Source: Pirellulales bacterium
GTDB lineage: Bacteria > Planctomycetota > Planctomycetia > Pirellulales > UBA1268
Direction: 5' to 3'
Assembly: GCA_044238145.1 (NCBI GenBank)
Contig: JBIIDT010000002.1
Span: 15,719 to 79,718, forward strand
Length of the DNA: 64,000 nt
The number at the start of each line of letters is the position of its first letter. Position 1 is the stretch's first letter. This document shows, piece after piece, positions 1-64,000 of the stretch. Under the pieces are notes generated by a model. The model was not told where the DNA came from and ran no database searches. It saw only the letters and a program-made list of their open reading frames with translations. A program made the translations under genes and the position numbers.

Positions 1-14
1 GAGCATTTTGCGCC

Positions 15-470
15 ATGGCATCGATCGACCGGGCCGACCCCGTGATCATGGGTCACATCCTCGCCCAGCACCGGGAGCTGCACTGCCAGCTGATGGCCGT
101 GAAGGCCTGCCTCGCGGACCCCGGCCCCTGGGACGCGGCGCGGGCCGCTGCGGCCCGCCACGCCCTCGCCGTCCTTCGCGACCACCTTCGCTGCCACTTC
201 GCCCAGGAGGAGGCGGGGGGCTTTTTGGAGGAATCGATCACGCGGGTGCCACGGCTGGCGGCGGCGGCCCTGCGGGTGATGGCCGAGCATCCGGCGCTCC
301 TCGCGGAACTCGACGCCTTGATGGAAACCCTGGACGCCCCCGATAGTGCGGCGGCGCGGGACCGGGTCGCGGCGGGCTGCGAGCGGTTCATGCAGCACAT
401 GCACGAGCACGAAAGGAACGAAAATGCCATCGTCCAGGAAGGCTACAACGAGGACCTGGGGCTCGACTGA
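15..470 (+). CDS. Hemerythrin-like (HHE cation-binding) domain protein
   Basis: His/Glu pattern HxxxH...HxxxHFxxEE...EH...HxxxHExxE (QHRELH, HLRCHFAQEE, EHPALL, HMHEHERNEN) in 151 aa. Confidence 0.8.
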   Translation: MASIDRADPVIMGHILAQHRELHCQLMAVKACLADPGPWDAARAAAARHALAVLRDHLRCHFAQEEAGGFLEESITRVPRLAAAALRVMAEHPALLAELDALMETLDAPDSAAARDRVAAGCERFMQHMHEHERNENAIVQEGYNEDLGLD

Positions 471-879
471 CGGCCGCTGGCTGGGGATCGGCGGCGGACT
501 GGCCGGCGTGGCGGTGCTCGTCGCGATCGCGGCGGCGCCGGCGGCCGAGGGGCCCGCCGAGCCCGACCGGGTCGCGGCCTTCATGCGGGCCAAGCTCGGC
601 CACTCGCAGAACGTGCTCGAGGGCCTGGCCGTCGAGGACTACGACCTCATCGAAAAAGGCGCGCAGGACCTGGCCCTCGCCAGCCAGGCCTCGAGCTGGC
701 AGGTGCTCCAGACCGAGGACTACGCCCGGCACAGCGACGAGTTCCGGCGGTCCTGCAACGCGCTGCGGGGGGCAGCCAAGGCCCGCAACCTCGACGGCGC
801 GGCGCTGGCCTGGATGGAGGTGACGATGAAGTGCATCCAGTGCCACAAGTACGTCCGCGACGCGGCCCGCGGGCGCTGA
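424..879 (+). CDS. Exported class II (cytochrome c'-like) c-type cytochrome
   Basis: Hydrophobic signal segment, helical body, C-terminal CIQCH heme motif. Start placed at ATG 424 (AGGA upstream, overlaps previous gene); start uncertain. Confidence 0.7.
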   Translation: MPSSRKATTRTWGSTDGRWLGIGGGLAGVAVLVAIAAAPAAEGPAEPDRVAAFMRAKLGHSQNVLEGLAVEDYDLIEKGAQDLALASQASSWQVLQTEDYARHSDEFRRSCNALRGAAKARNLDGAALAWMEVTMKCIQCHKYVRDAARGR

Positions 880-885
880 TCCCGC

Positions 886-1647
886 TCAGCCGCCGGCGAG
901 GAACGCGTCGGCTTCGAATGGCGGCGGCGTGAACGTGACGTCGACCGGCTGCACCTTCTCGATCCGTTCGACGTCGATGAGGAGCGGCGGGTCGGCGCCG
1001 TTCGGTGCCACCTCGCAGCCGAGCAGCTGCACCTGTGGCGGCCGGATCACCAGCCGCAGCGGCTGCAGCCGGCGGCGCTGCACGCGGCCGTCGTCGCCCC
1101 GCTCCTCGACGTCGATCTCGCGGCAGTCGGTGATCGCGGTGCTGAGCGTGGAGAGCAGGCGGGGGCGGCCGGCGAACTTGGCCGGATCGACCGGCTGGAC
1201 GTGGAACACCTGCCGAGCCTTCTCGAGCCGCTCAAGGAGCCCTGCCGGCAGACTGCGTTCGAGCTTGTGCCGCAGCGCCTCGATGCCCGACCAGAGGATC
1301 GTGCCCTCGAACGTCCGCAGCAGGTCCCGCCCCACCATGAAGGCCGTCAGTTCCAGAAGCGTGATCGGCTCGGCCGGGATCTGCCGGCCCGACGCGGCGG
1401 GCTTGGTCATCTGCCAGCCGTACCGCCGGTTGCCGGTCAGCGGCACGTGGTCGACGGCATAGCCGCAGGAGACGAGGAAGTCGCAGTCGCGGTGCAGCGT
1501 CCGGGCCGAGAGCCGCGACAGCCCCAGCCGCTCCTTGAGCTGGCTGATCAGCGAGTCGTCGTCGAGCGGCTGCCGGGCGTTGGAGAGGATCTCAAGGAGG
1601 GCGAAGATGCGGAGAAATTGCTCGTGGCGGGCGAAGTTGCGGGGCAT
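886..1647 (-). CDS. HTH + WYL-like transcriptional regulator (degenerate, lacks WCX)
   Basis: N-terminal wHTH (LSARTLHRDCDFLVSCGY), mid-region typical of PafB/C-YafY proteins, C-terminal RRRLQPLRL...DVERIEKV WYL-like strands. Confidence 0.7.
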   Translation of the reverse strand: MPRNFARHEQFLRIFALLEILSNARQPLDDDSLISQLKERLGLSRLSARTLHRDCDFLVSCGYAVDHVPLTGNRRYGWQMTKPAASGRQIPAEPITLLELTAFMVGRDLLRTFEGTILWSGIEALRHKLERSLPAGLLERLEKARQVFHVQPVDPAKFAGRPRLLSTLSTAITDCREIDVEERGDDGRVQRRRLQPLRLVIRPPQVQLLGCEVAPNGADPPLLIDVERIEKVQPVDVTFTPPPFEADAFLAGG

Positions 1648-1902
1648 GGTGTCGGAATCAAGGGTGCGAACGAAACGCTCATCCCGGAGCACGCGGCGAT
1701 CGCCGGGCAGTCCCCCTGAACCCCTGCTCCGACGCTGGTCCACCTCTCCAGTGACACCGGAGACAATGACGCCCCGGTCGGCACCGTTGGTCACCAACCG
1801 AGAGGGGCCGCGGGTGGGGGTGTGGCCCCCTATAACCGTCGCGTGAAATAATAGCAGCGGCCCGGATCAAGAGAAATCCAGGTCCATCACGTCTGCGTGA
1901 AA

Positions 1903-2352
1903 TTACGCCACGTTGCGGCCGGTATCGCGCACCTCGGGGGCGGCCGCGAAATGCCAGGCCTCGGCTGCTTCCACGACCCGATCCAACATCGAGAGCAGTT
2001 GGAGCCGGGTGAGCGTGCCGTCCTCGACGGGGGCTTCCGCCACCAGTCGTAGATCCTCGCGGTCGGCATCGAACTCGACGCCGACGAGCGGCATGGCGGC
2101 GGCGAGTCGGCAAAACCGCTCGCAGGCCGCGGCCGGATCGTCACCGATCGGGAAGGCCCGTTCGATCGAAACCCGGCACCGATAGCCCTCGTCAGGGGTC
2201 TCGATCCGCACGATCGCCAGCCGCTCCCCGCGCAGGTTGCGGTAGTGCCGCGTCAGGAACGCGACCCGGATCGCCTGCTGCTCGACATCGACGTGGTGGC
2301 GGACGCCCTCGGCCGACAGCGCCTGCGCGCACTCCGACAGGCTCGTCGGCAT
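1903..2352 (-). CDS. YbjN / type III chaperone-fold-like protein
   Basis: 149 aa alpha-beta pattern ending EFDADREDLRLVAEAPVEDGTLTRLQL resembles YbjN-family proteins; AGGAG RBS upstream. Confidence 0.55.
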   Translation of the reverse strand: MPTSLSECAQALSAEGVRHHVDVEQQAIRVAFLTRHYRNLRGERLAIVRIETPDEGYRCRVSIERAFPIGDDPAAACERFCRLAAAMPLVGVEFDADREDLRLVAEAPVEDGTLTRLQLLSMLDRVVEAAEAWHFAAAPEVRDTGRNVA

Positions 2353-2557
2353 GACGCACTCCTTTGCACGGGATTGCCCTGCGGGCCGGGCCTCGTGCCC
2401 GACCCCCTCCACAGAACTATGCGCCGTCGAGGGGGCCGGGCTTGCGCAAAAAAAGAAATTGCCTGCCCTTTGGAGGGGCGACCAACCGTGCCAGCAGGGA
2501 TGGTAAGGATTCGCAGGCGAAAGTCGTGGTTTCACGACATCGCCCCGGGGGTGCGAC

Positions 2558-3196
2558 ATGGGCGAAGATCCGCAGCCGCAAGCCGCGCGCGATTGCTGTG
2601 CCGTCGACGGGCTTGGCCAGTTGCTCGACGGGTGGCAGGCATCGGGCGACCCGGCGCAACTCGAGGCGGTCGTCGCGGCCGTGCGGCACGTGGTCGAGGC
2701 GGTCGCGGGTCGGACGCTCGCGCAATGCCACGTGGCCGACCGGTCGGCCGTCGACGACGTCGTCTCGCTCGTCCTCGACCACCTCCGCCGGCTGCCTCGC
2801 GGCGGCGCACATCCCGTCACGGCCTTCCGCGGCGCCGATGCGGACGTCGGGCGGGGGCTGGCCTACATCCGGCTCCTCGCCCGCAACCGCGCCCGCGACG
2901 TCGTCCGGTCCCGCCATCGCCACGAGCGGCACGCCCGGGTGTTTTCCCTGCTCGACGAGGACGGCCGCCGGGCCGTGTCGGGCGGCGGGGCGGCCGGCGA
3001 GGCGGCGGCCGCGCTGCACGACCGGCTCCTGGAGGCGACCGGCCGACTGGAGCCGCCGCTGCGCCAGGTCGTCGAACTCCTGCTCGAGGGCAAGAGCCAG
3101 GTGGTGATCGCCCACATGCTCGACGTCTGCGAGGGCACGGTGTCACGGATGCGAAAGCGCGCGATCGACCGCCTGCGCGAACTCCTCAACGACTGA
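2558..3196 (+). CDS. ECF-type sigma-70 factor
   Basis: Region 2-like (DDVVSLV...YIRLLARNRARDVVR) and region 4 HTH (SQVVIAHMLDVCEGTVSRMRKRA). Confidence 0.75.
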   Translation: MGEDPQPQAARDCCAVDGLGQLLDGWQASGDPAQLEAVVAAVRHVVEAVAGRTLAQCHVADRSAVDDVVSLVLDHLRRLPRGGAHPVTAFRGADADVGRGLAYIRLLARNRARDVVRSRHRHERHARVFSLLDEDGRRAVSGGGAAGEAAAALHDRLLEATGRLEPPLRQVVELLLEGKSQVVIAHMLDVCEGTVSRMRKRAIDRLRELLND

Positions 3197-3241
3197 CCCC
3201 CCAACCCCCTGAGGCCGAAAGTCGATGAGCGTCGCCTCCGA

Positions 3242-3377
3242 TCGGGGCTGCCCGTGCCGTCGAGCCGGCGTTGCTGGCAAGCGCAGCCAGGATGGCGAAA
3301 GCGCAGCCAGCATCGAGAGAGCGGAGGGCAGGATGCCCGTAGCGAACGTCCGAGCGAGACGGCACGGGCAGCCCCGA
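3242..3377 (+). repeat. Structured dispersed repeat family 1, copy A (GGA-loop hairpins)
   Basis: Perfect 20-bp terminal inverted repeat (3242-3261/3358-3377); internal gccAGGATggc and gggcAGGATgccc hairpins; homologous to 29762-29900, 29928-30058 and 57980-58111. Confidence 0.9.
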
Positions 3378-3384
3378 CCCAGCC

Positions 3385-4227
3385 CTACGCGAACACGACC
3401 GTGCGCCGGCCGTGCACGAAGACCCGCTCCTCGAGCACCAGCCGCACGGCCCGGGCGAGCACCAGCTTCTCGACGTCGCGGCCCGCCTGCGCCATCCGTT
3501 CGGGCGTGAAGGTGTGGTCCACCGGGATCACGTCCTGAGCGACGATCGGGCCGTCGTCGAGTTCGGCGGTCACGAAGTGGGCCGTGGCGCCGATCAGCTT
3601 CACGCCGCGAGCGAAGGCCTGCCGGTAGGGGCTCGCCCCGGCGAAGGCCGGGAGGAACGAGTGGTGGATGTTGAGGATCCGCCCGGCGTACCGGGCGACG
3701 AACGGCTCGGAGAGCACCCGCATGTAGCGGGCGAGGACGACGTAGGCCGGGTCGTGGGCGTCGATCGCGCGGCCGAGCGCCGCCTCGTGGTCGGCGCGGC
3801 TCATGCCCTCGTGGGGCACGTGGTGGAAGGGAACGCCGAACCGCTCGACCAGGCCGCGGAGGACGTCGTGGTTGCCGACCACGGCCACGATTCGGCCGGG
3901 CAGCTCGCCGCAGGCGTCGAGGAGGAGCAGTTCGCCCAGGCAGTGCGGCTCACGGGTGGCGCAGACCACGATCGGCCGGCGGTCCGCTCGGGTCACCCGC
4001 ACCCGGGCACCGGCCGGCAGCACCGCCGCCAGGTCGGCCCGCAGCCCGTCGGCAGCCACGTCGCCCGCGACCTCGGCGCGGAAGAAGAAGTGCCGCCCCG
4101 CCCCGTCCACGAACTCGTGGTTGCTCTCGATGTTGAGCCGGTGCCCCTGGAGGACGCCCGTGATCCGGTGGATCAGGCCGACCTCGTCCGGGCAGTCGAC
4201 GAGCACGATCTCGCGGGCCGCGGTCAT
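3385..4227 (-). CDS. purU: Formyltetrahydrofolate deformylase
   Basis: N-terminal ACT (DCPDEVGLIHRIT), LARYMRVLS, NIHHSFLPAFAGASPY, GATAHFVTAELDDGPI; start overlaps upstream stop (ATGA). Confidence 0.95.
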   Translation of the reverse strand: MTAAREIVLVDCPDEVGLIHRITGVLQGHRLNIESNHEFVDGAGRHFFFRAEVAGDVAADGLRADLAAVLPAGARVRVTRADRRPIVVCATREPHCLGELLLLDACGELPGRIVAVVGNHDVLRGLVERFGVPFHHVPHEGMSRADHEAALGRAIDAHDPAYVVLARYMRVLSEPFVARYAGRILNIHHSFLPAFAGASPYRQAFARGVKLIGATAHFVTAELDDGPIVAQDVIPVDHTFTPERMAQAGRDVEKLVLARAVRLVLEERVFVHGRRTVVFA

Positions 4228-6680
4228 GCCGGGCCTCGCTCGGGCTGGTCTGCCATCCAGGCGAGGACGACGTCCTCGACGGCGATGTCCGTCTTGCGGG
4301 CGGGGATGTCGATCGCCTCGAGCGCGATCCGCTCCGGCGCCGCCTCGAGGCGGATCCGCTCGAGCTCCTGCTCGATCTCCTCTTCGAGCAGGAGCCGCTT
4401 CTCCTCGAGGGCCTGCAGGCTTTCCTCGGCGTGGGCGACGTCGGCCTGCTGCCGGGTCGCCCGGCTGGCCGACCGCATCGACGTGGCGGCCCGGCCGATC
4501 GTGGTGGCGCTGATCTTCTTGCGGCCGAACAGCGCGCCGACCACGGCCGTGCCGATCGAGACGTAGGTCTGCAGCGACTGGTTCTTGGCCTCGGCCTTCT
4601 CCTTCTCCACCTTCTGGCGGGCCCGCTCGATCCTGTCGGCGATTGCCGCGAGCTTCGTGGCGTGCTTCGCCCGCACCTCCTCGAGCTGCTCGTCCCGCCA
4701 CTCCTTCACGCGATGCGCGATCCGCGCTCGGAACTCCCCCTCGCTCTCCCCGGGCCGCGAGACGGCATCGACGGCGGGGGCCCGCCAGGCGGTGAGCTTC
4801 GAGGTGCGGCCGAGGTGGCTCTTCAGCGAGGCGGCGAGGCTGGCGTAGCCGCGCGGGCCGGAGAGCGCGGCTGGCAGGGGGGCGAACGACCCGGTCCGCG
4901 GGGCCGGCTCGACCGCCGGCGGGTCCGCGAACGTCTCGGCGGACTCCCAGGCCGACTCGCCGAGCGCCTCGCCGGCCGGGGCCATGCAGATCACCTCGCG
5001 GTCGACCTCGATCCGCGGGCTCGGCCGCGCGTAGCGGACGCGGGCCCGGCCGAGGATGGCGGGGCGGTAGAAGATGTCGGCCTCTGGGTCGACCGGCCCG
5101 CGGGGCGCGAGGAACACCTCGCGGACCCCGGGCGGCAGGATGGGCCGCGGCCCCTCGTCCCCCTTCCGGGCCGGCGGAAACGCGGTCGGCGGCTGCGCGG
5201 CGGCGGCCGCCGTCGGCTGGCCGGCCGTGAGCCGCCGGATCTCCTCGCGGAGCAGCGGGCCACGCAGGTAGGCCATCGTCCACCGCGTCTGGAACAGCGT
5301 CTCCTCCTCGCCGTGGACGCTGTGCATGAGGAACCGCCGCTGTTCGAGACCCGAGAGCAGCCGGTCGAGGCGGCCGCGATCGAAGGCACCGCCCGCCGCG
5401 GCCGCCGCCCCCTCGAGGCCGTCGAGCACGCGGGCCTTGTCCCGCGCGGTCTGCAGCCGGCCGAGGAACCACAGTCCGGCGTTCGACAGCCCCTTGTAGT
5501 CGAGGTCGACGGGATTCTGCGTGGCGAGAACCACGCCGAGCCCGTAGGCCCGGGCCTGCTTCATGAGCGTGAGGATCGGCGTCTTGCTCGGCGGGTTGGC
5601 GGTCGGCGGCACGTAGCCGAACACCTCGTCCATGAGGAACAACGCCTTGAGCGATGACGTGCCCCCCTGCGACCGCATCCACGAGACCGCCGCCCCGGCG
5701 AGGAGCGTGACGAACGCCATCCGCTGGGCATCGGCGAGGTGGGCGATGGAGACGACGGCCACCCGTGGCTTCCCCTCGGGCGTCCACAGCAGCCGGCCCA
5801 CGTCGAGTGGCTCGCCGTCGAGCCAGGCCTCGAAGCCCGGGGCCGCCGCCACCGTGTTCAGCCGGCTGGCGAGCTGGAAGCGCTCGCCTGCGGGGAAGAA
5901 GTTCTCGAGGTCGAGGAAGCCGACCCGCTCGATGGGTGGCGCGGGGATCGCCCGCACGAGCGTGCCGAAGTCGACCTTCTGCCCGCTCTTCCACAGGGCG
6001 TCGACGATCGTGGAGAGGAGCACGTGCTCCCGGCTCGTGCCCGGCTCGGCATCGATGCCGACGAGCGCCAGGATCCCGGAGACGAGCGACTCGATCCGCT
6101 CGCGGCGGGCCTCGGGATCGTCGAGGATCGCCGCGGGCGGCGCGTCGAGGCTGCCGAGCATCGCCAGCGGCCGGCCGGCCCGGCTGCCGGGCGTGAACAC
6201 GGCCATCTCCGCGGCGGCGTGCAGCCGGCGGATCCGCTCGCCCGACTGCCCGCTCGCGGCGAGTCCCGCGGCCCACTTCTGCGCCGTCTTCTCGGCGAGC
6301 GCCTCGAGCGTGGTGCCCTCCCGCTTGGCGGCGTCGGGCTCGATCCACGGGAGGAAGTCGGCGGGGGCGAGATCGGGAAACGCCAGCAGCACGTTGGCAA
6401 GGTCCCCCTTGGGGTCGATCACCAGCGTGGGGATGCCGTCGAGCGCCGCCTCCTCGATGAGGCCGATGAGGAGGCCGGTCTTGCCGCTGCCGGTCATGCC
6501 CACGCACACGGCGTGGGTCGTGAACCGCTTGGCGTCGACGAGCAGGGGCTCCGCCGTCGGGCCGCCCGAACGCTCGTCGACCTTCTGGCCGAGGTAGAAA
6601 ATGCCGAGCCCCTCGATCGCGGCCGGCACGCCGGCCGCCTCCGCCTTCTGTGAGACGACGCCCTTCCGCGACCTGGCCAT
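4224..6680 (-). CDS. HerA/FtsK-like (DUF87/DUF853-type) ATPase with coiled-coil C-terminus
   Basis: Walker A GMTGSGKT, IDPKGD, Walker B FLMDEVFG, LATQNP motif; 818 aa. Confidence 0.8.
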   Translation of the reverse strand: MARSRKGVVSQKAEAAGVPAAIEGLGIFYLGQKVDERSGGPTAEPLLVDAKRFTTHAVCVGMTGSGKTGLLIGLIEEAALDGIPTLVIDPKGDLANVLLAFPDLAPADFLPWIEPDAAKREGTTLEALAEKTAQKWAAGLAASGQSGERIRRLHAAAEMAVFTPGSRAGRPLAMLGSLDAPPAAILDDPEARRERIESLVSGILALVGIDAEPGTSREHVLLSTIVDALWKSGQKVDFGTLVRAIPAPPIERVGFLDLENFFPAGERFQLASRLNTVAAAPGFEAWLDGEPLDVGRLLWTPEGKPRVAVVSIAHLADAQRMAFVTLLAGAAVSWMRSQGGTSSLKALFLMDEVFGYVPPTANPPSKTPILTLMKQARAYGLGVVLATQNPVDLDYKGLSNAGLWFLGRLQTARDKARVLDGLEGAAAAAGGAFDRGRLDRLLSGLEQRRFLMHSVHGEEETLFQTRWTMAYLRGPLLREEIRRLTAGQPTAAAAAQPPTAFPPARKGDEGPRPILPPGVREVFLAPRGPVDPEADIFYRPAILGRARVRYARPSPRIEVDREVICMAPAGEALGESAWESAETFADPPAVEPAPRTGSFAPLPAALSGPRGYASLAASLKSHLGRTSKLTAWRAPAVDAVSRPGESEGEFRARIAHRVKEWRDEQLEEVRAKHATKLAAIADRIERARQKVEKEKAEAKNQSLQTYVSIGTAVVGALFGRKKISATTIGRAATSMRSASRATRQQADVAHAEESLQALEEKRLLLEEEIEQELERIRLEAAPERIALEAIDIPARKTDIAVEDVVLAWMADQPERGPA

Positions 6681-6853
6681 GGGAGCCTCCGGTGAACCGC
6701 CGCGGCAGCCGCGGCCCTACGATTCAACGGTCGCGGGCCGGTTCGTGCAACTGGGCGGACACGCCGCCGGCGGGCGGGGGCGGTTTCCCGCCCCCGCGCC
6801 ACCGACGGCCCGATGCGCCGAACGCCTTCGGCCACCGACTGGGATTCGGGCTG

Positions 6854-6980
6854 CCGGATTCACGGGCTCAGGGGCGGCGACGTCTCGTCGCTGATGGCCG
6901 CGGCGGCCATAGGCTCCTCGAGCGTTCGCCGACCCCCTCGCTTCCTGCATCTGGTTCGTGAAACATCATCGCTCAGCGCC
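6854..6980 (-). repeat. Structured dispersed repeat family 2, copy 1
   Basis: 6882-6938 matches the reverse complement of 53048-53104 at 55/57 nt; both differences are at the hairpin tip. Confidence 0.85.
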
Positions 6981-7353
6981 GCTTGCGGTCGCGGCAGACC
7001 GGGGGGGTGGCGAGCGTGAGCACGATCACCTCCTCGCCGGTCAGGGGGCTGATGTCATGGTGGATCGTCACCGGGGCCGCCCCGGCCGCGTCGCGGACGA
7101 GCGCTTCGAGCATCGACCGGCCCGCGAACACGAGTTGGCTGCGGAGCTGGCGGAGCAGTTCGGCGCCACGGCCGTCGGCCCGGCCGTCGACCAGCCGCTG
7201 TTCGGCCGCCGAGAGCACGCCCTGGAGGTGGACGAACAGGCGATTGCCGACGAGGTGGGCATGGACGCGGTGCGGGCCGCGGCCCATGTACTCCTGCTGG
7301 AACCGCGACACGGCGTCGCAGATCGCCGCCTCGATCTCGCCCTGCGACTTCAT
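6973..7353 (-). CDS. DUF2294 / MpsC-family protein
   Basis: MKSQGEIEAAICDAVSRFQQEYMGRGP...HHDISPLTGEEVIVLTL signature. Confidence 0.85.
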   Translation of the reverse strand: MKSQGEIEAAICDAVSRFQQEYMGRGPHRVHAHLVGNRLFVHLQGVLSAAEQRLVDGRADGRGAELLRQLRSQLVFAGRSMLEALVRDAAGAAPVTIHHDISPLTGEEVIVLTLATPPVCRDRKRR

Positions 7354-7379
7354 CGCCACTCCCGTTGGGGCCCGGAGAC

Positions 7380-7417
7380 GGTGCCGGCGGGAGCTTCCGT
7401 GCTGCCCCGCCGGCACC
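7380..7417 (-). promoter_or_regulatory. Leader hairpin with ACGGAA loop (candidate CsrA site)
   Basis: Minus strand ggtgccggcggggc-agc-ACGGAA-gct-cccgccggcacc, about 27 nt upstream of the DUF2294 start. Confidence 0.4.
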
Positions 7418-7748
7418 GAACCCGCCGGACACGCGTCGCACCCCCTCGCCGGTGGGGTGCGTGTGAGTGGTTTCGGCAGCGGCCGGCCGCGGCCGTGAGC
7501 GGGCCGACCGATTGCGGCTTGGGAGAACTGGGGCGACTGGGCAGCCCCGGCGGTGATCCGCGCAGGTGTCCGCGGGGGTCTTGGCCGAGGAATTGGCCTG
7601 TTTCATAGGGGTGGCTGAGCCCGGCGGGACCACCGCCCGGGAGCGGCCCAAGATGCCGCCGAGGGCCCTGCCCCCCGGGGGGGCGCTCGAGGAAAAAGAC
7701 TTTCCTCCGCAGGCACTGACGCCGGCACGCCGGCAAGGACGCATCGCC

Positions 7749-9473
7749 ATGGATCGGCTCGTTCGCCCGTCGTTTCGCCGGGGCGTCGCCCGTCGCCCGC
7801 TCGTCGCCCCCGAGGCCCTCGAACGCCGGGCCGTCCTCTCCGTCGCCCCGCTGGCGACGCCGCTGGACGAACCGGTCCTGCCGACGGCCCTGCCCAACGA
7901 CCCGTCGTTCGCCTCCCAGTGGAGCCTCGAGAACTCGGGCCAGACCGGCGGCACGCCCGGCGTCGACATCAACGCCGAGCGGGCCTGGGACCTGTCCACC
8001 GGGTCGCGGAGCGTGGTCGTCGCCGTGATCGACTCCGGCATCGACCTGACGCACCCCGACCTGCTGCCGAACCTGTGGAGAAACCCCGGCGAGATCGCCG
8101 GCAACGGTGTCGACGACGACCACAACGGCTTCGTGGACGACGTCCACGGCTGGGACTTCATCGACAACGACGGCGTGCCGCAGGACGGCTACGGCCACGG
8201 CACGCACGTGGCCGGGATCATCGGGGCGGTCGGCAACGACGGCTTCGGCGTCTCGGGGGTGTCGTGGCAGGTGTCGCTGATGGTGCTGCGGATCCAGAAC
8301 GATTCCGGTGTCGGCTCCACCAACGCCCTGCTGGGCGCCATCCAGTACGCCACGATGATGCGGCGGGACTTCGGCGTGAACGTGGTCGTGACCAACAACA
8401 GTTGGGAGGTCGGCGGCTACTCCGCCACGCTCGAGGGCCTCGTCCGCGAGCAGGCCGCCGCCGGGATCACGTTCGTGGCGGCCGCCGGCAACCACGGCAC
8501 CGACAACGACGTCACGCCGCGGTACCCCGGCAACTTCGCCCTGCCCAACGTGATCTCGGTGGCGTCGCTGACGGCCACCGGCACGCTGGCCGGCAGTTCC
8601 GACTACGGGGCCACGACGGTCGACATCGCCGCCCCCGGCACGCTCGTCCTCTCGACCTGGAAGGGGGGCGGCCACGTCGCCCTCTCGGGCACGTCGATGG
8701 CGGCCCCGCAGGTCTCGGGCGTCGTGGCCCTGCTCGCTGCGGCCAAGCCGGGGATCACGGTCGCCGAGGTGCGGGCGGCGATCCTCGGCACGGCGGTGCC
8801 CCTGCCCGCCCTCGCCGGCAAGGTCGCCAGCGGCGGGCGACTCGACGCCTTCGCGGCTCTGGCCTCGCTCGGCGTCGCAGCAGCGCCGGTGCCCCCGCCG
8901 ACAGTCGCTCCGCTGCCGCCAGCCCCGCCGCCGGTCGTCGTGCCGCCGGTCGTCGCGCCGGCCGCGACGCTCCCCTTCTTCGACGGCTTCGACGGCACGG
9001 GCCAGCTGGCCTCGGGCTGGGGCGTGCAGGCCGGGGGGTTCACGCTCTCCGGTGGCGCGGCGGTGGCGGGCAGCAGTGGCGTGTCGATCGCCACGCTCCG
9101 CGGCGCCACCGTGGCCGACTCGGTGCAGCGGGCGGTGGTGAACCTGCGGAAGGGCCGCAGCATCGGGCTCGTGGCCCGCTACGCGGGGCCCGGCGACCAG
9201 TCGATGTACGTCGCGCAACTGGCCCGCGTCGGCAGCGGCTACAAGGTTCAGATCCTCCGGCAGACCGGCGGCGTGTGGACGCTGCTGGCGAAGCACCGCG
9301 TCTCGAGCGGCCGCGGCGAACTGCGGTTCGACGTGATCGGCAGCCAGCTCACGGCTCGCTTCAACGGTCGCATCGTGGCCCAGGCCGTCGATGGCCAGAT
9401 CACGGCGGCGGGGAGTGTCGGGCTTCGCGCGGAGGGGCTCGGCGTTCGCGCCGAAACCTTTGCGGCGTCATGA
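7749..9473 (+). CDS. Subtilisin-like S8 serine protease with planctomycete leader and C-terminal beta-rich domain
   Basis: Triad motifs VIDSG, HGTHVAG, SGTSMAAP; N-terminal EALERRAVLS (LEPRxLL-like); Pro-rich linker. Confidence 0.9.
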   Translation: MDRLVRPSFRRGVARRPLVAPEALERRAVLSVAPLATPLDEPVLPTALPNDPSFASQWSLENSGQTGGTPGVDINAERAWDLSTGSRSVVVAVIDSGIDLTHPDLLPNLWRNPGEIAGNGVDDDHNGFVDDVHGWDFIDNDGVPQDGYGHGTHVAGIIGAVGNDGFGVSGVSWQVSLMVLRIQNDSGVGSTNALLGAIQYATMMRRDFGVNVVVTNNSWEVGGYSATLEGLVREQAAAGITFVAAAGNHGTDNDVTPRYPGNFALPNVISVASLTATGTLAGSSDYGATTVDIAAPGTLVLSTWKGGGHVALSGTSMAAPQVSGVVALLAAAKPGITVAEVRAAILGTAVPLPALAGKVASGGRLDAFAALASLGVAAAPVPPPTVAPLPPAPPPVVVPPVVAPAATLPFFDGFDGTGQLASGWGVQAGGFTLSGGAAVAGSSGVSIATLRGATVADSVQRAVVNLRKGRSIGLVARYAGPGDQSMYVAQLARVGSGYKVQILRQTGGVWTLLAKHRVSSGRGELRFDVIGSQLTARFNGRIVAQAVDGQITAAGSVGLRAEGLGVRAETFAAS

Positions 9474-9505
9474 CGATCGACGAAAACGCAGCCGGAAAAT
9501 CTTGC

Positions 9506-9533
9506 TTGCGTTCCCCAGGTTGCCCAATATAAT
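9506..9533 (+). promoter_or_regulatory. Sigma70-type promoter
   Basis: TTGCGT-16 nt-TATAAT; a perfect -10 box is rare at this GC content. Confidence 0.65.
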
Positions 9534-9539
9534 CCGGTC

Positions 9540-9711
9540 GTTCGGCGATGCCGGTCGCGGCAAAATCGCGATTTCACCGCCGAATTTGACGGAAAAACTG
9601 ACGGAAGACGAGTCGAGGGGCAATTCGGGGCCGCGTGCCACCGAAAGGTCCGTCGCAGCGTAAGCCGGCGAGAGAGAACGCCTTCGGGCGGTCTTTCCCG
9701 CCGGCTTTTTT
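9540..9711 (+). ncRNA. Candidate structured leader / sRNA upstream of DUF2294-csrA operon
   Basis: 5' hairpin (ttcggcg/cgccgaa), two ACGGAA, ACC-GAAA-GGT tetraloop, terminator at the 3' end. Confidence 0.5.
9662..9711 (+). terminator. Intrinsic terminator / attenuator in leader
   Basis: aagccggcg...cgcc-TTCG-ggcg...cgccggc followed by TTTTTT, 40 nt before the next start codon. Confidence 0.75.
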
Positions 9712-9750
9712 CGTTGGCACACACGACCTTCCCAAACACGGCGACAACCG

Positions 9751-10221
9751 ATGACCAAACCCTGCGACGAACGTCTGGCCCGCCAGGTGGCGCACGCGGC
9801 CGGCACCTTCGAGCACGTGCTGCTCGGCCGGGCCCCCACGAGCGTGACCGTGGTGGCGCAGGACGGTTGGATGGTGGTCAGCCTGCACGCGCCGTTCTCG
9901 ACCTTCGAGCGGCGGCTCGCCGCCGACCCGCTGGGTTCGGATCGCGTCCGGGATTTTCACCAGCACCTCTTCGACCGCTCGCTCGACTCGCTCGTCGGGC
10001 ACGTGCAGCGGAGCACGGGCGTGACGCTCGCGGGCGCGATCGCCCATGTCGACACGGCCGGCGGCAGCGTGCTCAAGACGTTCACGACCGCCGCCGCGGT
10101 CGACCTGTTCCTGTTGGGCCGTGGGCTGCCGGCGCTCGGCGTGCCGGTCAACGCCCACCTGCAGGGGACGGCCCTGCAACGATGCGGGATGGCGGGTGGC
10201 AATGGAGCCGCCCGTCGGTGA
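9751..10221 (+). CDS. Divergent DUF2294 / MpsC-like protein
   Basis: LARQVAHAAGTFEHVLLGRAPTSVTV...LHAPFSTFERRLA...VQRSTGV parallels the DUF2294 pattern. Confidence 0.65.
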   Translation: MTKPCDERLARQVAHAAGTFEHVLLGRAPTSVTVVAQDGWMVVSLHAPFSTFERRLAADPLGSDRVRDFHQHLFDRSLDSLVGHVQRSTGVTLAGAIAHVDTAGGSVLKTFTTAAAVDLFLLGRGLPALGVPVNAHLQGTALQRCGMAGGNGAARR

Positions 10222-10266
10222 GGAAACCACGTGGAGGGATCCGCGATCATGAAGAGGGTATGAACC

Positions 10267-10551
<285 letters not shown>

Positions 10552-10553
10552 CG

Positions 10554-11024
10554 ATGAGATCCCAAGGCGAGATCGAGGCCGCCATCTGCGACGGCGTGTC
10601 GCGGTTCGAGCAGGAATACGTCGGCCGGGGGCCGCGGGACATCCGCGCCTACCTGCTCGGCAGCCTGCTCGTCGTGCACCTGCAGGGCGTGCTCACGCCC
10701 GCGGAGCGGCAGCTCGTCGCCCCGCGGTTGGCCGCCGTCGCGGTTGGCGGCGACGGCGGCAACGGGATCGGCCAGGCGAGTGGGAACGGCCAGGCGCACG
10801 GCTTCGGCTACGACAGCGACGGCGGCAACGGGCGGGCGCTGCTCAAGCAGGTGCGGTCGCACGTGGTGGCGCTCGGGCGGCCGCGGTTGCAAGAGATGGT
10901 GGAGTCGGCGACCGGCGTGAAGCTCGTCAGCCTGCACCACGACATCTCGACCGTGACCGGCGAGGAGGTGATCGTCTTCTCCCTGGCCGAGGCCCCCGCC
11001 TGCCGGCCGCGAAAAAAGGCCTGA
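10554..11024 (+). CDS. DUF2294 / MpsC-family protein with Gly/Asn-rich insert
   Basis: MRSQGEIEAAICDGVSRFEQEYVGRGP...HHDISTVTGEEVIVFSL; close paralogue of 6973-7353. Confidence 0.85.
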   Translation: MRSQGEIEAAICDGVSRFEQEYVGRGPRDIRAYLLGSLLVVHLQGVLTPAERQLVAPRLAAVAVGGDGGNGIGQASGNGQAHGFGYDSDGGNGRALLKQVRSHVVALGRPRLQEMVESATGVKLVSLHHDISTVTGEEVIVFSLAEAPACRPRKKA

Positions 11025-11075
11025 ACGTGTGGTAGCATCGGCCGGAAATCACGCTCCCATCGCTCCGGCCGCCCG

Positions 11076-12257
11076 ATGTCCGCCCCCGCGTCCCCCGCTC
11101 CCCGCAGCGCCACCGTCCTGCTCGTCGACGACCAGCCGATCATCGGCGAGGCCGTGCGGCGCATGCTCGCCGGCGAGGAGGGAGTGGCCTTCCACTTCTG
11201 CAAGGACGCCCCAGCCGCCCTCGAGATCGCCGCCGAGATCCGCCCGACGGTGATCCTCCAGGATCTCGTGATGCCGGAGGTCGACGGCCTCGAACTCGTG
11301 CGGCGGTTCCGGGCCGACGAGCGGTTTCGCGACGTGCCCATCATCGTGCTGTCCACCAAGGAGGACCCGGCCGTGAAGGCCGAAGCCTTCGCCCTGGGGG
11401 CCAACGACTACATCGTCAAGCTGCCCGACCGTCTCGAACTCGTGGCCCGCGTCCGCCATCATTCCCGCGGCTACGTGGCCCTCGTCGAGCGGAACGAGGC
11501 CTTCGCGGCCCTCCAGGCCAGCCAGCAGACGCTCGCCAACGACATCGCCACGGCCGCCAGCTACGTGCGGTCGCTGCTGCCGCCGCCGCAGGAGGCGCCG
11601 GTGCGGGCCGACTGGCGGTTCATCCCCTCGGCGGCCCTTGGCGGCGACGCCTTCGGCTACCACGCCCTCGACGCCGAACACTTCGCCGTCTACCTGCTTG
11701 ACGTTTGCGGCCACGGCGTGGGGGCGGCGCTGCTCTCGGTGTCGGCGCTCAACGCGATCCGCAGCGAGGCCCTCGCCCAGACCGACTTTCACGACCCGGG
11801 CGCGGTGCTCGCCGCCCTCAATCGGGCCTTCCCGATGGAGCGGCAGAACGACATGTTCTTCACTGTCTGGTACGGGGTCTACCACCTGCCGTCGCGGACG
11901 CTCCGCTGGGCCGGCGGCGGCCACCCCCCGGCGGTGCTGCTCGCCCCCGGGGGGGCCGCGCCGAAGCTGCTCGATTCCGACGGCCCGCTGATCGGCGCGG
12001 TCGAGGGCCTCGACTTCGACTCCAGCCAGGTGGAGGTGCCGCCCGGCGCCCGGCTGTTCGTGTACAGCGACGGGGCCTTCGAGATCAGCCGCCCGGATGG
12101 CTCGATGTGGGCCTTCGGCGACTTCCTCGCCGCCCTGGCCGCCCCGCCCGCCCTGCCCACGAGCCCGATCGACGCCCTCGTCACCACGATCCGTGGCCTT
12201 TCCCAGCGCGACGACTTCAACGACGATTTTTCGATGCTGGAGCTGGGATTCGGTTGA
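11076..12257 (+). CDS. Response regulator receiver + SpoIIE/PP2C phosphatase
   Basis: LLVDD...QDLVMPEVDG...DYIVK receiver; GGD, DVCGHG, GHPP, YSDG and DDFS PP2C motifs. Confidence 0.9.
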   Translation: MSAPASPAPRSATVLLVDDQPIIGEAVRRMLAGEEGVAFHFCKDAPAALEIAAEIRPTVILQDLVMPEVDGLELVRRFRADERFRDVPIIVLSTKEDPAVKAEAFALGANDYIVKLPDRLELVARVRHHSRGYVALVERNEAFAALQASQQTLANDIATAASYVRSLLPPPQEAPVRADWRFIPSAALGGDAFGYHALDAEHFAVYLLDVCGHGVGAALLSVSALNAIRSEALAQTDFHDPGAVLAALNRAFPMERQNDMFFTVWYGVYHLPSRTLRWAGGGHPPAVLLAPGGAAPKLLDSDGPLIGAVEGLDFDSSQVEVPPGARLFVYSDGAFEISRPDGSMWAFGDFLAALAAPPALPTSPIDALVTTIRGLSQRDDFNDDFSMLELGFG

Positions 12258-12311
12258 TTTCCGGGGAAAACCGCGGAAAGCCCGGGGTCGCGGCCCGCGG
12301 AGCCGTCCGGC

Positions 12312-12339
12312 TTGCATGGCCTATCCGAATCCGTACACT
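12312..12339 (+). promoter_or_regulatory. Sigma70-type promoter of tRNA-tuf operon
   Basis: TTGCAT-16 nt-TACACT just upstream of tRNA-Thr. Confidence 0.55.
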
Positions 12340-12365
12340 TCAGTGTTTCGCGGTTTTGACCGGCC

Positions 12366-12438
12366 GCTAGCGTAGCTCAATTGGCAGAGCAGCTGATTTG
12401 TAATCAGCAGGTTGTGGGTTCAACTCCCGCCGCTAGCT
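12366..12438 (+). tRNA. tRNA-Thr(TGT)
   Basis: Cloverleaf; anticodon arm gctga-tttgtaa-tcagc; CCA not encoded. Confidence 0.95.
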
Positions 12439-12607
12439 CAGCACGACCGCGCCGATTCGGTGACGGTGTCGGGTGGCCGATCGGGCAGGGCGTCGATGCG
12501 TCCGGCTCCGCCGTCCGGGCGGCGTCGTCCGCGCCGGACCGAACGCGACAGCCGACCCGAGTCCACGACGACACACGAAGCGAACTTCAGGAGCACACAC
12601 GACACCA

Positions 12608-12689
12608 GGGGAGTTTCCCGAGCGGTCAAAGGGGTCAGACTGTAAATCTGATGGCTATGCCTTCGCAGGTTCGAATCCTGCACTCCCCA
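12608..12689 (+). tRNA. tRNA-Tyr(GTA)
   Basis: tcaga-ctgtaaa-tctga anticodon arm, long variable arm, GGTTCGAATCC. Confidence 0.95.
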
Positions 12690-12746
12690 GTCTCATCCCT
12701 GCCCGGCCACAAGCGGTCGTGGCACGCGATGGGCGACACGCGACCC

Positions 12747-12817
12747 GCGGGTGTAGCTCAATGGTAGAGCAATAGCCTTCCAAGCTAAAGACGAGGGTTC
12801 GATTCCCTCTACCCGCT
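12747..12817 (+). tRNA. tRNA-Gly(TCC)
   Basis: tagc-cttccaa-gcta anticodon arm; gcgggtg/tacccgc acceptor stem. Confidence 0.95.
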
Positions 12818-12912
12818 TCGAACACCCGCACACAGACGATTCACCGGCCCACGCACACGAGACCCCGACCCATCCACCCACAACCCATGACCGCGGCATC
12901 CGCAAGCAACTC

Positions 12913-12985
<73 letters not shown>

Positions 12986-13063
12986 CTTCCACGAGCCCGG
13001 AGGGGCTCGCGGGCGACGACGAACAGTTCGGTTTTCACTTCCGAGGAGAAAGTAGGAGAAAGC

Positions 13064-14263
<1,200 letters not shown>

Positions 14264-14341
14264 CCAAGGAGGCCGGGCTCCGGCCCGGTGGACAGGAAAC
14301 ACGGTGCCGGGCTGCGGGTGATCCCGCAGCCCGGCCACCAC

Positions 14342-14414
14342 AGGGGCGTAGCTCAACTGGCAGAGCGCTGGTCTCCAAAACCAGAGGTTGCGAGTTCGAT
14401 CCCCGCCGCCCCTG
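14342..14414 (+). tRNA. tRNA-Trp(CCA)
   Basis: ctggt-ctccaaa-accag anticodon arm; usual position between tuf and secE. Confidence 0.93.
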
Positions 14415-14463
14415 CAGGCAGCCACCGCCCAGGGCGGAACGCGGACGGGACAATCAGGAAACC

Positions 14464-14937
14464 ATGGCCGGCATCTCCGAAAACTCGACGACCCGCGGCA
14501 GCCTGCTGGGCGAGCTGTTCAGTGCCGCCGTCTACAAGCGGAATCAGGGCCGGATCGCCCGGCAGCTGACGTTCGTGGCGCTGGCGCTGGTGATCGGGAT
14601 CGGCGTCTGGCGGCTGTCCCAGCTGCTCGCGGTGCTCTCCGGCGGTGCGGTCGGGCTCGGGGGCGGGGCCGACTACGGCCTCGTCCGCTTCGTGCTTCCG
14701 GCCGTGCTCCTGGCGCTCGGCCTGTGGGTGGCCTACCGGATCGTCAACGTGCCCTGGTTCGCCGACTTCCTCATCGCCGTCGAATCGGAGATGACGAAGG
14801 TGTCCTGGCCCTCGGGGGACGAGGTCTTTCGCAGTTCCGCCGTCATCATCTTCCTGATCTTCGCCCTGGCGGCGATCCTGGCTGGTTACGATCTGTTCTG
14901 GTGGTTCGTGCTCCGTAACGGGCTCGGCATCGGCTAG
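14464..14937 (+). CDS. secE: Preprotein translocase subunit SecE
   Basis: FLIAVESEMTKVSWPS motif, three hydrophobic segments, synteny. Confidence 0.92.
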   Translation: MAGISENSTTRGSLLGELFSAAVYKRNQGRIARQLTFVALALVIGIGVWRLSQLLAVLSGGAVGLGGGADYGLVRFVLPAVLLALGLWVAYRIVNVPWFADFLIAVESEMTKVSWPSGDEVFRSSAVIIFLIFALAAILAGYDLFWWFVLRNGLGIG

Positions 14938-14981
14938 GCCCCCGGCGATCGCTTCCCCTTTTCCTGCACCATCCGATCCCC

Positions 14982-15728
14982 ATGACATCCCAGCTTCCCG
15001 ACGATGCCGACGCCGTGTCGGACGAGCTCGCGGCCGCGGCGCGGTCCGCCGAGACGGCTCCGGCCGCACCGGTCGCCCCGGCGGCGGACGAGGACGACGA
15101 CGACGGCACTCCAGCCGAACTCGCCGACCCGTTCGCTGGCGACGAAAACGCCAAGCCGGTCGAGCTGGCCGGGGAGGAAGAGGCCGCCCCGGTCGGTGAC
15201 CGGCAGTGGTACATCCTCAAGGTGCAGAGCAACCGCGAGGACTCGATCCGCGAGGCGCTGCTGCGGCGGATCTCCCTGCAGGGCATGAACCGGTATTTCG
15301 GCGAGGTGGTGGTGCCGAAGGAGCAGGTCACGGAGTTCAAGGGAGGCAAGAAGAAGGTCGTCTCCCGCAAGCTCTATCCCGGCTACATCCTCGTCAACAT
15401 GATCCTCAACGACGAGACGTGGTATCTCGTTCGCGAGACCGGTGGCATCGGCGACTTCACCGGCTCGGGCGGCCGTCCGAGCCCGATGCTGCCGCAGGAC
15501 GTCGCCAAGCTCCTCCACAAGGCCGAGGAGAAGGAGGCCGAGGCGCCACGCCTGAAGATCAACTTCAAGAAGGGCGACCGCGTGAAGATCAACGAGGGCA
15601 CCTTCGAGAACTTCGAGGGCGAGGTCGACGCGATCGACGAGGCGAACGGGCGGGTGACGGTGATGCTCAGCATCTTCGGCCGCTCCACGCCGGTGGACAT
15701 CGAGTATTGGCAGATCGAATCGGTCTGA
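14982..15728 (+). CDS. nusG: Transcription termination/antitermination factor NusG (acidic N-terminal extension)
   Basis: WYILKV, KLYPGYILV, KOW GDRVKINEGTFENFEG, IFGRSTPV. Confidence 0.97.
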   Translation: MTSQLPDDADAVSDELAAAARSAETAPAAPVAPAADEDDDDGTPAELADPFAGDENAKPVELAGEEEAAPVGDRQWYILKVQSNREDSIREALLRRISLQGMNRYFGEVVVPKEQVTEFKGGKKKVVSRKLYPGYILVNMILNDETWYLVRETGGIGDFTGSGGRPSPMLPQDVAKLLHKAEEKEAEAPRLKINFKKGDRVKINEGTFENFEGEVDAIDEANGRVTVMLSIFGRSTPVDIEYWQIESV

Positions 15729-15780
15729 GCGACCGCACGGAATCAATCCCAGGGCAGGCTGAAGAAAGGGCGACGAGGCG

Positions 15781-16206
15781 ATGGCGAAGCAGGTGGTCGG
15801 TCAGGCGAAGTTCCAGGTTCCCGGTGGCCAGGCCACGCCGGCCCCGCCGGTGGGCACGTCGCTCGGTCGTTTCGGCATCAACCTCGGGCAGTTCGTGCAG
15901 CAGTTCAACGACCGCACCCGCGAGGCGGCCGGGATGCCGATCCCCGTCGTGGTCACGGTCTACAACGATCGCTCCTTCGAGTTCATCACCAAGAGCCCGC
16001 CGGCGGCGGCCCTCCTCAAGAAGGCGGCCGGCCTGGCGAAGGGCTCCGGCGTGCCCAACAAGGACAAGGTCGGCAAGGTGACCAAGGCCCAGCTCGACGA
16101 GATCGTCCGCCTCAAGGGGGCCGACCTCAACGCCCGCGACGGCGAGCACGCCCGGCGGATGGTCGAGGGAACGGCCCGCAGCATGGGGATCACAGTCGAA
16201 GGTTGA
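15781..16206 (+). CDS. rplK: 50S ribosomal protein L11
   Basis: [28 protein letters not shown]. Confidence 0.98.
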
Positions 16207-16265
16207 TTCGCGACCCCGCTTCCAGCACACTCATTTTCCCGTACCCGCACCCTCCTCCTCCAGTC

Positions 16266-16946
16266 ATGGCCACCACCAAACGTCTCCGTGCGGCCCACGC
16301 CGCCAAGCCGAAGTCCGAAGCCCCCCTGCCCCTCGCCGAGGCGGTGGAGGTGCTGAAGAAGTTCCCGCCGACCAAGTTCGACCAGACCGTCGAGATCCAC
16401 ATCCGGCTGGGCATCGACCCCAAGCAGGCCGACCAGATCATCCGCGGCTCGCTCGTGCTGCCCCACGGGATCGGCAAGTCGAAGCGAGTGGTGGTGTTCG
16501 CCAAGGGCAACCTCGCCGATGACGCGAAGGCCGCCGGGGCCGAGGAGGTCGGTGCCGACGAGCTGGCCAAGAAGATCAAGGACGGCTGGACCGACTTCGA
16601 CGTGTGCATCGCCGCCCCCGACATGATGGGCCTGGTGGGCCCGCTGGGGAAGGTGCTCGGGCCCCGGGGCCTGATGCCCAGCCCGCGTGCCGGCACGGTG
16701 ACCGCCGACATCAAGAAGACGGTCGGCGAGTACAAGGCCGGCAAGGTGGAGTTTCGCAACGACCCCACCGGCATCGTGCACGCGGTCGTCGGGAAGGCGA
16801 GCTTCGACCACGCCAAGCTCGTCGATAACATCCGCGCGTTCATCGACCACATCGTCTCCATGCAGCCCGCGAGCGTCCGCGGGCAGTACGTGAAGAGCAT
16901 CTCGATCTCGGCGACGATGAGTCCCGGCGTGATGGTCGCCGCCTGA
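16266..16946 (+). CDS. rplA: 50S ribosomal protein L1
   Basis: [36 protein letters not shown]. Confidence 0.98.
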
Positions 16947-16977
16947 CGCCTCCCCGCAGCCACGAAGGCCCGCCCCC

Positions 16978-17526
16978 ATGAGCAAGCAAATCAAGAGCAT
17001 GCTGGTCGACGACCTGAAGAGCCGCCTGAACGGCGTCGGCGAACTGATCGTCGTGAGCCTCGGCAAGCTCGACGCCCAGAAGACCACCCAGCTCAGGCAG
17101 ACCCTGCGGAAGAAGAAGATCAGCCTGCAGCTGGTCAAGAACAGCCTCGCCCGGATGGCGACCCAGAACACGCCGCTGGCCCCCGCCTTCGAGAAGGCCG
17201 AGGGGATGCTGGCGATCGCCTGGGGTGGCGAGGACGTCGTCGACCTGGCCAAGGAACTCGACCGCCTCACGGGCGTCAAGGACTTCGAGGGCTTGGAGTG
17301 CCGCGGGGGCGCCCTCGACGGCGCCCGGCTCGACTCGGCCGACGTCAAGAAGGTGGCCAAGTGGCCCACGCGGACGGAGCAACTCTCGCTCCTCTCCGGG
17401 CAGATCTCGTCGCTGGCCGGCACGCTGGCCGGGCAGATCCTCTCGGCCGGCGGCGGCCTGGCCGGACAGATCGCCTCCCGGGTCGAGACCCTGGAGAAGG
17501 CCGGCGGCGAGGCTCCTGCGGCCTGA
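16978..17526 (+). CDS. rplJ: 50S ribosomal protein L10
   Basis: LRQTLR...[15 protein letters not shown]; synteny. Confidence 0.95.
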
Positions 17527-17629
17527 CGCCCCGCCAAATCCCCGATTTTCCCGGGCGGGCTTCCCGCCGCCCGGGTTCATGGTAAGACAATAGGCTCCCT
17601 CCGTTTTCGAATTGAAAGGATCCAGAGCG

Positions 17630-18055
17630 ATGGCAACGGCTGAAGCGACCCGCGAGTTCTCCAAGGAAACGAAGGAGCTCGGCGACAAGATCGTCGGGCT
17701 CACCCTCAAGGCTGCCAAGGAGCTGTCGGACTACCTCGACGAAGTCCACGGCATCAAGCCCGCCGCGGGCGGCGCGGTCATGATGGCGGCCCCGGCCGGC
17801 GGCGCTGGTGGCGCGGCGGGCGGTGGCGAGGCCGCGGCCGAGAAGACGGAGTTCGACGTCGTGCTCGACGCCTTCGGCGACAACAAGATCGGTGTCATCA
17901 AGGTCGTCCGTGCGGCGACCGGCCTGGGCCTCAAGGAGGCCAAGGACATGGTCGAGGGCGCTCCCGCCAAGGTGAAGGAGGGCATCTCGAAGGCCGACGC
18001 CGAGAAGCTGAAGAAGGAGCTGGAGGAGGCCGGCGCCAAGGTCTCGATCAAGTAA
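17630..18055 (+). CDS. rplL: 50S ribosomal protein L7/L12
   Basis: [30 protein letters not shown]. Confidence 0.98.
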
Positions 18056-18303
18056 TTCGCCCGCGTTTTCCCGCTCGTCGGCGGGGAGGTTGGCCTCCCT
18101 GCCGGCGAACGGTATAGTTTTTGCGTGCTGCCTGGTCGTCCCGGTCTCGTCTTGCGCCAGTTCCCCATCCGTTCGTGCTGTTCGTCCCTGCCCGTCCGGC
18201 CGGCGCTCCCCCGCGTCGCGCCACCGTGCGGGCTGAGTGATCGCGGCTGCCTCCCGCGCGGCCGCGTCCGATCGATCCGATCATCCCGAGGAGCTTCCTG
18301 TCA

Positions 18304-21300
18304 ATGGCAACCCGCGCCGTCCGCCGCCTCCAGCCCTCCGAGGTCCGTCACTTTGGCAGCCGTCGCGCCACCCATCACATCCCCGACCTGACCGAGATCC
18401 AGACGCGGTTCTACGACCGGTTCCTGCAGTACGAGGTGCCCGCCGCCAAGCGCAAGGATCAGGGCATCGAGGGGGTGCTGCGGGAGATCTTTCCGGTCGA
18501 GAGCTACGACAAGACCGTGAAGCTCGAGTACCTCCGGTACGAACTCGGCAAGCCTCGATACGAGCCCGACGAGTGCCGGCAGCTGCGGCTGACCTACGGC
18601 CGGCCGTTGCGGGTCTGGCTGCGGCTGACCCGTGAGCAGCCGATCGAGGAAGAGGTCTACCTCGGCGACATCCCGATCATGCTGGGTGGCGGCGAGTTCA
18701 TCATCAACGGTGCGGAGCGGGTGGTCGTCAGTCAGCTGCACCGCTCGCCCGGCATCGACTTCGTCGCCGACACCGAGGCCGGCGACCGGAAGACGCACAA
18801 CTGCCGCATCATTCCCGAGCGCGGCAGCTGGATCGAGCTCAACGTCTCGAAGAAGGACACGCTCCAGGTCCGCATCGACCAGAGCGGCAAGTTCTCGGCC
18901 CTCACGCTCCTGCGGGCCATGGATCCGAAGTTCACCCGCGACGCCGAGATCCTCAAACTCTTCTACAAGACGACCATCGAGAAGGTGGCTGGCGCGCGGA
19001 GCGTGCCGAAGCTCGAGGGGCGGATCGCGGTCGACGACATCGTGTATCCCAAGGGCAGCGAGCGGGCGGGCGAGATCATCGTCGACGCCGGCTGCAAGAT
19101 CACCCACGACCAGGCGGAGTTGATCTCGACCTCGGGGCTGAAGGCCGTCGAGGTGATGCAGGAGCAGAAGGTGCCCCTGATCGTCAACAGCCTCCGCGAG
19201 GACGCCGACGAGTCGAAGCGGCGGACTGGCGTGGCCCCGAGCCACGAGGACGCCCTGGTGCGGATCTACCAGCGGCTCCGGCCGGGCAATCCGCCGGCCC
19301 TCGACAAGGCCAAGGCCCTGTTCGACGAGAAGTTCAAGGACACCAACCGCTACCGCCTCGGCCGTGTGGGCCGGTTCCGCATCAACCGCAAGCTCGGGCT
19401 CAACGTCCCCGAGACGGAGATGACGCTCCGGCCCGACGACCTGATCGCCGCCATCAAGTACATGCTCCAGCTCAGCGAGGGCGAGGGGCAGGTGGAGGTC
19501 GACGACATCGACCACCTCGGCAACCGCCGGCTGCGGACGATCGACGAGCTGGCGAGCGACGAGCTGCGGAAGGGCTTCCTCAAGCTGCGGCGGACGGTGC
19601 AGGAGCGGATGAGCCTCAAGGACGTGGCCGAGATGTCGCCGCGGACGCTCATCAACCCCAAGAGCATCTCGGCGGCCATCGAGTACTTCTTCGGCCGCGG
19701 CGAGCTGTCGCAGGTGGTCGACCAGACCAACCCGCTCTCGATGCTGACGCACGAGCGGCGGCTCTCGGCCCTCGGCCCGGGCGGCCTGAACCGCAAGCGT
19801 GCGGGCTTCGAGGTCCGCGACGTGCACATCTCCCACTACGGCCGGATCTGCCCGATCGAGACGCCGGAAGGCACGAACATCGGCCTCATCTCCAGCATGG
19901 CGATCTATTCGGGCGTCGATTCCTACGGCTTCCTCGTCACGCCCTACCGCAAGGTTTCCAAGACCCGGCTGACCGACGACGTGGTCTGGCTCCGGGCCGA
20001 CGAGGAGCACGAGGCGCACCTTGCCCCGGCCGACGCCACCGTGGTCGACGGCAAGCTCGTGGGCGAGAACATCATCGCCCGCTACCGCGGCGACTTCGTG
20101 CTCGTGCCGGCGGACGACATCCAGTACATCGACGTGGCCCCGAGCCAGATGGTCGGCGTCTCGGCCGGCCTCATCCCGTTCCTCGAGCACGACGACGCCA
20201 ATCGGGCGCTGATGGGTTCCAACATGCAGCGGCAGGCGGTGCCCCTGCTCGTCACCGAGCCGCCGATCGTGGGCACCGGGATGGAACGGGACGTGGCGAC
20301 CAACTCGGGCCTCATCGTGCGGGCCGCCCGCAAGGGTACCGTGAGCTACGTCGACGCCGAGACCATCGAAGTCTCCAGCGGCTCGGCCGCCCCCGACGTC
20401 TACAAGCTCCGGAAGTACGTCGGCCTCAACGAGCGGACCTGCCAGAACCAGAAGCCGATCGTCGTGCTCGGCCAGAAGGTGGAGAAGGGCGAGGTGCTGG
20501 CCGACGGAGCCGCCACCTACAAGGGCGAACTCGCCTTGGGCCGCAACGTGCTCGTCGGCTTCATGGCCTGGGACGGGTTCAACTTCGAGGACGCGATCAT
20601 CATCAGCGAGGAGCTGGTGGAGGACGACGTCTACACCTCGATCCACATCGAGGAGTACGACATCGAGATCCGCGACACGAAGCTCGGCCGCGAGGAGTTC
20701 ACCCGCGACATTCCCAACGTGGGCGAGCGGGCCCTCCACAACCTCGACGAGAGCGGCATCGTCAGGATCGGCACCTACGTGCGGCCGGGCGACATCCTCG
20801 TGGGCAAGGTCTCGCCCAAGAGCAAGACCGAGCTGACTCCCGAGGAGAAGCTGCTGCACGCGATCTTCGGCCGGGCGGGCGAGGACGTGAAGAACGACTC
20901 GCTCGAGGTGCCGTCGGGCGTCGAGGGCATCGTGACCGCGACCGAGAAGTTTTCGCGGCGGATGAGCCTCACCGAGGACGAGCGCCGTGAGTTCGAGAAG
21001 CAGCTCAAGGAGGCCGAGAACGAGGGCAACCTGCGGGTCGCCGAGGCCTTCGGCGCGCTGGTCGCCGAGGTGGAGAAGGTGCTGCAGAAGCCGCTGACGG
21101 CGGCCGACGGCAGCCCGCTCGTGCGGAACCAGGACCACAAGGTGGTGGCCGAGCGGGCGGCCGCGTTCCAGCCCGAGTCGCTCGACATCCGCTCTCCGCA
21201 GCGGAAGGCCGAGGTCGACAAGCTCGTGAAGGCGATGTGGCCGGCCGTGGAGGACGCGATCGACGCCCGCGAGCGGCGGCTCAACAGCATGAAGCGAGGC

Positions 21301-22056
21301 GACGAGCTGCGGCCCGGCGTGCTGCAGATGGTCAAGGTCTACGTCGCCGCCAAGCGTGTCATCTCCGTGGGCGACAAGATGGCGGGTCGGCACGGCAACA
21401 AGGGCGTGATCGCCAAGATCCTGCCCAAGGAGGAGATGCCGTTCCTGGCTGACGGGACGCCGCTGCAGATCCTGCTCAACCCGCTGGGCGTGCCGAGCCG
21501 GATGAACGTGGGCCAGATCCTCGAGACGCACCTCGGCTGGGCCGGCAAGTTGCTCGGGTTCCAGGCGATCACGCCGGTGTTCGACGGGGCCAGCGAGGAG
21601 GACATCAACAAGGTGCTCGCCGACGCCGGCCTGCCGAAGCACGGCAAGGCCCAGTTGTTCGACGGTCGCACCGGCGAGCGTCTCGAGCAGGAGACCACGG
21701 TCGGCTACATCTACATGCTGAAGCTGCACCACCTGGTGGACGACAAGGTCCACGCCCGCTCGACGGGTCCCTACTCGCTCATCACGCAGCAGCCGCTGGG
21801 CGGCAAGGCCCGGTTCGGCGGCCAGCGGTTCGGCGAAATGGAGGTCTGGGCGCTGGAGGCCTACGGTGCCGCCTACATCCTCCAGGAGCTCCTCACCGTG
21901 AAGAGCGACGACGTCGAGGGGCGGACGAAGATCTACGAGAGCATGGTGAAGGGGGAGAACACGCTCGAGGCCGGCACGCCCGCCAGCTTCGACGTGCTCA
22001 CCAACGAGATCCGTGGCCTCGCGCTGAACATGTCACTGGAGAAGAGACGGATTTGA
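18304..22056 (+). CDS. rpoB: RNA polymerase beta subunit
   Basis: [56 protein letters not shown]. Confidence 0.99.
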
Positions 22057-22249
22057 AGGCCCGCCCGGCTTGGCGAGCACCGCTCGGTGCGGCACCGGCC
22101 GGAACGGCAGAAGTCTCCTCGCGACGGCCGCGGCGGCCGGAAGCTCGTCGAGCTTCCGCCGATTCCGGCCTTCCCGGGGATGCGATGGCAGTTGCGAGTC
22201 GGAACGTCGGCACCAGCTTGGATCAATTTCTGAAAACGGGAGATGACAC

Positions 22250-26593
<4,344 letters not shown>

Positions 26594-26756
26594 TCGGCAC
26601 CGCGGCCCGCTGGCCGGTTGGGCCGGGAACGCGGGTCGTGCGGCCCTCACTGGCCGCACGGCCGGCGCCGCCGCATGGTCGGGAGCCCGGGCTTTTTTGC
26701 CCCGGCCCGCGGGCCGAAGTAACGTTCGGGGAGTCGTCGCTTCCCGGAGGCCCGTC

Positions 26757-27647
26757 ATGCACCGACCGTCCTGCAGTCTCGCGATCGCCGCATGTTTGGC
26801 CCTCGGGGCCCGGGAGTCGCTGTCGCAGCGGTACAACCCGTATGCCGACGGGCACGAGGTCGTGGCGCCCGTGGCGGCGGACGGCACCCTCCAGTGGGGC
26901 ACGTATTTCAAGTCGGCCCAGCTGCAGCGGGCCTATGAGCGGCTCTGGAACCTCGGCGCCTGCCGGGGCACGAACCGGGCCATCACCGAGCCGGTCACCG
27001 CCAACAAGTTGGTGATCGATCGCTTGCCCGAAGGCGACTTCGACGGCGTCGTGCAGGCCGCCGGCGGCACGCTGGCCGGCGGCGTCGTGGCGTTCGCCGG
27101 GCCCGGGGCCGGCGACCCGAACGCGCCGCTCTTCGCACAGCTTCACCCCGCCGGCGTCTCGCACCTCACGGTGACGGGGATCGTGAGGCTCGCCGACCTG
27201 CGACCGGGGATGAGCGTGCGACTGAAGGCGCGGATCGACGCCCGAGGCCGGGCCGACGCGCCGGTCGGCCGACTCACCATCGTGACGCCCGCGGCCGATG
27301 CCAAGCCGCAGGCCGTGCGGCCCGACCGCGACGAGGACGTCGTCGGCACGGTGGTCAGCTGTCGCGCCGGGACGCTCGTCATGCGGGTCGACGCCGGGAA
27401 GGTGCGGAGGCTGACGATCCCGCTGGCCGACGACGTCGTGGTGACCGTGGACGGCGCCTGCCTGGAACTGGTCGCTGCCGGCGACACGGTGGCCGTGAAG
27501 GGCCGGCTGTGGAGTGGTGAGGGGGCGGCGGGCGCGGGCACGATCTTCGCGTCGCACGTGACCGTGACGAAGCGGGCGCCACCGCAGCCGGAATCGCGGG
27601 AGGTGGCCGCGGGCGCTGGTGCGGCGGGGGGCCGGCCCGTAGAGTGA
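26757..27647 (+). CDS. Exported hypothetical protein with repeated beta-barrel (DUF5666-like) modules
   Basis: Signal-like N-terminus; repeated LRPGMSVRLKA / VAAGDTVAVKG strands. Family call is tentative. Confidence 0.5.
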   Translation: MHRPSCSLAIAACLALGARESLSQRYNPYADGHEVVAPVAADGTLQWGTYFKSAQLQRAYERLWNLGACRGTNRAITEPVTANKLVIDRLPEGDFDGVVQAAGGTLAGGVVAFAGPGAGDPNAPLFAQLHPAGVSHLTVTGIVRLADLRPGMSVRLKARIDARGRADAPVGRLTIVTPAADAKPQAVRPDRDEDVVGTVVSCRAGTLVMRVDAGKVRRLTIPLADDVVVTVDGACLELVAAGDTVAVKGRLWSGEGAAGAGTIFASHVTVTKRAPPQPESREVAAGAGAAGGRPVE

Positions 27648-27683
27648 CCGGGTCCCGGAACCCCCGCGTCCCTCGATCGCCCC

Positions 27684-28595
27684 ATGGCACTGCAGAGCAG
27701 TTGGCTCGTCGTCGAGCACGGTCGCACGCCCACCTCGCGAGTGGCCCGCCGCACGCTGCGGAAGCGGCTTGACGCCGTCTGGAACGCGGTCACCGCGGCC
27801 GCGTGCGACCCTCCCGACCCCGAGCGTGTGCACCGGCTGCGGGTGGCCACGCGGCGGACTCTCGCCGCGATCGACGCCTTCGCGGACCTGCTGCCGGCCG
27901 GCCGACGCCGGTGGTTCGAGAAGCGGCTGCGACTGCTGCGGCGGACGGCGGGCGCCGCCCGCGACCTCGACGTGCTCACCGACCGGCTGGGCCGCGAGCC
28001 GGCGGGCCGGGGACCGCGAAGCCGGCTCGTCGCCATGCTGGCGCGGCAACGGCTGGCATCCCGCGCCCCGATCCGGCGCCTGCACGACGAGCTCCTGGCG
28101 GCCGACTGGCATGCCCGCACGGAACGTCTGATCGACGCCGTGGGCACCCGCGGACACGACCGACCGTTCGCCGTCCACGCGCGGCGGCATTTCCGGCCGC
28201 TCGTGGAGCGATTCTGTGCCATGACGGACCGCCGCCTGCGGGCGGCCGACGACATCCACCGCCTGCGGATCGAGGGCAAGAAGCTCCGCTACGCGATGGA
28301 GATCTTCGCGTGCGTGTTTCCGGCCCACGACCGGGCACGGTGCGAGGATGCCCTGGAGCGGCTGCAGCGGACGCTCGGCGAGTTCACCGACCACGCGGCC
28401 GCCGAGGAGCGGCTGCGGCGCTGGGCGCGGGCCGACGGCGCCGCGGTGGCCCGGGGGGCAATCGCCGACCTGCGGGAGCGCGAGGCGGAGGCGGCGGAGC
28501 GGGCCCGCCGGGAGTTCGCGAAGTGGTGGAGCCCGGCGCGACGCCGCTGGCTACGGCGAAAACTCGAGCGGACGCTCCGCCGGCGGACGGCATGA
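27684..28595 (+). CDS. CHAD domain protein
   Basis: VHRLRVATRR, ARDLDV, IHRLRIEGKKLRY, LQRTLGEFTDH. Confidence 0.9.
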   Translation: MALQSSWLVVEHGRTPTSRVARRTLRKRLDAVWNAVTAAACDPPDPERVHRLRVATRRTLAAIDAFADLLPAGRRRWFEKRLRLLRRTAGAARDLDVLTDRLGREPAGRGPRSRLVAMLARQRLASRAPIRRLHDELLAADWHARTERLIDAVGTRGHDRPFAVHARRHFRPLVERFCAMTDRRLRAADDIHRLRIEGKKLRYAMEIFACVFPAHDRARCEDALERLQRTLGEFTDHAAAEERLRRWARADGAAVARGAIADLREREAEAAERARREFAKWWSPARRRWLRRKLERTLRRRTA

Positions 28596-29731
28596 GCGGT
28601 CGCGGGCGGGCTGCGATCGGCTGGTGTGCCGTCGTGGCGGGGCTCGCCGCCATGGCGTGGGTGGCGCGGCAGGCGGGCCGGCCTCGCGAGGGCGGGCCCG
28701 CGGCGCCGGTGACCGCGGCCCGTGACTTCGGGCCCACGACCGGCGCGGCGCCGCGGCCGGCAAGTGATCCGCCCACCGGCATGGCCTGGATTCCCGGCGG
28801 CGAGTTCTCGATGGGCTGCGCCGACCCGCGCGACATCCCGTATGGCGGCAGCGATCCGATGAACGACGCCCGGCCGATCCACCGGGTGCGCCTCGCCGCC
28901 TTCTGGATGGACGCGACGGAGGTGACCAACGACCAGTTCGCCGCCTTCGTGAAGGCCACCGGCCACGTCACCGTCGCCGAACGGCCGCCCCGGGCCGAGG
29001 ATTTCCCCGGCGCGCCGCCGGAGAACCTGGTAGCCGGCTCGATCGTCTTCACACCGCCGCGGGAGCCGGTGCCGCTGCGGGACGCGACGGGCGCGGCCCA
29101 CCTGCGCTGGTGGGCCTATGTGCCCGGCGCCTGCTGGCGGCACCCGCTCGGCCCGGACAGCGACATCGAGGGACGCGGCTCGGATCCGGTGGTGCACGTC
29201 GCCTACGAGGATGCCGAGGCCTATGCCCGCTGGGCGGGCAAGCGGCTGCCGACGGAGGCGGAGTGGGAGTGCGCGGCCCGCGGCGGACTTGCCGGGGCGC
29301 CGTACCCGTGGGGCGACGAGTTCCTGCCGGATGGCACGTGGATGGCGAACACCTGGCAGGGCCGCTTTCCCGGCGAGAACACGGCCGCGGACGGCTTTGC
29401 CGGCGTCGCGCCGGTGGGCCGGTTTCCGGCCAACGCCTACGGCCTGCACGACATGTCGGGCAACGTCTGGGAATGGTGTGCCGACTGGTATCGGCCCGAC
29501 ACGTACGAGCACGACGCGGGCCCCGACGGCCGCGTCGTGGCGACCGATCCCCGCGGGCCCGCGGAGAGTTTCGATCCGCAGGAGCCGGGCCAGGCGAAGC
29601 GGGTGCAGCGCGGCGGCTCCTTCCTCTGCTCGGATCAGTACTGCTCGCGGTACATCGTGGGCACGCGGGGCAAGGGGGAGATCTCGAGCTCGACCAACCA
29701 CATCGGGTTCCGGTGCGCGAAGTCGCCGTAG
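28592..29731 (+). CDS. Formylglycine-generating enzyme (SUMF1/FGE-sulfatase) family protein
   Basis: FSMG, EVTNDQF, RLPTEAEWE, GNVWEW, RGGSFLCSDQYC, GFRC. Confidence 0.92.
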   Translation: MSGRGRAAIGWCAVVAGLAAMAWVARQAGRPREGGPAAPVTAARDFGPTTGAAPRPASDPPTGMAWIPGGEFSMGCADPRDIPYGGSDPMNDARPIHRVRLAAFWMDATEVTNDQFAAFVKATGHVTVAERPPRAEDFPGAPPENLVAGSIVFTPPREPVPLRDATGAAHLRWWAYVPGACWRHPLGPDSDIEGRGSDPVVHVAYEDAEAYARWAGKRLPTEAEWECAARGGLAGAPYPWGDEFLPDGTWMANTWQGRFPGENTAADGFAGVAPVGRFPANAYGLHDMSGNVWEWCADWYRPDTYEHDAGPDGRVVATDPRGPAESFDPQEPGQAKRVQRGGSFLCSDQYCSRYIVGTRGKGEISSSTNHIGFRCAKSP

Positions 29732-29761
29732 GCGGCGCGTCGCCCGCTCCGTTCGCGCCGG

Positions 29762-29900
29762 CTCGCGGCTGCCCACGCCCCGTCGCCGGACGTTCGCTGC
29801 GCCCATCCTGGGCTCCGCTCACTCGGAGACGTCTGCGCTCCGGCATCCATGCCTGCGCTTGCCGTCTACGCCGGCTCCTGGGGCGATGGGCAACCCCGAG
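29762..29900 (-). repeat. Structured dispersed repeat family 1, copy B
   Basis: Minus strand carries ggcATGGATgcc and gcccAGGATgggc hairpins plus GCAAGCGCAG and GCGAACGTCCG blocks. Confidence 0.9.
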
Positions 29901-29927
29901 CCTCGTCAAACCGGACAGGGCAGGCGA

Positions 29928-30058
29928 TGGGCTGCCGGTGCCGTCGAGCGGGCTGTGGAAGCAAGCGGAGCCATGGATGGCGAAGCGCAGCGGACACGCA
30001 GTGAGCGGAGGCCTGGAGGGCCGAAGCGAACGTCCGGCGAGAGGGCATTGGCTGCCCA
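29928..30058 (+). repeat. Structured dispersed repeat family 1, copy C
   Basis: gccATGGATggc and ggccTGGAGggcc hairpins; head-to-head with copy B. Confidence 0.9.
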
Positions 30059-30080
30059 GAGCCGGAGCAGCACCGAAACG

Positions 30081-31853
30081 CTAGCCCTTGCCCTGCAGCT
30101 TCCTGACCTGGGCCAGCGTGCGCGTGTTGACGATGTCCTTGGCCTCGAGGCCGGCGCGGCGGGCCTGGAGGATGCCGCACCGCATCACGTCGAGGCCGCG
30201 GGTCGAGTGGGCGTCGGTCGAGATCACGAGCTTCACGCCCGCCTTCTTCGCGGCGGCGGCATGCCGGTCGTCGAGGTCGAGCCGCCACGGGTTGGCGTTG
30301 ATCTCGAGAAAGGTGCCGGTCCGGGCGGCGGCCGCGATCACGGCCTCGATGTCGACGTCGTAGGCCGGCCGCTTGTTGATCAGCCGGCCCGTGGGATGGC
30401 CGATGACGGAGACGTGCGGGTTCTCGATCGCCTCCACGATCCGCGCGGTGATCCGCTCCCGGGACTGGTTCTGGCCGTAGTGCAGGCTCGCGACCACCCA
30501 GTCGGCCCGCGCCAGCACCTCGTCGGGCAGGTCGAGGCCCCCCTTCTCGAGCATGTCGACCTCGATCCCCTTGAGAACCACGATTGGCGGCCGGCCGTCC
30601 TCCGCCAGCGATTCGTTGAGCGCGTCGATCTCGTCCCACTGCTCGAGGAGCCGCTTGCGGTCGAGGCCCCGGGCCATCGTCACCCGCTGGCCGTGGTCGG
30701 TGATCGCGATGTAGGCCAGACCGCGGTCGACCGCCGCCCGCACCATGTCGCCGAGCGTGGCCTCGCCGTCGGTGGCCGTGGTGTGCATGTGCAGGTCGCC
30801 GCGGATGTCGGCGAGCGTGACGAGGTCCGGCAGGTCGCCCCGCTCGGCCCGGGCGATCTCGTCGCCCCCCTCGCGGATCTCCGGCGGGATCCAGGGAAGG
30901 CCCACGGCCGCGTAGACCTCCTCCTCGGTGCGTCCGGCGACGGCCGCGGCCGTCGCCGGACGGGCCTCGTCGGCCCCGCCCTTCGCCAGGCGGAACACGC
31001 CGTACTCGTTGATCGACAGGCCCTGCTCGCGGGCCCGCGAGCGGAGCCGGACGTTGTGCTCCTTGGAACCGGTGAAGTACTGCCAGGCCGCCCCGAACGA
31101 GCCCCGGTCCACGACCCGCAGGTCGATCTGCACGCCGCGGGGACCGCGGATGCTGGTCTTGGTGTCGCCGCGGAGCAGGACGCCGCCGCAGTCCTGCCAT
31201 GCCTCGAGGCGGTCCATCACGGCGGCTGCGTCGGCGCTGTCGACGACGACGTCGATGTCGCCCACCGTTTCCCGGCCACGGCGCCAGCTACCGGCCCCCT
31301 CGGCCCGGCGCACGGCCGGGCACTCCCGGATCCAGGCGAGCAGCCGCTCCACGATCTCGTCCGCTTCGGCCCACAGGAGCCGGTCGTGCTCCGGGCTCTT
31401 GGCGAAGGCGATGTTCTCGAGGATCGCGGACTCGGTCTTGGCACCGAAGCCCTTGACCTCGCGGACGCGGCCGTCCCGACAGGCCTGCTCGAGGGCGTCG
31501 AGCGAGTCGATGCCGAGTTCGTCGACAAGCGCCTTGACCTTCTTCGGCCCCAGTCCCGGCACACGCATCAGCTCGAAGACGACCGCCGGGATCTTCCGCT
31601 GCAACTCGTCGAGGAGCGGCAGGCGGCCCGTGTCGAGCAAGGTCCCGATCTTGCCGGCCAGGTCGGCGCCGATGCCCTCGATGTCGGTCAGCGACCGGGA
31701 GCCGTCGCCGCGAACGTTCGCCAGCGACTCCACCATCGAGCCGATCGTGCGGGCCGCGTTGCGATAGGCCCGGACCCGGAAGACGTTGCCTCCCTGATAC
31801 TCGATCAGGTCGGCGACGTGGTCGAAGGCGGCGGCGATGTCGGCGTTGGTCAT
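30081..31853 (-). CDS. polX: DNA polymerase X with PHP domain
   Basis: FRVRAYR, GLGPK, GDID, IDLR, YFTGSKEHN; PHP motifs HMH, TDH, STDAH. Confidence 0.95.
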   Translation of the reverse strand: MTNADIAAAFDHVADLIEYQGGNVFRVRAYRNAARTIGSMVESLANVRGDGSRSLTDIEGIGADLAGKIGTLLDTGRLPLLDELQRKIPAVVFELMRVPGLGPKKVKALVDELGIDSLDALEQACRDGRVREVKGFGAKTESAILENIAFAKSPEHDRLLWAEADEIVERLLAWIRECPAVRRAEGAGSWRRGRETVGDIDVVVDSADAAAVMDRLEAWQDCGGVLLRGDTKTSIRGPRGVQIDLRVVDRGSFGAAWQYFTGSKEHNVRLRSRAREQGLSINEYGVFRLAKGGADEARPATAAAVAGRTEEEVYAAVGLPWIPPEIREGGDEIARAERGDLPDLVTLADIRGDLHMHTTATDGEATLGDMVRAAVDRGLAYIAITDHGQRVTMARGLDRKRLLEQWDEIDALNESLAEDGRPPIVVLKGIEVDMLEKGGLDLPDEVLARADWVVASLHYGQNQSRERITARIVEAIENPHVSVIGHPTGRLINKRPAYDVDIEAVIAAAARTGTFLEINANPWRLDLDDRHAAAAKKAGVKLVISTDAHSTRGLDVMRCGILQARRAGLEAKDIVNTRTLAQVRKLQGKG

Positions 31854-31890
31854 GGACGAGAATGTATCGTCCCGACCGCCGCCGCAGCGG

Positions 31891-33030
31891 TCACTGCTGG
31901 GCGCGGAGCGGCAGGGCCGCCGTCGGGTAGGCCGGGCGGAAGGTGGCGGGGCGGCCGCCGAGGTCGGCGGGCTGCCACGACGTGGTGTGGCTGGTCGGGT
32001 CGAGCAGTCGCGGGTAGAGGCCCGAGGTGCCCGAGGTGCCGGACGCGGCCGGCGGGGCGGCCGTGCCGCTGGCGGGACCGGCGGCCGGGGCCGGGGCGGC
32101 GGGCAGCGCCGGCGGCGGAACGGCGGGCGCTGCCGGGGCCGTCGCCGCGTTCGGTGCGGTGGCCTTCGGCTCGATCGGGATCGGCCGCAGCGGCGGCATG
32201 GCCGGGGCCGGCGCCGGCCGCTGGGCCGTGGTCGGGTCGAGGACCGGCGCCGCGGCCGGGGCGGCGGGATGAGCGGGAGCCGGCGCCGTGTAGGCCGGGA
32301 CAGGGTAGTAGCTCGGCGCGGTCTGCACGGGGGCGGCGGCCGGAGCCGGGTAGTAGGCCTGGCCGACGGCGGGCGGCAGGATCGGCCGCTGCTGCTGGAA
32401 CGTCGTTCCGCCGGGGGCCGCGTTGATCGTCGGGGGGTTGATGCTGCTCTGCCCGGGGCCGAGCTGGTTCGAGACGTCGGTGCCAGCGGCCCCCCAGGCC
32501 TGCGGCGTGGTCGTGATCGGGGCCTGGAACGGGCTGGCGCCGGCCGCGGGCGGAGCCACGACCGCGCCAGGAGCGGGATAGGCCACCGGGGCCGGCATGC
32601 CGGCGGCCGGTGCGCCGGGCTGCATCTGCACGTACTTCGTGCTCGTCACGGCGCGGTACTGCGTCACGGGGACGTTGACCGCCTGCTGCACGTACTGGGT
32701 GACGGGCTGCATGCACTCCTGCGGGCAGCCGGTGCAGGGGTCGATCTCGCACGACGGCTTGTAGGTCGTGACCGGGACGGTCTTGTACTCGGTGCGGTAG
32801 GTCGTCTCGGGGACGTAGCTCACCTGCTGCACCGGCACCATGACCGGCGGCGGGGGCGCGGGGATCGGCGCGACGATCGGGGCCACGGGGGCGACGGCGT
32901 AGACCGGCGGCTTGCGAAAGCAGGCGCCGCAGCCGGCGAAGAAGTCGCCGAAGCAGCACTGGGCGATCGCGGCCTCGGGCGCTACGGCGCAGGCCAGCAG
33001 CAGGGCGGCGAACGTGGATCGCATCTTCAT
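31891..33030 (-). CDS. Exported Pro/Ala/Cys-rich protein with YTV-like repeats
   Basis: Signal peptide; YRTEYKTVPVTTY/PVTQY repeats, DPCTGC, long low-complexity tail. Confidence 0.65.
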   Translation of the reverse strand: MKMRSTFAALLLACAVAPEAAIAQCCFGDFFAGCGACFRKPPVYAVAPVAPIVAPIPAPPPPVMVPVQQVSYVPETTYRTEYKTVPVTTYKPSCEIDPCTGCPQECMQPVTQYVQQAVNVPVTQYRAVTSTKYVQMQPGAPAAGMPAPVAYPAPGAVVAPPAAGASPFQAPITTTPQAWGAAGTDVSNQLGPGQSSINPPTINAAPGGTTFQQQRPILPPAVGQAYYPAPAAAPVQTAPSYYPVPAYTAPAPAHPAAPAAAPVLDPTTAQRPAPAPAMPPLRPIPIEPKATAPNAATAPAAPAVPPPALPAAPAPAAGPASGTAAPPAASGTSGTSGLYPRLLDPTSHTTSWQPADLGGRPATFRPAYPTAALPLRAQQ

Positions 33031-33249
33031 CGCACTCTCCTCGGTCCAGGGGCCACGGGAAGGAACTTCCCTTCGACCTCCAAGCGTAGGTTGCCCCGCA
33101 CGGTGCCTGCGCCGGAAAAACGCCCGCGCGATTCATGAATTTCCGGTCGCGCCCCGGCGCGACCGGCACGGCGAGTGCGACCGGCATATCCGGATCGTTC
33201 CCACCCGGGCGGCAGGGGACGGCCGTCGCCAGGGCCGCGGCGGCGTCGA

Positions 33250-33888
33250 TCAGTGGCCGCAGGCCGGGACGCCGGCGGTCGCGGTCCGCTCGTAGCGATC
33301 GTACAGGTCGAAGAGCGACGCCCGCAGGTCGCCCCCGTGCCGCGCGAAGGCGGCGGTGACATCCGCCGTGCCGATCCGGTCGCCGCGGTCCGGCAGCCGG
33401 GCGACGATCGCCGCGAGCAGGTCGCCGGATGTCTCGCACGCGTGGAGCACCGGCAGCCCCGCCGCCCCGTGGCTCGTGACGAGCAGCCGCCGACTCAGCA
33501 GGCGGGCCGCCCGCTGCAGCAGCCAGCGGCCGGGCCCCAGGCTTTCCCAGCCGTCGACGCAGATCCACGTCCCGGCCGGCGGCCCGCCGATGGCCGCCAG
33601 GGTCGCCGGCAGGTCGGCCCAGCCTCGGGCCCGCACGAGCCGCACCGCCTGCCCCGCGGCGGCGAGAGCCTCGGCGAGGGCCACGAGCAGCGTGGTCTTG
33701 CCGTGACCGTGAGGGCCGACGACGGCTGCCGAGCCGAGCGACTGCAGGCGGCCGACGAGGGTCGCGATGTCGAGCGGCCGGCCGTCGCGATCGAGCGGCG
33801 GCACGGCGCCCGGCCGCGTGAACCGTGTGGCGAACGGGTTGCCCGGCGGGCGGTCCGACCGGCGGCGAGCCGCGACGACGACGTTCAT
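33250..33888 (-). CDS. Small AAA+/DnaA-Hda-like ATPase
   Basis: NPF N-terminal motif, Walker A GPHGHGKTT, Walker B ICVDGWE, C-terminal GDLRASLFDLYD. Confidence 0.65.
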   Translation of the reverse strand: MNVVVAARRRSDRPPGNPFATRFTRPGAVPPLDRDGRPLDIATLVGRLQSLGSAAVVGPHGHGKTTLLVALAEALAAAGQAVRLVRARGWADLPATLAAIGGPPAGTWICVDGWESLGPGRWLLQRAARLLSRRLLVTSHGAAGLPVLHACETSGDLLAAIVARLPDRGDRIGTADVTAAFARHGGDLRASLFDLYDRYERTATAGVPACGH

Positions 33889-34310
33889 GGCGCCCCCGGC
33901 GCGGGCAGTCGGGCCGGCGGGACGCCGCCGACGTCGAACACGTGCTCGGACACAAAGTCCCGCGCGGCCGGAAAGAAGATCCGCACACGGGCGCACCAGC
34001 GCACCTTCACGATCACGCCCTCGTACGAGAGCGGGCTCGCCGGCAGGCGCGACGTGAACTCGCCGGCGCCGTCCGCGGGCACGGCGGCCTCCTCGAGCCG
34101 CTCGAAGAAGTGGACGCCGATGTCCTCTTCGCCCTTGCCCTCGGTGTACCAGAGGAGCGAATGCTCGACCGCCCGGATCCGCTCGTCGCCCACGCCATCG
34201 ATGCGGTAGCGGATGCGGCACTCGTCGCCCGGCCCGTAGCGCCGATCGGGGCGGTCGAACTGCACGGCGACGACGGGCGTGGGCTGCCGCCCCTCCGGTC
34301 CACGGCTCAT
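33885..34310 (-). CDS. Hypothetical protein, arrestin/SpoOM-like beta-sandwich (inferred)
   Basis: LLWYTEGKGEEDIGV, LPASPLSYEG..VRW; overlaps both neighbours by 4 nt. Confidence 0.6.
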   Translation of the reverse strand: MSRGPEGRQPTPVVAVQFDRPDRRYGPGDECRIRYRIDGVGDERIRAVEHSLLWYTEGKGEEDIGVHFFERLEEAAVPADGAGEFTSRLPASPLSYEGVIVKVRWCARVRIFFPAARDFVSEHVFDVGGVPPARLPAPGAP

Positions 34311-35614
34311 GAAAGCTCCCCGGCGGCGGGCGGCGACGGGAAGACCACGAGCGGAAAGACGCGGCGGAAGGGGGGCCAGCCGGTGGGCGTGCCGCGGACC
34401 ACGATCATCCACCGCACCGAGTTGTGCTCGGACGCGAACGAATGCATCGCGGTGGCGGGCAGGTTCACCGTGGCGTGGGCCTCGAAACGCGTCCCCGGCG
34501 AGAGCTGCACCTCCCGCCAGCCGTGGATCGGCTGTCGCCAGACGACGAGCCGCTCGCTGCGGGTGTCGGTGCCCTGCCGGAAGGTCGCCTGCTCCTCGAG
34601 TTCGAGGTCGAGGGCGATCTCGCGGAACACGCCCACGCCCGCCTGGGCCACCATCAGGCCATAGCTGCCCCCGGGCCGCAGCGGGTGGTCGGCGATCTCG
34701 AGCTGCGTCGTGCCCACGGCGGTGGCGAGGATGAAGCCCCGGATGAAGACCGTGATGCCGGCGACGCCCACCACCGCGAACGGGAGGAGGAGGGCGAACA
34801 GGAGCCAATCCCGCCGTCCTCCGATGAGGTCGATGCCGGCCTGCACGGCGAACACCGCCAGCACGGCGTTCCAGAGCAGGGCGAACAGGCCGAAGCCGAG
34901 GAGCGTCCAGTTTTCCGGGCTCTCGATCGGCAGGCGGTAGCGGAGGATCGTGCCGGGCGAGTTCATCAGGTCGTCGCAGGCGGGCACGCCCGGGTGATCG
35001 GGCGCGGCCCGTGGAGCGTGACCGAGCGGATGGAACAGGTCGGTGATCCCCGCGGCGACGGCCTGGTGCTCCTCCGACTTGCCCCAGCGGCTCACCGCCC
35101 GCAGCAGCCCCGTGCCGCCGAAGGCGACCAGCGCTCCCGGCAGCAGCAGCGCGAGCAGCCACGTCGGCCAGTTGTAGCCACGCTGGAGCACGAGCGTGCC
35201 CGGGGCGGCCGGGTCGTACCACGCCGGCACTTCGGCGCCGAGTTTCCAGGCCGCCAGCCTGCGGATGGCCGCGTCGCGATCCCCGCCCGTGGCCACCGGA
35301 GCCGGATAGGCCCAGGCTTCCCGCGGGTCGCCCGCGGCCTGGTAGCGGACGAGGACGGCCGGATGCCACGAGCCGGGCGGCCGGTCGGCGACCCGCCGCT
35401 CGATCCGCCGGCCGACGACCGTACCCGTGGTGGCCAGGTAATCGTGGTTGATCCGCCACTCCGGCACCGCCACGCCGGAGACGAGCAGGCCGCCAAAGAC
35501 CAGCCCCACGAGGAGCAAGGCCGCGTGGAAGGCGGCGTCGCCGACCGTGCCCCAGGCCTGAGAGCCCGTCCGCCGGTGGCCGCGCTTCTTGCCGAAAATC
35601 CGCGGCAGCCTCAC
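34307..35614 (-). CDS. DUF3592-like membrane protein with C-terminal soluble beta domain
   Basis: TM-TGTVV...VRY...VPAWYDPAAP-TM pattern of DUF3592, two more TMs, then LPATAMHSF..VRW domain. Confidence 0.65.
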   Translation of the reverse strand: MRLPRIFGKKRGHRRTGSQAWGTVGDAAFHAALLLVGLVFGGLLVSGVAVPEWRINHDYLATTGTVVGRRIERRVADRPPGSWHPAVLVRYQAAGDPREAWAYPAPVATGGDRDAAIRRLAAWKLGAEVPAWYDPAAPGTLVLQRGYNWPTWLLALLLPGALVAFGGTGLLRAVSRWGKSEEHQAVAAGITDLFHPLGHAPRAAPDHPGVPACDDLMNSPGTILRYRLPIESPENWTLLGFGLFALLWNAVLAVFAVQAGIDLIGGRRDWLLFALLLPFAVVGVAGITVFIRGFILATAVGTTQLEIADHPLRPGGSYGLMVAQAGVGVFREIALDLELEEQATFRQGTDTRSERLVVWRQPIHGWREVQLSPGTRFEAHATVNLPATAMHSFASEHNSVRWMIVVRGTPTGWPPFRRVFPLVVFPSPPAAGELS

Positions 35615-35635
35615 GAACGACCCCCCCGGCCGCGG

Positions 35636-35938
35636 TCAGCCCGCCTGGGCGACCGCCTCCGCACGCTTGGCTTCCACATCGTCCGCCGGCCGCTGGGTGC
35701 GGAAGAAACCGATCTTCTCCAGGGCCTTGTAGACCTCCTCCAGCGTCTTCTCGCCGAAATTGGAGATCGAGAGCAGGTCGGCGCGGGTGCAGTTGAGCAG
35801 GTCGTGCACGGTGAAGATGCCCCGCTCCTCGAGGCAGTTGGTGGTGCGGACGGACAGCCCGATCTCGGCCGTACTCATTTCGAGTTTCTCGGCCATCTCG
35901 TCCGATTGCGTCAGGTTCTTGTACGGAATGCGCGGCAT
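35636..35938 (-). CDS. Stand-alone RNA polymerase alpha-CTD domain protein
   Basis: GLSVRTTNCLEERGIFTVHDLL...LLSISNFGEKTLEEV matches the alpha-CTD consensus; only 100 aa. Confidence 0.85.
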   Translation of the reverse strand: MPRIPYKNLTQSDEMAEKLEMSTAEIGLSVRTTNCLEERGIFTVHDLLNCTRADLLSISNFGEKTLEEVYKALEKIGFFRTQRPADDVEAKRAEAVAQAG

Positions 35939-36126
35939 GGGGTCCCTCCCGTGCGTGTCGATCCTCGGTTCGCCGGACCGGTGCGCCTGTCGCACCCGTT
36001 CCCGGCCGCGGGAATATAATCGATGGCGACGAAAACCGGCTACCTGGGGCGGCCCGGGGCGGAGGGGCGCTTGCCCCACTCGCCGGGTCAGCCCGGCTTC
36101 ACGTTCGCCGGCGATGCGGAGAAAGC

Positions 36127-38526
36127 GTGTCCTTTTCCCTGGCAGGGCTGAACGAATCGCAGCGGCGCGCGGCCACGCACGTCGAGGGGCCGCTGTTGGT
36201 GCTGGCAGGCCCCGGCAGCGGCAAGACCCGCGTCGTGACCCATCGGGTGGCCCACCTGATCGCGGCGGGCGTGCCGGCGCACACGATCGTGGCCCTGTCG
36301 TTCACGAACAAGGCGGCCGATGAGATGCGCCGGCGGGTGGCCGAACTGGTCGGGCCGCAGCCGGTCGAGATGGGCACGTTCCACCGCTTCGCCGCCCGGC
36401 TGCTGCGGCGTCACGCCCGGCAGGTGGGGCTGACGAGCGACTATTCGATCTTCGACACCGACGACGCCCACGCGGTGCTCAAGCGGGCCGCGAAGAAGCT
36501 CGGCCTGCCCCTGTCCCACACGCCGATCGACCGCATCGCGGGGATCATCAGTCGGGCCAAGAACGACCTGCTCACACCCCAGTCGTTCGAACCCCGCTGG
36601 GGCCGGCCGGCCGACGAGGTGGCCCAGCGGCTGTGGCCGGTGTATCAGGAGTTCCTCCTCCGGGCCAACGCGGTCGACTTCGACGACCTGCTCGTCCACG
36701 TGGCCCGGCTGCTGGCCGACGACCCCGGGCTGCGGGCGGCCCTCGACGACCGGCACCGCTTCATCCTCGTCGACGAGTACCAGGACACCAACGCCGTCCA
36801 GTACTGCATCCTCCGCGGCCTGTCGATCGACCACCCGCACCTGGCCGTCACCGGCGATCCCGACCAGGCGATCTACGGCTGGCGCGGGGCGAGCATTCGC
36901 AACATCCTCGAGTTCGAGCGCGACTATCCCGCCGCCGCGGTCGTGAAGCTAGAGCGGAATTATCGCAGCACCGCCAACATCCTCGGCACCGCCGACCGGC
37001 TCATCGCCCACAACGCCCGCCGCAAGCCGAAGCGGCTCGTGACCGATGCGCCGCCTGGTGCTCCGGTGCGGATCGTGCTCGACGCCTCGGGCCACGACGA
37101 GGCCGACCGGATCGCCGCCGAGATCGCCGCCGCGGTGCGCGAGGGCCGCCGCGGCCCGCGCGACTTCGCGATCCTGTTCCGCACCAACGCGCTGTCGCGG
37201 TCGATCGAGGTCGCGCTCCGCGGCCGGGGCATCCCCTACCAGCTCGTCCGCGGGCTCGAGTTCTTCCAGCGGCGCGAGATCCGCGACGTGGTCGCCTGGC
37301 TGCGGCTCCTGAAGAACCCGCGCGACGACGAGGCCTTCCTGCGCGTGGTCAACGTGCCGCCCCGCGGCATCGGCCGGCAGTCGCTCGACCGGCTGGCCGC
37401 CTGGGCCGACGACACGAAGTCGACGCGGCTCGAGGCCGCGGCCCAGGCGGCCCGGATTCAGGGGATGCCGGCCCGGGCGGCGACCTCCCTGGCGGCGTTC
37501 GCCCGCCTCCACGCCCGGCTCGGGGAGACCGCTGGCCGCGAGGCCTCGGTCGCGACCCTCCTCGAGCGGGTGCTCGAGGACACGGGCTACCGGCGGATGC
37601 TCGCCGAGGAGCAGGAGGACGACGAGGAGGGGCAGGACCGGCTGGCGAACGTCGAGGAACTGGTCACGGCCGCCCGGCAGTTCGACGCGGAGTTCCGCCC
37701 CGATCCCGCCGCCGGCCCCGAGGCCGTCGACCCGCTCGGCGGATTCCTGGAGACGACGGCGCTCGTCGCCGACACCGACGTCTGGGACCCGGGCAGCGAG
37801 CGGGTGGCCCTCATGACCTACCACGCCGCCAAGGGACTCGAGTTCCCGGTGGTGTACCTCGTGGCGATGGAGGATGGCATCCTGCCGCACGAGCGGAGCC
37901 TCGAGAACGCGGAGCAGCTCGAGGAGGAACGCCGGCTCGTGTTCGTGGGCATCACCCGCGGTCGCGAGGAGGTGCACGCCAGCGCCGCCCGGATGCGCGA
38001 CTACCGCGGCACCCGCCGCGTCTCGGCGCCGAGCCTGTTCCTCACCGAGATGACCGGCAGCGAGACGGTGGTCACGGGCGCGGAGGCGCCGGCCGACGAC
38101 GACGGCCCGCGGTTCGATCCCTTCGGCGACGCCGCCCGTCGATCCGCCGCCGAGGTCGACGAGTATTCGCAGCTGGCCGACGAGCCGGCACGGCCCGCGC
38201 CGGCCGCGCGGAGCCGGGCCGACGGCCTGGTGCTCGAACTCGACGACGCGCCGCCCGGAGAGCGGCCGCGGCGCCGCCGTGCCGCCGAGGCGGCCATCGA
38301 GCGGGCCACGGATCTCGCCCTGCGGATGGCCGGCCGGCAGCCGGCGGCCCGCGCCTACGAGGCGGGGCAGCGGGTGCGGCACGCCGAGTACGGTGAGGGT
38401 GTGATCGCCGGGATCAGCGGCACCGGGCCGCGGGCGGTGGGCACCGTGATCTTCGACGGGCCGGCCGGCACGCGAAAGTTCATCCTCGGCCACGGCGCCC
38501 TCGAGCCCGCCGAGGCGGCATCGTGA
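36127..38526 (+). CDS. uvrD: UvrD/PcrA SF1 DNA helicase
   Basis: AGPGSGKT, DEYQD, GDPDQAIYGWRGA, NYRS, HAAKGLEF, EEERRL; TATAAT at 36015-36020 upstream. Confidence 0.93.
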   Translation: MSFSLAGLNESQRRAATHVEGPLLVLAGPGSGKTRVVTHRVAHLIAAGVPAHTIVALSFTNKAADEMRRRVAELVGPQPVEMGTFHRFAARLLRRHARQVGLTSDYSIFDTDDAHAVLKRAAKKLGLPLSHTPIDRIAGIISRAKNDLLTPQSFEPRWGRPADEVAQRLWPVYQEFLLRANAVDFDDLLVHVARLLADDPGLRAALDDRHRFILVDEYQDTNAVQYCILRGLSIDHPHLAVTGDPDQAIYGWRGASIRNILEFERDYPAAAVVKLERNYRSTANILGTADRLIAHNARRKPKRLVTDAPPGAPVRIVLDASGHDEADRIAAEIAAAVREGRRGPRDFAILFRTNALSRSIEVALRGRGIPYQLVRGLEFFQRREIRDVVAWLRLLKNPRDDEAFLRVVNVPPRGIGRQSLDRLAAWADDTKSTRLEAAAQAARIQGMPARAATSLAAFARLHARLGETAGREASVATLLERVLEDTGYRRMLAEEQEDDEEGQDRLANVEELVTAARQFDAEFRPDPAAGPEAVDPLGGFLETTALVADTDVWDPGSERVALMTYHAAKGLEFPVVYLVAMEDGILPHERSLENAEQLEEERRLVFVGITRGREEVHASAARMRDYRGTRRVSAPSLFLTEMTGSETVVTGAEAPADDDGPRFDPFGDAARRSAAEVDEYSQLADEPARPAPAARSRADGLVLELDDAPPGERPRRRRAAEAAIERATDLALRMAGRQPAARAYEAGQRVRHAEYGEGVIAGISGTGPRAVGTVIFDGPAGTRKFILGHGALEPAEAAS

Positions 38527-39296
38527 TGACGACGGAGAACCCCTACGAGCCGCCCCACAGCGACGAGCTCCGACCGGCACGCGGGTGCTCATGGATCACC
38601 TGGCTGGCTGTCGCAGGCGTCGGCGGGCTGATCCTCCTGGCGATCCTGCTCCCCATGTCGCGGCGTGACGTGCCCCAAGTGGCCCGCCGCTTCGCCTGCT
38701 CGAACAAACTCCGCCAGATCGCCCAGGCGATGCTGATGTACGAGCAGCAGCACGGTACCCTGCCGCCGGCCTGCACCCGCGACGCCGAAGGCCGGCCGCT
38801 GCACAGTTGGCGGACGCTCATCCTGCCGTATCTCGAAGAAAAGGAACTCTTCGATACGATCGATCTGACGAAGCCGTGGGACGACCCGGCCAACGCCGCG
38901 GCGGGCGGGCGGATGCCGAGCGTCTACCGCTGTCCCGGTGCGGAACTGCCGGCGGGGCGGACGACCTACATGGTCGTCGTGTCGCCCGAGGGCTGCTTCC
39001 GCCCGGATCGCTCCGTGACGCTCGACGAGGTGCCGAAGCCATCGCAGACGCTGCTCGTCGCGGAGTTCCCCATCGACGGCGCCGTGCCCTGGATGGCTCC
39101 GGAGGACGCCGACGAGGAGATGTTCGTGACGATGGGCCCGGGCAAGCCGCCGGCCCACGGCGGGGGCGTGACGAACATCGCCTTCGCGGACACACGCGTG
39201 CAGGCCGTCGTTCCCGGCGACACGACCGAGTTCGACGCGGACGTCCGCCGTGGCCTGATCAGCACCGCGGCGGAGACGCCGGCCGAGATCGAGTGA
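38523..39296 (+). CDS. DUF1559 domain protein
   Basis: ILLP..ARR..CSNKLRQI, LPPA, HSWRTLILPYLE, H.GG..NIAFAD. Confidence 0.88.
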   Translation: MMTTENPYEPPHSDELRPARGCSWITWLAVAGVGGLILLAILLPMSRRDVPQVARRFACSNKLRQIAQAMLMYEQQHGTLPPACTRDAEGRPLHSWRTLILPYLEEKELFDTIDLTKPWDDPANAAAGGRMPSVYRCPGAELPAGRTTYMVVVSPEGCFRPDRSVTLDEVPKPSQTLLVAEFPIDGAVPWMAPEDADEEMFVTMGPGKPPAHGGGVTNIAFADTRVQAVVPGDTTEFDADVRRGLISTAAETPAEIE

Positions 39297-39915
39297 GCAG
39301 CCACGCTTCGTGCGCCCCCAGCGGCCCGAGCCACGACGCCCAGGCCGAGACAGGGTAGAGCCAGTTCGCGTCGCAGCGGGCGAGGAATGCCATGCCGGCG
39401 ATCAGCCGCAGCACCACGGCCGAGCAGAGGAGGATGAAGAGCCGCGTCATCCAGGCCTCGTGGGCCGCGAATTGCCGTTGCAACGCCGCCCGCCAGCCGA
39501 GCACCGCGCAGGCGGCCGTCGCCACGGCCAGCGTCGCGAACCCGAGCCCCGCGACCACGCCGGTGGCTGCGAAGGCCGACATCACGAGGCCGCTGGGCAC
39601 GAGCACGAGCAGCACGACGCCCACCTGCACGCGGCCGAGTGCACGGTGCCAGACGGGCGCTCGGCGGCGCACGGTGGCGTTCAGCAGGGCCAGGCCGAGG
39701 AGGAGCGCGACCGGCCCCGCGACGAGATGGGCGTAGAACGCCCAGCGGTAGCCGCCCCGGAACGATGCTTCGCGGCCGACGAGAAAGTCGCTCGAGAAGT
39801 CGGGCGGCAGGTATCGCGGGTAGTTTCGCAGGATTCCGGCGAGCACCACGCACACGAGCAGCGCCGTCAGCGGCTTGAGCAGCGGCTGCGGATCGACGAG
39901 GAGGCCGGCACGCAC
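39259..39915 (-). CDS. DUF2306-like membrane protein
   Basis: FYAH, HRALGR, HEAWMTR motifs with about six TM segments. Confidence 0.75.
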   Translation of the reverse strand: MRAGLLVDPQPLLKPLTALLVCVVLAGILRNYPRYLPPDFSSDFLVGREASFRGGYRWAFYAHLVAGPVALLLGLALLNATVRRRAPVWHRALGRVQVGVVLLVLVPSGLVMSAFAATGVVAGLGFATLAVATAACAVLGWRAALQRQFAAHEAWMTRLFILLCSAVVLRLIAGMAFLARCDANWLYPVSAWASWLGPLGAHEAWLLTRSRPASPPRC

Positions 39916-39924
39916 GGCGACACG

Positions 39925-42645
39925 TCACCGCCGCGGGGCGGCGGGGGCCCGGGCGGCTGGCAGCCGGGCCCTGCCCTGCTGCGGGGCTCGGACGGCCGGG
40001 CTGGTGGCGGCGGGCGGCTCGGCGGCGCCGTCCAAGGCGAGCGCGAACCAGCCGTCGGTGCTCACCACCTGCACGGCCCGCAGGTCGGCCAGCCGCGGGT
40101 TCTTCACGACCGACGCCGGCAACAGGGCGATCGGCCGCTCCTTGGGGAAAATCTTGGCGAAGATCGTCCGCAGCGGGATCTCGAGCGCCTTGCGGTCGGC
40201 GAGATGCACCTGCCCGGAACGCTCGAGGAGCACCTGCGGGCCCGACGACGTCGGCTGATAGGCGACCTCGGCGACCACGTCGTACCACGACCGGCGACCA
40301 CTCTCGATGGCGTCGAGCGCCAGCCGAATGCGGACGAGACCGTCACGGAACTCGATCCGCAGCGGCTGCTCGGCGGCGAACGACACGCTCACGCCCTCCG
40401 GCAGGTCGTCGGGAATCCGCGGCTCGAGCCCCAGTCGGCGGCAGATCATGCGGATCAGGTCCTCGAGCGGGAACGTGCGGCCCGCCAGATCCAGCCGCTC
40501 GGAGCCGTTGTTGAGGGTCGACTCGTGCACCTGCACGCCGAGCAGAGACTCGGCGGGAGCCCGCGGCCGCGGGGTGTGCGCGGCGAGCTGGGCCGCGGCC
40601 GCGAGCCGCAGCCGCACCGTGGCCTGGTCGGAGGTCGACTCCAGGGCGACGGCCGTCGGCTCGAGCCCGAGCGCCACCATCGGGTTCCAGATCCGTTCGC
40701 GGACCTTCTCGGCCATCTCGTCGAACTTCGGCTCGGACTGCTCGTCCACCTGGCGACAGGCCCGCGTGATGATCTTCTCGTTGACCTCGCGGGCGGCCTG
40801 CGGCTTGCTCTCGTCGGCCTGGTTCCGCACGATCCGCTGCATCAGCGATCCCATCAGCGGCACGCCGTCGAAGCTCGTCTGGATCGTTCCCAGCTGCGAC
40901 TGGTTGGAGGCGCTGCCCAGGGCCGTGCCGAAGGCCAGCCCGGCAGCTGACAGGCTGACCGGCTTGCGGACGGTGAAGCTCGCCTCGCCCCGCGAGTGGA
41001 TGGCGGCGGGCCCGGCGTCGGTGACCGTCCGCGAAGCGACCTCGCCACGGACGAGCAGTTCGAGACGGATCTTGTCGGCATCGGGCACGAAGGCCACGGC
41101 CATCGTCTGCTCCACGGTGCTCGTCCCCCGCACCTTGCGGCCGAGCACGAAGTCCTGCATCGGGCTGGTCGTGACCGTCGCCTCCGGCAGCATCCGTTCG
41201 ACGAACCGGCGGTGGACGGCCACCCGCACGTTGGGCGCCATGTAGTGATCGGCGATCGTCCGTGCGAGGTCGGCCGTGCGAGACGAGGCGGCCGCGGCGA
41301 TCGCCTGCAGGGCCGCCTTGGCGGCGGCGGCGTCGGCCGGCGCCGACGCGGACTCGAACCGCTCCAGGGCGTCGAGCAGCCGGGCGGTCTCCGCCTCGAG
41401 CTGGGCGACGGCGAGCCGCCCGTCGAGTTCCGCGGTCGGCACGCGGGCGGAGGTCCCGGCGAGCTCCGCACACAGCGCGACGGCGGCCCGCCACGCGGCG
41501 ACCCGCCGGGCCACCGCCAGCGCCGCCCGGCGGGTGAGCGATGCGAGGCCGGGATCCGTCAGGCCATCGCCGGCGGTCATGCCGGCCGGCACCATCTCGC
41601 CGAGCGACAAAAGCGCGGCGTCGGCGCGAGGATCGGCCGGCCCGGCGGTGGCCAGCGCGTCGTCGAGCCGCGCGCGGCTCGATGCGACCCACTCCGCGAC
41701 GGCGGCGACGCCGGGCTGGCCGCCGCGGGACGCCTGGGCGACGTGGTCGAACTGTTCGCGGAGCCGCGCCGGGTCGGGCCAGCGGGTGATCGCCGGTGAG
41801 TCCGTCCCCGCCGCGGCCGCCGCCTCCGGCCCGCCGTCGCCGGACGCGAGCGGCCGCCGGTCGCCTCGCAGCCGGTCGAGCAACCGTCCGGCGCGGAGCG
41901 GGCCGGCCTGCGGCGTGGCGGCGGTCCCATCGGGCCGACGATCCGCGAAAATGCCCCGCCGGCGACCGACCGGCAACGACGCGGCGGCCGACCCGGTCGC
42001 CTGACCCTGGTCCGCCGCTGCATCCGACCAATTCACCCGCTCCGGGTCGTTCCACTCTTCGCCGGGCAGCGGCGCGGGGCCCGGTGGCGGCGGCGATTCG
42101 TGGGGCGGTGGTGGATCCGCGGGGATCACCGCCGGCTGATCCTCGGCCGGTCGCCGGACCCGATCGACGAGCGCCTTGAGTTCCTCGGGCGGCGGCTCTG
42201 GCGCGGCGACCGGCTCGACGGCGAGGAGTTCCGGCTCGGCGACGGTCGGAGCCCCGAGAGCCTGCCCCTGTGGGGACGCCGCCGGCGCCGCCGCGTGCTC
42301 GACGCGGCTGGTGGTGCCGCTCGCCGCCGTCGGCAACGCCTGTGACTGGATGCCCGTGAAGATCGGCCCGAGGCTCTCGGCGAGGGCGAGCCGCTCCGGC
42401 GGCCGTTCGAGGGCGGCGGCCATGTCGGCGAAGCCGCCCACGGGTGGGCGATCCCGCCCGACCTCGACCGCGGCGGATGCACCGGCCGGCGCGGCGACCG
42501 GCTCCGTGGCGGTGGCCGGGGCCTCGAGGCCGAAGTACGGCTCCGGCACCGGCTCTAGGAGGCTGTGCGATGTGACGGCGGCAGCGAAGAAGCCGCCGCC
42601 CGTGAGCGCCAGAGTCAGAACGATCGCTGCCCGCCTGTCGAACAT
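39925..42645 (-). CDS. Large exported hypothetical protein (906 aa)
   Basis: Signal/TM N-terminus, Pro/Ala-rich spacer, helical middle, long beta-rich C-terminal half. Confidence 0.65.
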   Translation of the reverse strand: MFDRRAAIVLTLALTGGGFFAAAVTSHSLLEPVPEPYFGLEAPATATEPVAAPAGASAAVEVGRDRPPVGGFADMAAALERPPERLALAESLGPIFTGIQSQALPTAASGTTSRVEHAAAPAASPQGQALGAPTVAEPELLAVEPVAAPEPPPEELKALVDRVRRPAEDQPAVIPADPPPPHESPPPPGPAPLPGEEWNDPERVNWSDAAADQGQATGSAAASLPVGRRRGIFADRRPDGTAATPQAGPLRAGRLLDRLRGDRRPLASGDGGPEAAAAAGTDSPAITRWPDPARLREQFDHVAQASRGGQPGVAAVAEWVASSRARLDDALATAGPADPRADAALLSLGEMVPAGMTAGDGLTDPGLASLTRRAALAVARRVAAWRAAVALCAELAGTSARVPTAELDGRLAVAQLEAETARLLDALERFESASAPADAAAAKAALQAIAAAASSRTADLARTIADHYMAPNVRVAVHRRFVERMLPEATVTTSPMQDFVLGRKVRGTSTVEQTMAVAFVPDADKIRLELLVRGEVASRTVTDAGPAAIHSRGEASFTVRKPVSLSAAGLAFGTALGSASNQSQLGTIQTSFDGVPLMGSLMQRIVRNQADESKPQAAREVNEKIITRACRQVDEQSEPKFDEMAEKVRERIWNPMVALGLEPTAVALESTSDQATVRLRLAAAAQLAAHTPRPRAPAESLLGVQVHESTLNNGSERLDLAGRTFPLEDLIRMICRRLGLEPRIPDDLPEGVSVSFAAEQPLRIEFRDGLVRIRLALDAIESGRRSWYDVVAEVAYQPTSSGPQVLLERSGQVHLADRKALEIPLRTIFAKIFPKERPIALLPASVVKNPRLADLRAVQVVSTDGWFALALDGAAEPPAATSPAVRAPQQGRARLPAARAPAAPRR

Positions 42646-42853
42646 GCCCTGGCCGCCCCCGTCCTGGCGTCGCGGACACGACGCGATCGCGTCGCCATCC
42701 AGGCGGTTGGATCGTCACGCACGACCGGAAAAATCGGCGCACGCCCGGTGGGCCGCAGGCTTTGCCACGCCGCGTTCGTCGGGCCGGCCGGCCCGGTCGC
42801 GGGGCGGAAAGCGGCGGAGTTCGGGCAGGCGAGGGCGTGGGGACGGGGGCCGT

Positions 42854-43900
42854 TCAGGCAAGCCCGGCGAGACGGGGCTCTTCGAGAATCGCCGTCCAGG
42901 CGTCGACGAGCACGGTGAGGTTGGCGTTCCGCTCGATGCCGTCGAGGGCGTCGAGCGTGTGCTGGAGCGCGGCGGCCGTGGCGTCGGGATCGGCCACCCA
43001 GGCCGCCGTGGCCCGCCTGAAGCCCGCGTCGGCGGGGGCCGCGCCCATGACGGCCTCGCGGGTCGCCGCATGGAGGAGGTCGACGACCGTCTCGAGCACC
43101 AGCCGCAATCGCGCCCGCCGGGGGGGCGCCTCCTTGCCGGCCGCCTCCACGACGGCGAGCGTGTCGCGGGCGAGTTCGACACCCGGCAGCGGCCGGCGAC
43201 CGAGGAGCTCGAGCAGCCGACCGCGGAACTCCGCGAGCGCCGGATCGGCGAGCGCGCGGCCGCGGGTGAGGCTGCCCCCCGCCGCCGCGGCCCGCCGGTG
43301 CACCGCCTCCCGATCGACGGTGCCGCCCGCGAGCGCGGCCTCGGCAGCGAGGATCCGTTCCACCGCGTCGTCGGGAAGCGGGCGAAAGCGGACGATCTGG
43401 CACCGCGAGCGGATGGTGGGCAGCTGACGCTCGACGCCCGTGCCGACGAGGATGATCACCGCGCCCGCCGGCGGCTCCTCCAGCGTCTTGAGCAGGCAGT
43501 TGGCCGCCTCCTCGGCGAGGTGATCGGCGTCGAGGACGATCGCCACCTTCCGCGTGCCGAGGGCGGGCCGCAGCAGGAGCCGCCACACGAGCCCCTCCCG
43601 CATCCGCTGCTCGCCGGCGCCGATGAGCAGGTCGAGGGGAATGGTGGCTCGGTCCTCGGGCTTGGCGACCACGTCGATGTCGGGATGGCTGCCGGCCGCC
43701 GCCTGGATGCAGGAGACACACTGGCCGCAGGGCACGAGTCCGGGCCCGGCCGCCGCGCAGGTGAGTGCCTTGGCCAGCGCCATGGCGAACGTGCCCTTGC
43801 CGACCCCGGGGGGACCCACGAACAGATACGAGCCCGCGACCCGCCCCCGGGCCTGCGCGGCGACGATCGCGTCGTGTCCCTCGATGCCCTGCCACGCCAT
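42854..43900 (-). CDS. holB: DNA polymerase III subunit delta'
   Basis: GPPGVGK, C..CGQCVSC, HPD, AANCLLKTLEEPP, TIRSRC; follows tmk. Confidence 0.92.
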   Translation of the reverse strand: MAWQGIEGHDAIVAAQARGRVAGSYLFVGPPGVGKGTFAMALAKALTCAAAGPGLVPCGQCVSCIQAAAGSHPDIDVVAKPEDRATIPLDLLIGAGEQRMREGLVWRLLLRPALGTRKVAIVLDADHLAEEAANCLLKTLEEPPAGAVIILVGTGVERQLPTIRSRCQIVRFRPLPDDAVERILAAEAALAGGTVDREAVHRRAAAAGGSLTRGRALADPALAEFRGRLLELLGRRPLPGVELARDTLAVVEAAGKEAPPRRARLRLVLETVVDLLHAATREAVMGAAPADAGFRRATAAWVADPDATAAALQHTLDALDGIERNANLTVLVDAWTAILEEPRLAGLA

Positions 43901-43904
43901 GGGT

Positions 43905-44558
43905 TCAGCCCGCCTCCGGGAACCGCGCCGTCACCGCCGCCCGGATCCGCGCAGCGACCTGGCTGACGTCGCCGCCGGCATCCACGACCGCGATCGTGCC
44001 GCCGGCGCGGGCCGCCTCCGCCAGGAAGCCCTCGCGGAGCCGACGGCGGTACTCGTCGCCGCGATTCTCGAGCTTGTCGAGCGGCCGGGCGAGCCGGGCG
44101 GCGGCGGTCTCGAGATCGACGTCGAGCACGAGCACGAGGTCGGGCATCACGCCGCCGGTCGCCACCGTGCCGACCCGGCGGATGACCTCGGGATCGAGGC
44201 CGCCGGCGTGGCCCTGGTACACCACGTTGGCGAGGAGGTAGCGATCGGAGACCACCCAGTCGCCGCGGTCGAGGGCCGGCCTCACGACCTCGGCCACCAG
44301 CTGCGCCCGCGCCGCCATGTAGAGCAGCATCTCGGCGGTCGGGTCGACGTGCAGGTCGTGGCGGTCGAGGAGGATCGCGCGGATCGCGTCGCCGGCCGGC
44401 GTCGAGCCGGGGTCGCGGCAGGTGACGACCGTGCGGCCGCCGGCCCGCAGCCAGTCGACGAGCGCCGCGATCTGCGATGACTTGCCGGCGCCGTCGATGC
44501 CGTCGAGGGCGATGAACCGGCCGCGGCGGTCGGAGGCGGATGGGGCGGAAGCGGCCAT
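43905..44558 (-). CDS. tmk: Thymidylate kinase
   Basis: DGIDGAGKSS, RDPG, DRY..ANVVYQG, PDL. Confidence 0.95.
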   Translation of the reverse strand: MAASAPSASDRRGRFIALDGIDGAGKSSQIAALVDWLRAGGRTVVTCRDPGSTPAGDAIRAILLDRHDLHVDPTAEMLLYMAARAQLVAEVVRPALDRGDWVVSDRYLLANVVYQGHAGGLDPEVIRRVGTVATGGVMPDLVLVLDVDLETAAARLARPLDKLENRGDEYRRRLREGFLAEAARAGGTIAVVDAGGDVSQVAARIRAAVTARFPEAG

Positions 44559-44583
44559 GGGTCTTGGGGCGGATGGCGGACGG

Positions 44584-45510
44584 TCAGTGCGGGGCCTTGG
44601 GGTCGGCCGCCGTGGACGTGTAGCCGTGGGCCGTGAGCCACCGGCCGCACTCGCCGACCCAGGGGTGAAACCGGGCCGGGTCGTAGGGCTTCGTGCCGAG
44701 TCCCAGGCCGTGCGGTCCCTTTTCGTACACGTGCAGCGCGAACGGCCGGCCCGCCTGCCTCATCCGCAGCGCCAGCTGCAGGATCGGCTCGAGCTTGACG
44801 GCCGGGTCCTCGTGCGTGTGGAAGATGAAGACGGGCGGCATCCCGGCGATCCGAGCAGCCGGCATCGTCTCCGCCGACAGGTCGCGGACGACGTCGTCGG
44901 CCGGCGATTCGCCGAGCAGGTTGCGACGGGAGCCGCCGTGCGTCCACTCGGCCGCCATGCTCGCCACTGGATAGCAGAGCACGCCGAGGTTCGCCCGCGA
45001 CGCGTGCCGGTCGACCGGATCGGCCGCGTTCTCGTCCCCCTCGTCGCCGTGCGTGAGGAGCGTGAGGGCGAGATGGCCGCCGGCGGAACTGCCGATCACA
45101 CCGAGGCGGTGCGGGTCGATGCCCAGCCGCGATTGCTCGTGCCGCACGACCCGCATCGCGCGGGTCACGTCGCCGAGCATGACGGGATGCCGATAGCCCT
45201 TGCTGCCGAGGCGGTAGCGGAGCACGCCGGCGTCGATCCCCAGCGAGTTGAGCCACCGTGCATAGTCGGCGCCCTCGTGCGCGGCGAGTCCGCCGTAGCC
45301 GCCGCCCGGGCAGATCACGAACGCCGCCGCCGGCCCGGCCTCTCCCTTGACCCGTTCGGCCGCCCACCAGGTGATCACGGGCACGTCGTGGTCGGCCGCA
45401 CCGAGCGCCCCGGGCGCGTCGCCTTCCCAGAGCCGGATCACCTGCGGCTCGGCGGCTGCGGCACAGGCGGTCGTGACGAGGACGGCGAGGATCGCGCGGG
45501 GCACGGTCAT
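44584..45510 (-). CDS. Exported alpha/beta hydrolase (acetylxylan esterase-like)
   Basis: ICPGGGY, GSSAGGHL nucleophile elbow, HT.ED..V, HGLGLG. Confidence 0.85.
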   Translation of the reverse strand: MTVPRAILAVLVTTACAAAAEPQVIRLWEGDAPGALGAADHDVPVITWWAAERVKGEAGPAAAFVICPGGGYGGLAAHEGADYARWLNSLGIDAGVLRYRLGSKGYRHPVMLGDVTRAMRVVRHEQSRLGIDPHRLGVIGSSAGGHLALTLLTHGDEGDENAADPVDRHASRANLGVLCYPVASMAAEWTHGGSRRNLLGESPADDVVRDLSAETMPAARIAGMPPVFIFHTHEDPAVKLEPILQLALRMRQAGRPFALHVYEKGPHGLGLGTKPYDPARFHPWVGECGRWLTAHGYTSTAADPKAPH

Positions 45511-45565
45511 CGGGCTGGCTCCTGTAGGCGGAGCCGACATGATACGGCATCCCGCGGCGGTCGCG

Positions 45566-46111
45566 TCACTTCCGGTCGAGCAGCCGGGCGATGCCGAGCG
45601 GGTCGGTCGGGTCGAGCGGGGCGATCCGGCGGCAGACGTCCTGGGCCACCGTGCGTCGCCCCGTCTCCAAGAGGCAGTGCACGAGCCCCTTCGCGGCCTC
45701 GTGCAGCGGTTTGTTGCCCGCGAGCGCATAGGGCAGCGGCCGCGGGTGGCCCGCCGCCTCGACCGCCCGCAGGCAGAGTTCGTAGGCCCGGCCGAAGTGG
45801 CCGCGGGCGAGCTTCGGGTCGTTCTCCTCCAGCGCGATCAGCCCGAGTTGAACGTGCGCCTCGAGGAAGTCGGGGCACTCCGAGAGCAGCCACACCAGTT
45901 CGTCGCGGGCGATCTCCGTCTCGCCCGCCTCGACCATCGCCTCGACCTCCTCGATGTCCTCGCGTCGCTTGCGGGCACAGCGGGGCTGGACGATCTCCCA
46001 CGCCGCGGCGTCGGCCGCCTCGCGGCGGACCACCGTGATCGATTCGCGGCCGCGTCGGGCGGCCGGCCGGCGGCGGGGGCCATCGTCGGCCGGCGGATCG
46101 GGGCGCGTCAT
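45566..46111 (-). CDS. TPR-like hypothetical protein
   Basis: CPDFLEAHVQLGLIALE..ARGHFGRAY helical repeats, DPTDPLG end. Confidence 0.6.
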   Translation of the reverse strand: MTRPDPPADDGPRRRPAARRGRESITVVRREAADAAAWEIVQPRCARKRREDIEEVEAMVEAGETEIARDELVWLLSECPDFLEAHVQLGLIALEENDPKLARGHFGRAYELCLRAVEAAGHPRPLPYALAGNKPLHEAAKGLVHCLLETGRRTVAQDVCRRIAPLDPTDPLGIARLLDRK

Positions 46112-46183
46112 GCGAGGTGCCTGGAGACTCGACTACACTCCCATCGTTGGAACCGACTGAAATCGCGTTTGCAAGGGGCGAGA

Positions 46184-47317
46184 GTGAAGGTCGCGGGCAA
46201 GGGAACGAGCCGCCGCCGGTCCGGTGATCGCCGTGGCCAGGTGGTCGCCGACGTGGCCCGGCCGCTGCTCGCCTGGTACGCCCGGGCGCGGCGCGACCTG
46301 CCCTGGCGGCGGTCGGCCGATCCGTACCGCGTCTGGGTGAGCGAGATCATGCTCCAGCAGACGCAGGTCGAGCGGGTGAAGGATTTTTTCGAGCGGTTCG
46401 TGGCGCGGTTTCCCGACGTCGCCGCGCTCGCCGCCGCCCGCGAGGCCGAGGTGCTGCGGCTCTGGGAGGGGCTCGGCTATTACCGCCGGGCCCGGCAGCT
46501 GCATGCGGCCGCGAAGCGGGTGATGGATGAGTTCGGGGGCGAGTTCCCCGGCACCGCCGCGGCGCTGCGGGCGCTGCCGGGGATCGGCCGCTATACGGCG
46601 GGCGCCATCGCCTCGATCGCTTTCGACCAGCCGGAGCCGATCGTGGAGGCCAACTCGCGGCGCGTGATCGCGCGGCTCGTGGGCCACGACGGGCCACTGG
46701 GAGGGGCCGCGGGCGACGAGCCGATCTGGGAGGCCGCGCGGGCGTTCGTGCCGCGTCGTCATCCGGGCCGCTTCAACCAGGCGCTCATGGACCTCGGTGC
46801 GGTCGTGTGCACGCCGAACCGGCCGCTGTGCGGCACCTGTCCGCTCGCGGAGTCGTGCGTCGCCCGACGCGACGGACGGGTGGACGAGATTCCGCGCCGG
46901 GCCGAGCGGCGGGCCACGAAAGAGCTTCGCGAGACGGCGGTCGTCGCCAGCCGAGCGGGCCGCGTGCTCGTCGTGCAGCGTGCGGCGGGCGAATGGTGGG
47001 CCGGGCTGTGGGATTTTCCCCGCGTGCCGGGGCGGATGGCGCGGGCGGCCCGGGGAATCGCCGCCTCGCCCGTGCTCGGTTCGCTGGGCTGCGGCCGGCC
47101 CGAGCGGCGCGGCACCGTGGTGCACACGGTCACGCATCATCGGATCACGCTCGACGTCGTCCGCTGCGCGGCCCGGCGGGCCGGCCGGCGCGGGGCCGGA
47201 CGCCGGTGGGTGACGCCCCGCCAGCTCGCGGCCCTGGCGCTGACGAGCCCCGCCCGGCGGATCGCCCGGCTCGTCGTGGAGCGGCGGCCGGCGACCGCCG
47301 CTGCAGGAGCGGTATGA
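46184..47317 (+). CDS. mutY: A/G-specific adenine glycosylase
   Basis: RDLPWR, SEIMLQQT, WEGLGYYRRA, LPGIGRYTAGAI, Fe-S C-x6-C-x2-C-x5-C; GTG start approximate. Confidence 0.93.
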   Translation: MKVAGKGTSRRRSGDRRGQVVADVARPLLAWYARARRDLPWRRSADPYRVWVSEIMLQQTQVERVKDFFERFVARFPDVAALAAAREAEVLRLWEGLGYYRRARQLHAAAKRVMDEFGGEFPGTAAALRALPGIGRYTAGAIASIAFDQPEPIVEANSRRVIARLVGHDGPLGGAAGDEPIWEAARAFVPRRHPGRFNQALMDLGAVVCTPNRPLCGTCPLAESCVARRDGRVDEIPRRAERRATKELRETAVVASRAGRVLVVQRAAGEWWAGLWDFPRVPGRMARAARGIAASPVLGSLGCGRPERRGTVVHTVTHHRITLDVVRCAARRAGRRGAGRRWVTPRQLAALALTSPARRIARLVVERRPATAAAGAV

Positions 47318-47340
47318 TGGGGCGTCTCCAGGAACAACCC

Positions 47341-48105
47341 ATGGCGATCGTGCGTCGGCTGGTGGCGGTGATGGCGGTGGCCCTCGGTGCCGCGGCCCAG
47401 GGCGCGGAACCGGCCAAGCCGCTGCAGGTGCTCTACATCACCGGCGGCTGCTGCCACGACTACGAGGGCCAGAAGAAGATCCTCGTGCCGGCCCTCGAGA
47501 CCCGGGCCGGGGCCAAGGTCACGGTGATCCACGAAGGGGGATCGAGCCTCGACCACAAGGTCTCGATCTACTCGCAGCCCGCCTGGTCGAAGGGCTACGA
47601 CGTCGTCTTCCACAACGAGTGCTTCGCGAACGTGAAGGATCCCGCGTTCCTCAAGGGCATCGTGGCGGAGCACGAGCAGGGCACGCCAGCGGTGGTCATG
47701 CACTGTGCGATGCACTGTTACCGGGCGGGCACCGACGACTGGTTCAAGTTCTGCGGCGTGACCTCGCCGGGCCACGGCAAGCACTACGAGTACACGGCCC
47801 GCACCATCGCCGAGCACCCGGTGCTCGAGGGGCTGCCGCGGGAGTGGAAGGTGCCCAAGGACGAGCTCTACTTCATCGACAAGCTGTGGCCCACCGCCAC
47901 GCCGCTCGTCGAGGCGCGGAGCGAGGAGCGGCAGGCGATGCAGACGGTGGTGTGGACGAACCAGTTCGGCAAGGCCCGCGTGTTCGGCACCACGATCGGC
48001 CACTACAACGACACCGTCGAGACGCCCGAGTTCCTCGGGCTCGTGACGCGGGGCACGCTCTGGGCCGCGGGCCGGCTCGGCAAAGACGGCGTGCCGGCCC
48101 GCTGA
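47341..48105 (+). CDS. Exported ThuA-like (glutamine amidotransferase-like) domain protein
   Basis: [35 protein letters not shown]. Confidence 0.8.
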
Positions 48106-48205
48106 CTGCGGTTTCGCCGAGCCGCTTCCGGTGGGTCGCGGTTTCATTAGGATGATGACGGCGGGCCGTCCGGGACGACGGCTCAACCACGAGGAGACGG
48201 CGACG

Positions 48206-49351
<1,146 letters not shown>

Positions 49352-49386
49352 CCTTGGGCGGCGTTCGTGCCCGGGGACCGGCATTT

Positions 49387-49410
49387 CCGGGCTCAAAAGC
49401 CCGGTTTTTT
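49387..49410 (+). terminator. Intrinsic terminator after carA
   Basis: ccgggc-tcaaaa-gcccgg-tttttt. Confidence 0.6.
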
Positions 49411-49523
49411 GACAACCCCGGGGCGTGTGCCAGAGTTTTTCGAAGGCCCGGGCTGCATCCCGGGCCCTCCCGCCGCGCCCCGGCGGCCCCAGCCTCTGCA
49501 CCCCCTTCCCGGAGATTCTCTCC

Positions 49524-50030
49524 ATGTCGTCGTTCATCCGTGCCTGCGCCTGCTGCGGTCTTGCCGCCGCGATCGCCCTGGTCTCGAGCCTCGCGGCCGA
49601 GGCCGGTTTCGGCCACCGTCACCGTCTCGAGCCCGGCTGTGCCGCGGTCGAGCCGGGCTGCTCCGCCTTCGAGCCCGCCCCCTGCATCGAGCCCTCGTGC
49701 GGCTTCGAGCCGGGCTGCGGCGCCGAGACCTGCTGCCCGACGAACCCCTGCATCAAGTACCGCCACAAGCACGCCCACAAGCACAAGCACTGCGGCTGCT
49801 GCCCGGAGCCGACCTACGAGACGGTTCTCAACCCGGTCAGCCCGGAGACCTGCCGTGCGGTGGCCGTGCCGGTCTGCCTGCCGGCCTGCTGCCAGGGCTG
49901 CCCCTGCGAGACCTCGCGGTGCACGCTCCTCGGCTGCGGCCAGGTGCGGTACGACTACGCTTGCGGCTGCAGCGTGATCGTCCGCTTCCAGAAGTGCGGC
50001 GACATCTGCGTGACCTACGTCGGCTTTTGA
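49524..50030 (+). CDS. Exported Cys/His-rich small protein with EPxC repeats
   Basis: 168 aa, 26 Cys, EPGC/EPSC repeats, HKHAHKHKH; GGAG RBS, own terminator. Confidence 0.75.
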   Translation: MSSFIRACACCGLAAAIALVSSLAAEAGFGHRHRLEPGCAAVEPGCSAFEPAPCIEPSCGFEPGCGAETCCPTNPCIKYRHKHAHKHKHCGCCPEPTYETVLNPVSPETCRAVAVPVCLPACCQGCPCETSRCTLLGCGQVRYDYACGCSVIVRFQKCGDICVTYVGF

Positions 50031-50073
50031 GTCGCCTTAGCGGCTCATTCCGCAGTTGACAACGAGTTCGATG

Positions 50074-50107
50074 GCCCGGCTGGGGTTCGCCCCGGCCGGG
50101 CTTTTTT
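50074..50107 (+). terminator. Intrinsic terminator
   Basis: gcccggctgggg-ttcg-ccccggccgggc-tttttt. Confidence 0.85.
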
Positions 50108-50199
50108 CGTGCTGTAACGAAATGGGCGGCCCGCCGTCATCTTGGTGGCGGGGCCGAGGCAGGCCCTCGAGCCCCAGGTGATCCCGAAGGAGCGCACCC

Positions 50200-50772
50200 A
50201 TGGACGCGACCAGCGACGGCCACGGCTGGATCCTTGCGGCCGTCGATGCCTACGAACTGCCGCTGGTGCGGTACGCACGCCGGCTCTTGGGCGACGTCGA
50301 TCTCGCGGCCGACGCCGTCCAGCACGCCTTCGTGCAGCTGTGCGGCGAGTCGCGGGCCGCCGTCGGCGACCACCTCGCCCCGTGGCTGTTCCGCGTCTGC
50401 CGCAACAAGGCCCTCGACCACCTGCGGCGGGCCGGCCGCGAGCAATCGCTCGTGGACGCCGAGGCCGACGGAGCCGTGGAGGTCACGACACGTCCGCCCG
50501 CCGATCGCGCGGCCGATCCCGCGACCGCCGCCGAGCGCCGCGAACTCGCCGCTCGGCTTCGCGACCTGCTCCGTGATCTGCCGGCCCCGCAGCGGGAGGC
50601 GATCGACCTGTGGTGCGAGGGTTTTACGGCGAAGGAGATCGCCGCGATCACCGGTCGCACCGAGGGGCACGTCCGCGTGCTCACGCACCGCGGCCTCGCC
50701 GCCCTGCGCGGCCATCCGTCGATCCGCAGCCTGCTCTCGACCGCGACGCCCACTGCACACGGCACCGCCTGA
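50200..50772 (+). CDS. ECF sigma-70 factor
   Basis: AADAVQHAF, WLFRVCRNKALD, LPAPQREAI, KEIAAITGRTEGHVR. Confidence 0.9.
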   Translation: MDATSDGHGWILAAVDAYELPLVRYARRLLGDVDLAADAVQHAFVQLCGESRAAVGDHLAPWLFRVCRNKALDHLRRAGREQSLVDAEADGAVEVTTRPPADRAADPATAAERRELAARLRDLLRDLPAPQREAIDLWCEGFTAKEIAAITGRTEGHVRVLTHRGLAALRGHPSIRSLLSTATPTAHGTA

Positions 50773-50821
50773 CAAACCCATTTCCCCCACACCGGGCCCG
50801 AACCCCGAGGAGACCGACGCC

Positions 50822-52993
50822 ATGACCCACGACCACGAGCTGGATCGCGAGCGGCACGACGTCCTGCTCACCGCCTACGCGCTCGACGCGGTCACGCCCG
50901 AGGAACGGGCCGCCGTCGAGCGGCTGCTTGCCGACCCGGCAAACGCCGCCGCCCTGGCGCATGTGGCCGAGGTCCGGACCACGGCCGCGGCTCTCAAGGT
51001 AGCGCGAGACGCTGACATGCCCGCGCGGTCGCCCGACCTGCGGCGGGCCGTGCTCGCCGCCGCAGCCGGCCGGGGAGACGTGACGCCCGCCAAGCCCCGC
51101 GGTCGTGGTGGACTCGGAAAGTGGGTGTTGGCGCTCGGCTCCTGCGCCGCCGTGTGTCTTTTGGTGGCCGGGCTGATGCTGCCTGCCATCAATGCCTCGC
51201 GGGAGGTGACGCGACGGCAGGTGGCGCTCGTGCGGGATCGCGAAGCGGCGGTGCGACGCGTGACCGCGGCCGGCGCGGCGGGGGAAGGCGAGCCGACCGC
51301 GCAGCCCGGCGTCGAGGAACTGCACGAGGAAGTCCTGCTCGCAGAAGACCTCGAGGTAAACATGCCCTTGGCCATCGAACTTTCTGAGTTCGGCGACGCA
51401 GCCGCCCCTGCCGACGAGCTCTCTTCCATCGGCGCCATCGGCGGTTCAGGGTATGGCTCCAGTGGCCGCAGGGCAGCCGGCCAGCTCAAAATGAGCGGTG
51501 GCGGTGGTGGCGGCGGCGACATTGAGGCATCTGAGGGTCGATCGAACACCGCCGGCGAGCGGTACAACCGCTTCGCCGAAAACCGCTTCCTCGCCGTCGC
51601 CGAGCAGCCGCTCTCCACGTTCTCGATCGACGTCGATACGGCTTCCTACGCCAATGTCCGTCGCTTCCTTACCGCCGGCCAGCGGCCGCCGCGGGATGCC
51701 GTGCGGATCGAGGAACTCGTCAACTACTTCCGCTACGCCTATCCGCAGCCAGCGGGAGACGATCCGTTCTCGGTCACGGTCGAGGCGGCCGCCTGCCCGT
51801 GGCGGGCCGGCCATCGAATCGTCCGCGTCGGCGTCCAGGGCCGCGACGTGCGCCGCGACGCTCGCCCCGCCGGGAACCTCGTGTTCCTCGTGGACGTGTC
51901 GGGCTCGATGGACGAGCCGAACAAACTCCCGCTCGTGAAGCGGGCCCTGGGCATGCTCCTCGACGAGCTCACGGAGAACGACCGGGTCGCGATCGTGACC
52001 TACGCCGGCAACGCCGGGCTCGTCCTTCCCTCCACCAGCGGCGACCAGAAACAAAAAATCCGGGCCGCGATCGACGCCCTCGAGGCCGGTGGCTCGACGC
52101 ACGGCAGCGCCGGCATCAACCTCGCCTACGAGCAGGCCGCGGAGCGGTTCATTCCGGGGGGGGCCAACCGCGTCATCCTCTGCACCGACGGTGATCTGAA
52201 CGTGGGCGTCACCAGCGACGAGGCCCTCGTCGAGCTGATCGCCCGGAAGGCGAAGGGAGGCACGTTCCTCACCGTGCTCGGGTTCGGCGAGGGGAACCTC
52301 CAGGACGAGAAGATGGAGAAGCTCGCCGACAACGGCAACGGCATCTACGCCTACATCGACGGCGTCCGTGAGGCGCGGAAGGTGCTCGTCGAGCAGCTCA
52401 CGGGCTCCACGATCACGATCGCCAAGGACGTGAAGATCCAGGTGGAGTTCAACCCCGCCCAGGTCGCGTCGTACCGGCTGCTCGGCTACGAGAACCGGAT
52501 CCTCGCCGCCGAGGACTTCCGCGACGACAAGAAGGACGCCGGCGAGATCGGTGCGGGGCATGCGGTCAGCGCGCTCTACGAGATCGTGCCGGCGGGGGCG
52601 GCGGCCGCCGAGCCCGGCCGCGGGGCCGAGCCGCTCAAGTATCAGCCGGCCCCCGCCCCGGCGGCCCCGGCGCCCAAGCCCGCGCTCGATGGGCCCGCGG
52701 GCCGCGAGCTGCTCACGGTGAAGCTCCGGGCCAAGCGGCCGGACGGAGACACGAGCCGCCTCACGGAGGTGCCGCTGGCCGAGGCGGGCGGCGGGTTCGA
52801 CGCGGCCTCGGCCGACCTGCGGTTCGCGGCGGCGGTGGCGGCCTTCGGCATGATCCTCCGCGACAGCGAGCACCGGGGCACGGCCACGCTCCCGCTCGTC
52901 GCCGACATCGCCGGCGCCGCCCTGGGCGAAGACGCCGGCGGTTACCGCGCGGAGTTCCTCGACCTCGTCCGCAAGGCCGAGGCGGTGCGGTAG
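50822..52993 (+). CDS. Anti-sigma-like N-terminus fused to YfbK-type vWA (vWF_A/DUF3520) protein
   Basis: LLTAYALD..ERAAVE anti-sigma-like start, TM, STFSIDVDTASY, MIDAS DVSGS, TDGD, DAGEIG. Confidence 0.85.
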   Translation: MTHDHELDRERHDVLLTAYALDAVTPEERAAVERLLADPANAAALAHVAEVRTTAAALKVARDADMPARSPDLRRAVLAAAAGRGDVTPAKPRGRGGLGKWVLALGSCAAVCLLVAGLMLPAINASREVTRRQVALVRDREAAVRRVTAAGAAGEGEPTAQPGVEELHEEVLLAEDLEVNMPLAIELSEFGDAAAPADELSSIGAIGGSGYGSSGRRAAGQLKMSGGGGGGGDIEASEGRSNTAGERYNRFAENRFLAVAEQPLSTFSIDVDTASYANVRRFLTAGQRPPRDAVRIEELVNYFRYAYPQPAGDDPFSVTVEAAACPWRAGHRIVRVGVQGRDVRRDARPAGNLVFLVDVSGSMDEPNKLPLVKRALGMLLDELTENDRVAIVTYAGNAGLVLPSTSGDQKQKIRAAIDALEAGGSTHGSAGINLAYEQAAERFIPGGANRVILCTDGDLNVGVTSDEALVELIARKAKGGTFLTVLGFGEGNLQDEKMEKLADNGNGIYAYIDGVREARKVLVEQLTGSTITIAKDVKIQVEFNPAQVASYRLLGYENRILAAEDFRDDKKDAGEIGAGHAVSALYEIVPAGAAAAEPGRGAEPLKYQPAPAPAAPAPKPALDGPAGRELLTVKLRAKRPDGDTSRLTEVPLAEAGGGFDAASADLRFAAAVAAFGMILRDSEHRGTATLPLVADIAGAALGEDAGGYRAEFLDLVRKAEAVR

Positions 52994-52995
52994 AT

Positions 52996-53146
52996 CGCAT
53001 CCCGGCGGACTGTAGCGACGTCGCGCTCATCCAGACGGGGTAGGCGAAGGGGGTCGGCGAACGCTCGAGGAGCCTATGGCCGCTTCGGCCATCAGCGACG
53101 AGACTTTTGCCGCCCCCGAGCCAGCGACACACTGAATCCGGATGCG
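52996..53146 (+). repeat. Structured dispersed repeat family 2, copy 2
   Basis: Core 53048-53104 shared with 6882-6938; ends cgcatcc..g/ccggatgcg form an inverted repeat. Confidence 0.85.
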
Positions 53147-53165
53147 CCCTAGCGTCGAGCGACGG

Positions 53166-54221
53166 TCAGGCGTGGTGGGCCAGCCAGCGCTCGGCGTCGA
53201 GGGCCGACATGCACCCGGTGCCGGCGGCCGAGATCGCCTGCCGGTAGTAGTCGTCGGCGACGTCGCCCGCCGCGAACACGCCCTCCACGCTCGTCTCCGT
53301 GCGGAAGTGCTTCTTCCACACGATGTACTTCTTCGGCGTGAGCTCGAGCTGCCCCGCGAGGAAGGCCGTGTTCGGCGTGTGGCCGATGGCGAGGAACACG
53401 CCCGCCACGGGCAGCGTCTCCTGGCCGCCGCCCGTCGTGCTCTCCAGCCGCACGGCCGTCACGCCCTTCGCGTCGTCGCCGAGCACCTCGGCCAGGGCCG
53501 TGTTGAAGTGAATCTGGATCTTCGGGTTGTCGACGGCCCGCTGGGCCATGATTTTGCTCGCCCGCAGGGCATCGCGGCGGTGCACGAGGTGCACCCGGCT
53601 GGCGAACTTCGAGAGGTAGGTCGCCTCCTCGACCGCCGAGTCGCCGCCGCCGACCACGACGAGCGGCTGATTGCGGAACCGCGGCAGCGCCCCGTCGCAC
53701 ACGGCGCAGGCGCTGACGCCCCGGTTCTTGAACTGCTCCTCGCTCGGAAGGCCCAGCCAGTTCGCGCTCGCCCCGGTGGCCACGATCACGCACTTCGCCC
53801 GCACCTCGCCCCCCTCGGCCGGGAAGAGTCGAAAGGGCCGCGTGGAGAAGTCGACCTTCGCGATGTCGTCGGTGACGATCCGCGTGCCGAAGTTCAGGGC
53901 CTGCTGCCGCATGAGTTCCATTAGTTCGGGGCCGGTCACCCCCTTGCCCTCGTGCGGGGCCATCATCATCCGCCGCTCCTTGGGGAGCGCCGAGTCGAGG
54001 AAGCCGCCGAGGTCGCCGTGGGGGAAGCCGGCGTAGTTCTCCACCTCGCTCGTGAGCGCGAGCTGTCCCAGCGGCAGCGTGCCCGCCATCCGGTTCTTCT
54101 CGGTGATCGCCCCCTCGTAGACGAGCGGCTTGAGCTGCGCCCGGGCGGCGTAGGTGGCGGCTGACCAGCCGGCCGGCCCGCTGCCGATGATGACGAGGGT
54201 TTCGTCGGAGGGGGAAGACAT
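53166..54221 (-). CDS. trxB: Thioredoxin reductase
   Basis: [35 protein letters not shown]. Confidence 0.95.
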
Positions 54222-54431
54222 GGTGAGGCTCCGCGACAGGAACGAATGCCCGCTGTGGGCCGGGGCCGAAGCGGTGAACCGAAAGGGATGATGTACCCGG
54301 TCGGGCCGTGGGCGGAAACCCGTCCGCCCCTTCGCCGGGAAAAAACGGTCCCGCTTGGCGGCGGCAAACCGCTGGCGGTCGCTGGTAGACTGGCGTCGAG
54401 CGGGGACAGGACCTCTCCGCGGAGCCGCCGC

Positions 54432-56027
54432 ATGCCCGCGTTCACCACGATCCTGTCGCTCGCGTTGCTCGCCGCCTGCGGCTGGCTGCTGGCCTCGCGC
54501 CGCCGGCTTGCAGCCGACGTCGAGCGGCTGACCGGCTTCATGGACCACGGGCCATTCCTGGCCTTCATGAAGGATGCCGACGGCCGCTACGTCCACGAAA
54601 ACCGCCGGTTGGTCGAGCACATCGCCCGGATTCGTCCCGGCACGACGAGCCTGCTAGGGCGCACCGATCGCGAACTGTTTCCCAGGGCCGAGGAGCAGTC
54701 ATACGTCGGCAACGACGGGCGGGTCATCGACCTTCGCCGCCCCTTGCAATTCGACGAGATCTCCGTCGATGCCGACGGCACGGTGCGCCACTGGTCTACG
54801 GTCAAGTTCCCACGGCTGGACGCGAGCGGCCGGCCGGGCATCGCCGGCATCGCCATCGACGTCACCGACGCGTGGCAGGCCCGCAGCGACGCCCGCTCGA
54901 GCGAGGACCGCTGTGCGATGGCCATCGAAGCCGGTCGGATGGGCACCTTCACCCTCGACCTCGGCACGCAGACCCTCGACACCTCGCCGCTGTTCGCCGT
55001 CCTCCACGGCCGCCCCGAAACCAAGACCCGGCTCGGCCTGGAGGAGTCGCTCGCCGAGGTGCACGCCGAGGACCGGCCGAAGATCCTCGCGGCCGTGCAG
55101 GCCGCCCTCCGCGACCGCGCCCCCAACCGCATCGCCTACCGCGTGACCGCCCCCGACGGGGCCGTCCGCTGGATCGAACTCGTGGGCCGGGTCTTCAGCG
55201 ACGAGGCGGGGCGGCCGACCGTGGTGCGCGGCGTCGGTTTCGACGTCACCGAGCAGCAGTCGGCCTACGAGGAAATCGCCCGTCGCAAGCAGATGTTGCG
55301 CCGGCTCATCGACGTGCAGGAGAACGAGCGGCAGTTATTGTGCCACGAACTGCACGACGGCCTCATTCAATACGCCATCGGCGCGAAGATGCTGCTCGAA
55401 TCGGCGCGGGACGAGGTCGACGACGCGCTCCGTACCGAACGCATCGACTCGGCCCTCGATTGCCTGGAGCGGGGGATCGCCGAGGGGCGGCAGGTGATCC
55501 GCGGCGTGCGTCCGGCGGTGCTCGACGACCTGGGCCTGTCCGCAGCGATCGTCGATCTCGCCGATCAGTTGGGATCCGCCGGCATCGCCGTGGAGACGAC
55601 ACTCGGCGCGGGGATCGACGCAGTGCCTCCGGCATTGTGCACGACGGTCTACCGGGTGGTGCAGGAGTCCCTCACCAACGTCCGCAAGTACGCCGGCACC
55701 GACCGTGCGACGCTCGCCATTCAACGCTTCCCCGCAGCGATCCACCTCGAGGTCTGCGACGCGGGCGCCGGCTTCGATCTGGATAAGGCCCGCCGCCGGG
55801 GATTCGGCCTCGTGGGCATGACCGAACGCGTCCGGCTGGCGGGCGGGACGATTGAGATCGAAACCCGGCCGAACGCCGGCTGCCGGGTGGCGGCACGCCT
55901 GCCGATCCCGGACGAAGCCGAGCCGTCCGCCGCAGGCAGCGACGCCTCCGCCGACCTGGGTGCGGCCGGCGGCTGGCGTCCGAACGCGGCCCCGTCCCCC
56001 GCGCTGCCACGGGTGGCCCGCGCATGA
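54432..56027 (+). CDS. PAS-PAS sensor histidine kinase (HisKA_3/NarX-type)
   Basis: One TM, two [47 protein letters not shown]. Confidence 0.9.
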
Positions 56028-57805
56028 GCCTCCTGGCCATCCTTCTGCCGGCGGCTGCGATCCTGGCGACGGCGTACGTCACCTACGGCCGCCTCCTCGC
56101 CCGCCTGTTCCGCCTCGACCCCGCCGCGGCCACGCCCGCCGTCACGCTCCGCGACGACGTCGACTACGAGCCGATTCCACCGCAGCTCCTCCTGGGCCAG
56201 CACTTCTCGGCGATCGCGGCCGCGGGGCCGATCGTGGGGCCGATCCTCGCGGGCGTCGCCTTCGGCTGGCTGCCGGCACTGCTCTGGATCCTCGTCGGCA
56301 GCATCTTCATCGGCGGCGTCCACGATTTCTCGGCGCTCGTCGCCTCGGTCCGTCACCAGGCCCGCTCGGTTGCGGAGGTCGTCCGCGACCACATGAGCCG
56401 CCGCAGCTACGTGCTGTTCCTGGCCTTCGTCTGGATCGCGCTGGTGTACATCATCGTGGCCTTCACCGACATCACCGCGGCAAGCTTCGTGGGCCGGCAG
56501 GTGCTCGAGAACGGCGAGAGCGTGTCGGGTGGCGGGATCGCCACGTCGAGCCTGCTGTACCTCGCGTTGCCGATGATCATGGGGGCCTGCATGCGGTTCG
56601 GCCGGATGCCGCTGTGGGTGGCGACGGCGGTCTTCCTGCCGCTGGTGGGCCTGGCCATCTGGGGCGGTCAGAAGATCCCCTTCGACCTTGGCCAGGCACT
56701 CGGCACGAGCGACGCCACCGCGCAGAAGATCTGGGGGGCGTTGCTCCTGGGCTACTGTCTCGTGGCGGCCATGGTGCCGATGTGGCTTTTGCTCCAGCCG
56801 CGGGGGCACCTCGGTGGCTGCTTCCTCTACGTCGCCCTGGCCGGGGCGGCGATCGGCCTGATCGTGAGCGACCGCACGCTGGCCGGTGTGTTCGGCGGCG
56901 ACGCCACGATCCGCTACCCGGCCTTCACCGGCTGGCAGGCGCAGAACGGCCAGAGCCTCGTGCCGATGCTCTTCATCACCATCGCCTGCGGCGCCTGTTC
57001 GGGATTCCACTCGCTCATCGCCTCGGGCACCACGAGCAAGCAGCTGCGGCGGGAGACCGACGCCCGTCCGATCGGCTACGGCACGATGCTCCTCGAGGCG
57101 ATGGTGGCCGTGGTCAGCCTGTGCTGCGTGATGATCCTTGCCGCCGACAGCCCGCTCGTGAAACAGAAGCCGAACTTCATCTACGCCCTGGGCATGGGGC
57201 GATTCCTCGAAATTCTGGGCGTCCCGGCCACGATCGGCGTGTCGTTCGCGCTCATGGCCTTCACCACGTTCGTCTACGACACGCTCGACGTGTGCACGCG
57301 GCTGGGCCGCTACATCGTCCAGGAGCTGACCGGGATGACGGGCCGGGCCGGGGCCTGGCTGGGCACGGGCCTGACCGCGGGCGTGCCGCTCCTCTTCCTG
57401 CTGCGGCCGAATCTCGATGCGAATGGCAATCCGGTGCCCGCATGGCAGGTGTTCTGGAGCCTGTTCGGCGCCAGCAACCAGCTGCTCGCCGCGCTCACGC
57501 TCCTGGGCGTCACCGTCTGGCTGTGGCGGACCCGGCGTGCGGCCTGGGTGTGGCTGGTCACCGGCCTGCCGACGGCCTTCATGTACGTGATGAGCACCTG
57601 GGCCCTGGCCGAGATGACGCTGCCGCGGTTTCTCTCGAGCGCCGGGTTCGCCCTGCCCGCCGATCCCATCCCGTGGGCGGGGCTCGTGCTCCTCGCCCTA
57701 GCGGCCGTGATGCTCGTGGAGGCGATCCGGGCGCTCGCCGCACCGCCCGCGCCGCCGGGCCGCACCCCGGAGCCGACCGCATGGGCCGCCACCGGAGCCG
57801 CGTGA
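56024..57805 (+). CDS. cstA: Carbon starvation protein A family transporter
   Basis: [43 protein letters not shown]. Confidence 0.92.
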
Positions 57806-57957
57806 ACCTGCCCACGAAGACGTGTGCCGCCTGCGGCCGTCCGTTCGCGTGGCGGAAGAAGTGGGAGCGATGCTGGGAGCAGGTGCGATACTGCAGCGAC
57901 CGCTGCCGCGGGCACGGGGCGGCGCCGGGAACGGGACGTGACGTCGACCGTGGATGA
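57802..57957 (+). CDS. DUF2256 small zinc-finger-like protein
   Basis: [34 protein letters not shown]; GTGA overlap with cstA. Confidence 0.85.
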
Positions 57958-57979
57958 TCTTCAGGTCGACCCGTGGGCC

Positions 57980-58111
57980 GGGGCTGCCCACGCCCCATCG
58001 CCGGACGTTCGCCCCGGCCCTCCAGGCCGTGGCTCACTGCATGTCCGCTGCGCTTCGCCATCCTGGCTCCGCTTGCTTCCATAGCCCGGCTCCCGGGGCA
58101 CGGGCAGCCCC
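57980..58111 (-). repeat. Structured dispersed repeat family 1, copy D
   Basis: ggggctgccc/gggcagcccc ends; minus strand gccAGGATggc and ggccTGGAGggcc hairpins; closest to copy C. Confidence 0.9.
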
Positions 58112-58165
58112 TCGTACAATCCCCGCAGTGCATGGCCGGACGCATGGCCTTCAGCTGGGAGATGT

Positions 58166-58852
58166 ATGCAATCGCTGACCCGTTCCGAGGTGCGGGAGCT
58201 CGACCGGCGGGCGATCGAGGACTTCGGCCTGCCGGGGATCGTGCTCATGGAGAACGCCGGCCGCGGGGCCGCCGAACTCCTGCACGGGCTCGCCCCACGG
58301 GCGAAGGTCGCGATCGTGTGCGGCAAGGGCAACAATGCCGGCGACGGGTTCGTGATCGCCCGCCACCTGGAGAACCTCGGCCACGCTGTGCGATTACTCC
58401 TGGCCTGCGATCCGGCCGAGCTGCGGGGCGATGCGGCGATCGCCTGGGGCGTGGCGGAGAAGGCGGGTATTCCGGCGACGGCACTGGTGTCCGCCACGCC
58501 CGCGGAGTGGGAGCGGGCGTTCGAGGGTGCCGACTGGATCGTCGATGCGCTGCTCGGCACGGGGGTGACGGGCGAACCGCGCGGCGCGATTGCCGTGGCC
58601 ATCGAGGCCGTGAACGCCGCGGCCCGTGGTGGGGCGAAGGTGTTCGCGGTCGACCTGCCGTCGGGGCTCGACTGCGACACGGGGCAACCGCTCGGGCCGT
58701 GCGTGCGGGCCGACGTGACCGCGACCTTCGTGGCCCGCAAGGTCGGCTTCGACGCGGCGGCCGCGGCGCCGCTGCTCGGAGCCGTCCACGTCGTGGGCAT
58801 CGGCGCGCCGCGGGCGCTGCTGGACAGGATCGAAACCGGCTCCCGAACCTGA
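58166..58852 (+). CDS. nnrE: NAD(P)H-hydrate epimerase (stand-alone YjeF_N)
   Basis: LMENAG, CGKGNNAGDG, VDALLGTG, VDLPSG. Confidence 0.9.
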   Translation: MQSLTRSEVRELDRRAIEDFGLPGIVLMENAGRGAAELLHGLAPRAKVAIVCGKGNNAGDGFVIARHLENLGHAVRLLLACDPAELRGDAAIAWGVAEKAGIPATALVSATPAEWERAFEGADWIVDALLGTGVTGEPRGAIAVAIEAVNAAARGGAKVFAVDLPSGLDCDTGQPLGPCVRADVTATFVARKVGFDAAAAAPLLGAVHVVGIGAPRALLDRIETGSRT

Positions 58853-58865
58853 TGCGAGGTGGACG

Positions 58866-59525
58866 ATGCTCGACTCGTTGCTCGACGCCCAGCGGCTCCT
58901 GATTCGACAGGTCAAGGAGTGGTCGGAGATCCTCATCGGCTACGAAGCCCGCAACCGCTACGAGGTGCAGGATGAGACCGGCCGCGTGGTGGCCCGCGTG
59001 GCCGAGGAGGGATCGGGCCTGGGCCGCTGGCTCGGCCGGCAGTTTCTCGGTGCGGCCCGCCGGGCCACGCTCCACGTGCTCGATGGCGGGGGTGGCGAAA
59101 TTGCCAGGATGGAGAAACCGTTTCGCTGGTACTTCCAGGAGGTCGTTCTTTGGGAAAACGGCCTGCCTGTGGGAAAGGTGGTCCGCCGCTTCAGCCTGTT
59201 CGTCGATCGGTTCGTGATCCTCGCACCGGACGGTCGTGAACTCGTCTTCATCGAGCGCGGCTTCTGGGACCACTTCCGGTTTCGTGGCACGTTCCGGGTG
59301 ACGCGGGACGACCTGGAGGTGGCGAGGATCCGCAAGGAGTGGCGCGGGATCCTGGCCGAGGCGTTCACCGACGCCGACCTGTTCGGCATCGAGTTCGTCA
59401 TGCCCGCCATCCCGCCGGCGGTGAAGAAGCTGCTGTTCGCGGCGACGTTCCTCGTCGACTTCACCTGCTTCGAGAACAATCAGCGCCGCGGAATCGGCAT
59501 CAGCATCGGCACCGATTTCGGCTGA
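58866..59525 (+). CDS. Scramblase/LURP-one (Tubby-like) family protein
   Basis: GYEARNRYEV, IRKEWRG...EAFTDADLFGIEF, KKLLFAATFLVDF. Confidence 0.75.
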   Translation: MLDSLLDAQRLLIRQVKEWSEILIGYEARNRYEVQDETGRVVARVAEEGSGLGRWLGRQFLGAARRATLHVLDGGGGEIARMEKPFRWYFQEVVLWENGLPVGKVVRRFSLFVDRFVILAPDGRELVFIERGFWDHFRFRGTFRVTRDDLEVARIRKEWRGILAEAFTDADLFGIEFVMPAIPPAVKKLLFAATFLVDFTCFENNQRRGIGISIGTDFG

Positions 59526-59745
59526 CTGGCCTCGTTGCCGTCGGCACTCGGCCCGCGGCAACCGCGGCAGCCCACCGAGGCCCGAAAAAAGGGCCTCTAT
59601 CACTGCCGGCGCCCCGTCCTTTCGTCCGTGGCGGCACGCCGTCAATCGGCCTAGGGTTGAGGTGGCTCCCGACCCGGGCCGGCGGCCGATCCCGGCGCGG
59701 CGGCTCGCGTGGGTCAGGCACGGGCAACCGAGGAGCATCGCGAAC

Positions 59746-62700
59746 GTGAGCCGGGCATCGACAACGTGGCGCGGGCTGCTGCTCCTGGCCTGCCTGTCGG
59801 CGGCGGGGCGTGGCGCGGACGGACCACCTTCGTCCGGCCCCGCCGCCGCCTACAAGGAGACGATCCAACCGCTCCTCAAAGCCCGGTGCGTGCGTTGTCA
59901 CGGTCCCAACGAGCCCGAGGGGGGCCTCGACCTGAGCCGGGCAGCGACGCTGCTCCGTGGAGGTGACAGCGGGCCCATCCTCGCCGCCACCACGGCGGAG
60001 AGCCTGTTGTGGCGGCGGGTGCGGGACGGTGAGATGCCCCCCGACCGGCCGCTGGAGGCCGCGGAGCAGGAGGTGATCCGGGGGTGGATCTCGGCCGGCG
60101 CGCCGGGGCTCGCGGCGGCAGCCGCGGCCGGCGGCGGCCACTGGGCCTTCGCCCCGCTGCGCATGCCCGCCGTGCCAGAGGTTCCGGCGGCGGAGGCCAG
60201 CCCACCGGCCTCCGTGCGCACCACCGTCGACGCCCACCTGCAGGCTGCGCTCGCCGCGCGACGGCTCACGTTCGCCCCGGATGCCGATCGGGCCACGCTC
60301 GCCCGACGGGCGGCGTTCGTGCTCACCGGACTGCCGCCCACGCCGGAAGAGGTGGCGGCGTTCGTGGCCGATCCGGCACCGGACGCCTACGAGCGACTCG
60401 TCGACCGCCTCCTCGCGTCGCCTCGATTCGGCGAGCACTGGGGCAAGCACTGGCTCGATGTCGCCGGCTACGCCGACACCAACGGCTACTTCGGCAAGGA
60501 GAGCGAACGGGCCCATGCCTGGCGGTATCGCGACTACGTGGTGGCCTCGATCAACGCCGACAAGCCGTTCGACCGCTTCATCCGCGAGCAACTCGCCGGC
60601 GACGAACTGGCGGCCGTTGAGCGGGACTCCACCGTCACGCCGGAACAGCGCGAACTGCTCGTGGCCACGCATTTTCTCCGCAACGGCCCCGATGGCACCG
60701 ACGACAGCGCCCCCAGCCCCGAAGCGCAGCGGATCGACCGTTACGCGGCCCTCGAGGCGGTCGAGCAGATCGTCTACACCTCGCTGCTCGGGTTGACGAT
60801 CAAGTGCGCACGGTGCCACGACCACAAGTTCGAGCCGCTGACGCAGCGGGAGTACTACGAGGCCCAGTCCATCCTCTATCCGGCGTTCAACCCGGAGCGG
60901 TGGGTCAAGCCGCGGGAGCGCGTGATCCAGGCCGCCACCCGCGACGAACGAACGGCCTGGGAGTCCGAACGGGGCGGCATCCAAGCCCGGCTGGCGGACG
61001 TGCGGGCTGAGCATCGTTCGTGGGTGGCCCGCCATCGTCGCCGCGGCGACGAGATGTTTCGCGACGCTGGTGCGGTGTCGGACGCCACCTGGACGGTCGC
61101 GCCGGCCGATGCGCCGCCGGTGCGGCGCGACGGCGTCGGCCTGCTCCTCGATGCCGCAGGCGAGTCGTGGCTGGCGACGCCACCGCTGGAGTGGATTCAT
61201 CCCGAGGTGGGCGGCGCGGTGGACGTGACGTTCGACCTGCTCTCCGCACCGGGAGACGGCCCGGATGCCGCCACGTTGGGCTACGTTCTGGCCGCGCGGG
61301 ACGTCCGCGGCTGCGAGCCCGGGCCCACGGGCCGCGGAAACATCGTCGTCGAGGGGCGGTCGAAGGGCGGGTCGCGGGTGGGCCGGCTGCGGAACGCGGT
61401 CGCCCCGCAGGAACGTCGCGAACCACTCGGTGACCTCGGCGGCACCTCCCACCGGGCGGGGGGCACGTACGGCGTGCGCGTCACGAACCTCGGAGCCGCG
61501 AAGTGCCGACTCGAGCACCTCGTCGATCACGCGGTCGACGGCCAGCCGCTGGTGCTCGACCATGCCGACCTGCCGTCGGCGCCGTTCGCGCTCCTCCGCG
61601 GGCCGGGCCGCCGCTTCGTGGTGGCCAACGTGCTCGTGGAACGGCACGAGCCGCCGCCGGTCTACCGCGGCGAGTTGCTGTTCGTCGACGACGGCACGCG
61701 ACCGGTGTCGGACTCGTGGAGCGAGGCGGCACCCGGTGACCCGCCCCCCGACCTGGCCGTGCTCCTCGCCGACGCCGTGCCCAACAGGCACTGTGCCGAT
61801 CGCCGGGGAACGCGGCTGCGGATCGTGTCCGGAATGAGCGGCGAGAGTTGGCTGTGCACGAAGCGGCGGTTCGACTGGACGCCCGACGCGGTGGGGCGGT
61901 CGATCCAGGTGTCCTTCCGGCTGGTGGACGACGCGATCGACCTGCCCGGGGCCGGCGGCAGGAGCCGGCGGGCCGACCAGGTGGGATATCACCTGGGGGC
62001 CGGCACCTTCGCGGGTCGGCGGCCCGAGGTGCCGGGCAGCCTGCTCGTGGCCGGCGGGGCGGAGCGGCCGACCCGGGTTTCGCCCGGCTTCCCCGGCGGC
62101 GCGACGGCGGTGTCGCTCGGCGGGCAGCGGCTCGTTCCGGGCAGGCGGTACGGCGTCCGGGTGACGAACGTCGGCGGCGGCGTGTACCGACTGGTCCATC
62201 TCGTCGACGACGTGCCGGATGGCGCACCGCTCGAACTCGCGGCCGCCGACCTGCCCGATGGGGCCTTCGCCTTCGCGTACGGCGCCGGCGGCTCGTTCGT
62301 GGTCGAGGACGTGATCGTGGCCGCGGGCGATCTTGCACCGGGCGACGATCCCGGGGCCGTCGAGCGCGACCACCTGTTCGCGCGGAAGGCCGGGGAGCAT
62401 CGCGTGCTCACGGCCGACCTCGAACGGCGCCTGGCCACGCCCCCCGGGATCGAGGTCGCGTGGGTGAGCGACGGCTCGGCGCAGCCGCCGCGGGTATTTC
62501 TCCTGCGGCGCGGCCTGTATGGCGACCACGGCGAGGAGGTCGCGCCCGCGGGCCTGGCGGTGCTGAGTGATCCAGACAACCCGTTCCAGGTCGTGCCGCC
62601 CGCGGACGGCACGTCGACGGGCCGGCGGCTGGCGCTGGCCGAGTGGATGCTCAGGCCCGGGTCGCGACCGATGGCGCTGGTGGCCCGGGTCCGGGCCAAC

Positions 62701-63498
62701 TGGGTCTGGCTGCACTGCTTCGGCGTCGGCCTGACGACGTCGGCGGAGAACTTCGGCCTGAGCGGGGTGGAGCCATCGCATCCGGCACTGCTGGAGTTCC
62801 TCGCGGCTGAACTGGTGCGATCGGGCTGGAGCCTCAAGCATGTGCTGCGGCTGGTGGTCCGATCGACGGCTTTCCGGCAGGCGAGCGATCCGCACCCGGC
62901 GGGGCTGGCTGCGGACCCCGGCAACCGCCTCCTATGGCGGTTCCCGCTGCAGCGGCTCGACGCGGAGTCGATCCGTGACGCGATGCTGGCCGTCGGCGGT
63001 GATCTCGACGACTCGATCGGTGGTCCGCCCGTGCCGCTCGAGGGCATGGACGGCCACGGAGCCACGGGCGAGGTGGAGCCCCGCACGGCGTCGGGTGCGC
63101 AGCGGCGGACGCTCTACGTGCAGCGGCGGAGGAACGTGCTCCCGACCTTCCTCCAGGTGTTCGACCTTCCCGGGATCACGGCCACGTGCACCGACCGGCC
63201 CTCCTCGACGGTGCCCCTGCAGTCGCTCGCCCAGCTCAATTCGCGGTTCGCCAGGGAACGCGCCGCGGCCCTGGCCGACAGGCTGCTCGGCGCGGCCGGC
63301 GACGACGAGGGCCGCGTCCGGCTGGCATTCACCCTGTGCACCGGACGCGAGCCGTGCCCTGCCGAGCGATCCGCCGCGGTGGCGTTTCTCGGCGAACAGC
63401 GGGAGATCCATGCCCCTGCGGCCGACGCCCCGCGGCGGGCGCTGGTCGACCTGTGCCAGATCATGTTCGCCAGCAACGCCTTCCTGTACATCGACTAG
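59746..63498 (+). CDS. Planctomycete cytochrome c + DUF1549 + DUF1553 (PSD1) protein with duplicated central domain
   Basis: [59 protein letters not shown]; start approximate. Confidence 0.9.
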
Positions 63499-63508
63499 GG
63501 CCATCGCC

Positions 63509-64000
63509 ATGAGACATCCCACCCGTGAGCTGAACATCGACGCGGCGGTCCGCGACCGATTGCACCGCCGCACCTTCCTCGGACGGTCGGCCATGGGCAT
63601 CACAGGCCTGTTGGCCGCCGCCGACCTGCTGCGCTCGGAGCAGGCCGTGGCGACGGCTGCGACGGCCGGCACCATTCAGCCGACCCCGCGTGCGACCCGC
63701 GTGATCTGCCTGTTCCAGAACGGCGGGCCGAGCCAGATGGACCTCTTCGACCCGAAGCCCGAGCTCAATCGGCTTCACGGACAGAAGTACACGGGGCCGT
63801 CCAAGGTGGACGCGATCATGAACCGCCCGGGGGCGATCCTGGGCTCGCCATTCAGTTTCCGCAGGCACGGCGAGTCGGGCATCGAACTCTCCGAGTGCCT
63901 GCCGCACACCGCGACCATCGCCGACGAGATCACCCTCGTGCGGTCGATGCAGGCCGACACGCCGTGCCACGAGGCGGCCCTGCGGCTCTGGGGAGGCGGA
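63509..64000 (+). CDS. DUF1501 protein (Tat-like signal), truncated by window end
   Basis: RRTFL motif, RVICLFQNGGPSQMDLFDPKPEL; usual partner of DUF1549/1553. Confidence 0.88.
   Translation, partial: MRHPTRELNIDAAVRDRLHRRTFLGRSAMGITGLLAAADLLRSEQAVATAATAGTIQPTPRATRVICLFQNGGPSQMDLFDPKPELNRLHGQKYTGPSKVDAIMNRPGAILGSPFSFRRHGESGIELSECLPHTATIADEITLVRSMQADTPCHEAALRLWGGG

Follow-up and report, generated by a model that had tools for sequence, protein, structure and literature searches.

Long imperfect-palindrome repeats of the MITE-like kind, such as ERIC/IRU, Correia/NEMIS and YPAL, measure 100-170 bp and carry terminal inverted repeats. Action at the 3' ends of genes has been reported for REP, ERIC and Correia elements. 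The passages of PMC6006769 and PMC3733652 that treat the REP/REPIN-RAYT system describe its unit as a palindrome of 20-40 nt with a conserved GTAG/GTGG tetranucleotide at the 5' foot, and those of PMC6006769 on the IS200/IS605 elements give them a polarity in which the folding strand goes with the lagging-strand template. Here we describe a family of folded repeats that shares some features with these systems and departs from them in others. In the literature covered, which comprised mainly abstracts together with passages of PMC3733652 and PMC6006769, we found neither a description of this family nor a link between CsrA and REP-type repeats, and the element appears to be undescribed so far.

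The window, by which we mean the whole stretch of 64,000 nucleotides that was analyzed, lies in a genome (G000 hereafter) of 3,363,156 bases on 164 contigs, with 71.8% G+C, 97.67% completeness and 0.41% contamination. It holds four homologous copies of the element, A to D, whose coordinates and strands agree with those of a preliminary description and whose mean column identity is 79%. The length of ~135 nt given there proved slightly short: the core from GGGG to CCCC is ~133 nt, and the stem runs 4 positions past it on each side, making a unit of ~141 nt. The features referred to below are these:

3240-3379, plus strand: copy A, comprising the core at 3244-3375 and 4 stem positions on either side
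3286-3296, plus strand: hairpin 1 of copy A, with a 3-bp stem and the loop GGA at 3290-3292
3326-3338, plus strand: hairpin 2 of copy A, with a 4-bp stem and GGA at 3331-3333
3342-3352, plus strand: the 3' block GCGAACGTCCG in copy A, invariant in the family and belonging to the portion that truncated copies retain
10267-10551, plus strand: one of the four csrA genes that the genome possesses, lying outside the element and listed for context
29761-29901, minus strand: copy B, which forms the left part of a head-to-head dimer
29898-29927, no strand: the 30-nt spacer that separates copies B and C at their 5' ends, measured core to core
29924-30062, plus strand: copy C, the right-hand partner of copy B in this dimer
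57976-58115, minus strand: copy D, between two plus-strand genes

Copy A is flanked by convergent genes, a sigma-70-like ORF ending at 3196 and a minus-strand ORF ending at 3385, and the dimer of copies B and C also sits between convergent genes, while the strand of copy D that carries the GGA loops (the GGA strand) is antisense to both of its neighbors. The large minus-strand gene beside copy A (3385-6680) changes its coding frame near 4230 (ORFs 3385-6507 and 4224-6680), which may reflect either a frameshift or a misassembly. Elsewhere in the window, five tRNA genes are clustered on the plus strand at 12366-14414, upstream of ribosomal-protein and rpoBC genes.

The preliminary count of four copies holds for the window and falls far short for the genome: an nhmmer profile of the four copies (E < 0.001) yielded 96 matches in G000, 85 of them full length, spread over 46 contigs and divided almost evenly between the strands (41 plus, 44 minus). 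By BLAST the element was found in every one of the 30 genomes searched from the same genus (18 of 18 in the first set) and in none of 12 genomes from other families of the order. We then built a covariance model from 82 copies and searched 61 genomes of the taxonomic family, G000 included. This recovered the element in 52 genomes representing 11 of 12 genera, and among the matches listed the scores in other genera reach 150-160 bits, equal to those in the home genome. Nine genomes lack the element, six of which are at least 90% complete; the sharpest contrast is in group g15, where 2 genomes carry it and 5 do not. Mean pairwise identity is 76% within G000 and 74% between G000 and G091, a genome of another genus; even so, the nearest relative of a copy comes from its own genome in 73 of 80 cases. 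The closest pair of copies is 95.4% alike and no two are identical, which suggests that the activity that spread them may be old or slow. The region was encountered in 18 lake-water DNA runs and, in small shares, in two metatranscriptomes. Two contigs of G000 end inside a copy.

The unit consists of a ~22-bp terminal stem, a short junction helix, and two arms each tipped by a hairpin with a GGA loop, with invariant unpaired blocks separating the helices. The outer 10 bp of the terminal stem are conserved, and in copy A this stem is perfect over 20 bp (3242-3261 with 3358-3377), as had been reported; the hairpins and shared blocks quoted along with it likewise read exactly so in the sequence. 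Outside the core, positions -3/+3 are GC in 35 copies, CG in 30 and TA in 6, and positions -1/-2 face +1/+2 either as a tandem G-A mismatch (44-51 copies) or as Watson-Crick pairs. Beyond 4-5 positions the flanks are unrelated. No target-site duplication or direct repeat is visible around the copies, the flanks being inverted complements or the tandem G-A mismatch. A subfamily of 13 of the 85 copies (e.g. C119:1843-2140 and C2:9685-9980 of G000) is marked by a further conserved stretch on the 3' side (CCGGGTTGGGCG...), by a 5' flank that closes with GGCAGGC, and by a stem longer by three pairs.

The compensatory stem changes first noticed among the four window copies are amply borne out by the larger family. 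RNAalifold predicts 31 pairs, 25 of which show compensated double changes. In a curated structure of 37 pairs scored on 82 copies, 29 pairs show double-sided change and 96.1% of the cells are paired, as against 81.6% in shuffled alignments, with none of 500 shuffles reaching the observed value; the covariation score is 0.382, compared with 0.128 for shuffles and 0.03-0.04 for slid partners. Two junction pairs flip between two subfamilies (CG 41/GC 41 and CG 44/GC 38) without a single broken cell, and the pairs with the highest mutual information all fall inside the nested structure. Beneath the loops, hairpin 1 has a covarying pair at alignment columns 59/69 (CG 39, GC 34), and hairpin 2 has covarying pairs at columns 101/112, 102/111 and 104/109 (AU 36, CG 19, UG 19). 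As this last covariation involves the bases beside the second GGA, loop 2 may be a GGA triloop. The structure extends to 46 distinct copies from other genera, with 97.6% of the cells paired against 86.4% in shuffles and double changes in 22 pairs, as measured on a model-fitted alignment. An Rfam match had been sought for the element, and none exists: at gathering thresholds the whole window returns 5 tRNAs only, and at E up to 10 the segment 29700-30120 gives one chance match. A self-cleaving ribozyme, which the conserved junction had brought to mind, was dropped for want of Rfam support.

The kinds of imperfect pairs tolerated in these helices indicate which strand folds. Over the 37 pairs there are 135 G-U against 24 A-C oppositions; in 17 individual pairs G-U is the more frequent of the two and in 2 A-C is (p = 7e-4), and the copies from other genera show the same asymmetry (49 against 6). 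It also appears among private changes, defined as those by which a copy differs from three concordant nearest neighbors, which include 27 G-U against 9 A-C (p = 0.004), alongside 33 mismatches of other kinds and 52 double changes that restore pairing. Strand-symmetric mutation would equalize G-U and A-C, and a replication-linked mutation bias would predict the opposite excess, that of A-C over G-U; hence, the observed excess points to selection on the single-stranded GGA strand, as either RNA or DNA. In the four window copies, in the order A to D, this strand has predicted folding energies of -94.4, -90.8, -68.4 and -86.6 kcal/mol (z-scores of -10.0, -6.1, -3.8 and -5.7 against dinucleotide shuffles), and the opposite strand folds more weakly in every case (-93.1, -80.3, -48.4 and -71.2), by 1.3 to 20 kcal/mol. 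Private changes are less frequent at unpaired positions (3.7%) than at paired ones (4.9%), which points to sequence-specific recognition. The element also has repeated G-C-G-N-A-G-C blocks, in which N is variable and the flanking G and A are invariant; we considered whether they form GNA-type mini-hairpins, which would favor a DNA fold. The earlier view of the repeats as a dispersed MITE/REP-like family under selection for single-strand structure is one that we share. A function selected by the host would account just as well for unpaired blocks that hardly vary from genus to genus.

The most conspicuous of the conserved motifs are the two GGA loops. Over 85 copies the three bases are retained in 84, 79 and 78 copies in loop 1 and in 84, 85 and 84 copies in loop 2, and in other genera GGA is present in 43 of 43 and 44 of 44 instances, so the conservation that had been reported for both loops extends across the many copies. 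Two further GGA triplets are partly conserved, at core positions 19-21 (50-59 of 85) and 82-84 (52-79 of 85). It was from such loops that the preliminary description drew its proposal of a distributed decoy for the regulator CsrA, in which transcribed copies would offer two GGA hairpins ~40 nt apart to a CsrA dimer and thereby titrate CsrA or control the flanking mRNAs. The near-invariance of GGA, the covarying stems beneath the loops, the presence in many copies of CAGGATG, which is the quoted CsrA motif, and a tolerance of G-U that fits RNA are all in keeping with this proposal. A csrA gene is indeed in the window, as had been stated: the ORF at 10267-10551 matches Pfam PF02599 with 63 bits against a cut-off of 27. 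Two MpsC-like (PF10057) genes flank it, and it precedes a gene for a response-regulator/SpoIIE phosphatase. The other three CsrA genes of G000 are at C161:23419-23574, C161:679-834 and C57:6616-6765, and the sole fliW found in the genome, at C161:23683-24024, is directly upstream of one csrA. With one FliW partner for four CsrA paralogs, three CsrA proteins are left without a known antagonist, a situation in which a decoy RNA would find a place.

The tests of this proposal nevertheless gave it no support. Between co-directional genes, the GGA strand is sense in 23 and antisense in 21 cases in G000, and sense in 12 and antisense in 10 in G091 (35 against 31 for the two genomes together). Conservation does not differ between sense and antisense copies (median 100.5 against 98.6 bits, p = 0.97). 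All 61 family genomes, a sample that contains no csrA-free genome, have csrA in 1-7 copies each, and the nine genomes free of the element do not differ in this regard, with 2-5 csrA matches each; csrA is thus present with and without the element, and the two do not co-vary. Near copies A, B and C we found no sigma-70-type promoter or intrinsic terminator, although this is a weak test in a planctomycete of 72% G+C; the element has no T-tract, and there is no conserved sequence upstream or outside of it that could be a promoter candidate. Only 2 GGA triplets per 141 nt are firmly conserved. Hairpin loops in co-directional spacers outside the element carry GGA in 72 and TCC in 86 instances in the mRNA sense, which shows no GGA bias, and no general GGA-hairpin signature of 3' UTRs was found. 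Contigs from RNA libraries, which show neither strand nor absence and so speak neither for nor against transcription, match the neighboring genes exactly and none covers 29614-30415; a diverged copy of the element occurs on one 250-nt contig of a third run. To these points are added the absence of copies from orthologous sites and an orientation that follows GC skew, a property of DNA, both described below. We accordingly regard a family-wide decoy as distinctly unlikely and retain, as a candidate role into which several features are hard to fit, a decoy action of those copies that are transcribed in sense; the companion suggestion that the repeats place 3' UTRs under CsrA control meets the same obstacle of balanced orientation.

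The placement of the copies raises a different possibility. All but one of the 85 copies are intergenic. In G000, 35 copies lie between convergent, 44 between co-directional and 3 between divergent genes, with 3 at contig edges, whereas the 1386 background spacers of the genome comprise 278 convergent, 780 co-directional and 328 divergent ones. The single copies of G091 are similarly distributed (13 convergent, 22 co-directional, 0 divergent, 1 at a contig edge). This enrichment between convergent genes (35/82 against 278/1386) and near-avoidance of divergent regions (3/82 in G000, 0/35 in G091) would be expected if the host had recruited the element to work as RNA at gene 3' ends, where its long stem might stabilize the mRNA end, separate convergent genes or serve as an RNase III site, with the GGA loops incidental or bound by another protein. 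In 29 single copies between convergent genes, the 3' end of the element is the one nearer to a gene end in 23 (median 33 against 71 nt, p = 8e-4), i.e. close to the stop codon; three of the four dimers of G000 lie between convergent genes; and the fold is very stable. However, purifying selection against insertions in promoters predicts the same placement, and a stem acting by itself needs neither invariant loops and blocks nor a strand-specific tolerance of G-U. Given also the missing T-tract and the failure of copies to be kept at orthologous sites, we consider such a recruited function unlikely to be the basis of the family.

The turnover of copies is evident from a comparison with the nearest relative, G038, whose flanking genes are 83-92% identical to those of the window and which has no intact counterpart of any of the 4 window copies at the orthologous site. 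There, the site of copy A holds an unrelated spacer of 93 nt, the site of the B/C dimer retains only a ~40-nt 3' remnant, and at the site of copy D the genes nearly abut. The 93-nt spacer (on contig C453 of G038, orthologous to window 3197-3384) itself contains three small hairpins with TGGA or TCCA loops and may be another short repeat family. A clean empty site or insertion point was sought in G038, G018, G013, G032 and G042, where the spacers proved too diverged or rearranged.

Truncated copies and dimers reveal a polarity along the element. Using half-models of 70 and 71 positions, we found fourteen solo 3' halves in G000 against one solo 5' half; of the 14, 2 are at contig ends and 3 belong to one tandem array on C94. 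In that array (C94:9433-9555), the final ~40 nt of the element are repeated three more times in tandem beside a full copy at 9559-9688. The only solo 5' half of the genome lies at C129:3147-3368, where a 5' half, a full copy and a 3' piece stand in a row on one strand, which may be a nested or rearranged insertion. Although most copies are singletons, with dimers accounting for 8 of the 85 copies in G000, all 4 adjacent pairs are in the (-)(+) arrangement, 5' end to 5' end, with core-to-core gaps of 30-53 nt. In G091, the 19 inverted pairs (38 of 76 matches) are likewise all head-to-head, with gaps between model matches of 13-97 nt, most commonly 24-26.

A second polarity relates the copies to the chromosome. 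The GGA strand is on the C-rich strand, as judged by GC skew, in 59 of 85 copies of G000 (p = 4.5e-4), and for the replication component of the skew, with the effect of gene strand removed, the figure is 53 of 74 (p = 2.6e-4). The single copies of G091 share this polarity by both measures (26 of 36, p = 0.011; 21 of 27, p = 0.006), and copy orientation in G000 has no link to gene-strand bias (p = 0.91). We take the G-rich strand to be the leading strand. In G000 it carries 54% of the coding bases, and the rpoBC/ribosomal-protein operon of the window is also on it, which provides a weak check on this assignment. The coding strands of G000 are C-rich, with a transcription-linked skew component of about -0.012, and the replication-like component keeps one sign along most contigs. 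No switch in GC skew was seen at the dnaA contig. The dnaA gene has a copy of the element immediately downstream of it (C64:10344-11903). If the G-rich strand leads, the GGA strand is the complement of the lagging-strand template, which is opposite to the IS200/IS605 arrangement as given in the passages of PMC6006769.

An orientation bias of ~72% with respect to GC skew in two genera, invariant blocks conserved in 11 genera, and the lack of a transposase in searches for the Y1, RT, TnpB-type and IS110 families could also betoken a polar DNA site for chromosome maintenance, oriented by replication, bound by a host DNA-binding protein, and spread as a repeat. We hold this to be highly improbable: 9 of the 61 family genomes do without the element, 6 of them at a completeness of at least 90%; copies turn over between close species; the dimers cancel any polarity; and the asymmetry of G-U and A-C points to a single-stranded fold and not to recognition of a duplex.

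The search for a mobilizing enzyme in G000 was negative. PF01797 (Y1_Tnp), PF00078 (RVT_1), PF07282 (TnpB-type) and PF01548 (IS110), the four families that it covered, are all absent. Y1_Tnp domains occur in 26 of the 61 family genomes, 24 of the 52 that carry the element and 2 of the 9 that lack it, a spread from which we conclude that Y1 is unrelated to the presence of the element. A RAYT/Y1 transposase enclosed by the ends of the element, as envisaged at the outset, is thus missing: the home genome has no Y1, and the three Y1 loci of relatives that we examined are, without exception, not flanked by the element. With respect to a parent element, terminal inverted repeats are present in the form of the ~22-bp stem; 5' and 3' halves lying 0.5-3 kb apart are not found in G000, which offers one solo 5' half, in an assembly of 164 contigs from which repeats may have been left out.

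On balance, we propose, with a probability of roughly 60%, that we are dealing with a mobile repeat of the REP/REPIN/MITE kind, non-autonomous and dependent on its structure. On this proposal, the fold with its invariant loops and blocks, GGA included, would be the handle recognized when the single-stranded GGA strand, be it DNA or RNA, propagates, and the propagation would be polar, starting at the 3' end, and coupled to replication. Any effect on CsrA or on neighboring mRNAs would then be incidental, arising from those copies that are by chance transcribed in the GGA sense. The reading as a mobile repeat leaves one observation unexplained, namely the reversed polarity in comparison with Y1 elements, which act on the lagging-strand template.

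A more radical route of spread, which we rate as very unlikely, dispenses with a dedicated enzyme: the folded GGA single strand would be copied from its 3' end at the replication fork by host proteins. Such copying would explain the 3' remnants, the 5'-to-5' dimers (through snap-back of the strand), the position of the GGA strand on the lagging side, and the absence of a target-site duplication. The GGA loops would here serve as the handle for a host RNA- or single-stranded-DNA-binding protein, for which a CsrA paralog is a candidate since csrA is present in all 61 sampled genomes of the family.

If the element is indeed a mobile repeat, it represents a large and old repeat family of uncultured freshwater Pirellulales that has persisted in at least 11 genera without a recognizable transposase and with an RNA-like pattern of conservation. 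It would then be a good system in which to study how REPIN-like elements persist and what machinery reads the folded single strand. The case would also illustrate that GGA-loop hairpins with perfect covariation can arise from a mobile repeat, and that a reading as a CsrA sponge needs data on expression and binding. In practical terms, copies of the element break assemblies and could serve as strain markers in lake metagenomes.

We close by comparing the element with the known systems. With CsrB, CsrC, RsmY and RsmZ it shares GGA in small hairpin loops, CAGGATG in many copies, and a genome that encodes CsrA. It differs from these RNAs in being dispersed as ~85 copies of random orientation with no discrete gene, promoter or terminator found, and in having only 2 firm GGA triplets per unit, no Rfam match and no co-variation with csrA. 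Its size, its folding as one whole-element hairpin, its intergenic position at gene ends in either orientation, and its truncated variants recall ERIC, Correia and YPAL, from which it is distinguished by the lack of a target-site duplication, exclusively head-to-head dimers, skew-linked orientation, strong covariation with invariant loop motifs, and the strand-specific tolerance of G-U. As in DDE-type MITEs there are terminal inverted repeats, but the target-site duplication expected of such elements is wanting. The differences from REP/REPIN and RAYT are several: a branched unit of 141 nt replaces the hairpin of 20-40 nt given in the passages cited above; GTAG/GTGG is missing from the 5' foot, where the sequence is G-S-G-A and then GGGG; conservation is greater in the interior than in the stems; no Y1 is present in G000, and the Y1 genes of relatives neither track nor adjoin the element; and the polarity against GC skew is opposite to that of the Y1 elements as described in part of PMC6006769. 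Lacking the tag and cognate Y1 of REP/RAYT as well as the duplication of DDE-type MITEs, the element is set apart from both. Nevertheless, in the terms in which the passages of PMC6006769 and PMC3733652 portray REPs, BIMEs and REPINs, it is like them dispersed, extragenic and palindromic, persists vertically throughout a lineage, forms inverted doublets and, as in the REP/RAYT system, is probably recognized as a folded single strand. Its copies also cluster by genome as those of REPs and REPINs do, and the inverted doublets, which in REPINs form a larger hairpin, are represented by 4 pairs in G000 and 19 in G091.
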